A stretch of 64,000 nt of DNA from Patescibacteria group bacterium (GTDB taxonomy: Bacteria; Patescibacteriota; Patescibacteriia; UBA9934): contig JBAQTB010000001.1 in the NCBI GenBank assembly GCA_049296775.1, positions 31,491 through 95,490 on the forward strand, read 5' to 3'. The notes beneath the pieces were generated by a model. It saw nothing but the letters and a program-made list of their open reading frames with translations, was not told where the DNA came from and made no database searches. Positions 1 through 64,000 of the stretch are shown piece by piece. A program made the position numbers and the translations under genes. Positions within the stretch are counted from its first letter, which is position 1; every line of letters starts with the position of its first letter.

Positions 1-341
1 AAGGCCTGATCCACACCAGACAACGGCCAAGCATCGGCACTATTCTCAACCATCACACTATAAACCTGAGGCAGATCTTCTAGAGCAGAATCTAAAAACT
101 CACCCGTCAAAGGGTGCCTGAGAGTAGCATCCACTACAACCGGAGAGTCGCTACCTCCCGGGCTATCAATGTCGTATTTAGCTGGCTTGAGTAAAAAGGC
201 CGCCACAACCACCAACATCACAATCACCGCCGCAAATACAGCTGAAATGATCATCAAATTATCTTTCTTCTTCAGCTCTGTCCACACCGTCTGCTGAACC
301 TTGGTCAACCACGTTTTAATCGCCGTAACAGACTTATTCAT
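1..341 (-). CDS. Hypothetical membrane-anchored protein, partial. Its N-terminus is in the window and its C-terminus lies beyond the left edge.
   Basis: ATG at 341 on the minus strand with no in-frame stop before position 1. Translation begins MNKSVTAIKTWLTK... followed by a hydrophobic segment (ISAVFAAVIVMLVVVAAFLL). A TATACT -10-like hexamer lies about 12 nt upstream. Confidence 0.45.
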   Translation of the reverse strand, partial: MNKSVTAIKTWLTKVQQTVWTELKKKDNLMIISAVFAAVIVMLVVVAAFLLKPAKYDIDSPGGSDSPVVVDATLRHPLTGEFLDSALEDLPQVYSVMVENSADAWPLSGVDQA

Positions 342-369
342 AGATAGATGCAGTATAGCGTAATTGAAA

Positions 370-400
370 ACGACCAAGCCTTAGCTTGGTCGTTTCTTAA
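370..400. terminator. Intrinsic terminator hairpin downstream of rplY, U-rich on both strands.
   Basis: aaaacgaccaagc-ctta-gcttggtcgtttc gives a 10 bp stem flanked by an A-run and a T-run. Confidence 0.55.
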
Positions 401-411
401 GCTAAGTGAAG

Positions 412-1125
412 TTACTCTTTCTTAGCGGCGTCACCCTCAGCAGCTTCTTCCTTCTTCTCGGTCAAAACTTCAACCTTGGAAACGTCAGCGTCAACAGCAG
501 AATCAAGAGCGGCCATTTCTTCCTCAGAACGTGGCGGCTGAACAGAAGCCACAGCCTGTTCAAGATCAGACTTAATTTCGATGCCCTCTGGAATCACTAG
601 ATCCTTAACACGAATGATATCCTCAAAAGTCGCTAACTTGCTAACATCAACCTCGATTTCATGCACCAAAGCATCAGGCAATGACATAACTTCCAACTCT
701 TCCAAAGTCTGAAGTAAAGTACCGCCCAATTCCTTAACGGCAGGAGCGAGACCAACCAACTTGAATGGAATCTTGGCCTCAATCTTACGCTTAGGATCAA
801 CGCGACGGAAATCGGCGTGAGTAATGAAGTCAGTCAAAGGATCGCGCTGAATTTCAGAAATTAGCACAGGGTGATTAACACCCTCGATCTCAAGATCAAC
901 GACAGTACTTTCACCAGCTTGAGAGTAAACTTTAACAAAAGCATTACGATCAAGTTCGATCATTTTTGGCTCAGTTTCAAAGCCGTACATAACGGCAGGA
1001 ACCTTACCTTCTGCACGCAAGGCGATAGTCTTACGACCTCGGATCTCGCGGGTTTTGGCCTCAATTCGAGCATGCTGCATATCGGCCGGTATTCTGCTAG
1101 ATTTTATGATGGTTGTCAAGTTCAA
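412..1125 (-). CDS. rplY: 50S ribosomal protein L25, general stress protein Ctc-type long form.
   Basis: 237 aa. The N-terminal half carries L25/Ctc 5S-rRNA-binding motifs (KVPAVMYG, VKVYSQAGESTVVDLEIEG), and the C-terminus is an acidic extension typical of Ctc-form L25. Confidence 0.85.
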   Translation of the reverse strand: MNLTTIIKSSRIPADMQHARIEAKTREIRGRKTIALRAEGKVPAVMYGFETEPKMIELDRNAFVKVYSQAGESTVVDLEIEGVNHPVLISEIQRDPLTDFITHADFRRVDPKRKIEAKIPFKLVGLAPAVKELGGTLLQTLEELEVMSLPDALVHEIEVDVSKLATFEDIIRVKDLVIPEGIEIKSDLEQAVASVQPPRSEEEMAALDSAVDADVSKVEVLTEKKEEAAEGDAAKKE

Positions 1126-1455
1126 CTACTTTCTGAGCTCAACATGTGCGCGCAAAACTTCATCTAAACTGATTTTTTGCGCCTTTTCAAAGCGAATCGC
1201 TTCATCAGCATCACAATCAGTCAATAGCCCGACACAGGCCACCCGACCGGCCCGTCTATCCACAGCAAAGAGCATAGAGCGCAGACACTGCTCGCAAGCA
1301 GCGTGAGTCACCTCCCCCTCTTGGCGCTTACCCACCGGGCTGATCAGATGCTCAGCGTAGGCGGTGGCGCAAAAAGGGCAACGAGCCAAAGGCTCAGGTA
1401 AGCGTGAATGTTTGGCATCAGACATAAGTGCAATTAGGTAGCTATTTTGACTCAA
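1126..1455 (-). CDS. Hypothetical small zinc-ribbon protein.
   Basis: 109 aa ORF with CPFC...CEQC (CxxC-x(~25)-CxxC). Its stop overlaps the rplY start, and its start overlaps the stop of the SEDS gene, suggesting translational coupling. No recognisable family. Confidence 0.45.
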   Translation of the reverse strand: MSQNSYLIALMSDAKHSRLPEPLARCPFCATAYAEHLISPVGKRQEGEVTHAACEQCLRSMLFAVDRRAGRVACVGLLTDCDADEAIRFEKAQKISLDEVLRAHVELRK

Positions 1456-2548
1456 GTCTATCTACAGAAGTAATCCTGCTGGCCACGCTCTCAGCTACGC
1501 CTAGCATAGCCAACATCATAATCAATGAGCTGCCACCATAACTTACAAAGGGTAAAGTCACGCCAGTCGCCGGCATAATGGCTAAATTCACACCTACATG
1601 AATAAAGGTCTGAACACAATATACAGCAAAGATCCCTATCAAGAGATAAGCCGCAAAAGCATCCCGGGTCACCCTGACATTACTGAGTATACGTACAAAT
1701 AACAAGACAAAAGCGCCAAGCACCACAGCCACGCCCACAAAACCAAGTTCTTCCGCAATCACGGCAAAGATGAAATCTGTCTGACTTTCCGGCAAGAAAC
1801 GGAGTTGACTCTGGCTACCCGCCCCCAAACCCCTACCAATCAAGCCCCCAGCTCCAATAGCAATCTTAGCTTGAGCAACATTATAGCCAGTCGCCAGAGG
1901 ATCAGAGGCAGGATTAATAAACGTACGAATGCGCTCCAACTGATAGTCCCGCAGTTGTCCGGAAGCTAAGATGCCACCAACTAACAAGGCCACGCTCACT
2001 ACCATGACGGCGATCTGTTGCCAGCGAATGCCTGCGAAAAAAATCATAACTATCCAAACACCCACCAGAATAACTGCTCCGCCCAAGTCTGGCTGCCACA
2101 AAATCAAGCCAACCGGCAAAACTAGGCGTAAGCCACTTTGGATTAACTCGCGCCAACCAAAACGCTCCCTAGCGTTATCACTAAAATAACGTGCCAACTC
2201 CAAAGCTAAAGCAAACTTCATCAATTCGACTGGCTGAAAAGAAAAACCGGCCAGAATAAACCAGCCCGTTGTACCGTTTAAGGTTTGACCAAAGAGCAAA
2301 ACAGCCACTAACAGCAAAACTGAAAAGGCGTAGAACAAACGGCTATAAGCCCTGTACAACTGATAGTTAACATTGGATGCCGCCACAAACAAAACTAACC
2401 CAATGCCAAGCGCGATCAATTGCTTGCGCACAAACACGAATTCATCCGCGCCATGAGACAACTCCACCGAAGTAATGGTCGCAATCCCAAAAGCAAACAG
2501 CCCAAAAGCCGCCAAGATCATGAACCAATCAAAACGTCTAACATTCAC
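1442..2548 (-). CDS. SEDS-family peptidoglycan glycosyltransferase (FtsW/RodA/SpoVE).
   Basis: 368 aa polytopic membrane protein with the family motifs GGLIGRGLGAGSQSQLRFLPESQTDFIFAVIAEELGFVG and LPFVSYGGSS. Confidence 0.85.
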   Translation of the reverse strand: MNVRRFDWFMILAAFGLFAFGIATITSVELSHGADEFVFVRKQLIALGIGLVLFVAASNVNYQLYRAYSRLFYAFSVLLLVAVLLFGQTLNGTTGWFILAGFSFQPVELMKFALALELARYFSDNARERFGWRELIQSGLRLVLPVGLILWQPDLGGAVILVGVWIVMIFFAGIRWQQIAVMVVSVALLVGGILASGQLRDYQLERIRTFINPASDPLATGYNVAQAKIAIGAGGLIGRGLGAGSQSQLRFLPESQTDFIFAVIAEELGFVGVAVVLGAFVLLFVRILSNVRVTRDAFAAYLLIGIFAVYCVQTFIHVGVNLAIMPATGVTLPFVSYGGSSLIMMLAMLGVAESVASRITSVDRLESK

Positions 2549-2555
2549 AGCCTAC

Positions 2556-3518
2556 TTATCTTCGCACATCTTGCCCTATTTCGTCATCTGGGTTCATGTA
2601 AACGCTCTGATCAAAATACGGAATGAGTGGCTCGACACTCAAAGTTCCGCTAGGGGGCACCGCACCAAACCACCTCAAATCCAACACGCGAGTCTCCCCA
2701 GCTCCAAACTCTGGTACAGCTACTTTAGTTAAAGACACCACTGTGGCGCCACGCATCAGTTTGACTAAAAATTCCGGAGACCAGTAAGCGTATGCGGTAC
2801 GATTGGTTAAAGTGACCTGCGAATGGCCGAGCAGCTCATCCCCAACCAATAGGTCCTTAGCGTAAGTCGCCTGATCAACGGTGATATTGGATCGTGACTG
2901 TAAAAATTGCTCCGTGTTTGAGATTATATGTTTATCCACACGGTGCCAGACTTGATTGGTCATGATTAGGCGCAGGCTCCCGGGACGCTGTTCGAAACTA
3001 ACATTTATAGCTGCCAGCAGCCTCTGTTCATTGGGATTCAAGAAACCCGTATAAGTCTCAGTCACCCCACCTTCATAGCCAAAAGCGTAATCAAAAGTGA
3101 CGTACCAATCATCATTTGAATTAGTGACCGGTACGAACACGTCATATTTACCAGGCACCACCGACACTGACCTCACGTCCTGAATATCTAAACCCGTTGG
3201 CGCCAAGCGGGTCACTCCAGCGTGACTAGAGTTAAGATTAGCAAAAATTCCGGCCGTTAATCTGGCATCAGAAAAAGATCCTGACACGATATACATGATC
3301 ACGCCGCCAATAAAAACCAGGAGCAACAAAATATCGACACCGGCCAAAAACCACAGCGCACCCAACTCTAACCTAGGGCGAGCATTCACCATGGCAACGT
3401 CCCGACGGTATCGGCTATCAATCGCCTTATACTCGCCGGAAAGCTTGGTTGGTATTTTTTGTGGCTCCCCCTTCACCATAACTATGTACATTTTATCACA
3501 TTCAGGACTGTACTCCAC
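2556..3518 (-). CDS. Hypothetical membrane-anchored protein with one N-terminal TM segment.
   Basis: 320 aa ORF with a TM helix (LGALWFLAGVDILLLLVFIGGVIMYIV) and no recognisable catalytic motif. Divergent from gyrB. Confidence 0.45.
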   Translation of the reverse strand: MEYSPECDKMYIVMVKGEPQKIPTKLSGEYKAIDSRYRRDVAMVNARPRLELGALWFLAGVDILLLLVFIGGVIMYIVSGSFSDARLTAGIFANLNSSHAGVTRLAPTGLDIQDVRSVSVVPGKYDVFVPVTNSNDDWYVTFDYAFGYEGGVTETYTGFLNPNEQRLLAAINVSFEQRPGSLRLIMTNQVWHRVDKHIISNTEQFLQSRSNITVDQATYAKDLLVGDELLGHSQVTLTNRTAYAYWSPEFLVKLMRGATVVSLTKVAVPEFGAGETRVLDLRWFGAVPPSGTLSVEPLIPYFDQSVYMNPDDEIGQDVRR

Positions 3519-3552
3519 CGTGAGGCCATGGTAAGCTGTTTGCGATAATTGA

Positions 3553-5589
<2,037 letters not shown>

Positions 5590-5602
5590 ACTGTGACGCA
5601 CT

Positions 5603-5632
5603 TAAAACCGGCTCCGAGCCGGTTTTAAGTTT
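5603..5632 (+). terminator. gyrB intrinsic terminator.
   Basis: aaaaccggctc-cga-gagccggtttt followed by aagttt. Confidence 0.6.
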
Positions 5633-5646
5633 GCTAACAGAGGCCC

Positions 5647-5675
5647 TTGCAAACGTGCAGACTTTCTGCTATATT
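5647..5675 (+). promoter_or_regulatory. Sigma70-type promoter for secE-nusG.
   Basis: TTGCAA, a 17 nt spacer, then TATATT, about 40 nt upstream of the secE ATG. Confidence 0.5.
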
Positions 5676-5716
5676 CATCTGCGTAACGGCCCGAAAGGGC
5701 TTTTTAAAATACTGCT

Positions 5717-5932
5717 ATGTTGGGACGTATCATCAATAACCCTGCTATTCGTTACTTTTTAGAGGCTCGGGAAGAGCTACGCAAGGTCACCTGGCCGCAG
5801 CGTCGTGAGGTCATGATCTACTCCAGCCTAGTTATCGCTTTTTCAGTTGTCACCGCCGCTTATTTTGGCCTGCTAGATTGGCTATTCACACTCGGACTTG
5901 AAAAACTCGTAACCCTCACCAATAACATTTAA
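5717..5932 (+). CDS. secE: Preprotein translocase subunit SecE.
   Basis: 71 aa with a single C-terminal TM helix. The REVMIYSSLVIAFSVVTAAYFGLLDW segment matches SecE. It sits directly upstream of nusG, the conserved synteny. Confidence 0.8.
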   Translation: MLGRIINNPAIRYFLEAREELRKVTWPQRREVMIYSSLVIAFSVVTAAYFGLLDWLFTLGLEKLVTLTNNI

Positions 5933-5968
5933 CGTACGAACGGGTCATAGACCCGTCCCTACATATTT

Positions 5969-6514
5969 ATGGCAAAACAAACCGCCAATTACGGTAGGAG
6001 ATGGTACGCCATCCACACCTACTCAGGCTACGAGGAAAATGTATACGATAGTTTGATGCAGCGTATTGAGACCATGGACATGGAAGAGAAAATCTTCACC
6101 GTCATGGTGCCAAAAGAAAAGAAGATTAAAATCAAGAACGGCCAACGCAAGGTAGTTGAGGAAAAGATTTTCCCGGGCTACGTATTAGTGGAAATGATCG
6201 TGACTGACGATTCTTGGTATGTTGTACGCAACACACCTAACGTAACTGGATTTATTGGTACCGGTAACGCCCCTACCCCAATTCCACAAGAAGAGATCGA
6301 CGCCTTGATTAAGCGCGTAGGTGTCAACGAACCAGAGTTCAAGATCGACGTATCTAAAAATGACACAGTTTCCATTACCGATGGTCCGTTCAAAGGCCAG
6401 CAAGGCAAGGTTGATGATGTCGACATGGCCCGTGGCAAGATCAAAGTCATGGTCTCCATGTTCGGCCGCGAAACCCCTCTCGAACTCGACTTCCTCCAGA
6501 TCAAGAAAGTTTAA
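5969..6514 (+). CDS. nusG: Transcription termination/antitermination factor NusG.
   Basis: 181 aa. An NGN domain (WYAIHTYSGYEENV... IFPGYVLVEM) and a KOW domain (GQQGKVDDVD..KIKVMVSMFGRETPLELDF). Confidence 0.9.
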   Translation: MAKQTANYGRRWYAIHTYSGYEENVYDSLMQRIETMDMEEKIFTVMVPKEKKIKIKNGQRKVVEEKIFPGYVLVEMIVTDDSWYVVRNTPNVTGFIGTGNAPTPIPQEEIDALIKRVGVNEPEFKIDVSKNDTVSITDGPFKGQQGKVDDVDMARGKIKVMVSMFGRETPLELDFLQIKKV

Positions 6515-6520
6515 GCACAA

Positions 6521-6556
6521 AAATACAGCTCGAAAGGGCTGTATTTTGTTTTCATG
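6521..6556 (+). terminator. Intrinsic terminator after nusG (GAAA-tetraloop hairpin).
   Basis: atacagctc-gaaa-gggctgtat followed by tttgtttt. Confidence 0.65.
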
Positions 6557-6622
6557 AAATTAATTTTTATACCATCGGTGAACACTTGCTGCGTAGCTAC
6601 GTGAGTGCTAACATCGGCCCAT

Positions 6623-7291
6623 ATGAAATATAAAATCTTTACAGTGTTAGCGGCGACTATGCTCTTGGTCGGCGCCGGATGTGCGAATGACGTCGTAGAT
6701 AGCAATCTAGTACCCCAAGAAACTCCAATGACACAAAAAGATGAGCCGGCTTTTAATACTGGAGTAACCGAAACAGAAGAGCCCGTAGCCACTGGCGAAA
6801 TTGGATTTGATGTTACACCTCCGCAATCATGGGGTGAGTTTTCTGTGGTGCTGTATAAACGTACATTTTTATCAAATCCAGAAATTGGAGAAGACTGGGA
6901 GTACCAAGGATCCTTCAGCGAGCAACCGTCCGTGTACTATCGAGCCGCTGTTCCTGAGCACGTGATCGCTAGATCAGGCTATCCTGGAGATGTTCTTGGG
7001 TACAAGTCTGAAAACGATAATTATTACGTTAATATTGGCGGGAAGAATTGGGAGAAAGTCCCAACTTCTTTGACTACTCAAGAAGTAGCTCTAAAGAATG
7101 GGACAGCCCTACTGATTCAAGGCCCTCAGACTTCCGATGGCCCAAGTCCATTTCCTAATCAACCGGGTCAATTAGTTGCATATATCAATACCCCAAATGG
7201 CCCCCTCCCTGGCGGTGTCTTTATAGCTGATGCCGCAAGCGGCGTGACCATAGATGAGATGATCACGATGCTGTCCAATATCTCAATCTAA
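6623..7291 (+). CDS. Hypothetical lipoprotein inserted between nusG and rplK.
   Basis: Signal peptide with a lipobox (MKYKIFTVLAATMLLVGAGC). The ORF opens at 6605, but the MKYKIF start at 6623 is more plausible. No catalytic motifs. Confidence 0.55.
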   Translation: MKYKIFTVLAATMLLVGAGCANDVVDSNLVPQETPMTQKDEPAFNTGVTETEEPVATGEIGFDVTPPQSWGEFSVVLYKRTFLSNPEIGEDWEYQGSFSEQPSVYYRAAVPEHVIARSGYPGDVLGYKSENDNYYVNIGGKNWEKVPTSLTTQEVALKNGTALLIQGPQTSDGPSPFPNQPGQLVAYINTPNGPLPGGVFIADAASGVTIDEMITMLSNISI

Positions 7292-7317
7292 ACAACATTC
7301 GCCGTTATTTGCTAATG

Positions 7318-7350
7318 AATACAGCCCAAAACGGGCTGTATTTTGTTTTG
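7318..7350 (+). terminator. Intrinsic terminator after the lipoprotein gene, a near-duplicate of the nusG terminator.
   Basis: aatacagccc-aaaac-gggctgtatt followed by ttgttttg. It shares the 3' half gggctgtattttgtttt with the 6521..6556 terminator. Confidence 0.65.
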
Positions 7351-7362
7351 ACCCTGAAAACA

Positions 7363-7392
7363 TTGACATTTCTGCCCAAGATTGGCATACTT
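7363..7392 (+). promoter_or_regulatory. Putative promoter for rplK, followed by a ~130 nt structured leader.
   Basis: TTGACA at 7363, a 17-18 nt spacer, then CATACT/ATACTT. The leader 7393..7521 contains GC hairpins and could be an r-protein (L1) autoregulatory site. Speculative. Confidence 0.35.
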
Positions 7393-7521
7393 TGGCCACT
7401 TTCTCCTCCGCTAAAGTTACGGTGGGAAAGCCCCTAACGAAGTCCCCTAGGACGAAGTGGGGCTAAATCACGACGTGGTCGCTCGGGCACATACCCGTGA
7501 ATCCACTATAAACAAGATCGT

Positions 7522-7947
7522 ATGGCGAAAAAAATCAAGGCGATCATCAAAGTGCAGGCCATTGGTGGCGCGGCTACTCCAGCACCTCCACTTGGTCCAG
7601 TGCTTGGTCAGCAAGGCGTTAACATTCAGCAGTTCGTGCAGGAGTTCAACGCCGCCACTCAAGATCGTCGCGGTGAACTAGTCCCAGCCGTACTGACTAT
7701 TTTCGAAGATCGCTCTTTCTCCTTCATTCTAAAAACCGCTCCGGCTTCAGAAATGATCAAGAAGATGCTAAAACTCGAACGTGGTTCCGGCAAACCGTTA
7801 ACTGAAAAAGTTGGTAAGCTCACCAAGGCTCAATTGCGTGAGATCGCAGAAAAGAAGATGCCTGACCTGAATACTACTGACGTAGAAAAGGCCATGAAGA
7901 TCATCGCTGGTTCTGCCAGACAGATGGGCGTAGATGTAGAAGCGTAA
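7522..7947 (+). CDS. rplK: 50S ribosomal protein L11.
   Basis: 141 aa with the canonical L11 sequence MAKKIKAIIKVQAIGGAATPAPPLGPVLGQQGVNIQQF. Confidence 0.95.
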   Translation: MAKKIKAIIKVQAIGGAATPAPPLGPVLGQQGVNIQQFVQEFNAATQDRRGELVPAVLTIFEDRSFSFILKTAPASEMIKKMLKLERGSGKPLTEKVGKLTKAQLREIAEKKMPDLNTTDVEKAMKIIAGSARQMGVDVEA

Positions 7948-7985
7948 GGAAAGTGGTAAGCTATAGGTAATCACTAACTTAATCA

Positions 7986-8396
7986 GTGTCTATGGCCAAA
8001 GGTAGTACGTTCATCATAAAATTGTACTTTGCAGTCATTTCTGCAGTCACAATTATTACGCTCATGTACGGCTTGATCGACTTTGTATCCCTGGGTCTTA
8101 AGACTTACGTCTTCAAAGCTGCAGATGTACCAAGTTATCTACAAACCTGCGGAGACACCGACTACTACAACGCCTACTACGGCAAGCCAGTTGCCCCAGA
8201 CAGCGTTGTACCAGCGACCACCGCCGAACAGGCCAAGGCCGACTGTGAACGCAATCGTGCTGATACCCTAGAGAATTACGACAACCAAAAAGCTAATGAC
8301 GCGGTGCGAGATTTCGCACTCGTCCTAGTCTCACTCCCACTCTTCTTAATCCACTTCCGCTTTGTTTACAGAGATTGGAAAGAGGATAGAGGCTAG
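7986..8396 (+). CDS. Hypothetical two-TM membrane protein inserted between rplK and rplA.
   Basis: 136 aa with TM helices near both termini and a Cys-containing hydrophilic loop. No family recognised. Confidence 0.45.
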   Translation: MSMAKGSTFIIKLYFAVISAVTIITLMYGLIDFVSLGLKTYVFKAADVPSYLQTCGDTDYYNAYYGKPVAPDSVVPATTAEQAKADCERNRADTLENYDNQKANDAVRDFALVLVSLPLFLIHFRFVYRDWKEDRG

Positions 8397-8409
8397 ACCC
8401 CCACCTCCC

Positions 8410-8431
8410 CCTGACCCCCTCCTTACGAAGG
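8410..8431. repeat. Perfect C/G-rich hairpin upstream of rplA.
   Basis: ccccctcctt-acg-aaggagggg, a 9 bp stem with a 3 nt loop and no flanking U-tract. It resembles the hairpin inside the phosphohexomutase gene at 37320..37339. Confidence 0.5.
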
Positions 8432-8504
8432 AGGGGAAGCGAGCGAAGTAAAAAAACTTAACCAAACGTGGGAGCTCGAATGAGCGTTATTACCACATAC
8501 TTAT

Positions 8505-9200
8505 ATGACAAACAGCAAACGCTTCGTTGAACTCAAGAACAAGATCGATAAAAACAAGGTGCACTCAGTTACAGAGGCGATTACTGCTCTCAAAGCTAGT
8601 GCCACAGCTAAGTTTGATGAAACCGTTGAACTCCACTTCAATTTAGGGATTGATCCTAAGCAAGGAGATCAGCAGATTCGTGGCACGTTGACCTTGCCAC
8701 ACGGTACTGGCAAGACCAAGCGTGTTATCGCCTTCGTAGATGCGGCTAACGTAGACGCTGCCAAGGCTGCTGGCGCCGATCTGATTGGTGACGAAGCCAC
8801 CATTGAAGCGATCGCCAAGACCGGTAAGATTGATTTCGATGTTGCTGTAGCTATGCCAAACATGATGGCTAAGCTTGCTAAGGCCGCTAAGGTTCTTGGA
8901 CCTCGCGGACTCATGCCTAACCCTAAGACCGATACCGTTGGACCAAACATCACTAAAATGATCGAGGAACAAAAGGCCGGTAAGTTGTCTTTCAAGAACG
9001 ATGCCACCGCCAACGTTCACATGATCGTCGGTAAAGCATCTTTCGATGCCAAGAAACTGGAAGAGAATGTCGATATGGCCGTTGAAGCCATTCGCAAAAT
9101 CAAGCCAGCGACTTCTAAGGGTATTTACATCAAGTCCTGTGTCCTGACCTCAACCATGGGGCCAGGCATTCTACTCAGCACCGGTGCTGCCGTAGTCTAA
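8505..9200 (+). CDS. rplA: 50S ribosomal protein L1.
   Basis: 231 aa. The L1 family motifs KFDETVELHFNLGIDPK and IRGTLTLPHGTGK. Confidence 0.95.
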   Translation: MTNSKRFVELKNKIDKNKVHSVTEAITALKASATAKFDETVELHFNLGIDPKQGDQQIRGTLTLPHGTGKTKRVIAFVDAANVDAAKAAGADLIGDEATIEAIAKTGKIDFDVAVAMPNMMAKLAKAAKVLGPRGLMPNPKTDTVGPNITKMIEEQKAGKLSFKNDATANVHMIVGKASFDAKKLEENVDMAVEAIRKIKPATSKGIYIKSCVLTSTMGPGILLSTGAAVV

Positions 9201-9211
9201 ATTCCGCCTAC

Positions 9212-9248
9212 ATAAAACATCGCCAACCTGGCGATGTTTTGTATTTTT
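9212..9248 (+). terminator. rplA intrinsic terminator.
   Basis: acatcgcc-aacct-ggcgatgt followed by tttgtattttt. Confidence 0.65.
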
Positions 9249-9315
9249 GCATAAAAATTGCTATCCACATCTAGCCCTTATGCGATTTCATGGGAATTGC
9301 TAAGGTGACAGCAAT

Positions 9316-9894
9316 ATGAATGATACCTTTGGACCTGGATCAAATCAGGAAAGACGCCTTATCAACGACCATGATCGGCTAAAAGCCACGGTGGACAGCC
9401 TCAAAACCTTAGGCATGAAAATTGTGCTGACTCAAGGAGTTTACGACTTGATCCATGAAGGTCATGCGGCCTACTTAGAAAAAGCTCGGTCTTTTGGCGA
9501 TATTCTCATAGTCGCCGTGGATTCAGATGCGCTGACAAAAATCCGCAAAGGCCCTAAACGCCCGATTGTCCCGGAGGCGGAACGCGTCAACATGCTATTA
9601 CACTTACGACACGTGGATATCGTCACCGTCAAACAAGCTGAGCACGGCCTGGGTGATGTCATTGAGCTCGTCAAACCCGATGTCATGGTGTTCTCCTCCT
9701 CAACTACCGATGTTCTACCGGAAGAAGCCAAGTCTTATCAACAACATTGTGGTCGCATAGAAATCTTGCCGCCACAAGGCACCACGTCTACCACCGCGAG
9801 AGTTAGAAATTTGACCATTGAGGGTGCTGAGACATTGGCCAAAGAAGTCAGTGAACTAATTACCAAATTCCTCGATCAAATCAAAACGAGCTAA
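9316..9894 (+). CDS. Cytidylyltransferase-like (HxGH) nucleotidyltransferase.
   Basis: 192 aa. VLTQGVYDLIHEGHAAYLEKAR matches the (T/H)xGH nucleotidyltransferase signature of the HldE domain II, TagD and NMNAT superfamily. The substrate cannot be assigned. Confidence 0.65.
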   Translation: MNDTFGPGSNQERRLINDHDRLKATVDSLKTLGMKIVLTQGVYDLIHEGHAAYLEKARSFGDILIVAVDSDALTKIRKGPKRPIVPEAERVNMLLHLRHVDIVTVKQAEHGLGDVIELVKPDVMVFSSSTTDVLPEEAKSYQQHCGRIEILPPQGTTSTTARVRNLTIEGAETLAKEVSELITKFLDQIKTS

Positions 9895-9895
9895 T

Positions 9896-10720
9896 ATGCT
9901 CATCGCCTTTATTCCGGTACTCCACACAGGCTATCTTGAGTTATTCAAACAGCATCCTGAAGAGCTCGGTATCTTGGGCCTCGACGTTATTGCCGATTAC
10001 ACCGCACTCACCCGTGATCTACGTGTCATAGATCCACAAGTACTCAAACAAGCTATTGAAGGCCTACGAATTTTCCCGCGGATACGTGTCTTGTCAAAAG
10101 CAGACTTAGCTACTCTTGGAACCAACTCGACTAACATCATCATGCCTGATGACGATGTTTCACGTGAGCTGTCGAAGAGATATTTTGGCGATAAAGCTAC
10201 TTTTACTCAAGCCGCGATCCGTTACCGTTGGGATAAAACAGCTGTCACCAAGGAAAATACCGTAACTCCAGATCGCACCGTCTCCGGTAGCGCAGTTGAC
10301 CGCGAGCTCATGCAACTAGCTCGGGCAGAAGGTGAAAAGAGTCAGGATTGGTGGCGACAAGTGGGGGCTGCCATCCTCAAGGATGGTCAAGTCTTAGCCC
10401 AGGGACATAATCATCATCTACCTAGCGATTTCCACTTAGGAGTCAATGGCGATCCGCGGTCTAACTTCAACGCCGGCGAACGCATAGACCTCTCAACAGC
10501 CATTCATGCCGAGGCCAGTCTGATTGCCAACGCCGCCAAACTCGGCACACCGCTGAACGGAGCCACCATCTACGTGTCTACTTTTCCCTGCCCTAACTGC
10601 GCTCGCTTAATTGCAGAGGCCGGCATCAGCAAAGTCTATTACCAAAAAGGCTATTCCCTCCTGGACGCCGAAGAGATTTTCAAAAGCTACCAGATTGAAA
10701 TTATCTTAGTGCAAGACTAA
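9896..10720 (+). CDS. dCMP/cytidine deaminase-domain protein with an N-terminal degenerate nucleotidyltransferase-like domain.
   Basis: 274 aa. The C-terminus has the zinc-deaminase motifs AIHAEASLIANAA and STFPCPNCARLIAEAGI (HAE...PCxxC), as in dCMP deaminase/ComEB. The N-terminus has FIPVLHTGYLELF, an H-T-G-Y in place of HxGH. Its start ATG abuts the stop of the upstream gene. Confidence 0.7.
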   Translation: MLIAFIPVLHTGYLELFKQHPEELGILGLDVIADYTALTRDLRVIDPQVLKQAIEGLRIFPRIRVLSKADLATLGTNSTNIIMPDDDVSRELSKRYFGDKATFTQAAIRYRWDKTAVTKENTVTPDRTVSGSAVDRELMQLARAEGEKSQDWWRQVGAAILKDGQVLAQGHNHHLPSDFHLGVNGDPRSNFNAGERIDLSTAIHAEASLIANAAKLGTPLNGATIYVSTFPCPNCARLIAEAGISKVYYQKGYSLLDAEEIFKSYQIEIILVQD

Positions 10721-11166
10721 CCGATACGACTACACAACCCGCGCTCAGCGTCATAATCTGGTGCGTCTGGATCGGATTGAATGATATGCGCGTGCAGATG
10801 AGAAACTGAACCTCCGGTAAAATGTGTATCTCCAAATCTAAGCATGAGAGTACCGCCAGGAATCTGGCGCCGCTCTGTCTCTTCTGCCAGAATGGTCTGT
10901 AGCTCGCCCCAAGCCTGAGCTGACAGCTCAGTCACGTGCTCAATGTGAGTGCTGTGAATTAACAAAATATGGTGCTTGGACGGCTGGTAAGGGTACATGT
11001 TATCCGTGACCGACCAGTGTCCATATGTCCGGATGGGTCGCTTGTGAAAATTCAAAAGCTGCTCAGGGCAAAAAGGACAAACCGCCTGACCCGCAATCTC
11101 CTTAATGACCTGAGCATAAACGCCACGATTGGCGTTATTTTGGTTAACGAGTCCAGCCATACCCAA
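10717..11166 (-). CDS. HIT-family (HINT-like) nucleotide hydrolase.
   Basis: 149 aa with the histidine triad HLHAHII near the C-terminus and an N-terminal CPFC motif as in HINT proteins. Its stop overlaps thyA by 4 nt, and its C-terminus overlaps the convergent deaminase gene. Confidence 0.8.
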   Translation of the reverse strand: MGMAGLVNQNNANRGVYAQVIKEIAGQAVCPFCPEQLLNFHKRPIRTYGHWSVTDNMYPYQPSKHHILLIHSTHIEHVTELSAQAWGELQTILAEETERRQIPGGTLMLRFGDTHFTGGSVSHLHAHIIQSDPDAPDYDAERGLCSRIG

Positions 11167-11168
11167 GA

Positions 11169-12062
11169 CTACACCGGCGTAGGAATTGACATAGCCTCAT
11201 GCGCTACGTAATCGCTAAGCGTGAAATGCTCCGGTCTAAAATCGAAGATATCCATGATGTCTGGCTTGAGAGACATGGTTGGAAAAGGTTTAGGTTCACG
11301 TGCTAGCAGCTCCTCCACCTTGGCATATTGAGATTCGTAAATATGTGCATCAGACAGCGTGTAAACCAACTCTTTAGGCGTATAGCCCATGATTTGAGCC
11401 ACCATCATGGTAAAGGCGGCATACTGAATCATGTTAAAAACTACGCCAACCGGCACATCGCCGCTACGCTGGAAGTGGTGCACGGACAGCTCTTTGGTTT
11501 CTGGATTGGCGATGATGTGCAAATAACCATGACAAGGCGCCACAACCACCTTGCGTGGCGGTAAACCAGAATGCTGAATGGTGTACTGAGGAATCCAAGG
11601 AGAAATGATATGAGTCCGCAAATTAGGTCGCTCTTTGAGCTGCTTAATCACGTGCTCAATTTGGTTAAACGGCGTACCTTCAGCGGTAGGGAAAGCCGCC
11701 CAAGCTGGACCATATGAACCGGGCCCTAGATCGCCTTCTGGCAAGCCAAAAATGTCACAACGCTCTTTAGTTACCCACTTCTTCCACCACCCGCAACCAT
11801 ACGCCTGCATCTGCTCCAGAGTTTGCGCGCCGTGCAAAAAGGCAAAGTGCTCACCTAACGCACCTAACATAAATCTCCCAGACAGATCACGTTCTGTAAT
11901 CATGGGGAAACCGTTCTTAAACGCAAAACGCATCTGATGCCCCAAAACCATCTTGGACTTCTCCCCCTGAATGGGATGCATCTCAGTCCCCTCAGTCATG
12001 ATACGTGTCAATAAATCATGGTACTGACGATCTGGAGTGCGCTCGGCGTAAGGTTTCATCAT
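11169..12062 (-). CDS. thyA: Thymidylate synthase (ThyA family), a divergent form.
   Basis: 297 aa. It has LGHQMRF, DLGPGSYGPAW, the catalytic APCH cysteine, FQRSGD, VFNMIQY (Asn conserved, so dUMP specificity) and DAHIYESQ. Relative to E. coli ThyA it carries a short insertion (SPWIPQYTIQHSGLPPRKVVV) before the catalytic Cys. Confidence 0.8.
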   Translation of the reverse strand: MMKPYAERTPDRQYHDLLTRIMTEGTEMHPIQGEKSKMVLGHQMRFAFKNGFPMITERDLSGRFMLGALGEHFAFLHGAQTLEQMQAYGCGWWKKWVTKERCDIFGLPEGDLGPGSYGPAWAAFPTAEGTPFNQIEHVIKQLKERPNLRTHIISPWIPQYTIQHSGLPPRKVVVAPCHGYLHIIANPETKELSVHHFQRSGDVPVGVVFNMIQYAAFTMMVAQIMGYTPKELVYTLSDAHIYESQYAKVEELLAREPKPFPTMSLKPDIMDIFDFRPEHFTLSDYVAHEAMSIPTPV

Positions 12063-12559
12063 ACTAAGTAATGAAGAAGGAGCGTGTGTGAATTAAGTTG
12101 TTTCACCGACTGAAAGCGTAGTGCTACCCTAGCAAACCCTTGCGCTAACGGCACTCCCCCGCCAAACAAAATCGGCTCAAGTGTCAAGAAAACTTCTGTC
12201 ACCAAGCCCGCCGCCAAAAATTGACCGTAAATAGACGCTCCCCCAGCCACCGCCAAGTCTGTCACGCCTTCAGACTCTAACTTAGCAACCAACTCATGCG
12301 GTTCTAAGTTACTAAATTCGACCCCTGGCATCGGCTTTTCTTTACTAGGATCTTTAGTTAAAACAAGTAAACGCCGGCCCTTTAAAGCGCGGTTAAAGGT
12401 CGAAAAAGTCTTCCTGCCCATCACTACCACGCCAATCTCTTTGGTTTTATCAATAAAAAATTGCTTGTCTTCCTTACTGGTCCAATCCATGGAGGATTGA
12501 TCAACATGTTCAGCGATTTTTCCGTCCGCTGAAATAGCCGCAATCAAAGTAACTTTCAT
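12059..12559 (-). CDS. folA: Dihydrofolate reductase.
   Basis: The six-frame ORF runs to 12685, but the DHFR fold begins at MKVTLIAAISADGKIA (ATG at 12559). It has VVVMGRKTF and LLVLT, and its stop overlaps the thyA start (ATGA), the classic thyA-folA pairing. Confidence 0.75.
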   Translation of the reverse strand: MKVTLIAAISADGKIAEHVDQSSMDWTSKEDKQFFIDKTKEIGVVVMGRKTFSTFNRALKGRRLLVLTKDPSKEKPMPGVEFSNLEPHELVAKLESEGVTDLAVAGGASIYGQFLAAGLVTEVFLTLEPILFGGGVPLAQGFARVALRFQSVKQLNSHTLLLHYLV

Positions 12560-12762
12560 AATGACTGGGCTAAGAAATGCAAAGCTACTAAGAAAAAGTG
12601 AGGCGTGACGGGCAAGCATGGAGCCCATCACACCCCACCATTCCTCGAATCCGCCCACACGATTGCGATACCTCGACTGTGCCATTGCCCACGCTCATGG
12701 TCAACGTCAGAGTGTGGATAGCCAAGATGAATTTTATCAGATTAAAGATTACAGTGGCGAAT

Positions 12763-13188
12763 ATGCAAATTTCATTTCGTCGGCTATCTCCCGACACTCT
12801 AGTACCCGAGTATAAAACTCCTGGTGCCTGCGCCTTTGACGTTGCTGTGATCGAAGAAGTGACCCTAGAGCCCGGTGAGCGTCAACTCCTCTCAACCGGT
12901 TTGGTAGTCACTGTACCCAAAGGCTATGCGTTACTCCTCATGTCGCGCTCCAGTAATGCTAAAAAAGGCTTGCGCCTCTCAAATAGTGTTGGCTTGATTG
13001 ATCAAGATTACTGTGGCCCAACCGATGAACTGAAATGCTCAATCCATAATTTTGGACAAACAGCCTACACGATCACTAAAGGCGAACGGCTCGCCCAAGC
13101 CCTCATTGTGCCCATTGTAATGGGTGATTTTATAGAAACACATGAGGTCAAGGCGGGAGACAGGGGCGGTTTTGGCACAACTGGCTAG
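12763..13188 (+). CDS. dut: dUTP diphosphatase.
   Basis: dUTPase motifs AGACAFDVAV, LLSTGLVV, RSSNAKKGL, GLIDQDYCG and the C-terminal RGGFGTTG. The ORF opens at 12598, but MQISFRRLSPDT at 12763 matches the family N-terminus. Confidence 0.8.
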   Translation: MQISFRRLSPDTLVPEYKTPGACAFDVAVIEEVTLEPGERQLLSTGLVVTVPKGYALLLMSRSSNAKKGLRLSNSVGLIDQDYCGPTDELKCSIHNFGQTAYTITKGERLAQALIVPIVMGDFIETHEVKAGDRGGFGTTG

Positions 13189-13212
13189 TTTGTTTGCTAT
13201 ACTTTAAGGCAT

Positions 13213-14070
13213 ATGGCTTCACTTATCAGCATCGGACAAATCCTTGATCAAAGCTTGGAACACGGTAAAAAATATTCTAAAGAACTCTTAGCGATTCTGC
13301 TCTGGATAGTCATTGCGGCTATTCCCTCAATTATTAGTCGACTCATTGCTCCAAGTGACGCCACAGACAGATTGAATACCGGTGACTGGATCTCGTTTGG
13401 TTTATCCTTGAGCGGGTTAATTATTACCGGCGTTGTGAGCGTGTGGGCCTATGCGGTCTTTATCTTGGCCGTAGATAGTCAGATGGCTAAGAGAAAAACA
13501 GATTTAAAAGCGTTGTACCAACACGGCTGGAAGATCTTCTGGAAATACCTAGCCCTGACCATCTCATTAGTAGGTGTAGTAATTGCCGCTGCGCTACCAG
13601 CGATCCTAGGAGTAGTGATAACTATTCTGGGTAGCACCGACAATGCTCCAGGCTTCCTGGCGGCCATTGGAGTACCGCTGCTCTTAATTGGATGTCCGAT
13701 CTCCATTTTCCTCATCATGAAATACGTAGTGCTCTTTGCTTTTGCGCCGTATCTTATGGTGCTAGAGAAAAAGTCACTCACGAATTCGTTTAAAGAGAGT
13801 GCTAAATTGGTCAAAGGACGCTGGTTAGCCGTGGCTATGAGGTTTATAGTGCCTAAGCTCGTCTTTTTCTTGGTCATGTACCTCATCACCGCTGTGGTGA
13901 CTATGGCTCTCAGCCTGCTCCTCGGCACAACGGCGACCATGTCTGGATTACTGACCTTGATTGTTTACGCTTTTAGTTTGCTGATCTCAGTCTTCCTGTC
14001 TATTGTCACCACGCCCCTCATCATTACCACCGACTACTTGCTGTATGACAGTCTCAAAAAAACCCGCTAA
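13213..14070 (+). CDS. Hypothetical polytopic membrane protein (tandem paralogue A).
   Basis: 285 aa with at least 6 TM helices. FKESAKLVKGRWLAVAMRFIV aligns with FKTSYALVKGQFWAILFRLVM in the next gene. Confidence 0.5.
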   Translation: MASLISIGQILDQSLEHGKKYSKELLAILLWIVIAAIPSIISRLIAPSDATDRLNTGDWISFGLSLSGLIITGVVSVWAYAVFILAVDSQMAKRKTDLKALYQHGWKIFWKYLALTISLVGVVIAAALPAILGVVITILGSTDNAPGFLAAIGVPLLLIGCPISIFLIMKYVVLFAFAPYLMVLEKKSLTNSFKESAKLVKGRWLAVAMRFIVPKLVFFLVMYLITAVVTMALSLLLGTTATMSGLLTLIVYAFSLLISVFLSIVTTPLIITTDYLLYDSLKKTR

Positions 14071-14857
14071 GCATCCGGTGGTCAGCACAGCTAAGTCACA
14101 GAGCGCCCAAAAATTACCGGGCGTTCTTTTCTTGATTAAAGACGCGACCGTTGTCACTTTCAAACTCAAAACTGTCATCTTGGGCTATGTGGCCTGGCTC
14201 CTAATACCCATTGGCCTCTTGCTAATTGCCCAAAATATCCCGGCACCGTATACAGAGTATTTGATTACCTTTGCCAATACCTTAACCCTCATCTTGAGCC
14301 TCTGGGTGACAGCCGCCATCACGCTATACGTAGCCGTAATCGTGAGCCATGACGCTGATGCCGACATTAACTTCACAGCGCTTGGCAACAGAGCTTGGGA
14401 AAAAGTCCTTAACCTGTTTGTCATTCAAGTACTCACGGTTATCGCTGTGGTCTGCGGCTTAATTCTCTTTGTCATTCCGGGCATAGTGCTCTGGGTCTGG
14501 ACGATCTTTGCGGTACAGGAGTCAATTCTAAGCGCCGCGTCTATCAAAGAAAATTTCAAAACTAGCTACGCCTTAGTGAAGGGTCAGTTTTGGGCGATCC
14601 TGTTCAGACTAGTCATGGCTAACCTCATCTTTACCTGTGTCATAGGCTTAGCGCTCGGTACGCTCATGAATCTGGGCCATTATGACCCGGGATTACTCAG
14701 TCTAGATGAATTCGCAGCTTGGCCAATCTGGTTAAGCATCGGTTTTGGCCTGATTATTTTACCCGTGTTGCCTGTAGCCCTCATCTTCCAACTCCTCCTT
14801 TACTTTGCGGTCAAAAAGTCGTACCCTGAGGTGGAAGTTAATCGCTCACACCCCTAG
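14045..14857 (+). CDS. Hypothetical polytopic membrane protein (tandem paralogue B).
   Basis: A paralogue of 13213..14070. The start is ambiguous: ATG 14045 overlaps the upstream gene by 26 nt, and GTG at about 14078 is an alternative. Confidence 0.45.
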   Translation: MTVSKKPAKHPVVSTAKSQSAQKLPGVLFLIKDATVVTFKLKTVILGYVAWLLIPIGLLLIAQNIPAPYTEYLITFANTLTLILSLWVTAAITLYVAVIVSHDADADINFTALGNRAWEKVLNLFVIQVLTVIAVVCGLILFVIPGIVLWVWTIFAVQESILSAASIKENFKTSYALVKGQFWAILFRLVMANLIFTCVIGLALGTLMNLGHYDPGLLSLDEFAAWPIWLSIGFGLIILPVLPVALIFQLLLYFAVKKSYPEVEVNRSHP

Positions 14858-14880
14858 CCGTGGCCTCTAGCCACCGTTCT

Positions 14881-16392
14881 ATGCGCCTCCAACCTGTCAT
14901 TGGACTTGAGACTCATGTCCAGCTGAAAACCAAAACTAAAATGTTCTGCGGCTGTTCAGCACATTCTGAACATCTCCCGCCCAACACCAATGTTTGCCCG
15001 GTGTGCATGGGGCATCCCGGCACCCTCCCCCTACCCAATCAGCAGGCCGTACATTGGGCTGTACTTTTAGGTCTAGCGTTGAATGGCCAAATCACGCCCC
15101 ACTCAAAATTCGATAGAAAAAATTACTTCTATCCGGATTTGCCCAAGGCTTATCAGATCTCTCAATTCGACCTCCCAATCATGACCGAGGGCGAGGTTGA
15201 GTTAGATGACATTCCCGGCGAGGCTCCCAAGACAATCAGACTTGAACGCATGCACCTAGAGGAGGATGCAGCTAAAAATATCCACGGCGCCGACGGCAAA
15301 ACTTACGTAGATTTCAACCGTGGTGGCACCCCACTTTGTGAAATTGTGACGGCTCCGGTTTTTGAGAATGCCGCTCAAGCCAAAGCTTACGTGCAGGAAT
15401 TGCGTTTGCTTGTACGCATGCTGGGCATTAGTGACGGCGATCTAGAGAGAGGCCACATGCGCTGCGACGTGAATATCTCCTTACGTGAGGTCGATGACAA
15501 AGGTATGCCGCTGTCACCGGTTCTGTCACCAAAAACTGAGATCAAAAACATCAACTCTTTCAGAGCTATAGAAAGAGCTATCGCTTACGAGGTCAAGCGA
15601 CAAACAGAGCTCTGGGAAGCCGGCAATCCACCAGACAAAACCTTCACCCGCGGCTGGAATGACACTAAGCAAATCACAGAAGAACAGCGCGCTAAAGAAG
15701 ATTCGGCCGATTATAGATACTTCCCGGATCCAGATATCCCACCGCTTGAGTTAGCTTCAATAGCTAAAGACCTCAAGCCCCGCATGCCAGAGCTACCCAC
15801 AGCCAAACGCCACCGCCTGAAGCAGGAATACGGTTTCAAAACAGAAGATATTCGGATGATCATGGAAGATCCGGCGCTAGCTGACTTTGCTGAAAGAGCT
15901 TTAAGTGAGCTAGGTGCGTGGATCATTGCCAAACCAGAAATCACCGCCGACCAAATGCCAGAAGCACGCCAGAAACTGACCAAGACTTTCTCCGGCTGGT
16001 TACTGACCAAACTCATGGGCCTCCTAGAAGAGCGCAAGAGCGACATCCGGACCATGAAATTAAGTCCAGAAAATTTCGCTGAATTCGTGTCACTCATTGC
16101 TGATAATAAACTCACCGGCCCGAAAGGACTCGAAGTCCTTGGAAAAATGCTCGATGACGGCAGCGATCCAAGTCACGTCATGGAAGAGCTAGGCGCAACC
16201 CGCATGGATGACATGAGCGCCCTTGAAGCTATCGTAAAGACTGTTATACAAGAGAACCCCAAAGAAGCCGACCGGTATAAAGCTGGTGATACCAAGTTGA
16301 TCCAATTCTTTGTAGGCCAGGTCATGAAAGCCTCCAAAGGCAACGCTGATCCGAGCAATACCTCACAAGCTATCAAGAACATTTTGGGATAA
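14881..16392 (+). CDS. gatB: Asp-tRNA(Asn)/Glu-tRNA(Gln) amidotransferase subunit B.
   Basis: VIGLETHVQLKTKTKMFCGC, PVCMGHPGTLP and the GatB/YqeY C-terminal domain. The ORF opens at 14860, and the family N-terminus suggests the MRLQPVIGLE start at 14881. Confidence 0.9.
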   Translation: MRLQPVIGLETHVQLKTKTKMFCGCSAHSEHLPPNTNVCPVCMGHPGTLPLPNQQAVHWAVLLGLALNGQITPHSKFDRKNYFYPDLPKAYQISQFDLPIMTEGEVELDDIPGEAPKTIRLERMHLEEDAAKNIHGADGKTYVDFNRGGTPLCEIVTAPVFENAAQAKAYVQELRLLVRMLGISDGDLERGHMRCDVNISLREVDDKGMPLSPVLSPKTEIKNINSFRAIERAIAYEVKRQTELWEAGNPPDKTFTRGWNDTKQITEEQRAKEDSADYRYFPDPDIPPLELASIAKDLKPRMPELPTAKRHRLKQEYGFKTEDIRMIMEDPALADFAERALSELGAWIIAKPEITADQMPEARQKLTKTFSGWLLTKLMGLLEERKSDIRTMKLSPENFAEFVSLIADNKLTGPKGLEVLGKMLDDGSDPSHVMEELGATRMDDMSALEAIVKTVIQENPKEADRYKAGDTKLIQFFVGQVMKASKGNADPSNTSQAIKNILG

Positions 16393-16423
16393 AAAAACTG
16401 AGGCTTAGGCCTCAGTTTTTTTA
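16391..16423. terminator. Bidirectional intrinsic terminator shared by gatB (+) and miaA (-).
   Basis: aaaaaaa-ctgaggc-ttag-gcctcag-ttttttt. Confidence 0.75.
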
Positions 16424-17359
16424 TTGCAGAAACTTTTGAGCAACTTCCACAGCGCTCTTAGCGTCGCGGACCCAAATGATCCGATCGTCGCGCTTGAACC
16501 AGGTCTCTTGGCGTTTGGCGTAATGATGACTATCAAATTTGATACGTGTCACGGCGTCGCGGAGTTTGGTTTTGCCATCTAAGAACTCGCAAATTTGGCG
16601 ATAACCAATGCCGGTCATAGCCGTGGCGTTAGTACCGTACTTGTTCCGAAGCTCACGCACTTCATCGACCAGGCCGCCGGCGATCATGCCGTCAACACGC
16701 TCGTCGATACGGGCATAGAGGACTTCACGCTCAATCTCGATCCCAAGCTGTAAAGCATCGTACCGTGGGGCGTCGAACTTCTGGGTCTCAGCCAGGGTCT
16801 TACCAGTAGCTCGTAAAATCTCGATAGCACGCTCTAAGCGACGACGATTATCTTCATCGATCGTGGCAGCTGTGTCCGGATCACGCTCGGCGATCTCCGT
16901 CATAAGCTCGGCGTTCGAGAGCGTCGCCAGCTCAACGCGCAAGGTGTCATCTGGAGGCACGGCCGTAAAATTCGGTCTGTCGATCACAGCGCGTATATAC
17001 AGACCGGTACCGCCAACCAAAATTGGCACATGACCACGCTCTAAAATCTCGGCTATTTTAATGTCAGCATACGCCTGGAACTCGGCCACACTGAAAGTCT
17101 TATCGGGATCAGTAATGTCTAGCCCCCAGTGAGGGATGCCTTCCACCATCAGCGGCTTCTCCCCCGCCATCTGCTTAAGGTCTCCGCCCAAAATACGTTC
17201 GCCGACTGGCTTGGCGGTACCAATATCTAAACCCCGGTAAATAGTTCTAGAGTCAGCAGCAATAACTTCACCCTCAAAAGCACGAGCCAAAGCTAAACCA
17301 ATGTCAGTTTTACCTGAAGCCGTAGGGCCGACCACTGCAAGAATTTTGGGTAAAGGCAT
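16421..17359 (-). CDS. miaA: tRNA dimethylallyltransferase.
   Basis: 312 aa with the P-loop ILAVVGPTASGKTDIGLALA, DSRTIYRGLDIGTAKP and GGTGLY. Confidence 0.9.
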   Translation of the reverse strand: MPLPKILAVVGPTASGKTDIGLALARAFEGEVIAADSRTIYRGLDIGTAKPVGERILGGDLKQMAGEKPLMVEGIPHWGLDITDPDKTFSVAEFQAYADIKIAEILERGHVPILVGGTGLYIRAVIDRPNFTAVPPDDTLRVELATLSNAELMTEIAERDPDTAATIDEDNRRRLERAIEILRATGKTLAETQKFDAPRYDALQLGIEIEREVLYARIDERVDGMIAGGLVDEVRELRNKYGTNATAMTGIGYRQICEFLDGKTKLRDAVTRIKFDSHHYAKRQETWFKRDDRIIWVRDAKSAVEVAQKFLQ

Positions 17360-17409
17360 AAGTAGCCACTAGTTTGCCCGGAATTTGTTAAAGCTGCAAC
17401 TTGGAAGAT

Positions 17410-17451
17410 TGTAAAAAAGATGAGAGCGGGGGCCCGGATGGGCCCCCGCTC
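17410..17451 (-). terminator. Strong GC hairpin terminator after the hypothetical gene 17501..18265.
   Basis: gagcgggggccc-ggat-gggcccccgctc, a 12 bp perfect stem, followed on the minus strand by UCAUCUUUUUUAC. Confidence 0.7.
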
Positions 17452-17500
17452 GCGCGGTCACCGGTAACCGGGGCCCCAGTCTGGGACCCCAAGTAACCTG

Positions 17501-18265
17501 CTAATCATTTTTCACCAGTCGCAGCACGCCCGGTTGGCGCGGCTGCGTAACTGGCAGTGGCGGAATATTCCGCTCCGGAATGTCGTCGTCTTCTTCGAGC
17601 TTCCCCAGACATGAGTCTGGAAAATACTCGATTCTTTTACCGCTCGCTGACAGCGAGCGCTTGAACTTAGGCCGTTGCTCGAGTTCCAAACGTACGTACT
17701 CTTGGGCGGCAATGTAAGCCGTCCAGATCAGGTTGAAAAACTCGACCATCACCCCCAATTGATACGTGGAGTGCATGGCCCGCTTTTCAAATTTATCGCG
17801 GAAGTCACCGCGCGCCAGCCTGTAAGAGACCTCGTATTCCGGCCTCGCAAGATGCTCCTGCTGCCAGGCGTGTAACTTTTCCGGCTCAAGAAGCCGGATC
17901 AGCCTCTCCGCGCGATACGCGATTACTTCTGGCAGATCCATGATCGGCCCAGAGCAAAAGGGCAGAAAGCGCTCCTTGATCCAGAGACACATCTCACCCC
18001 AGAATTCCGGAGAGAAATCGGCGTCATCGTCAACCGCGCGCACGTAATTCTGGATCACTCCAGCCAAACGCGGTAGATGAGCACGCCGCGTGCCTCCCCC
18101 TTTTGGGAGCTGTACCAGGATACCTGGCGACACGAAGCATCTGTGAACGCAGTCAAGGATGTCATCCCGCCTGCACTGAGGTGCAGTGTACGGCATGTCG
18201 GAATGAACCAAAAACAGATTGAATCGTTGAGTCAAAGAACACCTCCAGTTAGCTGAAGCTAGCAA
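17501..18265 (-). CDS. Hypothetical protein.
   Basis: 254 aa, soluble, rich in Cys and Trp, with no recognisable motifs. Divergent from the three-gene block to its right. Confidence 0.45.
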   Translation of the reverse strand: MLASANWRCSLTQRFNLFLVHSDMPYTAPQCRRDDILDCVHRCFVSPGILVQLPKGGGTRRAHLPRLAGVIQNYVRAVDDDADFSPEFWGEMCLWIKERFLPFCSGPIMDLPEVIAYRAERLIRLLEPEKLHAWQQEHLARPEYEVSYRLARGDFRDKFEKRAMHSTYQLGVMVEFFNLIWTAYIAAQEYVRLELEQRPKFKRSLSASGKRIEYFPDSCLGKLEEDDDIPERNIPPLPVTQPRQPGVLRLVKND

Positions 18266-18333
18266 AAAAATCGACTTTTGTCAATCTGTCCACCCTAAGG
18301 TGCGGTATACTGTGATGAATAATTGCAGGCTCT

Positions 18334-19611
18334 ATGGTGGAACAAGCGGCGCGTAATCGAGCTGAAGTGGGTCGAAAATCCCCAGAAACTCAGCCAAAGG
18401 CTCGTGAAGTGTTAAAATTCAATGGATCCAAGCCAACTCTAGAAGCCCACCCTGTAACCCCGGAAACACCCGATTACGGCTTAGACCAGGTCACTTACAC
18501 AGCTGGCCAAGAGGTCAAGCTTATGGATGAAGCCGGTCGAACGACAGACTACACCGTAGTCTCCGCCAATCCGGATGATGGCGACGTGTTTCTACAAAAA
18601 ACTGGGGATACCACCGTCGCCCCCTCTCTGGAAATCAGACATAGGCTAGAGTTAGCACTAGAAGAAGCTGTACATCCCATCGCCGCTCAAGCCGACCAAT
18701 TGTGGCCCAAACTTTTGGCTAAATATACAAACTTGTCAGGATTCCAAGGGAACGATGAGAATTTCATCAGCAAGGTCACCGGCGGCAAAGGTAAGATTCT
18801 ATATCTGACCGGTTTAGAAGTTCTCAAAGACCATCCCAACTTTCAGAGTACTAATGATCAAGATCTACTCGAACGTGTCTTAGACAAAAACCTCAAACAG
18901 TACGCCGTTGAACACGCTAAATCAAAGGTTGAAGATAGGCATCCAGTCATTACTGCGGAACATCAAATCAGCAACTACGCCCTAAACTGCAAAATTCAAG
19001 CTGACTTAAGATGCACAGATGAAGAGCTGAAAGCGTCAGAAAAAATGCAAGAGTTAATTGAAGTAGAGATCACAACTGCCCTATCCAATGATCCACCGCT
19101 GCTCGAAATAGATGAGAATGACGACTGGGATAAAACCGAAGCAAAGCCTAATGCTCCAGAAAAATATCGGCCAATCGATGAACCTTATGGAGTTACATTA
19201 AGCCGAGCCAGAGAAACTTGGGCAGAAATGGGTCAACAGGCAGAAACTTATCAGAGACTAGTGCAAACGGAAGACCTTAGCTTAGATAAGCTGCAGGATA
19301 TTTATAGAGCTTTGAGCAAGTCGCTAGCAGAGGCCAAGGCTAGCTCTAGGCTCTTAAATGCTAAGCGCTTAGAATTGAGGGTGGACAAAGATGGCGCTCA
19401 GATCTCACTAGCCGAGCTCGATAAATGGGAGCAAATAGTCGCCAATCTCAAAAATCAAAACTTGGGAGTTGCAGATAAAACAATTAAAACACCCAAACTG
19501 GTAGGTCCGGTTGGATTCAATATATCGACACCGACGTCCGCGCCAGAGATAAAACCACCAAGTAAGGTCGCTAAGGTTCTAGATAAAATCAGTGAATGGT
19601 TCCGGATCTAA
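18334..19611 (+). CDS. Hypothetical hydrophilic protein.
   Basis: 425 aa with no signal peptide or TM segment, acidic and helix-prone. No family recognised. Confidence 0.5.
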   Translation: MVEQAARNRAEVGRKSPETQPKAREVLKFNGSKPTLEAHPVTPETPDYGLDQVTYTAGQEVKLMDEAGRTTDYTVVSANPDDGDVFLQKTGDTTVAPSLEIRHRLELALEEAVHPIAAQADQLWPKLLAKYTNLSGFQGNDENFISKVTGGKGKILYLTGLEVLKDHPNFQSTNDQDLLERVLDKNLKQYAVEHAKSKVEDRHPVITAEHQISNYALNCKIQADLRCTDEELKASEKMQELIEVEITTALSNDPPLLEIDENDDWDKTEAKPNAPEKYRPIDEPYGVTLSRARETWAEMGQQAETYQRLVQTEDLSLDKLQDIYRALSKSLAEAKASSRLLNAKRLELRVDKDGAQISLAELDKWEQIVANLKNQNLGVADKTIKTPKLVGPVGFNISTPTSAPEIKPPSKVAKVLDKISEWFRI

Positions 19612-19646
19612 AGTGTCCCCACGCTAGAGAAATATACGCTAAAAAA

Positions 19647-19656
19647 TTGCTATAAT
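19647..19656 (+). promoter_or_regulatory. Extended -10 promoter element upstream of 19685.
   Basis: TTGCTATAAT (TG-n-TATAAT), 28 nt upstream of the ATG. Confidence 0.35.
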
Positions 19657-19684
19657 TAGAGCAATCTTATTCTTTGATTTTGCT

Positions 19685-21211
19685 ATGAGTCATTACTATT
19701 ACATTCGTGGTGAAGGCGGCCCACGGCCAAGCGGCGATATATTTCCTAAACCAAAAAAATCTAAAATTGATGAGGCGGACCACGCCAATATATTGGCACT
19801 CACCGAACAGGCGGCCTTTGAAGCTGAAGAAGCGATGCCAAAAAGACGGAGCAAGGCCGTGGAATTGACAGCTCTGCAAAATCCTGAAGAACTCAACAAA
19901 TTAGCTAATCCTGAGCCAGCTTCTTTTAATGAGGCCAATCCTCTAGACCGGAATTTACCGGAAAAAATCAACAACACTCTTGATGTTGCTGAGATTCCTC
20001 AACGTGAACTCATCAAGTCTGCTGAAAAAGCCGAGAAATCGACCGATAGCTGGTTCACCAGTCTGGCTAAACATTCACAAAGCATAGCTAGCGGCGCTGG
20101 CACGTTATTGAGCAAGGCTTTTGCTGGTAGAAGCAATCCTGAATTTGCACCGCGTAGCATAATGAAAGACGCCGCCGAAGGTGCTAAAGAAGTCTTTGTA
20201 GATGCCCCTCTAGACATGCTCGTCGGCACCAAGGGCCCAAGTCTAGCCAGACTCCTCGGGGAAAATCTATCCGTGTACGATCTAGCAAGAGCTAGCAAGG
20301 CCGCCGTGATTGATGTAGCTAGTGGCGTCAGTAAGTACGCCAAAGAAGCGGTACGCGGCGATAAATATCACAGATTACCAGAAGAAGACTTTACGCCTGA
20401 AGGCCAGACCATCCCGGCAGCCGTTGATTTCATGAAGGATTTGAAAGAAGCGTTGGGTGGCGGTGAAACTAAAGGTATGCTAAGCGAAATTGCAGACAGA
20501 AAAGAGGATGCTGTGACCATGACCAAATATATCTTAGGTGGCGGCTTCTTCAAGGAAGTTTATACTGGCGTGAGTGACAAGATTACCGGAAAGCAGCGCA
20601 AAGCAGTTGAGGCGTTGTTTCAAGATGCAAATATCAATGGAGACAAGGCCAAACTCCGATCAAGATTAGACACCTCACCCCATGGCAAAAAATCTGCCCA
20701 TAATCCTGAACTAAGAGCCGTAGAGATCGCCATGAACAGATTAACTGAATTTGATAACGCGAATATCGACAGCCGTATTCACGCCGGACAGATCAGTGCG
20801 GATACGTTGCGCTACACTAGCGAAACGCTCAAGACCGCCAGTGAAGACGAGATCTTCTGGGGCAGAATGGTTAACGACGCGTTGCAGGTTGGTTCGCAAA
20901 GACTGGAGACTGCAGCTTCAGAAACTGAGGATATCGCCAATATCGCCGCTCAAGCTGAAGCTACAAAACAAGAAGCCATTTTAAGATCAAGAGAGAAATT
21001 CATTAAACTCATAGATGCAGCCGAACGCCAATATCAACGCAACAACGAAGTGCTAACAAAAAATAAACTAACCAAAGGTACCAGGGAAGCCATGGCACAG
21101 AACATGGATAAACTAGACGACCTCATGAATAAGTACGCTGCAGCCGTGACCGCTTTAGATGACCTATCCAAGTTTAAACCTACTGCTAAACGTTTAGCTA
21201 AGGCCGCCTAA
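19685..21211 (+). CDS. Hypothetical hydrophilic, helix-rich protein.
   Basis: 508 aa, rich in Lys, Glu and Ala, with no TM segment or signal peptide and no recognisable motifs. Confidence 0.5.
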   Translation: MSHYYYIRGEGGPRPSGDIFPKPKKSKIDEADHANILALTEQAAFEAEEAMPKRRSKAVELTALQNPEELNKLANPEPASFNEANPLDRNLPEKINNTLDVAEIPQRELIKSAEKAEKSTDSWFTSLAKHSQSIASGAGTLLSKAFAGRSNPEFAPRSIMKDAAEGAKEVFVDAPLDMLVGTKGPSLARLLGENLSVYDLARASKAAVIDVASGVSKYAKEAVRGDKYHRLPEEDFTPEGQTIPAAVDFMKDLKEALGGGETKGMLSEIADRKEDAVTMTKYILGGGFFKEVYTGVSDKITGKQRKAVEALFQDANINGDKAKLRSRLDTSPHGKKSAHNPELRAVEIAMNRLTEFDNANIDSRIHAGQISADTLRYTSETLKTASEDEIFWGRMVNDALQVGSQRLETAASETEDIANIAAQAEATKQEAILRSREKFIKLIDAAERQYQRNNEVLTKNKLTKGTREAMAQNMDKLDDLMNKYAAAVTALDDLSKFKPTAKRLAKAA

Positions 21212-21216
21212 AATCT

Positions 21217-21585
21217 ATGTCTTCACCTGCCGAACTCATCAACATTATCGCCGCCTCCCCGCTCTCAGAAACCACCAAGGATTTTTTTACCAAAAAGGTA
21301 GAAGCGCATGGAGCTACGCCAGAGATAGTTGATGCCCTACGTGAGCTTATCCGAGCGGTCAAAGGTCAAACTGCCCAAGCCCTCGGTAGCGGCTTACCCA
21401 AAACTGATAGTCAGCTCATAGCGGCTACCAAAGTCATGCAATCAGAGATTAAAGCTGCTACGGATACGTACGCCAGCACCATGCAGAAGCTAGAGGAACA
21501 CTCCGCTAGACTAGCTGCGGACATTCAAGAAGATCTAAAACATATAGAAAAACTCGTGGTCGATTCTGCCACGGCTGAAGCGTAA
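21217..21585 (+). CDS. Hypothetical small helical protein.
   Basis: 122 aa, starting 6 nt after the previous stop, so likely co-transcribed. Confidence 0.45.
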   Translation: MSSPAELINIIAASPLSETTKDFFTKKVEAHGATPEIVDALRELIRAVKGQTAQALGSGLPKTDSQLIAATKVMQSEIKAATDTYASTMQKLEEHSARLAADIQEDLKHIEKLVVDSATAEA

Positions 21586-21589
21586 ACAC

Positions 21590-21628
21590 AAAAACACGTA
21601 GGCTTAAAACCTACGTGTTTTGTATTCA
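21590..21628. terminator. Bidirectional terminator between the hypothetical block (+) and thrS (-).
   Basis: aaaa-acacgtagg-cttaaaa-cctacgtgt-tttgtatt. Confidence 0.7.
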
Positions 21629-21630
21629 AG

Positions 21631-23391
21631 TTACTTAATGGTTCCTGCCGCTACGGCCGCAGCAATCAGCTCTGATTGAGCAATCTCTAGTGCTGCTTCT
21701 TGACCGAAGACCTTGATCTGACACGGCTCACCGGCGACTTCTTTCTCTCCGAGTACAATGGTCCAAGGAATTTTTTCAATGGCTGCATTGCGAATTTTCT
21801 TGCCGACCTTTTCACTCGACTCATCTAGCTGAACCCGCAAACCAGCCCCATCCAACTTAGCTCTCAAGTCCGCAGCGAAAGACGCAAACTCATCTGACAC
21901 CGTCACTAACCTAATTTGTTCAGGTGCTAACCACATTGGGAATGCGCCAGCGTAATGTTCAATCATCACCGCCATAAAGCGCTCCAGTGAGCCCAGGATA
22001 GCGCGGTGAATCATAACCGGACGTTTCTTCAAGTTATCAGAATCCACGTACTCAAGCTCAAAGCGCTCTGGCAAATTGAAGTCCAACTGAATTGTCGCTA
22101 ACTGCCACTCTCTGCCAATGGCGTCCTTGGCGATAAAGTCGATCTTAGGTCCATAAAATGCTGCCTCCCCCACTCCCATCTCATAAGTCTGGCCTAGCTC
22201 ATCTAATAACTCTTTCAGCATGCCAACAGAAGTCTCCCAAACCTCAGCACCACCCAAATAAGCTTCTGGTTTAGCTGGATCATTGACAGATAGGCGCAGC
22301 CGCAAAGGCATGTCAAAGGCTTGGTAGAACCGGGTGATGATGTCGTAAATGGCGAGAGACTCAGCTTTGACCTGATCTAACCGGCAAAAAACGTGGGCGT
22401 CGTCTTGGGTAATGGAACGGACACGTGACAACCCCTGGAGCTGACCAGTATTTTCATCACGATACACGGTGGTCACTTCACTAAAGCGCAGTGGCAGATC
22501 GCGATAACTACGCACACGAGAAGCGTAAATCTGAGTGTGGTGCGGACAATTCATGGGCTTCAACACAAAGGTCTCTTCAGACTTTTTGCTGGAAACATGA
22601 AAAATATCATCCGCGAATTTGTCCCAGTGGCCGCTAGTCTTGTATAGATCACTTTTAGCCATGTGCGGAATGGTCACACGTGTGTAACCGTAAGGCTTCA
22701 TGAGTGACCACACAAAATTAACTAGCTGCTCACGCAAAATCGTGCCCTTGGGAGTAAACAGCGGCAAACCTGGACCAACGAGTGGAGAAAAAGTGAATAA
22801 GTCGAGCTCAACTCCGAGCTTACGGTGATCCCGGCGCTTAGCCTCTTCTTGCATAACCAAATACGCATCGAGCTCTGCCTTGGTTACGAAAGCTACGCCG
22901 TAAATACGGGTGAGCTGAGCATTCTTTTCATCGCCACGCCAATAGGCACCAGCGAGTTTGGTGAGCTTAAAAGCTTCTGAGTCGATGTCCTTAGGATTTT
23001 CGATGTGACCGCCACGACAGAGGTCCAGGTAATTTCCAGATTTGTAGAAAGTCAGATTCTGACCATCTTTAGCAAACTCATCAATGAGCTCAGTCTTATA
23101 AGGATTACCAGCGAACTCTTGCCTAGCTTCATCCGCCGTCACATCAATTCGCTCAAAACTCTTCCAAGTCGTCAAAATCTTGCGCATGCGTTTCTCAATC
23201 TTAGGAAGCTCAGTCTCCGAAATCGGAGTGGAGAACTCGAAATCGTAATAAAAACCATCTTCAATGGCCGGACCGATCGTTCGCTTAGCATCTGGGTACA
23301 TCTCGAGCACGGCAGCAGCGAGCAAATGGGCTAACGAGTGGCGATAATGTTCGAGTTCTTGAGAGTTCATAGGTATTGGATCCTGACGCAA
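21631..23391 (-). CDS. thrS: Threonine--tRNA ligase, lacking the N-terminal TGS/N1 domains.
   Basis: The editing-domain HxxxH motif (HYRHSLAHLLA), class II aaRS motifs (FRDE, the GLxR region) and the anticodon-binding C-terminus. The start is TTG at 23391 or ATG at 23370. Confidence 0.9.
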   Translation of the reverse strand: MRQDPIPMNSQELEHYRHSLAHLLAAAVLEMYPDAKRTIGPAIEDGFYYDFEFSTPISETELPKIEKRMRKILTTWKSFERIDVTADEARQEFAGNPYKTELIDEFAKDGQNLTFYKSGNYLDLCRGGHIENPKDIDSEAFKLTKLAGAYWRGDEKNAQLTRIYGVAFVTKAELDAYLVMQEEAKRRDHRKLGVELDLFTFSPLVGPGLPLFTPKGTILREQLVNFVWSLMKPYGYTRVTIPHMAKSDLYKTSGHWDKFADDIFHVSSKKSEETFVLKPMNCPHHTQIYASRVRSYRDLPLRFSEVTTVYRDENTGQLQGLSRVRSITQDDAHVFCRLDQVKAESLAIYDIITRFYQAFDMPLRLRLSVNDPAKPEAYLGGAEVWETSVGMLKELLDELGQTYEMGVGEAAFYGPKIDFIAKDAIGREWQLATIQLDFNLPERFELEYVDSDNLKKRPVMIHRAILGSLERFMAVMIEHYAGAFPMWLAPEQIRLVTVSDEFASFAADLRAKLDGAGLRVQLDESSEKVGKKIRNAAIEKIPWTIVLGEKEVAGEPCQIKVFGQEAALEIAQSELIAAAVAAGTIK

Positions 23392-23394
23392 GGA

Positions 23395-23620
23395 AGGATC
23401 TAGTAATTAGAGTTAAACAAAAACCGACCAAGGCCCTAAACGGACGCTGGTCGGGGTCAAGCTTTAGCTCGACGGTTCCACCCGAATTCCTCGCTCTGTC
23501 ATAGACGGGTCACGGCCGAGTTTCTTGCGATTCTTGCCGACCTCGACCCATCTCTACAGCTCGGGGCGCTTTTATGAATTGTCTTTCGCTCCTGGGTTAG
23601 TAGCCCAATCACTGCGAATA
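23395..23620 (-). promoter_or_regulatory. T-box riboswitch-like leader of thrS (minus strand).
   Basis: On the minus strand GAAUUCGGGUGGAACCGUCG matches the T-box consensus AAUUAGGGUGGNACCGCG. A terminator hairpin follows (CCGACCA...UGGUCGG + UUUUUGUUU, plus 23414..23454). A candidate specifier region is GGGCUACUAACCC, with ACU (Thr) followed by A. Confidence 0.55.
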
Positions 23621-23625
23621 TAGTG

Positions 23626-23654
23626 ATTATAGCGACAGGCTCAGGCCCGGTCAA
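23626..23654 (-). promoter_or_regulatory. Sigma70 promoter driving the thrS leader.
   Basis: On the minus strand: TTGACC, a 17 nt spacer, then TATAAT. Confidence 0.6.
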
Positions 23655-23673
23655 TAGGTGACGGAGACGGTAA

Positions 23674-24867
23674 TTATTCCTTGGGCTCTTCAATGATGAT
23701 CTTAATGTGATCTTGCAAGGTAGGCACGCGCTTCAGCCAGAAAGGCGTAAAAGACACGGACACGTCTTGAATGGCCTCTGAAGCCCGGAGTAAGGTCAAG
23801 ACCTCATGAGGTGCCCTACCCACAAATCTGTCTTTATTTAAGGTTGGAGCATCTTCAGCCAAAATCGAAAGTCCGTCTAGATATACAGTAATCACAGCTT
23901 CCCCATTGGCAGCATCAAGCGCGCTAACTTCCGTACGCATGGTTTGATCATTCACTAAAGACACACGGAAACCGTCTGGAATCTGTTCAGACAAAAGCTT
24001 TTCAGCATAATGCTTAACTTCCAACCTAGGGTAATACACGGCAGTGATCTTCTGCTTTAAGGTCAAAGTAAATGAACCCACTTCAGCACCAACGGCGGAG
24101 TCAGTCGTCTCCGCAACGGTTACGATCTCATAAGATTCGCCGTCTAACTTGGCCCTATCTACACCGGCACTTAATGTCTGTTGGGCCTCAGATAAAATTT
24201 CATCTGACAAGGTCTGAACAGCTGTATCAATATCCGCCTCAGTTAAAACCCGAACATATTGCACGCCGCCAGTCATGGCCGCGACACTCACGCCATAAAT
24301 CTGAGTTTGCTGTGTGGCATTCAAACCAGGAATAGTAAATTTAGAGGCACCAATTTCGCCACCCTTACCGGCGACATCTGCCTTTACAAATACCTCCACC
24401 TGACCATTAGCTGGCACGGTGGCAAGATTCTGCAAACGGTACAAAATCCCTTCTTGAGAAATCAAACGCGTCGTAGCCACGAGCGGTTGATCTTTAGCTG
24501 ATTCGTTAATCAAAGTCACGTAACCACTCGCCTTATTTTCTACCGGACTGGCGCCTTCTGACGGCAAAGTAAAGACGCGACTCTTGGAAAGTTCCGTAGC
24601 AGTCACCAGACCGGCCACCTGGCCTTCAGCAATTGGCTCCGCAATCACATCAATATCCGCTTCAACGTCGATAACCTTAGGATCGGCGACGATTTTAATT
24701 GTAGCTCTAGAGACAGACAGGTACAGGACGCAGAGCAGCAGTAAAAAAGTAATTACCACGAAAGCCACGGCAATATGTTGGTACATACGCAGTGAACGTG
24801 ACAATGGCTTCCTCCCTGCCCCGGCGCGCTCAACACGCTTTGGTGCATTTTTAACCATAGATATCAA
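23674..24867 (-). CDS. Hypothetical membrane-anchored protein (N-terminal TM, large extracytoplasmic domain).
   Basis: 397 aa with a TTG start and one TM helix (IAVAFVVITFLLLLCVLYLSV). The rest is beta-rich and Thr/Val-rich. It lies between dnaE and thrS. Confidence 0.5.
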   Translation of the reverse strand: MISMVKNAPKRVERAGAGRKPLSRSLRMYQHIAVAFVVITFLLLLCVLYLSVSRATIKIVADPKVIDVEADIDVIAEPIAEGQVAGLVTATELSKSRVFTLPSEGASPVENKASGYVTLINESAKDQPLVATTRLISQEGILYRLQNLATVPANGQVEVFVKADVAGKGGEIGASKFTIPGLNATQQTQIYGVSVAAMTGGVQYVRVLTEADIDTAVQTLSDEILSEAQQTLSAGVDRAKLDGESYEIVTVAETTDSAVGAEVGSFTLTLKQKITAVYYPRLEVKHYAEKLLSEQIPDGFRVSLVNDQTMRTEVSALDAANGEAVITVYLDGLSILAEDAPTLNKDRFVGRAPHEVLTLLRASEAIQDVSVSFTPFWLKRVPTLQDHIKIIIEEPKE

Positions 24868-24905
24868 GATTATAGCACGACCTTTTCTTGACTCTGGATT
24901 TGTGA

Positions 24906-27900
24906 CTAATATTTTACATTCGACTCACCGACTACGGCTGCAATTTTGCTAATGGTTTCACGAGTAGCTAACACGCTGTATTCGGTAGCGATCTTCTTGT
25001 CTTCTCCCCCAGAATTCACGACTAAATACACCCTCGTCGCTCCTGGCGAAGTCTTGAGCACATCACGCAAACGCATAATCATGTCATTGCCCGGCTTTTC
25101 CGGCACCACGATATTCAACCCTTCAGCTTTTTTCACGGAATTCAAAGTTTGCAGTTTGGGCGCGGTATCAACCGTTTGACGTTTGGCGACATCTTCCTGC
25201 CAATCACCAGCAATCAACATGCGGCTCAAGTCTGGAATGTCAGCTTCATTAAAGCTGATTAACGAATCCACCAAGACTGACCATTCTTGTGTATCCGAAT
25301 CCTCTCTAGACCTAGCCGAAACTTTTCCGGTCACAAGCACAAAGGCCTCGGGCAGCAATTTATCTCTAACTTTAATGTAAGTCTTAGGGAAAACTACCAT
25401 CTCAAGCACGCTCGTGGGGTCCTCAATGCGTACAAAGGCCATGGGTTCGTTCTTTTTCTTGGTAAAAATCTGCTTGATATTCGTAATCACCCCGGAAACC
25501 TTAACAATATCGCCATCAATCTTGGTCGGGACGTCTTTCAGGGCCGTGGTGTACTGATTAAACTGCTCATAAAATAGCGAGGTCGGATGTGAAGATACGT
25601 ACAAGCCCAACAACTCCTTCTCCCAAGACAAAAGTACGCTTTGCGAAACTGGTGCGGCTGGCTGCAACTCTAACTTGCGCTTGGCCATGGACTCGGTCAT
25701 CTCAAACAAGGAAGATTGGTTGCGATCTTTCTCTGATTGAGCCTGTTTGTTGTACATGACCAACTGATCGATATTCCCCACCAAAGTCACACGATCACCA
25801 AAACGATCCAAAGCGCCACACTTCACCAGAGCTTCCAAAGTCTTACGGTTAAAGGCATGAGAATTAACCCGCGTCAAAAAGTCAGATAGATCCGTGAAAA
25901 GACCGTTATCCTTACGCTCTTTAACAATGATCTCAGCGATTTCACTCCCGACATTCTTAATGGCCTGCAAACCCCAACGTACGTTATTTGTACCCTTCAC
26001 CACCGCAAAACCTGGAAAAGATTCGTTAATGTCCGGCGGGTAAACGCTCAAACCCATGCGGCGACACTCCTCAACCTCAATAGTAATGCGGTCAATGTTG
26101 CCAGAATCAGAATTCATGAGCGCCGCCATGAAACAGTCCGGATAATAAGCCTTGAGGTAAGCCGTTCTGTAAGCAATAGAGGCGTAACACGCCGCATGCG
26201 ACTTGTTAAAACCGTAAGCGGCAAAATCTTCTAATTTCTGGAAGATTTTATTCGCTAGCTCCTCACGGACACCGTTTTTCATGGCACCTTCAACGAATTT
26301 CGTCTTCATCTTGACCATGAGTTCAGCGATCTTCTTACCCATGGCTTTACGCAAAGAATCAGCTTCACCACCAGTGAAACCTGCAATATCCTTGGAGAGT
26401 TGCATCACCTGCTCTTGGTAAACCGGAATGCCGTAAGTTTCCTTAAAGGCATTCTCCATGAGCGGATGATCGTAAATAACTTTTTCGACGCCGTGCTTGC
26501 GCCGAATGTAGCTATCAATAAACTGCATTGGTCCCGGCCTGTACAGGGACACCATAGCAATAATGTCCTCAAAAGCTGAGGGCTGGAGTTCCTTAATGTA
26601 GCGCTTCATGCCGTCTGATTCCAACTGGAATACACCCGTAGTTTCACCGCGACCAAGGAGCGCGAAGGTTTTAGCATCATCAAGCGGCAGGTGGTCCATA
26701 TCCACCACGTCACCAGTCACCGCTTTGATGATCTCTAAAGCATCTTCAATGATCGTTAAGTTAGATAAGCCCAAGAAGTCCATCTTCACCAAACCAGCCG
26801 CCTCAGAGGCGTTCAATGAGTATTGAGTCACCAGCGCCATGTCTTCATGCTGACCCGCCTGCAAAGGCACCCGTTCAACCAAGGGTCTATCACCAATTAC
26901 GATGCCACACGCGTGTTGCGAGGCGTGTCTCGGGTTGCCCTCAAGCTTAATCGCTAAATCAATCACCCGGCGGGTCATGGGGTTACTCTCATACATGATT
27001 CTGAGATCTGGCGACTCCACAATCGCTTCTTTGAGCGGCGTGTGCCGGCCCTGCACCGGCGGCGGCACATTCTTAGCGATTTGATCCGCTTCCTGATAAG
27101 ACAGACCGAAAACTCTGGCCGCATCACGCACGGCGGCGCGTGGCATCAAAGTTCCAAAAGTGATAATGCCCGCCACCCGATCCGCACCGTACTTCTGAGT
27201 GACGTATTCCAACACCTTGCCGCGACCACGGTCTGCGAAATCAGTATCGATATCTGGAATGGAGACACGGTCAGGGTTTAAGAAACGCTCAAACAACAGA
27301 CCATAACGCAAAGGATCGAGGTCGGTAATATGCAAGACGTAAGCCACAATTGATCCAGCCGCCGAACCACGACCAGGCCCAACCAAAATATTATGTTCCT
27401 TGGCCCAGTTAATGTAATCCTGCACGATCAAGAAATATGAAGAGAAACCCATCTTACAAATGGTGCTGTACTCAAACTCAAAACGTTCCATGACATGAGC
27501 TGGGACAGGATCGCTGTACCGTTCTTTCAAGCCCTCCAAACATAGGTCACGCATGTATTCGTTATCTGTCTTGCCATCTGGCAAAGGGAAATTTGGCAAA
27601 AAGTTTTTACCCAACTCCATTTCAAACTGAATCCGGTCAGCAATACGCCGTGTATTCAGCAACGCCTCTGGTACATCCGCAAAGTACGCCATGATCTCTT
27701 CTGGCGTATCAAAAGACAGGTCAATCTCTTCCGTGCTAGTCCGACGGTATTCTTCCAGCGTACGACCGCGCTGAATACATAACTGCGCCTCATAAGCCTC
27801 GCGATCCTCTGTGTTCAGGTAAAACGCATTCTTAGTGGCGACTAGCGGACAACCAGTTTTTGCAGCCAAGACCTTAAACGCCTCGTTCACCTCAACCTGA

Positions 27901-28454
27901 CGCGGCATGTCAGGGTGATGAATCAATTCCAAAAAGAAATTATCCTGACCAAAGATGTCTTGATACTGACGAATCAAATCCTCGGCCTTAGTCAGGTCAC
28001 CATTCGCAGCCGCCGCCGGCACTTCCCCACTCACTGCACCTGACAAAGCAATCAAGCCTTTAGAGTGAGCTTTTAAAAATTCTTTATCGACCCTAGGTTT
28101 GTAATAAAAACCCTCCAGGAATGCCGCCGTCAAAATTTTAGACAAATTTCTGTAACCCTCCTCAGTTTCTACTAATAAGACTAGACGATACGGCCGGTCA
28201 TCTAACCTGGCGCGCTTGTCTGTCATGCGGTGCTGAGCCACGTAAATATCCGCTCCAATGATTGGCTTGATCTCTGCCTCCTTGCAAGCTTTCCAAAACT
28301 CAACTGCACCGTAAATAGCACCGTTGTCAGTTAGAGCCAAAGCATTCATGCCCAACTCTTTGGCACGCTTAACCAAAGCTTTTGGCTTAGGCAAAGCCTC
28401 CAGCAAAGAATAGTGCGAATGCACGTGAAGATAAACAAAATCCTTGGCATCCAT
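24906..28454 (-). CDS. dnaE: DNA polymerase III alpha subunit.
   Basis: 1182 aa with an N-terminal PHP domain (HVHSHYSLLEALPKP), the polymerase core and a C-terminal OB fold. Confidence 0.95.
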   Translation of the reverse strand: MDAKDFVYLHVHSHYSLLEALPKPKALVKRAKELGMNALALTDNGAIYGAVEFWKACKEAEIKPIIGADIYVAQHRMTDKRARLDDRPYRLVLLVETEEGYRNLSKILTAAFLEGFYYKPRVDKEFLKAHSKGLIALSGAVSGEVPAAAANGDLTKAEDLIRQYQDIFGQDNFFLELIHHPDMPRQVEVNEAFKVLAAKTGCPLVATKNAFYLNTEDREAYEAQLCIQRGRTLEEYRRTSTEEIDLSFDTPEEIMAYFADVPEALLNTRRIADRIQFEMELGKNFLPNFPLPDGKTDNEYMRDLCLEGLKERYSDPVPAHVMERFEFEYSTICKMGFSSYFLIVQDYINWAKEHNILVGPGRGSAAGSIVAYVLHITDLDPLRYGLLFERFLNPDRVSIPDIDTDFADRGRGKVLEYVTQKYGADRVAGIITFGTLMPRAAVRDAARVFGLSYQEADQIAKNVPPPVQGRHTPLKEAIVESPDLRIMYESNPMTRRVIDLAIKLEGNPRHASQHACGIVIGDRPLVERVPLQAGQHEDMALVTQYSLNASEAAGLVKMDFLGLSNLTIIEDALEIIKAVTGDVVDMDHLPLDDAKTFALLGRGETTGVFQLESDGMKRYIKELQPSAFEDIIAMVSLYRPGPMQFIDSYIRRKHGVEKVIYDHPLMENAFKETYGIPVYQEQVMQLSKDIAGFTGGEADSLRKAMGKKIAELMVKMKTKFVEGAMKNGVREELANKIFQKLEDFAAYGFNKSHAACYASIAYRTAYLKAYYPDCFMAALMNSDSGNIDRITIEVEECRRMGLSVYPPDINESFPGFAVVKGTNNVRWGLQAIKNVGSEIAEIIVKERKDNGLFTDLSDFLTRVNSHAFNRKTLEALVKCGALDRFGDRVTLVGNIDQLVMYNKQAQSEKDRNQSSLFEMTESMAKRKLELQPAAPVSQSVLLSWEKELLGLYVSSHPTSLFYEQFNQYTTALKDVPTKIDGDIVKVSGVITNIKQIFTKKKNEPMAFVRIEDPTSVLEMVVFPKTYIKVRDKLLPEAFVLVTGKVSARSREDSDTQEWSVLVDSLISFNEADIPDLSRMLIAGDWQEDVAKRQTVDTAPKLQTLNSVKKAEGLNIVVPEKPGNDMIMRLRDVLKTSPGATRVYLVVNSGGEDKKIATEYSVLATRETISKIAAVVGESNVKY

Positions 28455-28609
28455 AGACGATTAATCTAGATCAAGATTAACAAAAATACGCCCTAAAAGC
28501 GAGAGCGACAGTCCCCATGATTTGCACAGGAAATTTAGGTGAGATTGACCAAATAACACACATGCTGCTAAAAATACTGTAGGTAGTCAGGACCGCTCAC
28601 CCCCTAATC

Positions 28610-29467
28610 TTGGAGCTGGCCATGAGCAAGCCGCCCCCGTTTAATCTCTACGCTCCAACCTCCTGCAACCTCGATCCGTCCCTGGCTCGTCATTTGCAGG
28701 TAGCACGCGCCTCCCAAGTTGCCAGCCAAGCCTTTGACTGGCAAGCCTTGATCATCAAACTACAGTGTAGCGTGCGACCAGTGCTAAAAACAGCCAGCTG
28801 GCTGTTGCTAGCAAGCATCATCCTCACCGCTGAAGTCACGCTGTCAACGGCGCTCACAGCCGGTTCAATCTACGGACTAGTCGCCTTCATGTGCCTGCTG
28901 GCTGGTTGGGATGAGCATCCGAAGACACTAGTCTTCAAGCAGGCCAGTCAAAGCATGTTGGCGACCATCGTACAACCCCTCGCGTCTGGAATACAGCTCT
29001 TCAACATTGCCACCTACAAGTTCAAAGCGCCGCCCGTGATGGTGACGACACTCTCCGGTACCTCGAGATTGAAGACTGACTCCATTTGGACCGATGAAGT
29101 CTGCCAGGACCCACGGTTTGGTGAATACCTACTACTCCTTGAGTTCATGCAGGCCTGGAGTGATTTGGCGAGTACGCTTAATCGCCTCATCATGAGCGCG
29201 GAGGATCAAGTACTACCCGGCGTGGTCGCTAAGTTTATCCTTGACCATCGGGCGACACTCGAACTGAAAGAGTTGCAGTTGAGAAGTTTCATCAAACACT
29301 GCACTGCGCTCGCTACGCTCGGTGAACCTGGCGCCGTGGCACCAGAGACTCATCAGCCGCTCTTTGGTCAGGCCGAGGCCGTGCACAAACACCTGGCCAG
29401 CCTCAGGCGCATCAACTCTGAAGCTCAGAGTTTACTCGCCGACATGGTGCGAAATGGCAAATACTGA
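28610..29467 (+). CDS. Hypothetical protein in a GC-rich island.
   Basis: 285 aa with a central hydrophobic stretch and no recognisable motifs. Local GC is about 58 % against a background near 49 %. Confidence 0.45.
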   Translation: MELAMSKPPPFNLYAPTSCNLDPSLARHLQVARASQVASQAFDWQALIIKLQCSVRPVLKTASWLLLASIILTAEVTLSTALTAGSIYGLVAFMCLLAGWDEHPKTLVFKQASQSMLATIVQPLASGIQLFNIATYKFKAPPVMVTTLSGTSRLKTDSIWTDEVCQDPRFGEYLLLLEFMQAWSDLASTLNRLIMSAEDQVLPGVVAKFILDHRATLELKELQLRSFIKHCTALATLGEPGAVAPETHQPLFGQAEAVHKHLASLRRINSEAQSLLADMVRNGKY

Positions 29468-29493
29468 TCAGGCGCCCACCGGCGTCCTACCCT

Positions 29494-29530
29494 GCAACGC
29501 ATACACTTGTGCTTGCAGGGTTTTTCTTAC
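29494..29530 (+). terminator. Intrinsic terminator after 28610..29467.
   Basis: ccctgcaa-(15 nt loop)-ttgcaggg followed by tttttctt. Confidence 0.5.
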
Positions 29531-29650
29531 TCAAATTACAATTTGCACTTTCAGTCCCCAAGTTGCATTGACTGATAACACAACAAGCGCCTAAGCTGAA
29601 TTACTGCTACTTGCTATCCTCCGATAGTAACTGGGCAGGCCGAGGTCACC

Positions 29651-30046
29651 ATGCTCAACCTGCTACTGGTCTTTAGTGCCATGGCACAAGAGACGGACAT
29701 CGCCGCCGTACCCGCACCGGATGAGTTGCGCTGTCAGCTCATCATCACGAGGGACTTCCTGGCGCTTCAGCGCCAGCTAGAGCTGCAAGTCATCGAGCAA
29801 TTGATGCTCGCCGACCCGCTCAATCGCCGGCAACGCAAAGCCGTCAAAGCGGGATTGGAAACGGCCATAGCTAGCGTGGCCCACACTGATCAGCAAAGCA
29901 CTACCGTCATCGGGCGCCTGGCAGCCCTAGAAACGGAGTTCTACCTAGCTAACCCGAGCCTGGAACTGAGGCCACTCTCGCTCCATGTCTGCATCAACGC
30001 AATTCCGTCGGACGAGCCCCAGGGTCTCGTTCTTGATAGAAGCTGA
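29651..30046 (+). CDS. Hypothetical protein in the GC-rich island.
   Basis: 131 aa, roughly 60 % GC with GC-rich codons. No motifs recognised. Confidence 0.4.
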   Translation: MLNLLLVFSAMAQETDIAAVPAPDELRCQLIITRDFLALQRQLELQVIEQLMLADPLNRRQRKAVKAGLETAIASVAHTDQQSTTVIGRLAALETEFYLANPSLELRPLSLHVCINAIPSDEPQGLVLDRS

Positions 30047-30163
30047 AAGTGCAGCACATAGCTCAGCCCCGCCACCAACACCTCGTGTTGCGTCTCGCGG
30101 GGCTATTTTAATCAGAAAACTCCCGCCGTCGCCGTATGCGACTACGCGGGAGCCAAGAGCTCA

Positions 30164-31189
30164 TTACAGCCAGGTCGAAATCTTGCCGGCGCGCTTAAGA
30201 GCATTATTCAGATCAAGTCTAGCCGTATGCACGGCCTGACCAATCGTCCCCGTCTTTGGATACAGTAACCCACGGGAGGAGTTAACTGTGATCCCGAACC
30301 CATGAATGTCGGCCGCTAAAACCGCGCTGTCAGAGCCACTACCTTGCACTCCGTAACCAGGCACCAAGAACCAGGTCTGCGGCATCAACTGACGCGCGAT
30401 GACCGACTCTTCGGAAGTGGCGCCGACCACTGCCCCCAGGTTAGACCAGCCACAAGCCCCTAGGGCGGACTGACCCAACTTCTCAATCTCGATTGCGACG
30501 TGTTGCCAATGCGGGCGCGTGCCATGGTCCAAAATCCATTCAAACGCACTCGGTAACGGTTTGCCGCCCCTGTGCAGATCAGTCCTGTTCAGATCCTTCA
30601 GCACCGCCTCTCGATCGAGGACAGGCAACTGCTCAAACGCAGAAACCGGCTTGAAGCTAGTCCGGCACACCGCGAAAGCCGCCTTGTTGTTGGCCTGCAA
30701 TTGCGCCATAAACGGCTCAAGACAAGATTGTCCAATGGACGGGTTGATCGTCAAGGCGTCGTACACAGACTGAGCTCCGAGGTACGCCTGAGCGTAGGCC
30801 TGGGCGCTATCGCCGCCGTCACTACACTTAGCATCCAAGATCACAATCAGCCCTTGCTTCCTGGCGTAATGCGCAACATCTTCAAGTGCCGCAAAACCCC
30901 ACGGGCCGTGCTTGCCCCAAAAGGCCCACTGGAGCTTGCACCAAACCACCTCATCACCCGCCTCATCGATGGCGCGTTTACAGAAGTCACGACAGATCTT
31001 AGCCAGACCCTCGCGATCCTCAAACGGGTAGTCATCGTCAGGTACGATCTTGACCCCGTAATATTTGAAGAACTCAGGCGCTGCCTGCGCAATCATCGCC
31101 GTCTGAGGATCCAGACCCAAGCATAAAATACTTTGGCGCGCTGCAACCCCCATGCACGATCGGTCAGTAAACTTAGCATCGCTCTCCAT
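30164..31189 (-). CDS. pyrF: Orotidine-5'-phosphate decarboxylase, type 2 family (orphan).
   Basis: 341 aa. The type-2 ODCase motifs ILCLGLDP, CKLQWAFW (KxQxAFF), DAKCSD (the DxKxxD catalytic triad, with Arg replaced by Cys), AVVGATS and FLVPGYGVQGSG. GC is about 57 %. It has its own hairpin terminator at 30112..30150 on the minus strand. Confidence 0.65.
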   Translation of the reverse strand: MESDAKFTDRSCMGVAARQSILCLGLDPQTAMIAQAAPEFFKYYGVKIVPDDDYPFEDREGLAKICRDFCKRAIDEAGDEVVWCKLQWAFWGKHGPWGFAALEDVAHYARKQGLIVILDAKCSDGGDSAQAYAQAYLGAQSVYDALTINPSIGQSCLEPFMAQLQANNKAAFAVCRTSFKPVSAFEQLPVLDREAVLKDLNRTDLHRGGKPLPSAFEWILDHGTRPHWQHVAIEIEKLGQSALGACGWSNLGAVVGATSEESVIARQLMPQTWFLVPGYGVQGSGSDSAVLAADIHGFGITVNSSRGLLYPKTGTIGQAVHTARLDLNNALKRAGKISTWL

Positions 31190-31276
31190 CTGCCCTCCTG
31201 AAGTTGAACCTAACGCCGCAAAACTATAGTCAAAAATAAAATAAGCTGCAACTAGTGCGGCTTATTTTGCTAGGGT

Positions 31277-31549
31277 TTAATTATTACGATCTCTGGAGCG
31301 CATGGCCTCCATGATTTTGCGCACACCGTCAGCGATGCTACTAACCATGGTGATATTGCCATCAAATTTACGCTTCATGCTCATAATCGCATCCTCTAGG
31401 GCGACGACTTTGAGTTTGATCTCATCGACCAGCCCATACACGTGCTTCAATAAGCTCGCGGCTTGATACATGAGCAGACACAAAAATGACGTAAACCACA
31501 CAGCGCAAAGCGCCAGGACGATAAAGAGAACATCTTGAGTAGCTACCAT
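31277..31549 (-). CDS. Hypothetical small membrane protein.
   Basis: 90 aa with an N-terminal TM helix (VLFIVLALCAVWFTSFLCLLMY) and a helical C-terminus. Confidence 0.4.
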   Translation of the reverse strand: MVATQDVLFIVLALCAVWFTSFLCLLMYQAASLLKHVYGLVDEIKLKVVALEDAIMSMKRKFDGNITMVSSIADGVRKIMEAMRSRDRNN

Positions 31550-31565
31550 ATGACCTCAGTATACC

Positions 31566-33956
31566 TTAACTCCGCAAAACGGCACCAAACTTACCGGTCA
31601 AAGTATGCCCAATGGTTAACATAATCTCTTCGACCTCCTCGCTCGTCAAAGTGCGCTCCGGTGAGGCGAAAGTCATGGACAACGTCACACTCTTCTTGCC
31701 CTCTTCAACGCCCTTGCCTCGATAAATATCAACCAACTGCACAGCACGTACTAAAATGTTTTGCGATTTAATCACGCTCTCTAGATCAACAAACTGCGTT
31801 CTGTCAGACACGACACAAGACAGATCTCGCGTCACAATTGGGAACTCTGAAACGGGTGTATAGGCTAAAGTCTGACGCAAATGTGGCAACAAGCGCTCAA
31901 GGTCTAAGTCCAGTACAAACACCGGACGAATGATGCCAAAGGCGCGCTGATAAGCATCCGCCACCTGACCGATACTGCCAACTACGACATTCACACCATC
32001 AAGCATGGCGCTCACAGTCACACTACGAACCGGATGCCAGTGCGAATCAGCAACTTCACCGGCCACCTGGACTGTCATGCCAGTCTTACGCGCAAACAGC
32101 TCCAACACTCCGCGCAACTGACGATACGCTAACTCAGGCTCGTCGCAACCATATTCCGCGACCACCAAACGGAAAGTCTCACTCGGCAAACCACTAGCTT
32201 GAGGCAGATGCACGCGTGCAACTTCAAACACCTTGGCCGCTGGCATGTTCGCCTGGTTACGTTCGATATCGCGCAACAAACTCGGCAACAAACTCGGACG
32301 CAAATGCGACAGATCTTCAGCTAACGGATTATGGAGCTTAACAGCATCCAAAGGTGACAAGCCAAATTTTTCCAGCGACTTAACGTCAATGAACGAATAA
32401 CCGAAAAATTCCGTATACCCAACACTCGCTAAGAAGTTTTTCGTCCACGCTTCCCACACCAAACCAGCGTCATCCGCCAAAGTTGGTGGTGGAGCACTCG
32501 GTAAAGTCAACGGCAACATGTGGTAACCGTACATTCTAGCCACCTCCTCAGTTAAATCAACCTCTGCTTCAAGATCATGCTCACGCCAGTACGGCACGGT
32601 AGCCACCGTGCGGGCACCAACTTGGCTTAAAGCAAAACCTAAGCGTGTCAAAATGGCACAAATCTCAGCATCCGCAATCTCGACACCAATTCTGGCACGG
32701 ATACGCTTAAATAAAACTGGGAAAGTTTTAACTTTAGACGTTTTCGCCTCAATATCTGTTATTCCTACCAGCTCTCCCCCAGCTAAGTCTTTCACCAACT
32801 CTAGGGCGCGAGCTAACGCCAGCGGCAAAGCTTGCGTAGACAAGCCCTTTTCAAAGAGCAACTGCGAATCAGAATACAAATTAAGTTCTCGCGCCGTTCT
32901 CCGAATAGACACAGCCTCAAAAGTGGCGGCTTCAAAAATTACTGTCGTTGTAGCAGTAGTAGTGCCGGAGTCTAGACCACCCATCACGCCAGCCACCGCC
33001 AACACGCACTCCGTATCAGCGATCACTAATTGCTTAGTGGATAAGGTGTAATCCTTGCCGTCTAAAGCTAAGAATTTTTCTCCCTTCTTAGCCAACCTAA
33101 CCGTGATACCGGTCTTGATTTGATCAGCGTCAAAAGCATGCAGTGGCTGACCGTACTCATGCAGCACGTAATTAGTGATATCGACAATGTTGTTGATTGG
33201 TCTGTGGCCAGCCTCCAACAAACGCTTCTGTAGCCACCAAGGTGATGGACCAACAGTGACATTTTTAACCGTAGCCGCTAAGTATCTTGGGCATAATTTC
33301 TGAGCCTCAATCACGACACTCGGTCCAGCCTGACCAACTGGTAACGACAATTCTGGTACCGTAAACTCAGCGTTTAATGACGCCGCAACTTCACGCGCCA
33401 AACCAACCATACCCATACAGTCTGGGCGGTTGGTAGTCACCTCGATATCCAAGATTGCTTCATCTAACGCTAACGCCTTCATTATTGGCGTGCCGGCAGA
33501 GGCCGTGGTAAGAGCTGTTAAATCCCAAATCTCATGCTCGCCCACTGCAACTTTTTCAAAACCAACTTCAGCCGGGGCACAGATCATGCCCACGCTTTTA
33601 ACCCCCCGAATCTCAGTCTCTTGCAATTCCACCAAATCACCCTCACCGTGCCACTTAACTTTAGAGCCCGGCAAGGCGACAAAAACTTTCTGACCAATCT
33701 CGAGATTTGAACCGCCACACACAATCTCAACCACCTTATCACCCACATCCGTCACGGCGATCCGCAATTTATCCGCTTTAGGATGAGCCTTGACCTCCTG
33801 TATTATCCCAACCACCATGCCGGCAAATTTTTCACTGCCTAACTCAATCGCTTCCACAGACATGGAACGCAAACTGAACTCACGCGCCAGATCCTCTGGA
33901 GCTAAATCTGTTTTTACGTAATCTTTCAGCCACGTGTAACTTGCAAGGATATTCAT
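31566..33956 (-). CDS. pheT: Phenylalanine--tRNA ligase beta subunit.
   Basis: 796 aa with an N-terminal tRNA-binding OB domain (MVVGIIQEVKAHPKADKLRIAVTDVG) and the B3/B4, B5 and C-terminal domains. Confidence 0.95.
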   Translation of the reverse strand: MNILASYTWLKDYVKTDLAPEDLAREFSLRSMSVEAIELGSEKFAGMVVGIIQEVKAHPKADKLRIAVTDVGDKVVEIVCGGSNLEIGQKVFVALPGSKVKWHGEGDLVELQETEIRGVKSVGMICAPAEVGFEKVAVGEHEIWDLTALTTASAGTPIMKALALDEAILDIEVTTNRPDCMGMVGLAREVAASLNAEFTVPELSLPVGQAGPSVVIEAQKLCPRYLAATVKNVTVGPSPWWLQKRLLEAGHRPINNIVDITNYVLHEYGQPLHAFDADQIKTGITVRLAKKGEKFLALDGKDYTLSTKQLVIADTECVLAVAGVMGGLDSGTTTATTTVIFEAATFEAVSIRRTARELNLYSDSQLLFEKGLSTQALPLALARALELVKDLAGGELVGITDIEAKTSKVKTFPVLFKRIRARIGVEIADAEICAILTRLGFALSQVGARTVATVPYWREHDLEAEVDLTEEVARMYGYHMLPLTLPSAPPPTLADDAGLVWEAWTKNFLASVGYTEFFGYSFIDVKSLEKFGLSPLDAVKLHNPLAEDLSHLRPSLLPSLLRDIERNQANMPAAKVFEVARVHLPQASGLPSETFRLVVAEYGCDEPELAYRQLRGVLELFARKTGMTVQVAGEVADSHWHPVRSVTVSAMLDGVNVVVGSIGQVADAYQRAFGIIRPVFVLDLDLERLLPHLRQTLAYTPVSEFPIVTRDLSCVVSDRTQFVDLESVIKSQNILVRAVQLVDIYRGKGVEEGKKSVTLSMTFASPERTLTSEEVEEIMLTIGHTLTGKFGAVLRS

Positions 33957-33968
33957 ACAACTACTTAA

Positions 33969-35057
33969 CTAAAACTGCTTCAGGAATCTCAGGTCGTTGC
34001 GATACAAGATGCGAATATCATCAATGTTCACCCCAGCGCGCATCATAGCCGTACGCTCCACGCCCCAGCCAAAGGCAAAGCCGGTGTACGTCTTAGCATC
34101 AACACCCCCAGCTTTAAGGACATTCGGATGGACCATACCGGCACCACCCAACTCCAACCAACCCGCCTTACACAACTTACACTTGGTACGTCCTGTTTTA
34201 GTTTCAGAGGCTGACACAAAACCCGTACCCGCACACACTTCACAAGAAATATCTAACTCAAAACTAGGTTCAGTAAATCTAAAATGATACGGCCGTAAAC
34301 GAGTTTGACGCTCGGGTCCAAAGAAATTCTTAACAAAATAATCGATCACGCCCTTCAGATCCGTAATCGTCACCTGCTTATCTAACATCAAACCATCAAA
34401 TTGGTGAAACATTGGCAAGTGTCTAGCGCTCGCTTGGCGGCGATAACATTTTCCAATGTTAATCATCCTAATTGGCAAGATACCCTTCTGCATTTCACGC
34501 ACCTGAGCATTACTGGTGTGTGGTGTCAACACCACTTTGCCAAACTCCCCGGTCTGTACCTTGTCACCATCAGCCACAAAAAAAGTTTCCCAATCATCCC
34601 GAGCTGGGTGATCCTTGGGCATGTTCAAAGACTCGAAAGCGTAATAATCCCAATCAACATCTGGATGACGTTGGCGATTAAATCCTAATTTAGAAAAGAT
34701 CGCCATGATGTCTGTGATCGCTTGAGAAGTAATATGTGTATGTCCAAGCCCTGGAGCAATGCCCGGCAAAGTCATATCCATCCAAGCTTTCTCAGCATTC
34801 ACAGCTGCAAACGCGCCTTCAATTCTAGCTTGAGCCGCCGCAAACGCACCTTCAATAGTCACTTTGACTTCATTAGCGGTTTGCCCCGCTAAACGTCTAT
34901 CTTCATGAGCTAAAGATGGCAACACTGACATGATCTCAGCTAGCTGGCCTTTTCTGCCCAAAAAAGCGACTCGTCCAGCTTCTAAATCCTCCAAGGTCTC
35001 CGCTACCGCAAAAGCTGCCAGTGCGTCGGTTGCGAGCTGTTTAAGTTGTTCGAGCAT
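33969..35057 (-). CDS. pheS: Phenylalanine--tRNA ligase alpha subunit.
   Basis: 362 aa with class II motifs (FRFTEPSFEL, GWGVERTAMM) and a Cys cluster (CEVCAGTG...CKLC). Confidence 0.95.
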   Translation of the reverse strand: MLEQLKQLATDALAAFAVAETLEDLEAGRVAFLGRKGQLAEIMSVLPSLAHEDRRLAGQTANEVKVTIEGAFAAAQARIEGAFAAVNAEKAWMDMTLPGIAPGLGHTHITSQAITDIMAIFSKLGFNRQRHPDVDWDYYAFESLNMPKDHPARDDWETFFVADGDKVQTGEFGKVVLTPHTSNAQVREMQKGILPIRMINIGKCYRRQASARHLPMFHQFDGLMLDKQVTITDLKGVIDYFVKNFFGPERQTRLRPYHFRFTEPSFELDISCEVCAGTGFVSASETKTGRTKCKLCKAGWLELGGAGMVHPNVLKAGGVDAKTYTGFAFGWGVERTAMMRAGVNIDDIRILYRNDLRFLKQF

Positions 35058-35075
35058 ACAAATAACCGCTAAAGC

Positions 35076-36182
35076 CTAAAACAGATTAACGATATCGCGA
35101 TACGTGACAAATACCACAAGTAGGATCAACAAGGCAAAACCTGTAGCGTGTACCCCTTGCTCAAACGCCTGGCTATTCGGCTTACGGCGGATAGCCTCAA
35201 TGATCAAGAAGAAGATCCGGCCACCGTCCAAAGCCGGGAATGGGAGAATGTTTAACACCGCCAAGTTAACCGACAGCATGGCTGCAAACTGCACCAAGTG
35301 AGCCAGGCCCAAGTCCGCCACCTGACCCGTCAAAACTGCAATGCCAACCGGGCCAGATAACTGAGCCGCGACATTTGAGTCCTTAGTGAAGGCTCCCTTA
35401 ATTAAACCGCCAAAAGCCTCAAAGATCTGAATGGTCATGCCCGCCGTCGTTTCCACGCCCTTGATAGGCGCAAAATACACGGGATACTTCACCTTACCCG
35501 TCTCTACCAGCGCCAAACCAACTCCATCTCGATCAATATCTTTCACGTACGCCGGCACCATTTTCACAGTGCGTTGCTCGCCCTGATGCTCAATCACAAA
35601 TTCAATCGGAGCCCCATCAGCATTAGGTCTTAATGCCTCCCGAGCAGCTTCACCACTCTCAAATGACTCACCGTCGATCATGATGACTTTATCGCCGCTC
35701 ATGACTCCAGCTTGCTCGGCCGGAGAGTCGCCCAACACCTGCACCACATGGATAGCTCGGTCCGAAACAATCGCTCGACCATCCACACCATCCTCAATGA
35801 CAGACGGCAGGCCAAACAAAAAGCCCACGGAGAACAAAACCGCCGCCACGACCAAGTTCATGAAGACACCACCAAACAGAACGGTAAATCTAGCCAAGAA
35901 ACTTTTAGTCGCAAAACTCCCCGGAGCAAAGCGTTGCTCGCCCGTCTCCCCCTGAATCCGCACAAAACCACCTAACGGAATCAGGTTTATAGACCAAACC
36001 GTGCCCTTGCTACTCGTCCAAGAAAATAACCGCGGTGGAAAACCAATCCCAAATTCTTCGACCACCATCCCGGTACGCCGTGCCGCCGCAAAATGTCCCC
36101 ACTCATGGGCTAAAACCAAAACGGACAACAAGACCAAGAACAAAATAATCGTGCCAATCATACAGCCAACAGTGTAACTCAT
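35076..36182 (-). CDS. rseP: Site-2 protease (RseP/M50 family zinc metalloprotease).
   Basis: HEWGHF (HExxH) in the first TM helix, a PDZ domain and an LDGG motif. Confidence 0.85.
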   Translation of the reverse strand: MSYTVGCMIGTIILFLVLLSVLVLAHEWGHFAAARRTGMVVEEFGIGFPPRLFSWTSSKGTVWSINLIPLGGFVRIQGETGEQRFAPGSFATKSFLARFTVLFGGVFMNLVVAAVLFSVGFLFGLPSVIEDGVDGRAIVSDRAIHVVQVLGDSPAEQAGVMSGDKVIMIDGESFESGEAAREALRPNADGAPIEFVIEHQGEQRTVKMVPAYVKDIDRDGVGLALVETGKVKYPVYFAPIKGVETTAGMTIQIFEAFGGLIKGAFTKDSNVAAQLSGPVGIAVLTGQVADLGLAHLVQFAAMLSVNLAVLNILPFPALDGGRIFFLIIEAIRRKPNSQAFEQGVHATGFALLILLVVFVTYRDIVNLF

Positions 36183-36226
36183 CCGGAAGCCAAAGAAAAG
36201 TATGGCCGGGAACAGGATTGAATCCT

Positions 36227-36302
36227 TGGTGGACTCGATCGGAATCGAACCGACATCTTCAAGGTGACGAACCTGCTAGGTTACCATTAACCCCACGAGC
36301 CC
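36227..36302 (-). tRNA. tRNA-Thr(CGU) candidate with a non-canonical anticodon stem.
   Basis: 76 nt with an encoded CCA. It has a canonical acceptor stem (one G-U), a D-arm with G18G19, a GTTCGATTC T-loop and U33. Anticodon loop UUCGUCA gives anticodon CGU. In my reading positions 27-43 and 28-42 are mismatched (G.G, C.U) and position 37 is C. Confidence 0.5.
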
Positions 36303-36463
36303 GCATGTTCCCGGCATAAAAATAAATACAAACTCCGCCAAATAAATGGGGAGTCTATATTTACGTCACCTTGTGTGGGGGTTTAATCCCAGCAGGTTAC
36401 TAACAGTGCATCACGAAGCTAAGAAGTCGTCAAGCGACTATCCACCGATTACTCGCCGCAAAG

Positions 36464-37945
36464 TTACCCAGCAATAATCCTAGCCGCTTCGTCGCGTTTA
36501 TTTTGCATGGTTTGCTCATCAATCGCCTCTAAATTCAAACGCAACACCGGCTCCGTATTGGAGGTGCGGACGTTGAACCAGAAAGTTGGATAAGTTATTA
36601 ACAAACCATCAAGAGTTGATTGTTCGCCATCAGCAAAGTGAGATTTAAGACGAGCTACAGCTCCGAGTTTATCTTCGACTTTGAAATTGATCTCGCCGGA
36701 GTGTGAGTATCTGCGCAAAGGGGCGACGATTTCGGATAACTTCTTGCCTTCACGCGCCATTTCGCCTAACACCACCAGCATGGTGGCGACCGGAGCTTCA
36801 TACACGCCAGCCGGCATACTCATATAGAAGTGTCCAGATGATTCGCCGGCGAACACTGCACCAGACTTGATCATGGCCTCTTTAATAAGCGCATGACCAA
36901 CTCGGGTGACCTGTGGGATTCCGCCCGCCTCACGAATCATATCTTCAGTAATCTTGCCCGGACGAATGTCATAACAAATCGTCGCGCCCGGAAAGCGTCG
37001 CAACATAGCTCTAGCTACCAAACCCCGCACAATGGCCGGGTCTACCACCTCCCCTAGGTCATCTACAAAGAAAATTCTGTCACCATCGCCATCCGTAGTG
37101 ATACCGATATCAGCTCCAAGTTCTTTCACCTTGTGGCAGATGGCTTCTGTGTTTTCAGCTTTGAACGGATCGGCTTCGTGGTTTGGAAAGGTACCGTCAA
37201 AGTCCCAGAACAGGCGAGTGACGTCTGTGCCGACCCCCCTTTCTCCCCCCTGGCCCGTCGCTTCTGCACCCACCCCCCCTATCCCCCCGCCATTTGCTTC
37301 GGTGCTAACCCCCCTTTCTCCCCCCTTATACAAGGGGGGAAGTGAGAATGCGAGGTCAAGGTATTGGGCGCCCATGCCGTTGGCGGAATCAGCCACGATT
37401 TTAAATTGAGGTAAATCTGTAATTTCAGCAAAGGCAATTTCGGCGGCGACCTGCTTGGCGGGAATACCCGGCCAATCAGAGACAGAATGCGGCCGATCCG
37501 GGGCGAGAGAGATGACATCGAAATCATCATTGGCCATGATATCGGCGATGGCTTGGATGCCGGTCTCGCCACTGATTGCGACAGCACGAGCACGCACTAA
37601 TTTGAAACCGTTGTAGGCGGCGGGGTTGTGTGAGGCGGAAACTTGAATACCGCCGTCAGCGTTAACGTGACTGACACCAAAATAAAAACCTGGGGTCGAC
37701 AATAGCCCCATGCGAATGACCTGAGCACCGGCCGCAACCAAACCCTTGACGAGTTCGGCTTCATAAGGAATGGAACTTGGGCGCATGTCATAGCCGACTG
37801 CAATAACCGGCGTCTCCTTGCCGATTTCGCGACGAATAAACGTCGCAAAAGCCCTGCCCAAACCGTAAGCAAATTCAGGCGTGATATCCGTATCCACCAA
37901 CCCGCGAATATCGTAAGTTTTAAAAATGTGACGCGGAATAGTCAT
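36464..37945 (-). CDS. Phosphohexomutase (PGM/PMM family) with an in-frame Gly-rich insertion.
   Basis: Active-site Ser in VSASHNPAAYNGFK, metal loop DGDGDR and the FPNHEADP motif. A 36 aa insertion (PPLYKGGERGVSTEANGGGIGGVGAEATGQGGERGVGT) is encoded by repeat DNA at 37232..37340. Confidence 0.85.
   Translation of the reverse strand: MTIPRHIFKTYDIRGLVDTDITPEFAYGLGRAFATFIRREIGKETPVIAVGYDMRPSSIPYEAELVKGLVAAGAQVIRMGLLSTPGFYFGVSHVNADGGIQVSASHNPAAYNGFKLVRARAVAISGETGIQAIADIMANDDFDVISLAPDRPHSVSDWPGIPAKQVAAEIAFAEITDLPQFKIVADSANGMGAQYLDLAFSLPPLYKGGERGVSTEANGGGIGGVGAEATGQGGERGVGTDVTRLFWDFDGTFPNHEADPFKAENTEAICHKVKELGADIGITTDGDGDRIFFVDDLGEVVDPAIVRGLVARAMLRRFPGATICYDIRPGKITEDMIREAGGIPQVTRVGHALIKEAMIKSGAVFAGESSGHFYMSMPAGVYEAPVATMLVVLGEMAREGKKLSEIVAPLRRYSHSGEINFKVEDKLGAVARLKSHFADGEQSTLDGLLITYPTFWFNVRTSNTEPVLRLNLEAIDEQTMQNKRDEAARIIAG
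37234..37339. repeat. Direct repeat plus C/G hairpin inside the phosphohexomutase CDS.
   Basis: The 18 nt unit cccccctttctcccccct occurs twice, at 37234 and 37309, 75 nt apart and in frame. There is a perfect hairpin cccccctt-atac-aagggggg at 37320..37339. Confidence 0.6.
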
Positions 37946-37948
37946 AAA

Positions 37949-38905
37949 CTAACGCAAAGCATTATGGATTAAAATCTCAAGTAACTCGGAAAAGTCGATA
38001 CCTATAGCCGCAGCCGCCTGAGGCAACAGACTAGTCTCCGTCATGCCTGGCAACGTATTTGTCTCCAACACTATAAAGCCCTTAGAGTCCAAAATAAAGT
38101 CCGTACGTGAATATCCCGCACAACCCAACGCCCTGTGAGCCAACAAAGCCTGATCCTGCAACTGACTAGTACGCCCCGCACTTAATTTAGCCGGAGTAAT
38201 CTCAACGCATGCCCCAACAGTATATTTTGACGTGTAATCAAAAATTTTATCAGATGTCAGAATAATCTCGGTGGGCGGCAAAATGATCGTCTCATCTCCA
38301 CGCTCCAAAACACCGCAAGTAAATTCTCGACCGGCAATAAACTCCTGGAGACACACCTGTCGGTCCCACTTAAACGCCGCCTCCAGGGCCATCGGTAAAG
38401 ACTTAGCCCGCATAACTTTGGAAACGCCCACACTCGAACCGCCTGACACCGGTTTCACAATCACCGGCCACTTAACTTTAGGTAACGATTTTTTAGACTT
38501 CCAATCCTCCAAAGTCACAACCACTGACGTCGGTACACGCAAACCGTGACCCTTTAGCACATGTGCTGACACCATCTTGTCCATAGCCATAGCCGAAGCC
38601 AAGACCCCGGAACCCGTATAGGGTAAATTGATGAGATCTAGCATGGCCTGCAATTTGCCATCCTCGCCGAAAGTGCCGTGCAGCGCCAGCAGAGCGACAT
38701 CGAAATCTTGAAGACGTCTCAGGGCCTCAAGAACCTCCACCTTCTTAGTACTGTCACCAAAACGCCAAAAACCGTCTTGCCCAATTAAAATAGGCTGCAC
38801 AAGATATTTGGCCGGGGATAAATTAGCTAACATCTGTCGCCCAGTTGCTAAGGAAACCTGGTGCTCGGACCCGGGTCCGCCCATGATTACGGCAATTTTC
38901 TTCAT
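37949..38905 (-). CDS. ddl: D-alanine--D-alanine ligase.
   Basis: 318 aa with an ATP-grasp fold. IAVIMGGPGSEHQVSLATG, LHGTFGEDG and ETNTLPGMT. Confidence 0.9.
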   Translation of the reverse strand: MKKIAVIMGGPGSEHQVSLATGRQMLANLSPAKYLVQPILIGQDGFWRFGDSTKKVEVLEALRRLQDFDVALLALHGTFGEDGKLQAMLDLINLPYTGSGVLASAMAMDKMVSAHVLKGHGLRVPTSVVVTLEDWKSKKSLPKVKWPVIVKPVSGGSSVGVSKVMRAKSLPMALEAAFKWDRQVCLQEFIAGREFTCGVLERGDETIILPPTEIILTSDKIFDYTSKYTVGACVEITPAKLSAGRTSQLQDQALLAHRALGCAGYSRTDFILDSKGFIVLETNTLPGMTETSLLPQAAAAIGIDFSELLEILIHNALR

Positions 38906-38993
38906 AGACTAGCCAAAAAAGTGTCTTTATCCTTTGACATCTAGACCGGGAGAACGTACGCTTAGCTTAGCAAAGATTGTAATCTCTGTCTTT

Positions 38994-39551
38994 ATGTCTA
39001 TGATTATCGCCTTAGTAATTATCGGAGTAGTCGTGTTAGGAGTTGTGTGGTTGGTAGTCATGTACAACGGACTGATTAGTGGACGCACACGCGTACAGGA
39101 AGGCCTGTCTGATATTGAGGTGCAATTAAACCGTCGTTATGACCTGATCCCTAACTTAGTCAATACCGTCAAAGGTTACGCTAAGCATGAGGATGATGTC
39201 TTCACCAAAGTCACACAAGCTAGAACTGCCGCTATGTCAGCTAGCACTCCTCATGATCACGCTGTAGCTGAAAATCAGCTCTCTCAAACTTTGAAGTCAT
39301 TGTTTGCGGTGGCTGAGGCTTATCCAGATCTGAAGGCTTCCAATAACTTCGCTCACCTGCAGACTGAGTTGGTAGATACAGAAGACAAGATCCAGGCTGC
39401 TCGCCGCTTTTACAACAGCCAGGTACGTGATTTCAATACCTCTGTACAAACCTTCCCAACTAACTTGATCGCTAACACGCTCGGCTTCAAAGTTTTTGAA
39501 TTCTACGATGCTCCAGAAGCTGCTAACGCCACGCCACAAGTACAGTTCTAG
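38994..39551 (+). CDS. lemA: LemA family protein.
   Basis: N-terminal TM followed by YNGLISGRTRVQEGLSDIEVQLNRRYDLIPNLV, the LemA signature. The ORF opens at 38934, but the family start is at MSMIIAL (38994). Confidence 0.8.
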   Translation: MSMIIALVIIGVVVLGVVWLVVMYNGLISGRTRVQEGLSDIEVQLNRRYDLIPNLVNTVKGYAKHEDDVFTKVTQARTAAMSASTPHDHAVAENQLSQTLKSLFAVAEAYPDLKASNNFAHLQTELVDTEDKIQAARRFYNSQVRDFNTSVQTFPTNLIANTLGFKVFEFYDAPEAANATPQVQF

Positions 39552-39616
39552 TTCAGCACAGGTCGACCAAAACATGTTCGTGACGCTAACGAGCCCCGTT
39601 TGGATATATCTTAAGT

Positions 39617-40510
39617 ATGTACAGTCAAATCACCGCCAACAAGCGTAAGACTTGGTTGTTGATCTTCCTGGTAGTGGCGCTCATCATTGGTATCTCTGCG
39701 ATCTTTGGCTACGCCCAAGGCGTGGATCCAGCCGGAGCGATTATTGTGGGCACCATGATTGCCAGCACCCACGCGTTAATTAGCTATTTCTTTGCGGACA
39801 AAATTGCACTCGCGAGCACTGGTGCTAAAGCTATCAAAAAACAAGACTCGCCTGAGCTGTGGAATTTAGTTGAGAACTTGTGCATCACAAGCGGACAACC
39901 CATCCCCGCGATTTACGTGATTCAAGACGACAGTCCAAACGCCTTTGCCACTGGCCGTGACCCAGAACACGCTTCAATTGCCTTTACCACCGGCATCTTG
40001 CGAATCTTAGACAAGCAAGAGCTCCAAGGCGTCACCGCCCACGAACTGTCTCACATCAAGAATTACGATATCCGCGTCATGACCATTGTGGTGGTGCTAG
40101 TCGGCGCTGTCATGCTGTTGGCTGACATTATGCTCCGCACCATGGTGTTTGGTGGCAAGCGCGAAGACAAAAACGGCGCGGGCCTAATTCTGGCACTGAT
40201 CGGTATTGCACTCGCACTGCTCTCCCCCTTGTTTGCGCAGCTAATTCAGTTGGCCGTGTCTAGAAGTCGAGAATATTTAGCGGATGCGTCCGGTGCGCTC
40301 CTAACCCGTTATCCGGAAGGCTTGGCGAGTGCCTTAGAAAAAATCTCCCAATCAGATCGACCTCTCAAATCGGCGAGCAATGCCACAGCTCACCTCTTCA
40401 TTGCTAATCCGTTTGGAAATCACGCCAAACGCAAAAACTTTGTCTCGTCTTTTCTCTCAACGCACCCACCGGTTGAAGATCGTATCAAAAAACTCCGCGG
40501 CATGGCTTAA
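39617..40510 (+). CDS. htpX: Protease HtpX (M48 family).
   Basis: Four TM helices, HELSHIKNYD (HExxH) and a downstream E in REYLAD. Confidence 0.85.
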   Translation: MYSQITANKRKTWLLIFLVVALIIGISAIFGYAQGVDPAGAIIVGTMIASTHALISYFFADKIALASTGAKAIKKQDSPELWNLVENLCITSGQPIPAIYVIQDDSPNAFATGRDPEHASIAFTTGILRILDKQELQGVTAHELSHIKNYDIRVMTIVVVLVGAVMLLADIMLRTMVFGGKREDKNGAGLILALIGIALALLSPLFAQLIQLAVSRSREYLADASGALLTRYPEGLASALEKISQSDRPLKSASNATAHLFIANPFGNHAKRKNFVSSFLSTHPPVEDRIKKLRGMA

Positions 40511-40513
40511 ACT

Positions 40514-42997
40514 ATGAACGATATTTTGGATAAATTTACCAATCACCTCAAAAGCACGTTAACCCGGGCGTTAGTGTTTGTAGTTGAGACTGGCGGCGAA
40601 ACTATCTCCCCTACCCATTTGCTCTGGTCACTCGGCCTGCAGCGCGGCTCCATTGGGGCTGAGATTCTGACCAAAATTGGCATCACGAATGAAGCCTTGA
40701 ACGAACTTGTAGGCAAAGTAAATGCTACTCCAGCTCAACCCAGCTTAAGCGCTGACAAAATTGCCCCGCTTTTGTCTGAGGAAGCAAAGCAGGCCGTAGA
40801 AAAAGCTATCCTCTCAGCTAGCATGCATGAACACCGCTATGTCGGCACGGAGCATCTACTCTTTGGCTTGCTGCAAACTAAAATTCTGGCCATTGAGGAT
40901 TTTCTAAAAGCGCAAAAACTGAACCAGGATGCGCTCTACGAACAGCTCAATACCGTATTTAAAACGACTTCACGTTTTCCCGATTTCCCTAAAGCCAATG
41001 AAAGCACCAAGCCAAGCACGCAAACTTGCGACGAATGTGGCGAGACGCATGACAAGCATGAACATGCAGATGACAAGAGTGCCTTAGAATTCTTTACGAC
41101 GGAGTTAACCGCACCCGAGCGCGTCAAAAAACTTGACGTGTTAGTTGGGAGAGATCATGAAATTGATCGTTTGGCCGCGGTCTTATCTAGACGCACCAAA
41201 AATAACCCGCTCCTCTTGGGTGATCCCGGCGTAGGTAAAACCGCCATCGTCGAGGGCTTGGCTAAACGAATTGTCAACAAAAATGTACCGCTAGCTCTAC
41301 AGGGCAAGCGTATCTTTGCCCTAGACATGGGCTCACTCATTGCCGGCACCATGTACCGGGGTGATTTTGAAGGTCGCCTGCATGATGTCTTGGATGAAAT
41401 CAAAGACTTGCCGAATGCCATTCTATTCATTGACGAACTCCATACCATCATGGGTGCCGGTGCAACCACAGGATCACTAGATGCCGCCAACCTACTGAAA
41501 CCAGCTCTCGCACGCGGTGAGTTGCGCTGTATTGGCGCCACCACTCATGCTGAGTACAAAAAACATATTGAACTTGACCTAGCTCTAGCACGACGCTTTG
41601 CCCCCATTCCTGTCAAAGAACCTAATGCTCAAGAAACCTTGAAAATTCTCAAAGGTCTACTCCCCAGCTACGAACAACACCACGGTGTGGCTTTTGCTGC
41701 TGGCAGTCTGGACTTAATCGTTGAAATTACCGCCAGACATGTCACCGGCCGACAATTTCCCGATAAAGCTATTGATCTCCTGGACGAAACCGGAGCGGCC
41801 GCGCAAGCCGGTCGCCAAGCCGATCCACTGAAAATTGAAATCGATGCCAAGACAGAAGAACTGACTAAAATCACCCGAGAAAAAGCCGCCTCAGTAGCGA
41901 ATGAACATTTCCCCAGTGCCATTGATCTCAAAATCGCTGAGGATAAACTCCTGAAAGACATTGCTGCTCACAAGATTAAACTCGCCAAGCAAGCTAAATT
42001 AGTCATCGGTCATGAGCTTATCCTGCAGGTTGCCTCTAGGATTACTGGCGTGCCGTTAGATAAGCTATCACTTTCAGACACAGACAAATTAAAAACGCTG
42101 GCAAGTAGATTGGAAAAGCACGTCATCTCTCAGCCACACGCCATTGCCGCCATTACTGACGCAGTACGACGCGCCAAACTTGGGATCTCAAGAGCTGGTA
42201 GGCCGTTAGCGTCTTTCATGTTTGTGGGTCCATCTGGAGTGGGTAAAACTGAACTAGCTAAAGCCGTAGCCAAAGAGGTCTTTGAAGATCCCAAGGCTTT
42301 GATCCGGTTAGACATGAGTGAATTTGCGGAAGGCTATGCTGTTAGCAAATTGATCGGCTCTGCGCCGGGGTACGTGGGCTATCGTGAAGGCGCCAAGCTG
42401 ACTGACGCGGTCAAAAATAAGCCGCATGCCGTCATTCTGTTTGATGAATTTGAAAAAGCTCATCCAGATGTGCACAATTTACTCCTGCAAGTGCTAGATG
42501 ACGGCACTTTAACTGACGCCACCGGACAAAGCGTCAACTTCCGTAACTGCATCATCATCCTAACCACGAACGCGGGTAGAGAGAGATTTGAAAAAGGTGA
42601 GTTGGGTTTTGGCGGATCAAATGCTAGCCAACCAACCGCCACTGACTTAAGACCGCTCCTAGAGGAACACTTCAAACCAGAACTCTTAAACCGGGTCAAT
42701 AAAGTGGTGGTCTTTCAGAGGCTTGGCGCCAACGAGCTGCTGCAGGTCATCAAACAAGACTTGATCGAACTCACCAAACGCTTAAAACAACAGGGCTACT
42801 CTATCAAAACAGATCCGGCAGCCCTCCAAACTCTAGTCAAAGCTTTAAATCCAAAATTTGGAGCTAGAGATGTCCGGCGCGTAGTTGAGGAACAAGTAGA
42901 ACAACCGCTCGCCACTGTCTTGTTAGACAAATTAACTTCAAGCAAGAAAAATTACCGTATCGGCGTAGCAAAAACTGGTACAATCCGCATCAGTTAG
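40514..42997 (+). CDS. clpC: Clp ATPase, ClpC-type (two AAA+ modules, Clp_N repeats, short middle domain).
   Basis: 827 aa. Walker A motifs [15 protein letters not shown] (NBD1) and [15 protein letters not shown] (NBD2), and sensor motifs. A Cys/His-rich linker ([13 protein letters not shown]) follows the N domain. Confidence 0.85.
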
Positions 42998-43000
42998 TTG

Positions 43001-43030
43001 AGAAAAAACGAGCCTCGGGCTCGTTTTTTC
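43001..43030. terminator. Bidirectional-looking terminator after clpC.
   Basis: aaaaaa-cgagcc-tcg-ggctcg-tttttt. Confidence 0.7.
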
Positions 43031-43048
43031 GTGGTACAATTTAGGCGT

Positions 43049-43918
43049 ATGGTAGTTAACTCGGGTGCCACCACACTCAGACTAAGTGACACCAAAGCTA
43101 GACTTGCAGTTGAGAAAAATATCGCCAGACGCGGGCGCGATTTTGAGCAACCAAGATCTAACAATCTCGTCACGCCCGAGCTACCACAAACTCCCCCACC
43201 GCCAACAGGACTAGACCGCACTGAGACCTTCCAGAGAGCTGACCGCCAACGCCGTGTGCAAAACCAGATTGGTCAAAGCGCTGGCATGGACTTAGTCAGG
43301 CGTACTCCAGCCAGTGAAACACAAGAACCTATCGATAAAATTCAGGCCGATTACGCCCAGAAGGAAGCCTCTTTGCTAGCCAGAAACCAAGCCGGACAAG
43401 ATAAACGCTCTGCCCCAGCCAAACGCTCTGAACGTAACCAGATCAAGTCCAAGGGCCTAAATGAGGCCATGGAGGAATTACAAAAAAAGGCGCAAAAAGA
43501 GATCCAATCATTCTTCAGCAATAGCACCGGCGCCGTGGCTGAAGTGGTTGGCACACCGGGTGAAGACGGTGGCTTTTTTGAACTGGCCAGCATGGCCCAA
43601 AATTCCGGACAAGCTGTCAGAACCATCCTCTCACCCGCCCCACCCGAGGCTAAGGATGCCACCAGTATCGCTGCCCTTAAATCTCAGTTCCAAGAATCAA
43701 TCCTAGACGGTATCATTCCGCGTTTTAATCTGCACACCATGAGCGGTATCGAGGGTATGCTCAAAGCGATTGCTCAAATGTTCTTTGTGGGACTAGTTAT
43801 GCTCGTGATTTCCATCGTAGTTCTCATCCAGATCAGTATCTTTGATACAATTTATCAATTAGGCACCAATCCATTTAAACTAATCTTCAACCTCGGGCTC
43901 TCAAAGCTTGGCATGTAA
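43049..43918 (+). CDS. Hypothetical protein with a C-terminal TM anchor, possibly translated from a leaderless mRNA.
   Basis: The ORF opens at TTG 42998 inside the clpC terminator. The realistic start is ATG 43049, 8 nt after an extended -10 (TGGTACAAT at 43032..43040). The C-terminus has a TM helix (MFFVGLVMLVISIVVLIQI). Confidence 0.5.
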   Translation: MVVNSGATTLRLSDTKARLAVEKNIARRGRDFEQPRSNNLVTPELPQTPPPPTGLDRTETFQRADRQRRVQNQIGQSAGMDLVRRTPASETQEPIDKIQADYAQKEASLLARNQAGQDKRSAPAKRSERNQIKSKGLNEAMEELQKKAQKEIQSFFSNSTGAVAEVVGTPGEDGGFFELASMAQNSGQAVRTILSPAPPEAKDATSIAALKSQFQESILDGIIPRFNLHTMSGIEGMLKAIAQMFFVGLVMLVISIVVLIQISIFDTIYQLGTNPFKLIFNLGLSKLGM

Positions 43919-43921
43919 CTT

Positions 43922-45142
43922 ATGACTGAAAGACAACAAATTGCTCTCAAGATCATAGGCTTAATTGCCGTGGCTGGCGTCATGGGCTTGGTTTTGTACT
44001 TCATGATTTTTGGTGGCAAACCTAACGTTATTCCGGATGCTGGCACACCTGAAGTCACAGAAACTCCCGGCGGCCTCCCCACGGCAGACACAGGCACACC
44101 TGGCACTACTCCTGGCGGCCCAACTGAGACGGGCAGCGGTACCCTCCAGCCCTCACCTACTGCTACCGGCGGGCTGACATCGACGACACTCTTAACAACC
44201 GCCAGCGCTTTACAGCCCACCATCACACAAAATGGCACCGTAGCCTACTACGACCCTAAAGACGGCAAATTCTATACCATCAATGCTGATGGCGACGTGG
44301 TCCCGTTGTCACAAGCCACTTTCCCCTACGCACAAAATATCGTGTTCTCTAATGACGCTGGGAGTGCCGTTATTGAATTCCCAGACGGCAGCAACGTGGT
44401 GTATGACTTTAATACCGGCAAGCAAACCACCCTCCCTAGTCACTGGGAAGATTTCGGCTTCAACCAAACTGGTACGGCCATCGCCAGCAAGAGCGTAGGC
44501 ACAGATCCCTCCAACCGGGCTCTAGTCGTCACCGCCACCGATGGCTCCAACACCCAAGTCATTGCACCACTTGGTGCCAATCAAGACCTGGTAGATGTCA
44601 GCTGGTCACCGGACGGCAATACACTCGGCTTTTCTAGAACTGGTTCGGGCGGCAGTGCTTTTGGACAGAATGAAATTTACTTAATCGGGAGTGATGGCGA
44701 AGCATCAGGGTTACTAATTGTGAACGGCTCGAATTTCAAAAATATCTGGGCACCGGACGGCAGAAATTTGCTCTATTCCGTAGCTGATGCCGGAGATGAA
44801 TACCGCAGCAGCCTCTGGTACGCGGATTCACGTGGTGACACCCAAGGCAACACCCGCGTCCGCATTGGCGTGAAAACTAGCGCCAATAAATGCACTTTTG
44901 CCTCAGCGGCACTAGCGTATTGCGCCGTACCCAGAACCATGCCAGCCGGTGGCGGCTCCGCCACTTCACTAGTCACCGCCTATGATGATTTGTATAGCGT
45001 CTCTCTCCCATCCGGAAAAACTAATCTCATTGCTATCCCGGATAAAGATTTACGCATGTATAATCTAACTGTCTCTGGTAACGGGGATGAACTGTATTTC
45101 TCAGACGCCTCCGGTAGACTAAACCTCATCCAGTTGGATTAG
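43922..45142 (+). CDS. Membrane-anchored beta-propeller protein (TolB-like PD40 repeats).
   Basis: N-terminal TM, a Pro/Thr/Gly-rich linker, then repeats of the SWSPDGNTLGFS, WAPDGRNLLYS and DGSNVVYDF type. Confidence 0.6.
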   Translation: MTERQQIALKIIGLIAVAGVMGLVLYFMIFGGKPNVIPDAGTPEVTETPGGLPTADTGTPGTTPGGPTETGSGTLQPSPTATGGLTSTTLLTTASALQPTITQNGTVAYYDPKDGKFYTINADGDVVPLSQATFPYAQNIVFSNDAGSAVIEFPDGSNVVYDFNTGKQTTLPSHWEDFGFNQTGTAIASKSVGTDPSNRALVVTATDGSNTQVIAPLGANQDLVDVSWSPDGNTLGFSRTGSGGSAFGQNEIYLIGSDGEASGLLIVNGSNFKNIWAPDGRNLLYSVADAGDEYRSSLWYADSRGDTQGNTRVRIGVKTSANKCTFASAALAYCAVPRTMPAGGGSATSLVTAYDDLYSVSLPSGKTNLIAIPDKDLRMYNLTVSGNGDELYFSDASGRLNLIQLD

Positions 45143-45144
45143 TT

Positions 45145-45786
45145 ATGCGTTATTTTTGGCACTTCTTATTCTCAGCGACCTTGATTGTAGCTTTTGTAGT
45201 TTTGTTTTTTGTCTTTTCTTTAGGCGCAAAAGACAAAATCAGCTTTACCGATGACGCCACTCTAGACGCACCCACCGTCACCATTGTCGACCCTAGCCTG
45301 GGACCCAAAGATGCGCCCATCACAGTGGTCAACTTTGGCGATTACCAGTGCCAAAACTGTGCTGACCTAGAACAAAGTTTAGTCGCTCTCAGATCTCAGT
45401 ATCCAGAAGCACTTAAGATCGTGTGGAAAGACATGCCTAACACCTCCCAACACAGTGAGGCTCTAAATGCTGCCGTGGCAGCGCAATGTGCTGGCGAACA
45501 AAAGCAATTCTGGGAATATCACACCTTGCTCATGGCTAATCAAGCCAGCCTAGGCGCTGAGCTGTATACTCAGATAGCAGCAGAACTAGACCTAAAGTCT
45601 GGACCGTTCACCCGCTGCCTAGAGAATCAGGCCACTTTGCCACTGGTGCAACGCGGTTTTGAAGAAGGTTTAGCTTTGGGGATTACGGCGACCCCGACCC
45701 TGTTCATTAACCGTGAACGCTACACCGGCGCCATGACCACGAGTGAACTCAAACGTCTTCTAGACGACCTTATCTCCCAACTGTGA
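45145..45786 (+). CDS. DsbA-family thiol:disulfide oxidoreductase (membrane-anchored).
   Basis: N-terminal TM, a thioredoxin fold with CQNC (CxxC) in VVNFGDYQCQNCADLE, and a T-P cis-Pro motif (GITATPTLFIN). Confidence 0.7.
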   Translation: MRYFWHFLFSATLIVAFVVLFFVFSLGAKDKISFTDDATLDAPTVTIVDPSLGPKDAPITVVNFGDYQCQNCADLEQSLVALRSQYPEALKIVWKDMPNTSQHSEALNAAVAAQCAGEQKQFWEYHTLLMANQASLGAELYTQIAAELDLKSGPFTRCLENQATLPLVQRGFEEGLALGITATPTLFINRERYTGAMTTSELKRLLDDLISQL

Positions 45787-47162
45787 AGAAATTTTTCATC
45801 CTACTCTTAACCGCCTTCATCCTAACGCCATCTTTGGCATTTGCTGCCCTTAGAGATGCTGATTTAGATGCTAAATTCGACTCTGGCAACACAGATGAAG
45901 CGGCGGAATTTGAAGCTAACCAAGCACGTTGTCAGGAATATACTTGTAGCTGCACCTGGCCACAGCCAAGCACGGGTTCCGGCGAGGCTAGTCCTGGAGT
46001 GTATAGGGCTGATTTTAGCGATATCCTGACAGAAGACGCCTGCCACTCAGCGTGTACAGAGAAGCTCAGAAATGACGGAGATACGTTTGGACTCACGCAA
46101 ATGACGATCAACTTTGCATGCAACACACTCGGCGCCGCAGGCAGGACTGATGAAAAGCCGCTTAGAGAGAAGATCTTTCCGTCGCTTAACGTGGTTATTC
46201 CTGGAATTGGCTATACCATCTTGAACGACGGGAAAATACAATGGACAAAGGCTTCGATAGAAGGTGATGGCAACAAGGTCACGAGCAATATTTTAGGTGT
46301 ATACATTAAGGCTTGGTACCTATTTTTACTGGGAGCCGCAACTTTGGTAGCTGTAACCATGATGATGATTGGTGGCTTACAATACGCCACCGCTAGAGGT
46401 GACAGCAATCAGGTGAGTGCCGCTAAACAACGCATTAGCAATGCAGTCGTGGGTGTCATTCTTTTACTGCTTGCGTTTAACATTGCCTTCATTGTCAATC
46501 CCGCTACCACCACCTTTGATTCACTCAGTGTAGACTATTTACCGCCTGCGGCAGACTCTAACAGAGTTGCCTTTAACGCCAGTACGGCCGACCAGGGTGC
46601 TTTAACGAAATTTAAAAACGCCACCCCGCCCACGTCAGCTGAATTAGCGGCCGGCGTACAATTCTTCATCACGTCTTACTACGCCCCCGCATACGGTGAA
46701 ACAGGTTTTGGCGGTATTAGTTTTGAATGCAATATCGCCATGCAGTGCGCTTGTCCAACTATATCCGGTAAATCCAGCATTAAATCTTGCTTCAGTGAAA
46801 AACTCAACTACTCCTGGGCACCGTGTAACAACTTCAGCTCAAGCGTACCGTACTGTGACGTAACCACAGCCAGAAGATACGGACTAATCGACACTCCACC
46901 CCAGGCTTACCGCACCGCGGCGGTAGACAATAGCTACATGCCTTTTGGAACGGTGTTCAAAATCTTTGGCGCTCCAGACAGTGCCGCGAATGCCGCCATC
47001 TGGTACGCGGAAGATACTGGGGCAGAAATCAAGGGCAGACGCGTTGATCTATTCATGGGCGTAGGTCAAAGTGCGTACAATCAAGCCATTAAAAACATTG
47101 GTGAAGTAACTCTAAGAACGTGTCCGGATAATGATCCCGAGCAATGCCCTAACACACCGTAA
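45783..47162 (+). CDS. Secreted/membrane protein with a central two-helix hydrophobic hairpin and a C-terminal 3D (MltA/YuiC-like) domain.
   Basis: Signal peptide MKKFFILLLTAFILTPSLAFA. The TM hairpin is AWYLFLLGAATLVAVTMMMIGGLQYA / AVVGVILLLLAFNIAFIV. The C-terminus TAAVDNSYMPFGTVFKI...AEDTGAEIKGRRVDLFMG matches the 3D-domain pattern with three conserved Asp. It overlaps the DsbA gene by 4 nt. Confidence 0.55.
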   Translation: MKKFFILLLTAFILTPSLAFAALRDADLDAKFDSGNTDEAAEFEANQARCQEYTCSCTWPQPSTGSGEASPGVYRADFSDILTEDACHSACTEKLRNDGDTFGLTQMTINFACNTLGAAGRTDEKPLREKIFPSLNVVIPGIGYTILNDGKIQWTKASIEGDGNKVTSNILGVYIKAWYLFLLGAATLVAVTMMMIGGLQYATARGDSNQVSAAKQRISNAVVGVILLLLAFNIAFIVNPATTTFDSLSVDYLPPAADSNRVAFNASTADQGALTKFKNATPPTSAELAAGVQFFITSYYAPAYGETGFGGISFECNIAMQCACPTISGKSSIKSCFSEKLNYSWAPCNNFSSSVPYCDVTTARRYGLIDTPPQAYRTAAVDNSYMPFGTVFKIFGAPDSAANAAIWYAEDTGAEIKGRRVDLFMGVGQSAYNQAIKNIGEVTLRTCPDNDPEQCPNTP

Positions 47163-47221
47163 GCCAGCTACACACAGGCTGGCTTGATTGAGTGTAGTAG
47201 AGAGGATAGATTGAGAGGTGT

Positions 47222-48514
47222 ATGTTTGCTTGTTCTCATTGCGATACCCAATACCCCAAATGGACCGGTCGGTGTACGGAATGTGGTCAATGGGGGAAAA
47301 TCATTGAAGATACTGACGCAGATGCCAGAACCGGCAAAGCTAAGGGCAAAAAAGTCGCTGCGGCTACGGTTTTGCCGCTCAGCACTGCCAGCGCTTTTCA
47401 AACCAAGCACATCCCCACCCAACTGGCAGAATTTGATCGAGTGTTAGGTGGCGGAATTGTGCCTGGATCAGTCACGCTACTGGCTGGCGAGCCCGGCATT
47501 GGAAAATCGACCTTAGTCGCCCAATTAGCCGACTCTTTCTCCAGGAGTGCCGGCAACAAAACCGCCTACTACGCCTCGGGTGAAGAATCTGAAGGTCAAG
47601 TGCGATTAAGATTTGAACGTTTAGGTATTGAACCTAAACTGATTGCTTTTTCTAATACTGTCGATGTCCCAGCCATTTTAGCCGCTGCTCAGCAACTAAA
47701 CCCGAGTGTTGTTATAGTCGACTCCATTCAAACCATGATGACCTCTGAGGCGGATGCTTTCCCAGGTACGCCTACGGCTGTTCGGGCCGCCACCTCCGAG
47801 CTCATTGGCTACGCTAAAACAACCGGCGTGCCGGTACTTATCATTGGACAAGTTACCAAAGAAGGCTCAGTCGCTGGCCCTAAAACTTTAGAGCACCTGG
47901 TAGATACAGTGCTGACACTGGAAGGCGATCCTGAGTCTGCGTATAGATTGCTACGAGCAGCTAAGCACAGATTCGGCAGCACAGAAGAAGTGGGTGTATT
48001 TGAAATGACCGAAAAAGGTTTGATTACAGTGGAAAATCCTTCAGCTCGTTTCCTCAAAGAACGTGTGCCAGGCCCAGGGTCAGTCGTCACTTGCGTCATG
48101 GAAGGTAGCCGGCCTTTCCTGGTTGAGATTCAAGCTCTGGTAGACAAAACCTTCTTCCCAAACCCGGTACGACGCACCTCCGGCTTTGACGCTGGCAGAT
48201 TGCAAATGCTCCTGGCGATTATTAGCAAACGTGCTGGCGTTAAAATTTACGATCAAGACGTGTTCGTGAACGTAGTCGGCGGGATGCGGATCACAGAGCA
48301 TGCCGCCGATTTGGCGGTAGCCGCCGCCGTGATCTCCGCTGCAGAAAACAAGCCCTTGGCGAGTGACGCTGTGGTCATTGGTGAACTAGGTCTAGGCGGC
48401 GAAGTCCGGTCTGTGCCTTTTCTAGAGCGTCGCTTGAAGGAAGCTGAGCGATTAGGGATGAAAACTTTCATTACCCCTAAGGAGGTCAAAATGGTACGTG
48501 AAGTACTTAAATAA
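47222..48514 (+). CDS. radA: DNA repair protein RadA/Sms.
   Basis: A C4 zinc finger (CSHCDTQYPKWTGRCTECGQWG), a RecA-like Walker A (GEPGIGKST), the KNRFG-like motif (AKHRFGSTEE) and a Lon-like C-terminal domain. Confidence 0.95.
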   Translation: MFACSHCDTQYPKWTGRCTECGQWGKIIEDTDADARTGKAKGKKVAAATVLPLSTASAFQTKHIPTQLAEFDRVLGGGIVPGSVTLLAGEPGIGKSTLVAQLADSFSRSAGNKTAYYASGEESEGQVRLRFERLGIEPKLIAFSNTVDVPAILAAAQQLNPSVVIVDSIQTMMTSEADAFPGTPTAVRAATSELIGYAKTTGVPVLIIGQVTKEGSVAGPKTLEHLVDTVLTLEGDPESAYRLLRAAKHRFGSTEEVGVFEMTEKGLITVENPSARFLKERVPGPGSVVTCVMEGSRPFLVEIQALVDKTFFPNPVRRTSGFDAGRLQMLLAIISKRAGVKIYDQDVFVNVVGGMRITEHAADLAVAAAVISAAENKPLASDAVVIGELGLGGEVRSVPFLERRLKEAERLGMKTFITPKEVKMVREVLK

Positions 48515-48815
48515 GACTTATCGTTCCGACGTCGGCGATCCCCTTCCGGGGGAGATACTTTCTTTAGCGTTAAAGAAAGTATCCAAAGAAAGCCGCCGCC
48601 GCTGTTTTCTACCGGGGTGAAATCCGGCATCTTTCGGGCAAACCCGACGCTGACCGATTTTATTCTTCCTAAGTACCAATCTAGTCTTGTGGTATCGGCC
48701 AGCACGGGATTTGCTATTCCTCACTTCTTGCCGGATTTCCACTGGAGTAATCCCGGCAGAAAACAAACGGCGGGATAGCGAAACTGAGTAAGAAGATGCT
48801 TGAATTTAATCCACT

Positions 48816-50891
48816 TTACTCAAAGTGTACTTCTTCAACGTACTTATATAAGCGGTCACGCAACTTTGGATAAACAGCTAAATCAGGACTCTGATCCAAA
48901 ACCTCTTTAGAGAAGTCTTTAGCGAATGACATGAGATCGATATCGTGCATGGTACCGAGCTTGAACTGCTCAAAGCCTGATTGCTCGGTGCCAAAGATGT
49001 TGCCGGGTCCGCGCAACTGCAGATCTTTTTCCGCCAAATCAAAACCATCCTGGCTATTCTCAATAGCCTTAAGGCGCTCCCTAGCCACCTCCCCCAAAAT
49101 GCCAGACGGGTGCAGGAAACAGTAACTCTGATGCTCGCCGCGGCCAACTCGGCCACGCAACTGGTGCAACTGGGCCAAACCAAAACGCTCTGCACCTTCA
49201 ACGTACATGATCGTAGCATTGGGTACGTCCACACCCACTTCAACTACAGTGGTCGAGATCAACATATCCGCCTCACCACTCGCAAAAGCGCGCATGACGT
49301 CATCTTTCTCTTTGGTTTTCATGCGGCCGTGCAACATGGCCACTCTGTAGCCCTTAAATGGCTCTAGCACAAACTCCTTGAAAACTTGAGAGACTGAGTT
49401 AACGCCCAAAGCATCAGATTCCTCAATGAGCGGACAGACCACGAATACTTGGCGACCAGCGGTCATTTCCTGACGCATAGTCTCGTAAATTGGTTCCTCA
49501 CGGCCCAATTCGATGACTTGAGTGTTGATCGGTTTACGGCCGGCTGGATATTCATTCAAAATAGAACGATCAAGATCGCCATACAGCACCAACGCCAAAG
49601 ATCTAGGAATCGGTGTCGCAGTCATGGAGAGCAAATGCGGCATACCGTCCAAGTCACCCTGCTTGTCTTTCAGTGCCTGACGCTGCTTCACACCAAAACG
49701 ATGCTGCTCATCCACCACGATCAAACCCAAACGTTCAAACAACACGTCTTGGGTTAACAGCGTGTGCGTACCCACCACAATCTGCACAGCGTTATTCTTC
49801 AAAGCAGCTAGCAACTGCGCCTTAGTCACTTCTTTATTGCCAACTCGGCGCTTAGTACGGGTGTACAGCGCGATCGTCACACTATCACCAAACAAACGCT
49901 GCAAAGTTTGCGCGTGCTGTTCCGCCAAAATTTCTGTCGGGGCCAACATGGCAGATTGCCAACCATCTCTAGCCGCATTCAGGGCCACAATCGCCGCGAC
50001 CACGGTCTTACCGCTACCTACATCGCCCTCCAATAAGCGGTTCATAGGTTCTGGACGGTTCATATCCTTGATAATCGCCCAGATAGCCTTCTTTTGAGCA
50101 CCGGTCAAAATAAACGGCAATTGACTAATCGCCTGTTTAACCCCAGCTTCATCAAACGGAATTTTAGGGGCCTTCTGTAACTTCAATTCACGTCTGGATT
50201 TAGCGTGTAACAATTGATGCAAGAAAAACTCGTCAAATTTCAACCGACGTAGAGCCTTTTCTTTGGTGTCAGTAGAGGATGGGAAATGCAATTCAGAAAT
50301 TGACTCAGGCAGTGGCACCAACTCAACATCACGCAAAATGTGATCCGGCATCCAATCCTCAACCTCCTTAAGCGCACTCAGTGAAGACTCAGCCACCTTT
50401 CTACGAATCTTCTGTGTCAAAGCCCCGGTCAACTTATAAATCGGCATGATCCGGCCCGTGTCCTTGGTAACCTTGGCCGTACCAATGATTTCGTAAACTG
50501 GGTTAACCAATGACAAGCCGTATTTATCATCGACCTTGCCTGCCAAAGACACCACCTGGCCAGGCTTCAAAACTTTAGTCAAAAACCCTTGGTGAAACCA
50601 CACGGCCTTAATAGCACCCGTGCCATCCTCAATAATCGCCTCAGTCACCATCATGCGCCAAGACTTTTGACTCCGGCGCGTTTCAATGGAAGCAATGGTG
50701 CCCTGCACGGTTACCTTGCTCCCTGGCTTGGCGTCATCAATCGCGACGGCGTGGGATAAATCATCATATCTAAAGGGAAAATCGAACAGAGTGTCGCGTA
50801 AAGTTGTTAAACCCAATCTCCCAAAGTCCTTGGCCTTGCTGGCACCAATGCCCGTCACTGAGCTAATTGTATCTTTTAAATGAGAAGCCAT
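48816..50891 (-). CDS. recG: ATP-dependent DNA helicase RecG.
   Basis: 691 aa with an N-terminal wedge/OB domain, helicase motif I (GDVGSGKTVVAAIV), motif II (VVDEQHRFGV) and a C-terminal RecG domain. Confidence 0.95.
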   Translation of the reverse strand: MASHLKDTISSVTGIGASKAKDFGRLGLTTLRDTLFDFPFRYDDLSHAVAIDDAKPGSKVTVQGTIASIETRRSQKSWRMMVTEAIIEDGTGAIKAVWFHQGFLTKVLKPGQVVSLAGKVDDKYGLSLVNPVYEIIGTAKVTKDTGRIMPIYKLTGALTQKIRRKVAESSLSALKEVEDWMPDHILRDVELVPLPESISELHFPSSTDTKEKALRRLKFDEFFLHQLLHAKSRRELKLQKAPKIPFDEAGVKQAISQLPFILTGAQKKAIWAIIKDMNRPEPMNRLLEGDVGSGKTVVAAIVALNAARDGWQSAMLAPTEILAEQHAQTLQRLFGDSVTIALYTRTKRRVGNKEVTKAQLLAALKNNAVQIVVGTHTLLTQDVLFERLGLIVVDEQHRFGVKQRQALKDKQGDLDGMPHLLSMTATPIPRSLALVLYGDLDRSILNEYPAGRKPINTQVIELGREEPIYETMRQEMTAGRQVFVVCPLIEESDALGVNSVSQVFKEFVLEPFKGYRVAMLHGRMKTKEKDDVMRAFASGEADMLISTTVVEVGVDVPNATIMYVEGAERFGLAQLHQLRGRVGRGEHQSYCFLHPSGILGEVARERLKAIENSQDGFDLAEKDLQLRGPGNIFGTEQSGFEQFKLGTMHDIDLMSFAKDFSKEVLDQSPDLAVYPKLRDRLYKYVEEVHFE

Positions 50892-50936
50892 AGCAAAATT
50901 AAAGCTCGCCAGAGGATAGCATGTTTTGGAAAAAAA

Positions 50937-51425
50937 TCAAGTCCTGTCCGGCTGTTGGCTATACATCAACACTCCCTCCAGTAACGCCGACTTAAATAAG
51001 TCAGGTAAGCGGTGCTTGCTCAAGTCCAACCACCTAAAGCCCGTATGCTCGGCACTAGTCTGAATATTCCCACTTAAATACTTGGCTTCAAAAAAGAGAT
51101 AGAGCACATGAATAGCTGCGCCGTCACCAATGTCAGATTCGGCCCCAATCATGTGCCTGCCAACTGCTACCGGTGCAGGCTTGATCTCCACCTGAATATC
51201 TCCCAACTCTTCCTGAATCTCTCGGCGTAAAATCTCGAGCAGTGGCACAGAAAACTCACCCACATCAATCCGGCCACCAGGCAAGTCAAAATAACCCGCA
51301 AAGGAACCGTCCGTTCTAGCATTCAACGCCAGGACTTCCCCATGCTCATTAGTCACCAACGCCTTCAGAGACACCTGATATCGATCTTTAATATTTGCCA
51401 TAACAAGTTTTTTCCAGGGTACCAC
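50937..51425 (-). CDS. NUDIX hydrolase.
   Basis: 162 aa with the Nudix box GGRIDVGEFSVPLLEILRREIQEELG. Confidence 0.8.
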   Translation of the reverse strand: MVPWKKLVMANIKDRYQVSLKALVTNEHGEVLALNARTDGSFAGYFDLPGGRIDVGEFSVPLLEILRREIQEELGDIQVEIKPAPVAVGRHMIGAESDIGDGAAIHVLYLFFEAKYLSGNIQTSAEHTGFRWLDLSKHRLPDLFKSALLEGVLMYSQQPDRT

Positions 51426-51465
51426 GGTCCGAGCAACAAAAAAACTCCCTAACTAGGAGTTCTTG

Positions 51466-51608
51466 CATTCGACTCACTTCGTCTTCCCAAGTGGTCGAAG
51501 ACCATGAGCGAGCGAAGCTTGATAGCGCGTCCTTCGATGAACTCAGGACATTCGACTCGCTTTGTCCTCTCGCTGGTCGAAGACCATGAGCGAGCGAAGC
51601 GAGTCGAA
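51466..51608. repeat. Two tandem copies of an ~60-80 nt hairpin-forming repeat immediately 3' of tRNA-Ser(UGA).
   Basis: Copy A spans 51466..51520 and copy B about 51529..51608. Their core is cattcgactc.cttcg..ggtcgaagaccatgagcgagcgaagcgagtcgaatg, and copy B abuts the tRNA CCA end. They are homologous (about 85-90 %) to 58009..58089. Confidence 0.6.
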
Positions 51609-51696
51609 TGGCGGAAGGGGCGAGATTCGAACTCGCGGTACCTTTCAGTACGACGGTTTTCAAGACCGTTACCTTAAACCACTCGGTCACCCTTCC
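51609..51696 (-). tRNA. tRNA-Ser(UGA).
   Basis: 88 nt on the minus strand: GGAAGGGTGACCGAGTGGTTTAAGGTAACGGTCTTGAAAACCGT...GGTACCGCGAGTTCGAATCTCGCCCCTTCCGCCA. Anticodon loop CUUGAAA, a long variable arm and an encoded CCA. Confidence 0.85.
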
Positions 51697-51809
51697 AAAT
51701 TTACCGTCAGAGAGCCTCTAACAGTGCGCTCCGCAGTTTAGTAGATATTCGATTTTTTGTCCATGGCCTAGCTGGGGAGCTATAGTGTAACGGAATATCG
51801 ACTAAATCT

Positions 51810-52082
51810 ATGTCGCAACATCCTCCCATTCCCCCACTCCCTAAAGACGCTCCCCAATCCGGAGAGTTGTATCGGCACTATAAAGGTGGAGTTTACGAAG
51901 TAGTGCTACTCGCGATCAATACCGTCGATTCCGCTTGGACGGTGGTGTATAAACCTACTTATCCCAATCCGGGAGCTGATTATTTTACCCGACCTTTAGA
52001 AGAATGGCACGAGGTCGTAAAATACAACGATAAATTGGTGAAAAGGTTTACCAACAACGAAAAGCTGCTATACTATACATAG
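51810..52082 (+). CDS. DUF1653-like small protein.
   Basis: 90 aa. YRHYKGGVYEVV matches the DUF1653 HYKGGxY signature. Confidence 0.55.
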   Translation: MSQHPPIPPLPKDAPQSGELYRHYKGGVYEVVLLAINTVDSAWTVVYKPTYPNPGADYFTRPLEEWHEVVKYNDKLVKRFTNNEKLLYYT

Positions 52083-52119
52083 AAGCTCTGGAAGCTCAGG
52101 TTGATAGGCGGCCTGATTT

Positions 52120-52638
52120 TTGGAGTTTATGTATAGTGGTATGGACAGAGATATCCGTTGTAAGAGCTGCAGTAAACTACTTGCAAAACAATTGGGAGAT
52201 CTTTCTCGTTTAGAAATAAAATGCGTGCGCTGTGGTAGTCTGAACTTTATCCTCGGAGAAAGTCTAGAAAAATTTCCAGGGCAGATTATCGTGGCGGAAT
52301 CGAATGGCAAAATCGTCTACGTCAACAGCTCCATCCTGCGAGCTTGCGGCTATTCAGAAGCGGAAGTTATTGGAAAAACGCCGGCGCTGTGGGGAGGCTT
52401 GATGCCCAAAGAATTTTATACGGAAATGTATCGAATTTTAATCGAAGAAAAAAAGCCGGTCATTGGTGAGGTCATTAATAGACATAAGGATGGTCACCTA
52501 TACCTCGCCAGCCTCAGAATATGCCCCATACTGGATAGTGAGCGTAAAATGAGTTTCTTTCTTGCCACAGAAAATGTTAAAAACCCTAACGTAACCTTAC
52601 CCCACCCAGCCATGGAAAAAATGCCTGTCTCAGATTAG
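52120..52638 (+). CDS. Com-family zinc finger fused to a PAS sensor domain.
   Basis: The N-terminus IRCKSCSKLLAKQ...IEIKCVRCGSLNFIL parallels the phage Mu Com zinc ribbon (IRCKNCNKLLFKA...IEIRCPRCKRHII). Residues about 55-150 carry a PAS-like core (IIVAESNGKIVYVNSSILRACGYSEAEVIGK). Confidence 0.6.
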   Translation: MEFMYSGMDRDIRCKSCSKLLAKQLGDLSRLEIKCVRCGSLNFILGESLEKFPGQIIVAESNGKIVYVNSSILRACGYSEAEVIGKTPALWGGLMPKEFYTEMYRILIEEKKPVIGEVINRHKDGHLYLASLRICPILDSERKMSFFLATENVKNPNVTLPHPAMEKMPVSD

Positions 52639-52716
52639 TTCACGACCAACTCACAATCTTAAAGAGACTCCAGAAGTCCATACACCAGAGGCTCTAGAAG
52701 CCCATATGCAAATCAT

Positions 52717-55700
52717 ATGGGCTTTTCTTGTAACTACTTGCATCGGCTTAAGTTTAAGAAGATCAGCGCGATTGTTTCCATCCTACTACTGAACAGCTTC
52801 TTATTTCCGAGCACTTCCATAGCAGCTGATACCGTCGATGACATGCTGGTTTATAGGGGTGGTGGTGATACCAGCATTCCAGAATATAAGTTACGTGATA
52901 CTGGCGGATTTGAAAGTGAAGGCACGGCTGCAGATGTTACCAGTGCCGTTCAGTACGTAAAAGTCCTGAGTAAGCCCTCATCTGCTGCTACGGAAAAGAT
53001 TCTCTGTACCCAAGACAGTGCCGGCGATTCAAATTGCCAAATCTGGGATGGATCCAATTGGGGGAATTTACTTGAAATCACGGCGGCTAGTGGCAGCAAC
53101 GGCGGCACAGATGTAGTGTATGAAACCGTGAGCGGACGCGCCCTAGTCTGCTACCGGACTACGAGTCCAGACAACCAAACGCCAGCTTGCCGCATCTGGG
53201 CAGATGGCGCCTGGATAGCACCGGCCAGTGCGCTATCAGTTGGCGCCACCATCCAAAACTTAAAACTATACGCCGATCCCAATAGTAATTACGTGGCCAT
53301 GGTGACTAAAGATGGTAGCTCAGACGTCAATGTCCAAATTTGGAATGGTACCAGCTGGGGCAATTTACAAGAAGTCTCCACAGGCTCTACAACCTGCAAC
53401 CGCTGCACCTCTTTTAGTGGTGCTTGGGAAGCATCTTCCAGTGATTTTGTGATTAGTTGGTATGACAATGCTACGGACACCATGCATAGCCGTGAATTTG
53501 ATAAATCGACGCTCTGGGCCAGCCAGGTGACAGATATTATTACCGGCTTGAGTGCCGCAGACAACGTGTGGGTAGAAATGGCGGCTAACCCAACTACTGA
53601 TCAAATCTTGGCCGTAGTATCTGATGACGACGACACCCTAACCGCCAATTACTGGAACGGTTCCAGCTGGGGCACACAAACTGAACTTGCGGCCAACATT
53701 GGTGGCGTGGTGGGTACGAATAATCGATTATTTGACGTGGTGTATGAAGCTGGCGGCGCAGAAGCTGTGGTCACGTACGGCTCAACCTTGTTGACCTTAA
53801 GTTACCGCGTCTGGAATAGTGCCGGTACCAGCTGGGCAGATGCTGAGCTCCTACCTCTCGCGATTGAATTGAAGGATTGGCATATCTTAGTCGCCGACCC
53901 CAATTCTGATGCGATCATGTTAACCACGGTAGGCACGGTCAACGATGTCGATACTCTAGAATGGGATGGTGACGCTTGGGATGCAGGCTGGACATCTCAC
54001 GAACTCGCTGGGAGTGACCAATATGAAACCGCATCCTTCGCCTATGATTACGAAGATGAGACTAGCAATACACCACCGACGATCTCATTCAATAGTGCCG
54101 CACAAAAAACTGATGGATCCGGCTTGGTAGATATTTCCATTGAGGTCGATGATGCCGATCTAGATGACACTCAAGTAAAAATCGAATACGAGACTGACGG
54201 AGATGGCGCGTGCAACGGCCCGTGGGCAGCGGCCACGTTGGCAGGCCCAGCCACGGCTGATTTTACAGATGGCGGTGGCGTTCCAAACGTGGATAACGGC
54301 CAAACGTATCAAGTGGGTCCCGGCGTCAATACGCGAATCATCACGACTAGCGGCTCGAATACCGTGACTTTTGATTGGCAATCCACCACCGATGTGCCAA
54401 CTGGCAACGGTACGCACTGCTTACGCGCCACATCTAATGATGACGCGGCTGACGCCACCACACCCGACACCATCACTCTTACTTTAGATAACGTTGATCC
54501 AACCGGCTTAGCTAATTGGACGAGCTTTGGTGCAGCTGCGACTACGCAACATTTGAATTGGACCTCAGCCGCTGACACAAATTTTGATCATTATGAAGTC
54601 TGGTACGGCACCAGTCAAAGCGATGTACAGAATCGTACCGGTGCAGCCGTAGAATTTGATGATGACGATTACCTCGCCCTAAATACCGCCTCCACTCATC
54701 ACACTCACATTATCGACCTGACCCCAGATACATCTTACTATTACAAAATTTGGGCAGTGGATACATTTGGAAATGAGCAAACAGTCGCAGATTTAAACTC
54801 TGCCACTGATCCTACCGGTAACTCAGTGCCAAATTCCACAACTCCAACTTCAATCTCGCAGGCTACAGACGGTTCAGGTTTGGTGACATTTACCACCACG
54901 ATTTACGATGTCGATCTAGAAGGGGTAGAAATGCGCATGCGTTTTTCTCCAGATGGCGGCACAACTTTTTATAACGGACAGATTGATTCTGCTACCCCTA
55001 ATTATGGCGATCTCTCCATTGACGTAAATGATTTCCAGATTGGACACACGAATTTGATTGATATCACAGAAGAAGGACCTCATCCTGTTAGTCTAGAAAT
55101 CGTCTGGGATTCAAAGTCTGCCAGCAACCAAAACGGCGGACTAGATAACACAGCCACCGACGTGATCATCCGAGTCACGCCCCGTGACGCCGGCGGAGAA
55201 ATCGGTTTAGATGATGACAGTTTAGCATTTGCTCTGGATAACGCCGGACCCGCCCTGGCAGAAGTCACACCCGTGCCCACCGGTACCACTGACACCACTC
55301 CAAGTTATACGTTTTCCGCTGATGAAGGTGGCGATATTACCTACGGCGGCTCCTGCGCTAGCGCTACCACCACCGCCACGACAGGCAACAATACGATTAC
55401 TTTCAACGCCTTAGCCCAAGGAACATATAGCAACTGTGCAATCACAGTAACTGACGATTTTGCTAATGACACTACGCTAAATGTCACCGCTTTTACAGTC
55501 GACACGACTGCGCCAACCGGTTTAACTGCCCTATCCGCCGGCGCATCTGCGCCAACGACTCAAGCACTGATTTGGTCAGCCGTAACTGAAACTAATTTCA
55601 ACCATTATGAAATTTGGTTTGGGACCAACCAAACCCATGTCCAAAACAGAACCGGTACGGCCACAGAGTGGGATAACAGTGATGACGCTACTCTAGCCAC

Positions 55701-57702
55701 ACGAACCACCACAGGCACGACGATAACAGGCCTAAGTCCAGGTACCACTTACTATTACAAAATTTGGGCGGTAGATATTGCCGGACAAGAAGAAACCGTG
55801 GCCGACATGTCACAATCGACCGTGGCCAATGCCGAACCAACTGGAGTTTTTGTGAGTGCAGAACAGGTTTTTGATGGCGGACAAACGATTGAAGTCTCCA
55901 TCATCGTCGATGATGCTGATGATGAAGATCTGCGAGCAAAAATCGAATATGAAACAGATCTAGACGGCGCCTGTGATGGCCCCTGGGACCCCGCCACCCT
56001 AGCTGGAACAGTTACAGCCACCACAGATGACAGTGGCGGCCCACCAGACATTAGCAACGGCAATGCTTATCAACTTGGCTCCACGGCCACAACGCGGATT
56101 ATTACCTCTGCTGGGAGCAATACAGTTAATTTTGAGTGGGACGTGGTAGCTGACGATGTCAGCGCCAATGGTGAAACTGCTTGTCTACGATTGACAGCTA
56201 ACGACGATACTGATGATCAAACCACCCCAGACACCATCACCTTCACCGTCGATATCACAGAACCAACCATCACGGCTGGCAATATCGTCATGGACATCAC
56301 CACTGACACTGGCACGGCCGACATTGCCGGAGTAGCTGACGTGGTCCTCATCACCTGGGACAACTCGGCCGCAGGCGATAATAATAGCGATGCAGAGACA
56401 GTCGTGGCTGATCTGTCTGAATTAGGCAATGGTGATAGCGCGACTATGTTTGATGATGGGACCAATGGCGATGCTACCGCCGGGGATGATGTTTACTCGT
56501 TGGAATACACCATTGTAGAAGGTGCTATCGACGTCTCAGATGCGGACGTACATATTACAGTCACGGATGATGACAACAATGAAAATACCATTAGCAGCGC
56601 CGGAACCTTGGTAGTTGACTCAGAAAGTCCAACTGCCCCAGGCTCGTTAAGCCTAACCTCCAACGGGGTGGTGGCGATTACTTTTGGTACCCCATCACCA
56701 AGCAGCGATTTTGCCGCGTATAAAATTCATTACCGTACGAGTGGCCAAGTCGTCACTCTCGACGACAACGAAATCTCTAGCTCATCTCTAGACGAGGTCG
56801 ACTATGATGGTAATGACGGCCTTGATGTCACCGGCATCGCCAATGGCAACTACAGATTCAACATTTGGGTCTTTGATGACGCCGGCAATTTCGCCAAAGC
56901 CAGTGAAAGTGCAGTCACCGTTGCAACCGCAATCAATTTAGGTGCTGGCAACAGTGGAGGCAGCCTGAGACCTGGTCGAAGGCAGGTTCAAAAACTCGAT
57001 GCAGCACCAGAACAGTCCCCCATGTTACTACCCGACACAGCCCTACCCTGCTCAACCTGTGTCTCAGATGATCCTGCGCTGTTAGAACGTAAAATTCTCG
57101 TCATTGAAAGAGAGAAAGCCCTCGTTGAGGAAGTAGACGAATCACTCATCGAGCGCTTAGTTGGTAGAATCTTGCTGCAAGTTGAAGAGCGTGGTGAGGC
57201 TTGGTACGTAGAGCCGACCACCAAACGACGATATTACTTAAGAGACGGCTCTGACGCGTATAACGTACTGGGTAGCTCCGGACTAGGTATTACAAATGAA
57301 AATTTAGATAAAATCCCAGTTGGGATAGAGACTCGGTTCCAGATCCAAGATAGTGATGAAGATGGCCTAGATGATCGTCTAGAAGCAGGCCTACACACAG
57401 ACAATCAGAGCACTGACAGCGACAGTGACGGTGTCTCTGACATCGACGAGATCCTACTAGGCACGGATCCACTCGGCGCTGGCATAAAAAATCATGATTA
57501 CGACTTAATAGATCAACTCAAGGGTCGCATAGTGTTACAGGTCGAGCAGCGTGGTGAGGCGTGGTATATCAATCCCAATGACGGTAAACGCTATTACATG
57601 GCCGACGGTGACCTAGCCTACCAAATCATGCGCTTCCTGGCCCTCGGCATCACCAACCAAGACCTCCGCAAAATCCCCGTCCAAGACCTGGAGGGGTTGT
57701 AG
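52717..57702 (+). CDS. Giant secreted surface protein with FN3 domains, internal ~380 aa module duplication, EF-hand/dockerin-like Ca-binding loops and two C-terminal ~65 aa 'GEAWY' repeats.
   Basis: 1661 aa with a signal peptide (KKISAIVSILLLNSFLFPSTSIAAD). FN3 signatures appear twice (NFDHYEVWYG...YYYKIWAVD, NFNHYEIWFG...YYYKIWAVD). A duplicated module begins KIEYETDGDGACNGPW / KIEYETDLDGACDGPW. Ca-binding loops are DSDEDGLDDRLE and DSDSDGVSDIDE. The C-terminal repeats read GRILLQVEERGEAWYVEP..RRYYLRDGSDAY and GRIVLQVEQRGEAWYINP..KRYYMADGDLAY. Confidence 0.8.
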   Translation: MGFSCNYLHRLKFKKISAIVSILLLNSFLFPSTSIAADTVDDMLVYRGGGDTSIPEYKLRDTGGFESEGTAADVTSAVQYVKVLSKPSSAATEKILCTQDSAGDSNCQIWDGSNWGNLLEITAASGSNGGTDVVYETVSGRALVCYRTTSPDNQTPACRIWADGAWIAPASALSVGATIQNLKLYADPNSNYVAMVTKDGSSDVNVQIWNGTSWGNLQEVSTGSTTCNRCTSFSGAWEASSSDFVISWYDNATDTMHSREFDKSTLWASQVTDIITGLSAADNVWVEMAANPTTDQILAVVSDDDDTLTANYWNGSSWGTQTELAANIGGVVGTNNRLFDVVYEAGGAEAVVTYGSTLLTLSYRVWNSAGTSWADAELLPLAIELKDWHILVADPNSDAIMLTTVGTVNDVDTLEWDGDAWDAGWTSHELAGSDQYETASFAYDYEDETSNTPPTISFNSAAQKTDGSGLVDISIEVDDADLDDTQVKIEYETDGDGACNGPWAAATLAGPATADFTDGGGVPNVDNGQTYQVGPGVNTRIITTSGSNTVTFDWQSTTDVPTGNGTHCLRATSNDDAADATTPDTITLTLDNVDPTGLANWTSFGAAATTQHLNWTSAADTNFDHYEVWYGTSQSDVQNRTGAAVEFDDDDYLALNTASTHHTHIIDLTPDTSYYYKIWAVDTFGNEQTVADLNSATDPTGNSVPNSTTPTSISQATDGSGLVTFTTTIYDVDLEGVEMRMRFSPDGGTTFYNGQIDSATPNYGDLSIDVNDFQIGHTNLIDITEEGPHPVSLEIVWDSKSASNQNGGLDNTATDVIIRVTPRDAGGEIGLDDDSLAFALDNAGPALAEVTPVPTGTTDTTPSYTFSADEGGDITYGGSCASATTTATTGNNTITFNALAQGTYSNCAITVTDDFANDTTLNVTAFTVDTTAPTGLTALSAGASAPTTQALIWSAVTETNFNHYEIWFGTNQTHVQNRTGTATEWDNSDDATLATRTTTGTTITGLSPGTTYYYKIWAVDIAGQEETVADMSQSTVANAEPTGVFVSAEQVFDGGQTIEVSIIVDDADDEDLRAKIEYETDLDGACDGPWDPATLAGTVTATTDDSGGPPDISNGNAYQLGSTATTRIITSAGSNTVNFEWDVVADDVSANGETACLRLTANDDTDDQTTPDTITFTVDITEPTITAGNIVMDITTDTGTADIAGVADVVLITWDNSAAGDNNSDAETVVADLSELGNGDSATMFDDGTNGDATAGDDVYSLEYTIVEGAIDVSDADVHITVTDDDNNENTISSAGTLVVDSESPTAPGSLSLTSNGVVAITFGTPSPSSDFAAYKIHYRTSGQVVTLDDNEISSSSLDEVDYDGNDGLDVTGIANGNYRFNIWVFDDAGNFAKASESAVTVATAINLGAGNSGGSLRPGRRQVQKLDAAPEQSPMLLPDTALPCSTCVSDDPALLERKILVIEREKALVEEVDESLIERLVGRILLQVEERGEAWYVEPTTKRRYYLRDGSDAYNVLGSSGLGITNENLDKIPVGIETRFQIQDSDEDGLDDRLEAGLHTDNQSTDSDSDGVSDIDEILLGTDPLGAGIKNHDYDLIDQLKGRIVLQVEQRGEAWYINPNDGKRYYMADGDLAYQIMRFLALGITNQDLRKIPVQDLEGL

Positions 57703-57710
57703 CAGACACC

Positions 57711-57738
57711 AAAACAACCCCGCGTGGGGTTGTTTTAG
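57711..57738. terminator. Bidirectional terminator between the giant gene (+) and the GIY-YIG gene (-).
   Basis: aaaacaa-cccc-gcgt-gggg-ttgtttta. Confidence 0.7.
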
Positions 57739-58002
57739 CTAGAGCTTCTTCCAGATACCGTTGATAAGATTTTCTTTCTTGTAACGCGACCAACCTTTGA
57801 GTTGTCTTTCTCGTTTTCTAGCCGAAAGCATGGAATCGTACGTTTCTTGATAGACGAGTTTTACTGGGCGGCGATCATTAGTCCAATCTGCACCTGCGCC
57901 GGCATTGTGTCGGTCAACTCTCGCAATAAGATCATTCGTGGAACCAACATAATAGCTCCCGTCACGACATTCTAAAATATACAAAAAGTATTGCGCACTC
58001 AT
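57739..58002 (-). CDS. GIY-YIG nuclease superfamily small protein (UPF0213/YhbQ-like).
   Basis: The ORF opens at 58125 across the tRNA, but the GIY-YIG fold begins at MSAQYFLYILECRDGSYYVGSTNDLIARVDRHN (ATG at 58002), giving 87 aa. It continues ...VYQETYDSMLSARKRERQLKGWSRYKK. Confidence 0.75.
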   Translation of the reverse strand: MSAQYFLYILECRDGSYYVGSTNDLIARVDRHNAGAGADWTNDRRPVKLVYQETYDSMLSARKRERQLKGWSRYKKENLINGIWKKL

Positions 58003-58008
58003 GTATCT

Positions 58009-58089
58009 GTCCTTCGATTGACTCAGGACATTCGACTCGCTTCGCCTTCCCAAGTGGTCGGAGACCATGAGCGAGCGAAGCGAGTCGAA
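58009..58089. repeat. Third copy of the tRNA-Ser trailer repeat, between tRNA-Ser(GCU) and the GIY-YIG gene.
   Basis: gtccttcgattgactcaggacattcgactcgcttcgccttcccaagtggtcggagaccatgagcgagcgaagcgagtcgaatg. A 15 bp perfect inverted repeat (TTCGACTCGCTTCGC / GCGAAGCGAGTCGAA) flanks a 29 nt loop. It abuts the tRNA CCA end. Confidence 0.6.
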
Positions 58090-58179
58090 TGGCGGAGAGG
58101 AGAGGATTCGAACCTCCGGAACCATTGCTGGTTCACAGGTTTAGCAAACCTGCGCCTTAAGCCGCTCGGCCACCTCTCC
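58090..58179 (-). tRNA. tRNA-Ser(GCU).
   Basis: 90 nt on the minus strand: GGAGAGGTGGCCGAGCGGCTTAAGGCGCAGGTTTGCTAAACCTGT...GGTTCCGGAGGTTCGAATCCTCTCCTCTCCGCCA. Anticodon loop UUGCUAA, a long variable arm and an encoded CCA. Confidence 0.85.
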
Positions 58180-58212
58180 GGATTGCTTGGAAACTAAAAC
58201 ACCCAATCAAGC

Positions 58213-58794
58213 TTGCCCAAGGGTACATTAAAAGCCGAATTGTTTCAAGCCTACCGTGGTATACTTTTCAATGATATGGAGTCACCAAAATCAGACATAA
58301 AGGCCTTTGAGGACGGCATCGACGTTGGCCGGGTACTTTTAGCCTGGGAAGCTTGGGAATTTGAACCCACGGAAAGGTCGACTAGATGGTATGTCATTGC
58401 GGCAACCTTAGGGCTAGGTATGCTAGTTTACGCTTTGCTATCTGCCAACTTTGTGTTTGCTCTCATTATTGTGATGTTTGCGGTCATCATGCTCATGCGT
58501 GACTTACGTAAACCGGCCAGAGTTCAAGTGGCTATAACGACTGACGGCGTGGTCTTTAAGAACGAATTCTTTCCGTTTGCGGATATCAAGGATTTCTCGA
58601 TTATTTACGAGCCCCCAGCGATCAAAAATCTGTACCTAGGCTTCAATGGCAAACTCACACCCATGATGTCCATTCCGCTTGAGGATGCCGACCCAATTCA
58701 GGTCAGAGAGGAGCTCTTGCCGTTTATCTTTGAAAACCTAGATAGAGATGCGGAGAGTTTGACAGATACCCTGTCTAGAGTGTATAAGTTGTAG
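58213..58794 (+). CDS. Hypothetical membrane protein.
   Basis: 193 aa with two central TM helices (WYVIAATLGLGMLVYALLSANFVFALIIVMFAVIML). The start is uncertain, and MESPKSDIK is an alternative. Confidence 0.45.
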   Translation: MPKGTLKAELFQAYRGILFNDMESPKSDIKAFEDGIDVGRVLLAWEAWEFEPTERSTRWYVIAATLGLGMLVYALLSANFVFALIIVMFAVIMLMRDLRKPARVQVAITTDGVVFKNEFFPFADIKDFSIIYEPPAIKNLYLGFNGKLTPMMSIPLEDADPIQVREELLPFIFENLDRDAESLTDTLSRVYKL

Positions 58795-58817
58795 ACGTAA
58801 ATTATCCAGGCAGACCT

Positions 58818-58894
58818 GCGGGCGTAGCTCAGCTGGATAGAGCATCAGCTTGCGGAGCTGAGGGTCGGGGGTTCGAATCCCTCCGCTCGCACCA
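58818..58894 (+). tRNA. tRNA-Arg(GCG).
   Basis: GCGGGCGTAGCTCAGCTGGATAGAGCATCAGCTTGCGGAGCTGAGGGTCGGGGGTTCGAATCCCTCCGCTCGCACCA. A canonical cloverleaf with anticodon loop UUGCGGA, anticodon GCG and an encoded CCA. Confidence 0.8.
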
Positions 58895-58925
58895 AAAAAT
58901 CCTCTCTTTGGAGAGGATTTTTTAA
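58895..58925. terminator. Bidirectional terminator after tRNA-Arg (+) and znuB (-).
   Basis: aaaaaa-tcctctc-tttg-gagagga-tttttt. Confidence 0.7.
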
Positions 58926-58938
58926 TTGCTCATCACAA

Positions 58939-59742
58939 CTAACCGCGCCTAAAGACACTCAAACTAATAGCACCAAAAATCCCAATCGCCACTAACACAA
59001 TCGCTCCCCCAGCTGCAATGTCGTAAGTATATGAAAGTAATAAACCAGTCACCACTGACACTAAGGAAATAATCACAGCTACAACGCTGGTAGCCTTAAA
59101 GCTCAAGCCTAAACGCATCGCCGCTAGCACAGGAATCACCATCAGCGCCCCCATCAGTAGTACTCCCACCACACGCATCCCCACCGCCACGGTCATGGCC
59201 GTCATGAGGGCCAAGGCGGTGTTCAAAACAGCCACCTTGAGACCCTGGGCCTTGGCGACCTCTTCATCAAAAGCGAGTAGAAAAAATTCTTTAAAGAATA
59301 AAATGCACAAACCCAGCACCACACCCACAACCGCAGCAATCAACCACAAGTCGTGAACGCTGACGGTAGTGATGCCACCAAAGAGGTATTGGAGTACACC
59401 AGCATTAAATTTGTTAACCGCGCTCATGCCCACCACTGCAAACGCTAAACTACCTGACAAGATTAGCGCCAAAAGCGAATCACCAGAGAACCAACCAAGC
59501 GTACGTAATTTCTCAATAAACAAGGCTGCGATGACTGCAGTGACACCAGCAGCTAACAAAGGGTCGATACCTAGCAAAAAGCCCAAGGCTACACCGGCCA
59601 AGGAGGCGTGTGCCAACGTATCTGCAATCAAAGCCTGACGCCTAACCGTCAGGAACATACCGAGCAATGGTGCCACAGCCCCAATGAGCAGACCAGCCAC
59701 CAAGGCGCGGCGCATGAAATCGAAATCGAGAAAATCTAACAT
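58939..59742 (-). CDS. znuB: Metal ABC transporter permease (ABC-3/ZnuB family).
   Basis: 267 aa with 8 TM helices. The N-terminus MLDFLDFDFMRRALVAGLLIG and the IADTLAHASLAGVALGF segment are typical of ZnuB/MntB/TroCD permeases. Confidence 0.85.
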   Translation of the reverse strand: MLDFLDFDFMRRALVAGLLIGAVAPLLGMFLTVRRQALIADTLAHASLAGVALGFLLGIDPLLAAGVTAVIAALFIEKLRTLGWFSGDSLLALILSGSLAFAVVGMSAVNKFNAGVLQYLFGGITTVSVHDLWLIAAVVGVVLGLCILFFKEFFLLAFDEEVAKAQGLKVAVLNTALALMTAMTVAVGMRVVGVLLMGALMVIPVLAAMRLGLSFKATSVVAVIISLVSVVTGLLLSYTYDIAAGGAIVLVAIGIFGAISLSVFRRG

Positions 59743-59743
59743 A

Positions 59744-60889
59744 CTAGTGATGATGAGCTAAACGTTTGGTAGGCGTAGCAGAGGCAGGACGAGCCAACGA
59801 GCCAAAAACTGCGGCCGCGAAAGCAGTGGCAATAGGCACAGCTAGCATTAAGGCGGTACCACCGACTAAAGCCCGCAGCACCTCTTCCACGATATTTTCA
59901 TTATTCAAGATAATCCAGAGCGGTGGATGCTCTGGCAAGGCAAAGAGCAGAAAGAGTGGAAAAGAGGCGCCAGCGTACGCCAACACCAACGTATTCACCA
60001 AGGCGGCAATATGGTCCCTACCCACCGAAATCCCCCGCTTATACAACTCCATGGCCCCTAGGCTAGTGTTGGCGCGGCTAATCTCATCCACGGCCGCCAC
60101 CTGAGCGGTAGTCACGTCATCCAAGACACCAAGAGAGCCCAGGATAATGCCACCAAGCAATAAGCCACGGAGATCAAGAGTAGGCAAATAACTCAGCTGT
60201 AAAAATACCGCTTCTTCTGTACCTGTACCGGCTAAACTCGCAAAACCTACCGCCAATAAAGCTAGAGCAAAGGCAGCCACCAGCGCCACCAGGGTAGCTA
60301 CGAGTGCTACGTAGGAGCGCCTGTTGAAACCGTGTGCCAGCAAAATCGACGTCACGGCAATAGCGCATGAACCAATGAAAGAGATCAGGATCGGGCTATC
60401 CCCGGCAATAATGCGTGGCACCACAAATAGCATCAAAATCAACAAGCTCACAGATAATCCGAGCAGTGACCCAGCGCCACGCATGCGGCCAAAGGCAATG
60501 GCGGTCAAGGCAAAGATCACTACGTAAATCAGGATTGTCGGCAAACGATAACTATCTAAGATGTAATAATTCGAACCTCTCGCATCAATGACCTCCGCCA
60601 TGACCACGCGGCTGCCTTTAGCCAGTCTCTGATCCCGGTAACTGGCGGAAGAAAAAGTGTAAGTCACCGTTATGGCTTGCCCCTCATCTTCTCCAGATAA
60701 AATTTCAACCAAAACTACCTGACTCGCATCATCAAACGGAGCGGCCGAGCCAGGATGATCTTCCATGACTTCAATCACCTTGCCACGCGCGTACTCCTGA
60801 CTATCAATTGGCTCGTCCTGAGCTAAGGCTAACGGTGCCCAACCAAAACCTGCTACCAGCAACAACAGCCCTAACAAAAAATGACGCAT
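59744..60889 (-). CDS. YibE/F-family membrane protein embedded in the zinc-uptake operon.
   Basis: 381 aa with a signal/TM segment, a soluble N-domain, then a polytopic YibE/F-like core (LGLSVSLLILMLFVVPRIIAGDSPILISFIGSCAIAV...). The C-terminus ends with HHH. Confidence 0.65.
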   Translation of the reverse strand: MRHFLLGLLLLVAGFGWAPLALAQDEPIDSQEYARGKVIEVMEDHPGSAAPFDDASQVVLVEILSGEDEGQAITVTYTFSSASYRDQRLAKGSRVVMAEVIDARGSNYYILDSYRLPTILIYVVIFALTAIAFGRMRGAGSLLGLSVSLLILMLFVVPRIIAGDSPILISFIGSCAIAVTSILLAHGFNRRSYVALVATLVALVAAFALALLAVGFASLAGTGTEEAVFLQLSYLPTLDLRGLLLGGIILGSLGVLDDVTTAQVAAVDEISRANTSLGAMELYKRGISVGRDHIAALVNTLVLAYAGASFPLFLLFALPEHPPLWIILNNENIVEEVLRALVGGTALMLAVPIATAFAAAVFGSLARPASATPTKRLAHHH

Positions 60890-60892
60890 ACG

Positions 60893-61648
60893 CTAATGCT
60901 GATGTAAAATCTTAGCTTTTTTACCGTAAGTCTTATCCATAGCACCGGTCTCCATGACCTCCTCCGTGGGACCGTGGCAAACCAAATGCTTATTCAAGCA
61001 CAGGACAGTATCGACCTCATGCGTCACAATATCCAAATCATGCGACACGATCACAATCGTCAGACCTTGGTCATGCAATTTTCTCAAAAACGCGTAAAAG
61101 GATTCTTGGCTAGGTGCATCCACGGCGGCTGTGGGTTCATCTAGCATGAGCAAGGTTGGATCACCAGCTAAAGCTCTGGCGATCATGACGCGCTGACGCT
61201 CACCGCCTGACAAGGTACCAATTCTGCGGTAAGCCAAATGAGCTACATCCGCTGTTTTCATGGCACGTTTAACCGCAGCTTTATCCGCCTTGGAACGCAT
61301 GGATAAAAACCCACGCATGGCCGTTCGGCCACTCAAAACTACTTCTTCGACCGTAGCTGGAAATAGTCTATCTTCTGCCGCAGCACGCTGCGGTACGTAC
61401 CCAATTCTCGCTCTTGATTCTGAATATTTAACCGGATCACCCAACAAAATCACCTCGCCCTGCTCAGGCTTAAGTAAGCCCAACATGATTTTTAACAACG
61501 TCGTCTTGCCTCCCCCATTTGGCCCAACTATCCCCACGTAATCCCCAGCCTTGAGATCGAAAGATACGTTGTCTAAGATAAGATTCTTAGCATACGCAAA
61601 GGTAACCCCTTGCACACTCATGACTGAGGTCTTAGCTTTTACCGACAT
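60893..61648 (-). CDS. znuC: Metal ABC transporter ATP-binding protein.
   Basis: Walker A GPNGGGKTTLLK, the ABC signature LSGGERQR and Walker B LLMLDEP. Confidence 0.9.
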   Translation of the reverse strand: MSVKAKTSVMSVQGVTFAYAKNLILDNVSFDLKAGDYVGIVGPNGGGKTTLLKIMLGLLKPEQGEVILLGDPVKYSESRARIGYVPQRAAAEDRLFPATVEEVVLSGRTAMRGFLSMRSKADKAAVKRAMKTADVAHLAYRRIGTLSGGERQRVMIARALAGDPTLLMLDEPTAAVDAPSQESFYAFLRKLHDQGLTIVIVSHDLDIVTHEVDTVLCLNKHLVCHGPTEEVMETGAMDKTYGKKAKILHQH

Positions 61649-62610
61649 AACATAGCGGCACTTAAGGCCTCCAAATTGGTACGCATAACTGAGAGATAGT
61701 CCTCAGAGTTAGCTAATTCTTCCTCAGTCAACCCTTCTAGCGGATTCAAGACAGCTGTCTCAGCCCCGATCTCTTTAGCTAAAGTCTGAGCCAACTCTGG
61801 GCTAACTAAAGTCTCAAAGAAAATCGTCTTGACACCCAAGCTTCTAGCCGTACGCGCTAAGGCAGTTAAATCTTTCACAGACGGCTCGGCGTCCGGTGAC
61901 ATGCCTGCAATCGAGTGCAGATTGAAGTTGTAACGTCGACTCAAATATCCAAAGGCATCATGCGCTGCAATAATATCATTAAGCTGACATTGAGCTAAGG
62001 CGGCGGTATATTCATCAGCTAAATCCATGAGCTTCAGTGTATACGCCTCAGCGTTAGCGGCATAAATTTGAGCACGGACCGGATCTGCACTAGTGAGTGT
62101 GCTCCGAATTCCTTCAATTGCCTGTTGCATGAGTACCGGATCCAACCAAATATGCGGATCGATATTGCCGTGCTCATGTTCATGATCATCTGCCACTACT
62201 TCAACCTCCCCACCTGACAGTTCATAAAATGGCACCACCGTCTCAATGCCTAAAGTGAGTCCGCCGGCTGCCATGACATCTGGAGCCAGATCCTCAGCCC
62301 AAGCGTCTAAACCCCCACCCAAATACACCAGCACATCCGCCTGCAGCAAATCCGTCACGTCACGGGGTGTGGGTTCATAATCATGCGGCTCAGCACCAGG
62401 CGGAATCAGGTTAGCCACATACACGTACTCACCGCCCACCTGACGAATCAACTCTTCTAACGGATATAAGGTGGTGACTACAAACAAGCGATTTTCCCGC
62501 GGCACAGATTTGGTATCTGGTGCTCCGAGCCAAATGACCACGCCCAAGATACCTAAAAAGAAAATGACGGAGATCAAGCTAACGACATGAGTTTTCATAC
62601 GGTTTGACAC
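61639..62610 (-). CDS. znuA: Metal (Zn/Mn) ABC transporter substrate-binding protein (TroA/ZnuA family).
   Basis: N-terminal TM/signal segment, a cluster-9 SBP fold and a His/Asp/Glu-rich loop (DDHEHEHGNIDPHIWLDP) typical of ZnuA. Confidence 0.85.
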   Translation of the reverse strand: MSNRMKTHVVSLISVIFFLGILGVVIWLGAPDTKSVPRENRLFVVTTLYPLEELIRQVGGEYVYVANLIPPGAEPHDYEPTPRDVTDLLQADVLVYLGGGLDAWAEDLAPDVMAAGGLTLGIETVVPFYELSGGEVEVVADDHEHEHGNIDPHIWLDPVLMQQAIEGIRSTLTSADPVRAQIYAANAEAYTLKLMDLADEYTAALAQCQLNDIIAAHDAFGYLSRRYNFNLHSIAGMSPDAEPSVKDLTALARTARSLGVKTIFFETLVSPELAQTLAKEIGAETAVLNPLEGLTEEELANSEDYLSVMRTNLEALSAAMLCR

Positions 62611-63029
62611 TGACTACACAGTCCAAAAAATTCTAAGGTGTGACGAGTAACTTGAAAATTGTGCTGACTCGCTACAAGCTCATCCAATTCATGCACCGTC
62701 TCGTCAATAGCGACGTCGGTAATCTTGTGGCACTGCAAGCACACGGCGTGATGATGGTGATCTAATTGCGACCACTCGTACCTGAGCTTAGTGTCAGACA
62801 AGACTACGGCGTGGATGAGTTTCTGTTTAGTGAGAAAGTCGATCTCGCGGTAAAGCGTCGCGCGGTGTACGGCCACTTCCCGATCTTTCAAGTACACGTT
62901 CAGCTCCTCAAGCGTTAAGGGTTGGTGCTTGGTAGAAAAAATCTCTAGCAAGGCGGCACGTAATTTAGTGATCTTGAAACCGGCCGTCTGCAGTTTGAAG
63001 ATTAAGGGACTGGGCTGCGTATGAGACAT
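62595..63029 (-). CDS. zur: Fur-family metalloregulator, probably the zinc uptake regulator Zur.
   Basis: 144 aa with a winged-helix N-terminus, HHHHAVCLQCHKI and the C-terminal CSQC. It is the first gene of the znu operon. Confidence 0.8.
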   Translation of the reverse strand: MSHTQPSPLIFKLQTAGFKITKLRAALLEIFSTKHQPLTLEELNVYLKDREVAVHRATLYREIDFLTKQKLIHAVVLSDTKLRYEWSQLDHHHHAVCLQCHKITDVAIDETVHELDELVASQHNFQVTRHTLEFFGLCSQCQTV

Positions 63030-63037
63030 ATACTCAA

Positions 63038-63066
63038 AGTATAACGCGACAGTGTCGCATTTGCAA
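63038..63066 (-). promoter_or_regulatory. Promoter of the zur-znu operon with a palindromic operator in the spacer, and probably a leaderless mRNA.
   Basis: On the minus strand: TTGCAA, a 17 nt spacer containing the palindrome GCGACACTGTCGC, then TATACT, with 8 nt between the -10 and the ATG. Confidence 0.5.
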
Positions 63067-63073
63067 GTATACC

Positions 63074-63718
63074 CTATCCTTCGGCTAAAGTTAGGGCAAA
63101 AACCTGCGTCCCGGCCTGTTGCTCTAAAATTCCTTTTGCCGCCCCTAGAGTGGCGCCGGTCGTCCAGACGTCATCCACTAATAAAATCTTGGCCGGTACT
63201 GGTGTTCCAGCTTTCAAACGAAACGGGCTTTGCGCCATAGCTAGCCTGCGCTCGTCATAGCCCAGATCAGCTTGATGTCCAGCTCGGTGAGTCCGCTCCA
63301 AGCCTTCACACACCGGCAGGTTAAGTTCCCCAGCCAACCAGTCGGCTAACAAACGTGATTGATTGAACCCACGTTCACGTAATCTCTTGGGACTAAGCGG
63401 CAACGGCATAATCGCCTCCACACCCAAAGCTGAGAGTTGTGATTTGAAAGGTGCCAACTGCAAACTAGCCTCGGCTTTCAAAAGCTCAAAAGCTGATTGG
63501 TCATACGTGTATTTCCAGGTACAAATCAGCTGTCTCACCAGCGGATTAGCGTACGCGAATAAGGAGATGTGGTCACTGGCAGGGGCCGGCGGCTCATGTT
63601 CCCACGCAGCCAAACAAGTCTGACACAGCAAAGCGCCCTCAGTCTGACAGTTAACGCAAAAACGCGGGAAGACCGCGTTTAAGCACCAAGTTAGCAATTT
63701 ACTTCCAGGTAAGGCCAT
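63074..63718 (-). CDS. comF: ComF family protein (competence-associated phosphoribosyltransferase-like).
   Basis: An N-terminal double zinc ribbon (CVNCQTEGALLCQTC) and a C-terminal PRTase motif ILLVDDVWTTGATL. Confidence 0.8.
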   Translation of the reverse strand: MALPGSKLLTWCLNAVFPRFCVNCQTEGALLCQTCLAAWEHEPPAPASDHISLFAYANPLVRQLICTWKYTYDQSAFELLKAEASLQLAPFKSQLSALGVEAIMPLPLSPKRLRERGFNQSRLLADWLAGELNLPVCEGLERTHRAGHQADLGYDERRLAMAQSPFRLKAGTPVPAKILLVDDVWTTGATLGAAKGILEQQAGTQVFALTLAEG

Positions 63719-64000
63719 TGATCAACCAATCTTCCCCCGACTTAACCAAGTTCACCTCTGCGTCCTGGTAACGCACGGACACGTTCCCCGGGCTGCCTAC
63801 CGCCTCCTGACGCTGCGTGGTGATGAGTAGTGTAGCGTCAGTCTCAGTCACAGACTCAGTCTTAACGCCGATCACAATGGTAGAAATGCCCGTATAACCA
63901 GAGGCCTCGTCTAACTGACGACGGTAACCAGCCACCAAGGTTTGCAAAGTACTCTGATAGGCCGGAGTCGCCAACAGCATCACGTCATCCACGTTCTCAA
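63699..64000 (-). CDS. Hypothetical protein, partial. It extends beyond the right edge, and its C-terminus overlaps the comF start.
   Basis: Open frame on the minus strand to the window edge. The visible C-terminal 97 aa are Thr/Val/Gln-rich with no recognisable motif. Confidence 0.35.
   Translation of the reverse strand, partial: ENVDDVMLLATPAYQSTLQTLVAGYRRQLDEASGYTGISTIVIGVKTESVTETDATLLITTQRQEAVGSPGNVSVRYQDAEVNLVKSGEDWLINGLTWK

Follow-up and report, generated by a model that had tools for sequence, protein, structure and literature searches.

The question raised by this locus is why two different serine tRNA genes of a Patescibacteria group bacterium, 6.5 kb apart, are followed by the same hairpin-forming sequence, and what this sequence has to do with the small nuclease gene that stands behind one of its copies. 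We analyzed both loci in the window, which is the whole stretch of 64,000 nucleotides under study, and compared them with related loci from other genomes. The original prediction had offered a tRNA-Ser-specific trailer or terminator, a processing signal, a miniature mobile element targeting tRNA 3' ends and a relic of a duplication as possible explanations. From the evidence described below we consider it rather probable, although far from settled, that the repeat serves a small single-domain GIY-YIG nuclease gene as its cis-element and represents a variant of the Ssn/SRM-NTS type that is anchored at tRNA and tmRNA 3' ends.

At both tRNA-Ser genes the encoded CCA is directly followed by TTCGACTCGCTTCGCTCGCTCATGGTCT(T/C)CGACCA...GCGAGTCGAATG and then by GTCCTGAGnnnATCGAAGGAC, as had been noticed from the sequence. 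The element is built from three modules (Table 1), namely a long stem P1 (CA-TTCGACT...AGTCGAA-TG), a conserved box B (TCGCTCATGG and a mini-hairpin) and a hairpin C (YCCT-GA-G...C-GA-AGGR). If the CA of the tRNA's terminal CCA is counted in, P1 at the GCU locus has CATTCGACT/AGTCGAATG as its conserved base. Hairpin C of this locus runs from a 5-bp stem over tandem G/A mismatches and a G-C pair into a 5-nt loop. The 3' arm of this hairpin, GAAGGA, is located 7 nt 5' of the ATG of the nuclease gene and could be its ribosome-binding site. Thus, the hairpin repeat of about 80 nt described in the original prediction is confirmed, but it extends past the stem, as hairpin C is a second conserved hairpin present at both loci. 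The UGA locus indeed carries two copies, one of them degenerate, and no nuclease gene. Its copy 1 has a loop whose 3' half is unlike the GCU copy, and the partial copy lacks the first 9 nt of P1 as well as hairpin C and is flanked by the 4-nt direct repeat CAAG. The GCU locus is a complete cassette consisting of element, nuclease gene and terminator, and the UGA locus is a copy without gene having a truncated older copy behind it. The hairpin that follows the nuclease gene was not flagged by our terminator consensus scan; a similar hairpin is found 3' of the gene of one homologue (L001). The tRNA-Thr and tRNA-Arg genes in the window do not carry the element.

Table 1. Features of the two tRNA-Ser loci (positions of the window).
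Feature	Position	Strand	Description	Basis
tRNA-Ser(GCU)	58090..58179	minus	CCA encoded; next base is the element start	ARAGORN; Rfam tRNA 57 bits; sequence
GCU-locus stem P1 (modules A, A')	58029..58089	minus	TTCGACTCGCTTCGC...GCGAAGCGAGTCGAATG; 16 bp stem	
GCU-locus module B	58055..58074	minus	in P1 loop; TCGCTCATGG + mini-hairpin (GGTC TCC GACC)	
GCU-locus hairpin C	58009..58029	minus	GTCCT-GA-G-TCAAT-C-GA-AGGAC	
GIY-YIG nuclease gene	58002..57739	minus	87 aa, single domain; residues 5-78 match PF01541	Pfam, E = 1.4e-16
Terminator-like hairpin 3' of nuclease gene	57711..57736	minus	AAAACAACCCC-ACGC-GGGGTTGTTTT	seen in sequence
Promoter-like site 5' of tRNA-Ser(UGA)	51735..51763	minus	TGGACA, 17 nt, TAAACT	consensus match only
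tRNA-Ser(UGA)	51609..51696	minus	CCA encoded	ARAGORN; Rfam; sequence
UGA-locus copy 1, stem P1	51549..51608	minus	module B in loop at 51574-51593	
UGA-locus hairpin C	51529..51549	minus	GTCCT-GA-G-TTCAT-C-GA-AGGAC	
UGA-locus partial second copy	51466..51517	minus	CTTCGC, B, loop, A' in order	
Intrinsic-terminator-like hairpin + T-run	51440..51464	minus	closes tRNA-Ser(UGA)-plus-element unit	

The 80/81-nt elements of both loci are 88% identical over their whole length, whereas the 100 nt 5' of the tRNAs and the 100 nt 3' of the element show only ~50% identity, which is background. The repeat is thus not a segmental duplication that included its flanks, and its similarity runs beyond the 17-nt arms of the stem; the same unrelated flanks refute the proposed relic of a duplication. 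The two tRNA-Ser genes share 72% identity in a global alignment, somewhat more than the approximately 60% estimated before, and the reader was right that neither a CRISPR array nor a tRNA duplication is present. The partial copy shares 94% identity with the GCU copy and 87% with the neighbouring UGA copy 1. Allowing up to three mismatches the 17-mer arm occurs five times in the window with 0.22 occurrences expected, and the 19-mer loop box three times with 0.01 expected, all of them at the two tRNA-Ser loci. The GCU copy folds into a 16-bp stem with -47.6 kcal/mol (z = -7.0) and UGA copy 1 reaches -38.8 kcal/mol (z = -4.2). In silico the sense and antisense strands showed no asymmetry in folding energy (28/60, p = 0.75), so this energy does not tell which strand is folded.

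The gene behind the GCU copy, correctly recognised as a small GIY-YIG nuclease gene, encodes a protein whose catalytic residues Y8, Y18, G20, R28, H32 and E65 were found conserved when 29 homologues were aligned. The GenBank record gives it 128 aa, with the start placed inside the tRNA. NCBIfam contains no family for the 87-aa protein, and the PDB contains structures of UPF0213 members and none of an Ssn protein. The window protein matches the UPF0213 protein BH0048 with E = 4e-15 and is 44% identical to yazA, and with an NTS-flanked GIY-YIG protein from a viral contig (L193, used as a proxy for the cd10448 clade) it shares 36% identity (E = 1e-15). In a rough neighbour-joining tree the NTS-flanked proteins are located among the sampled homologues and UPF0213 near the root, with all distances being similar. 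As the protein is equally close to both groups, an Ssn-type activity is an extrapolation. Neighbouring ORFs have Pfam matches to NUDIX, DUF1653, Com/PAS and RecG.

The original prediction had raised the question whether copies in other genomes also abut tRNA genes. A motif-first scan of 185,579 species genomes resulted in 69 motif hits representing 68 distinct copies, hosted by Patescibacteria, Verrucomicrobiota, Planctomycetota and Armatimonadota. Among the 68 copies, 53 follow a same-strand tRNA (13 types) or tmRNA that ends at most 260 nt upstream, where chance would account for no more than 2.6%. From the remaining 15 copies eight show the junction CCA|TTCGAY without a called gene, five are cut by contig ends and two show nothing of this kind. 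The sequence CA+TTCGAY was found within 300 nt upstream of the motif in 64 of the 69 motif hits, and in the loci inspected by eye CCA directly abuts TTCGACT without any spacer. Of the other tRNAs in the same loci, 44 of 51 have no element. Several other MAGs contain two to three copies each. Co-occurrence with the nuclease, which the original prediction had also proposed to check, was found as well: a same-strand GIY-YIG ORF lies downstream of 44 of the 68 copies, and 18 copies are solo. In the three closest relatives of the window locus, GIY-YIG homologues with 62-66% identity are encoded directly after tRNA-Ser (GGA, CGA, GGA); the base of P1 and hairpin C are kept there, and the stem interiors differ with compensating changes. 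Module B is conserved in nearly all related loci, being located either inside P1 or after hairpin C.

Starting from the protein instead, we sampled 71 loci from metagenomes and found a same-strand tRNA within 400 nt upstream in 14 of them. Nine of these 14 are CCA-less tRNA-Gln genes, behind which a sister clade of the protein is encoded, and they are followed by an element of different sequence and identical architecture, with P1 being TCTTCGTCGC/GCGACGAAGA and starting at position 75, a B-like hairpin and a C-like hairpin CACT-GA-GC..GC-GA-AGTG. In one locus (L149) the gene begins 12 nt after tRNA-Gln with the hairpins absent, so the link to the tRNA does not strictly need them. A third clade of proteins has C-type motifs in inverted orientation on both sides of the gene (for example L072, L074 and L075), an arrangement for which no case of an inverted downstream motif was found in the tRNA-linked loci. 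The leaf order of the rough tree follows the element type (tRNA-linked type I, tRNA-Gln type and inverted-C clade), which is the pattern that a cognate pair of protein and site would give. In the full-text literature searched we found neither a tRNA-adjacent GIY-YIG gene nor the hairpin element described, and queries for COG2827/UPF0213 gave mostly unrelated papers.

The stems are supported by covariation, with 96.5% of the cells paired and 11 cells showing double changes, which none of 500 shuffles reached. For the outer pair of hairpin C the 65 copies compared have CG (37), TA (11), TG (13) or CA (4). Evidence for turnover comes from two orthologous loci (L040 and L059) with flanks that are 80-95% identical, one of which has an extra complete 97-nt unit at the CCA junction in place of the first 25 nt of the resident unit. 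Besides L040 and the UGA locus of the window, L022 and L043 also have a complete unit at the junction and behind it an older, 5'-truncated one. An empty orthologous site was not found among the loci compared, the nearest case being the L040/L059 polymorphism. Thus, the miniature mobile element at tRNA 3' ends is the favoured one of the options offered originally: the cassette is probably mobile, movement itself being what we infer from the polymorphism and from the occurrence of copies with and without gene.

No promoter-like site was found in a scan between tRNA-Ser(GCU) and the ATG of the nuclease gene. Where the cassette lies in a tRNA operon it takes up the spacer, ending with a stop codon that overlaps the next tRNA or precedes it by 6-7 nt. 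Hairpin C extends into the ribosome-binding site or into the first codons, its 3' arm (GAAGG) being located 5-25 nt 5' of the ATG or A'+C being translated as VECPEPVEG. This resembles tRNA punctuation as found in mitochondria and in tRNA-mRNA operons such as tufB, where an mRNA is bounded by tRNA genes and its ends are set by tRNA processing; here, in contrast, the mRNA is that of a small nuclease gene of selfish appearance, which brings its own conserved, structured leader, and the arrangement recurs behind many different tRNAs.

All of these features, together with the orientation of the element, which is always that of the tRNA, would also fit a purely RNA-level element, in which P1, B and C form the structured leader of a tRNA-mRNA co-transcript and are not recognised by the nuclease. 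Such a leader would set the cut between tRNA 3' end and mRNA, shield the 5' end of the mRNA and hide its ribosome-binding site. P1 starts 2 nt after the discriminator base whether CCA is encoded or not, and tRNA positions 75-76 covary with the 3' end of P1 (CA/TG, TC/GA, AC/GT), also in CCA-less genes; this pairing and the overlap of hairpin C with the ribosome-binding site suit an RNA-level role at least as well as the cassette reading. However, the 18 solo copies have no downstream gene to regulate, and 27 nt of stem and loop sequence do not vary between phyla, whereas the proteins encoded next to them share only 40-63% identity, which points to sequence-specific recognition by a protein. 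Moreover, the antisense copy of the C motif downstream of the related genes in the inverted-C clade cannot be the same RNA, and Rfam has no matching family. Taken on its own we regard the RNA-level explanation as unlikely, but it can coexist with the cassette reading, and a processing signal, another of the options offered originally, is possible as a second, RNA-level role of the element.

Considerably less likely is a new self-cleaving RNA that would cut at its own 5' edge behind the tRNA and free both the tRNA 3' end and the mRNA. Several stems that covary and are joined by conserved junction nucleotides would fit such an RNA, as would the 5' boundary lying exactly at the tRNA end. On the other hand, a search of the window and 15 related loci against Rfam 15 gave only tRNA at the gathering score, and even at E up to 10 only chance-level matches over the tRNA or a hairpin and no ribozyme family were obtained. 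The two alternative positions of module B are also hard to fit into one catalytic fold. A hammerhead-like core in hairpin C was considered and rejected, as the consensus CUGAnGA...GAAA does not fit.

A trailer or transcription terminator specific for tRNA-Ser would explain that both window copies and those of the three nearest relatives follow tRNA-Ser, which is also the commonest partner overall (16 of 53), but it can practically be discarded, as the element occurs at 12 other tRNA types and tmRNA, is missing from most other tRNAs nearby, and has no T-run directly after P1 (which leads into hairpin C) or after C (which leads into ACAGATACATG or ACGCGCTAT), with the UGA unit having a separate terminator. 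Just as improbable is a recent segmental duplication, already contradicted by the unrelated flanks, or the remnant attachment site of an integrase-type island: the 3' ends of tRNA and tmRNA genes are classic sites of island integration and a duplicated tRNA 3' end is found beside the element in four loci (L009, L016, L047 and L066), but the repeat shares only CA with the tRNA, no integrase gene is present in the neighbourhood, and in these four loci the element sits behind the displaced tRNA end and hence was present before the other insertion.

Among the known systems, the preferred reading, a nuclease gene with its cis-element at tRNA 3' ends, comes closest to the Ssn nuclease with its SRM/NTS hairpins. 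SsnA cuts single-stranded DNA just 5' of its own hairpin motif, with RNA and double-stranded DNA not being substrates, and the authors remarked on an IS-like layout, tRNA never being mentioned in their paper (Chenal et al., Nat Commun 2025, PMC11893778). Both systems have a single-domain GIY-YIG protein of about 90 aa, for which nuclease activity in the window is predicted, and in both the gene adjoins an oriented motif composed of a conserved 5' flank and a hairpin (GTCAT and hairpin in NTS), the counterparts in the window being GTCGAATG with hairpin C and GCTCATGG with the mini-hairpin. Motif copies without gene elsewhere in the genome are a further likeness, as is the motif inverted on both gene sides in the related clades. 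The element described here differs in being composite (P1, B and C, about 80-110 nt), in beginning at nucleotide 75 of a tRNA or tmRNA gene, and in being located only upstream of the gene in tRNA-linked loci, whereas NTS flanks ssnA on both sides; its hosts differ as well from the mainly Pseudomonadati hosts of Ssn. The published SRM pattern HGTCWYN(0-2)YYVSBRHN(0-5)WNVSBRGN(0-2)RNCYNB, which matched an NTS test string in our regex check, was absent from the 565 kb of motif loci searched, the window among them, and from the surroundings of L071-L076.

Other systems share single aspects. Scattered short hairpin repeats together with one or a few small flanked nuclease-type genes are also known from REP/BIME-RAYT and from the 'peel and paste' elements IS200/IS605, where a folded single strand with a guide-like sequence at the hairpin foot is recognised, as proposed in our model for the cassette. 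These elements, however, use a Y1/HUH transposase with a covalent intermediate and insert at a tetranucleotide or in intergenic regions, in contrast to a GIY-YIG hydrolase gene at one structural site, the tRNA 3' end. A free-standing GIY-YIG homing endonuclease gene, segB, reportedly lies in the tRNA gene region of phage T4, likewise lodged between tRNA genes with its inheritance tied to that region. Enzymes of the SegB type have an additional DNA-binding domain and cut the double-stranded DNA of alleles without them. Unlike these and I-TevI, the window protein is a bare catalytic domain accompanied by a conserved hairpin element. Finally, UPF0213 proteins (YazA, YhbQ; PDB 1ZG2, 1YWL) are similar in sequence to the same order as the Ssn-type proteins, but yazA belongs to the housekeeping operon trmNF-yazA-rsmI with overlapping genes and has neither hairpin repeats nor an adjacent tRNA.

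Our best reading is therefore an Ssn-like nuclease cassette that sits at tRNA 3' ends and relies on the tRNA transcript for its expression, where we infer what the nuclease targets, how the unit moves and that it is co-transcribed with the tRNA. The cassette would be a selfish, at least formerly mobile unit in the space that separates a tRNA gene from its terminator, with the first two pairs of P1 using tRNA nucleotides 75-76 (the CA of CCA). Having no promoter of its own in the window it may be transcribed by read-through from the tRNA promoter, and 3' processing of the tRNA would release the cassette RNA and leave P1 as a protective 5' hairpin. By analogy to SsnA and NTS, the nuclease may recognise the conserved hairpin sequences on single-stranded DNA, and breaks made there might drive copying or turnover of units at the tRNA junctions. 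GIY-YIG enzymes are hydrolytic nucleases and not transposases, and we know of no mechanism that places a unit exactly after CCA. A more far-reaching version, which we put forward as speculative and would not expect to hold in full, is a previously undescribed class of mobile cassettes that insert at nucleotide 74/75 of tRNA and tmRNA genes by means of a hairpin-guided, single-strand-specific GIY-YIG nuclease, where P1 would bring the tRNA junction beside the protein bound at hairpin C and the cassette would live off the promoter and the processing enzymes of the tRNA.

The work also accounts for a common annotation artefact, in which ORFs run on across the hairpins and into the tRNA, and for the tails VECPEPVEG, LSEVEG and DSLRS on many database proteins. 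The finding points to new pairs of nuclease and recognition site for single-stranded-DNA tools, and the defined junction at the tRNA 3' end is directly testable with oligonucleotides. If our reading is true, it would reveal a second and very different genomic lifestyle for the recently discovered Ssn-type nucleases and would give a handle on the open question of their role outside Neisseria. It also suggests that in bacteria with tiny genomes such as Patescibacteria a selfish element may be expressed by tRNA punctuation.

Read on the minus strand, the terminal CCGCCA of both tRNA-Ser genes of the window runs straight into a common element with zero spacer, and the 88% identity of the GCU and UGA units across 80 nt confirms the original observation of one and the same element right after both CCA ends. 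The two tRNA-Ser genes are 72% identical, and the sequences flanking both loci show about 50% identity, which is background. The element comprises a stem P1 with the arms A and A' (TTCGACTCGCTTCGC...GCGAAGCGAGTCGAATG, 16 bp in the GCU copy), whose base including the CA of CCA reads CATTCGACT/AGTCGAATG, a box B inside the P1 loop (TCGCTCATGG plus a 4-5-bp mini-hairpin) and a second hairpin, C, which had not been set apart before (GTCCT-GA-G-nnnnn-C-GA-AGGAC, a short stem broken by two G/A mismatches). Both copies are predicted to fold far more stably than shuffled sequence, the GCU copy at -47.6 kcal/mol (z = -7.0) and the UGA copy at -38.8 kcal/mol (z = -4.2). Within the 64-kb window the P1 arm and the loop box do not occur outside both tRNA-Ser loci, and the tRNA-Thr and tRNA-Arg genes of the window carry no such trailer. 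All type-I elements, the tRNA-linked class of the window, show a two-codon mini-ORF at the A'/C junction. On the plus strand GC skew stays below zero nearly throughout, indicating leading-strand composition on the minus strand, where both tRNA-Ser genes and their elements lie.

At the GCU locus the element is followed by an ORF whose product is nothing but a GIY-YIG domain (Pfam E = 1.4e-16) with its catalytic residues kept, and then by a terminator-like hairpin. The corresponding GenBank protein P0001 has both hairpins translated (..PPFDSLRSLMVSDHLGRRSESNVLSQSKDRY-MSAQ..), and many database homologues bear similar artefactual tails (VECPEPVEG, PELVEG, FDKLTVLSEVEG, DSLRS), which are translated hairpin motifs. 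The UGA locus is gene-less and, in agreement with the two copies originally seen there, one of them degenerate, consists of a complete unit, an 11-nt spacer and a 52-nt partial unit, followed by a terminator. In the partial unit hairpin C and the initial 9 nt are missing; it is 94% identical to the GCU copy versus 87% to its own neighbour. Bracketed by a CAAG direct repeat, it looks like a microhomology-mediated templated insertion, which could be chance. Two proteins are encoded between the tRNA-Ser loci, the repetitive 1661-aa one being probably surface-exposed.

Features of the window around the two tRNA-Ser loci
Feature	Position	Strand	Remark
tRNA-Ser(UGA)	51609-51696	minus	
tRNA-Ser(GCU)	58090-58179	minus	
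GIY-YIG ORF, 87 aa	58002..57739	minus	ATG 6 nt after hairpin C
GenBank P0001, 128 aa	57739-58125	minus	start within tRNA-Ser(GCU)
Mini-ORF ATG-YCC-TGA	58019-58027, 51539-51547	minus	A'/C junction
CAAG direct repeat	51518-51528 and 51462-51465	minus	brackets the 52-nt partial copy
Repetitive protein, 1661 aa	52717-57702	+	duplicated segment inside
172-aa protein	52120-52638	+	Mu Com-type zinc ribbon and PAS domain
Negative plus-strand GC skew	1-64000		nearly throughout

The nearest GIY-YIG homologues (62-66% identity) are encoded in other Patescibacteria directly behind tRNA-Ser(GGA), tRNA-Ser(CGA) and tRNA-Ser(GGA). Their loci retain CCA directly followed by TTCGACT...AGTCGAATG as well as CCCTGAGnnnGTCGAAGGG, the interior of P1 is changed but compensating (e.g. 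ACCGTT/AACGGT instead of CGCTTCGC/GCGAAGCG), and in two of them box B is relocated to just before the ATG. Using the 27-nt A'/C junction as query against one genome per species of the GTDB collection we obtained a motif-first sample of 63 loci from many Patescibacteria classes, Opitutales/Verrucomicrobiota, Planctomycetota, Armatimonadota and some MAGs labelled Gammaproteobacteria; together with the window and earlier loci this gave 68 distinct copies. A tRNA or tmRNA gene on the same strand ends <=260 nt upstream of 53 copies, for which the chance expectation is <=2.6% even in these tRNA-rich loci, and the element starts immediately after the CCA in the loci inspected. Eight more copies show CCA followed by TTCGAY without a called gene, five are cut by contig ends and two have nothing. 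The partners of the 53 copies are Ser (16), Pro (8), Val (5), tmRNA (5), Ala (4), Thr (3) and eight other types, which does not support a specificity for tRNA-Ser. Moreover, 44 of the 51 other tRNAs of the motif-first loci lack the element, so that these genomes do not use it as a general trailer. Co-occurrence with GIY-YIG homologues was found as well: a same-strand GIY-YIG ORF follows 44 of the 68 copies, 18 are solo copies and six are without a call either way. Of the options first considered, the data best support a mobile element that targets tRNA 3' ends and goes with a GIY-YIG nuclease. Solo units frequently lie between two tRNA genes, and in gene-bearing cassettes inside a tRNA operon the stop codon either overlaps the next tRNA or precedes it by 6-7 nt.

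Planctomycetota and some other MAGs have the element behind the 3' CCA of tmRNA instead of a tRNA (ssrA; loci L015, L020, L038, L039, L044, L078 and L082). A further subclass lacks an in-frame start codon downstream of hairpin C, and the ORF begins at an ATG within the P1 loop (L008, L015, L016, L024, L031, L032, L037, L042, L045, L049, L057, L061 and L065), so that translation of A' and C yields (R/E)VECPEPVEG; in L015 a TATAAT-like box lies just upstream of this ATG.

A protein-first sample of 80 metagenome loci (43-59% identity, 71 usable) showed a same-strand tRNA within 400 nt upstream in 14 of the 71, nine of these being tRNA-Gln without encoded CCA. The tRNA-Gln element has another sequence and the same plan, with P1 (TCTTCGTCGC/GCGACGAAGA or ACTTCG../..CGAAGT) around a B-like hairpin and a C-like hairpin directly after it (CACT-GA-GC...GC-GA-AGTG). 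In both kinds P1 starts at tRNA position 75 (discriminator base plus two nucleotides), and positions 75-76 covary with the P1 end (CA/TG, TC/GA, AC/GT). One GIY-YIG ORF of the tRNA-Gln clade begins 12 nt downstream of tRNA-Gln and lacks the hairpin element altogether (L149, 1989-2001). A third clade from Alphaproteobacteria and many soil contigs has no adjoining tRNA and carries inverted C-type motifs on both sides of the gene (L072, L074, L075). The leaf order of a rough neighbour-joining tree tracks the three element types.

Evidence for turnover comes from the orthologous loci L040 and L059, whose flanks are 80-95% identical and whose elements are identical at 85/86 positions from box B on; next to its CCA, L040 carries one more complete unit, of 97 nt, in place of the first 25 nt of the L059 unit. 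As in L040, a complete unit beside the CCA with an older 5'-truncated one behind is found in L022, L043 and the UGA locus of the window. Within the first 25 nt after the tRNA-Val CCA of L059 lies a local hairpin (TCATTCCGC-TTT-GCGGAAT) closely resembling the Neisseria NTS core (GTCATTCCCGCG..GCGGGAAT); this L059 hairpin is found again inserted in the box B loop. In L009, L016, L047 and L066 the tRNA is followed by an 80-250-nt insert and a duplicated tRNA 3' end fused to a TTCGACT element; here another insertion, which brought along its own tRNA 3' end, displaced the old tRNA end and the element downstream after the element was already present. L066 and L056 share an additional short repeat (..GAGAACCCACAAATG).

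Among published systems, the Ssn family comes closest. Its single-domain GIY-YIG proteins are encoded by genes with oriented NTS/SRM hairpin repeats on their flanks; SsnA binds its motif solely in single-stranded form and cleaves the DNA a few nucleotides 5' of the motif, and the authors noted the IS-like layout and likened it to REP/RAYT (PMC11893778). The element differs from Ssn in its new motif, its composite architecture and its anchor at the tRNA/tmRNA 3' end: the published SRM search pattern has no match here, the Ssn paper does not mention tRNA (PMC11893778), and no description of such an anchor was found in the full-text literature searched. To stand in for bona fide Ssn, NTS-flanked GIY-YIG genes were taken from viral contigs; the window protein shows 36% identity to one of their products and equal similarity to UPF0213 proteins. 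Because of this equal similarity, it is more defensible to say that the nuclease may work like Ssn than to place it in the Ssn clade. UPF0213 genes, unlike the window gene, belong to a housekeeping operon without repeats. In Bacillus and Enterococcus (L277, L278) yazA (UPF0213) overlaps its neighbours in the trmNF-yazA-rsmI operon with genes for tRNA m6A37 and 16S rRNA methyltransferases, an RNA-modification-linked setting for the nearest relatives of characterised fold. Neither an Rfam family nor a terminator, att site or HUH transposase fits the element, and as the UGA-locus terminator lies after the partial unit, the suggested terminator function is not supported either.

In the short-hairpin subclass 96.5% of the cells are paired and 11 are changed on both sides, a covariation score reached by 0/500 shuffles. 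In most copies P1 is longer than its invariant 9 bp, with a median of 11 and a maximum of 20 as against a median of 9 in the control with arms paired between different loci. Many long units have a further local hairpin in the stretch from TTCGACT to box B, and its compensatory changes are clear. Among 65 copies, hairpin C has CG as its outer pair in 37, TA in 11, TG in 13 and CA in 4. Predicted stability does not differ between the tRNA-sense and the opposite strand; the sole pointer is one pair at which T·G outnumbers C·A, a hint at the tRNA-sense strand as the folding strand. Co-transcription of the cassette with the tRNA is supported by its orientation, the promoter and terminator positions of the UGA locus, the lack of a promoter-like site ahead of the nuclease ATG and the tight fit into tRNA operons, and tRNA 3' processing would then leave P1 as the 5'-terminal hairpin of the mRNA. 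The main rival is that the structure may be solely an RNA leader or processing signal, a role that could also hold alongside a cassette. Taken as the only function, it leaves the solo copies, the inverted flanking copies of the sister clade and the cross-phylum sequence invariance unaccounted for. This invariance covers 27 nt of stems and loops next to proteins that are just 40-63% identical, which argues for sequence-specific recognition beyond structure alone.

The best explanation is that the repeat is the cis-element of an Ssn-like nuclease cassette sited between a tRNA/tmRNA gene and its terminator, with the GCU locus being a full copy and the UGA locus a copy that has no gene and is trailed by an older fragment. 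As a hydrolytic enzyme the nuclease would have to produce a nucleotide-exact junction and, extrapolating from SsnA, it would recognise C and/or B on single-stranded DNA, where breaks would drive copying.
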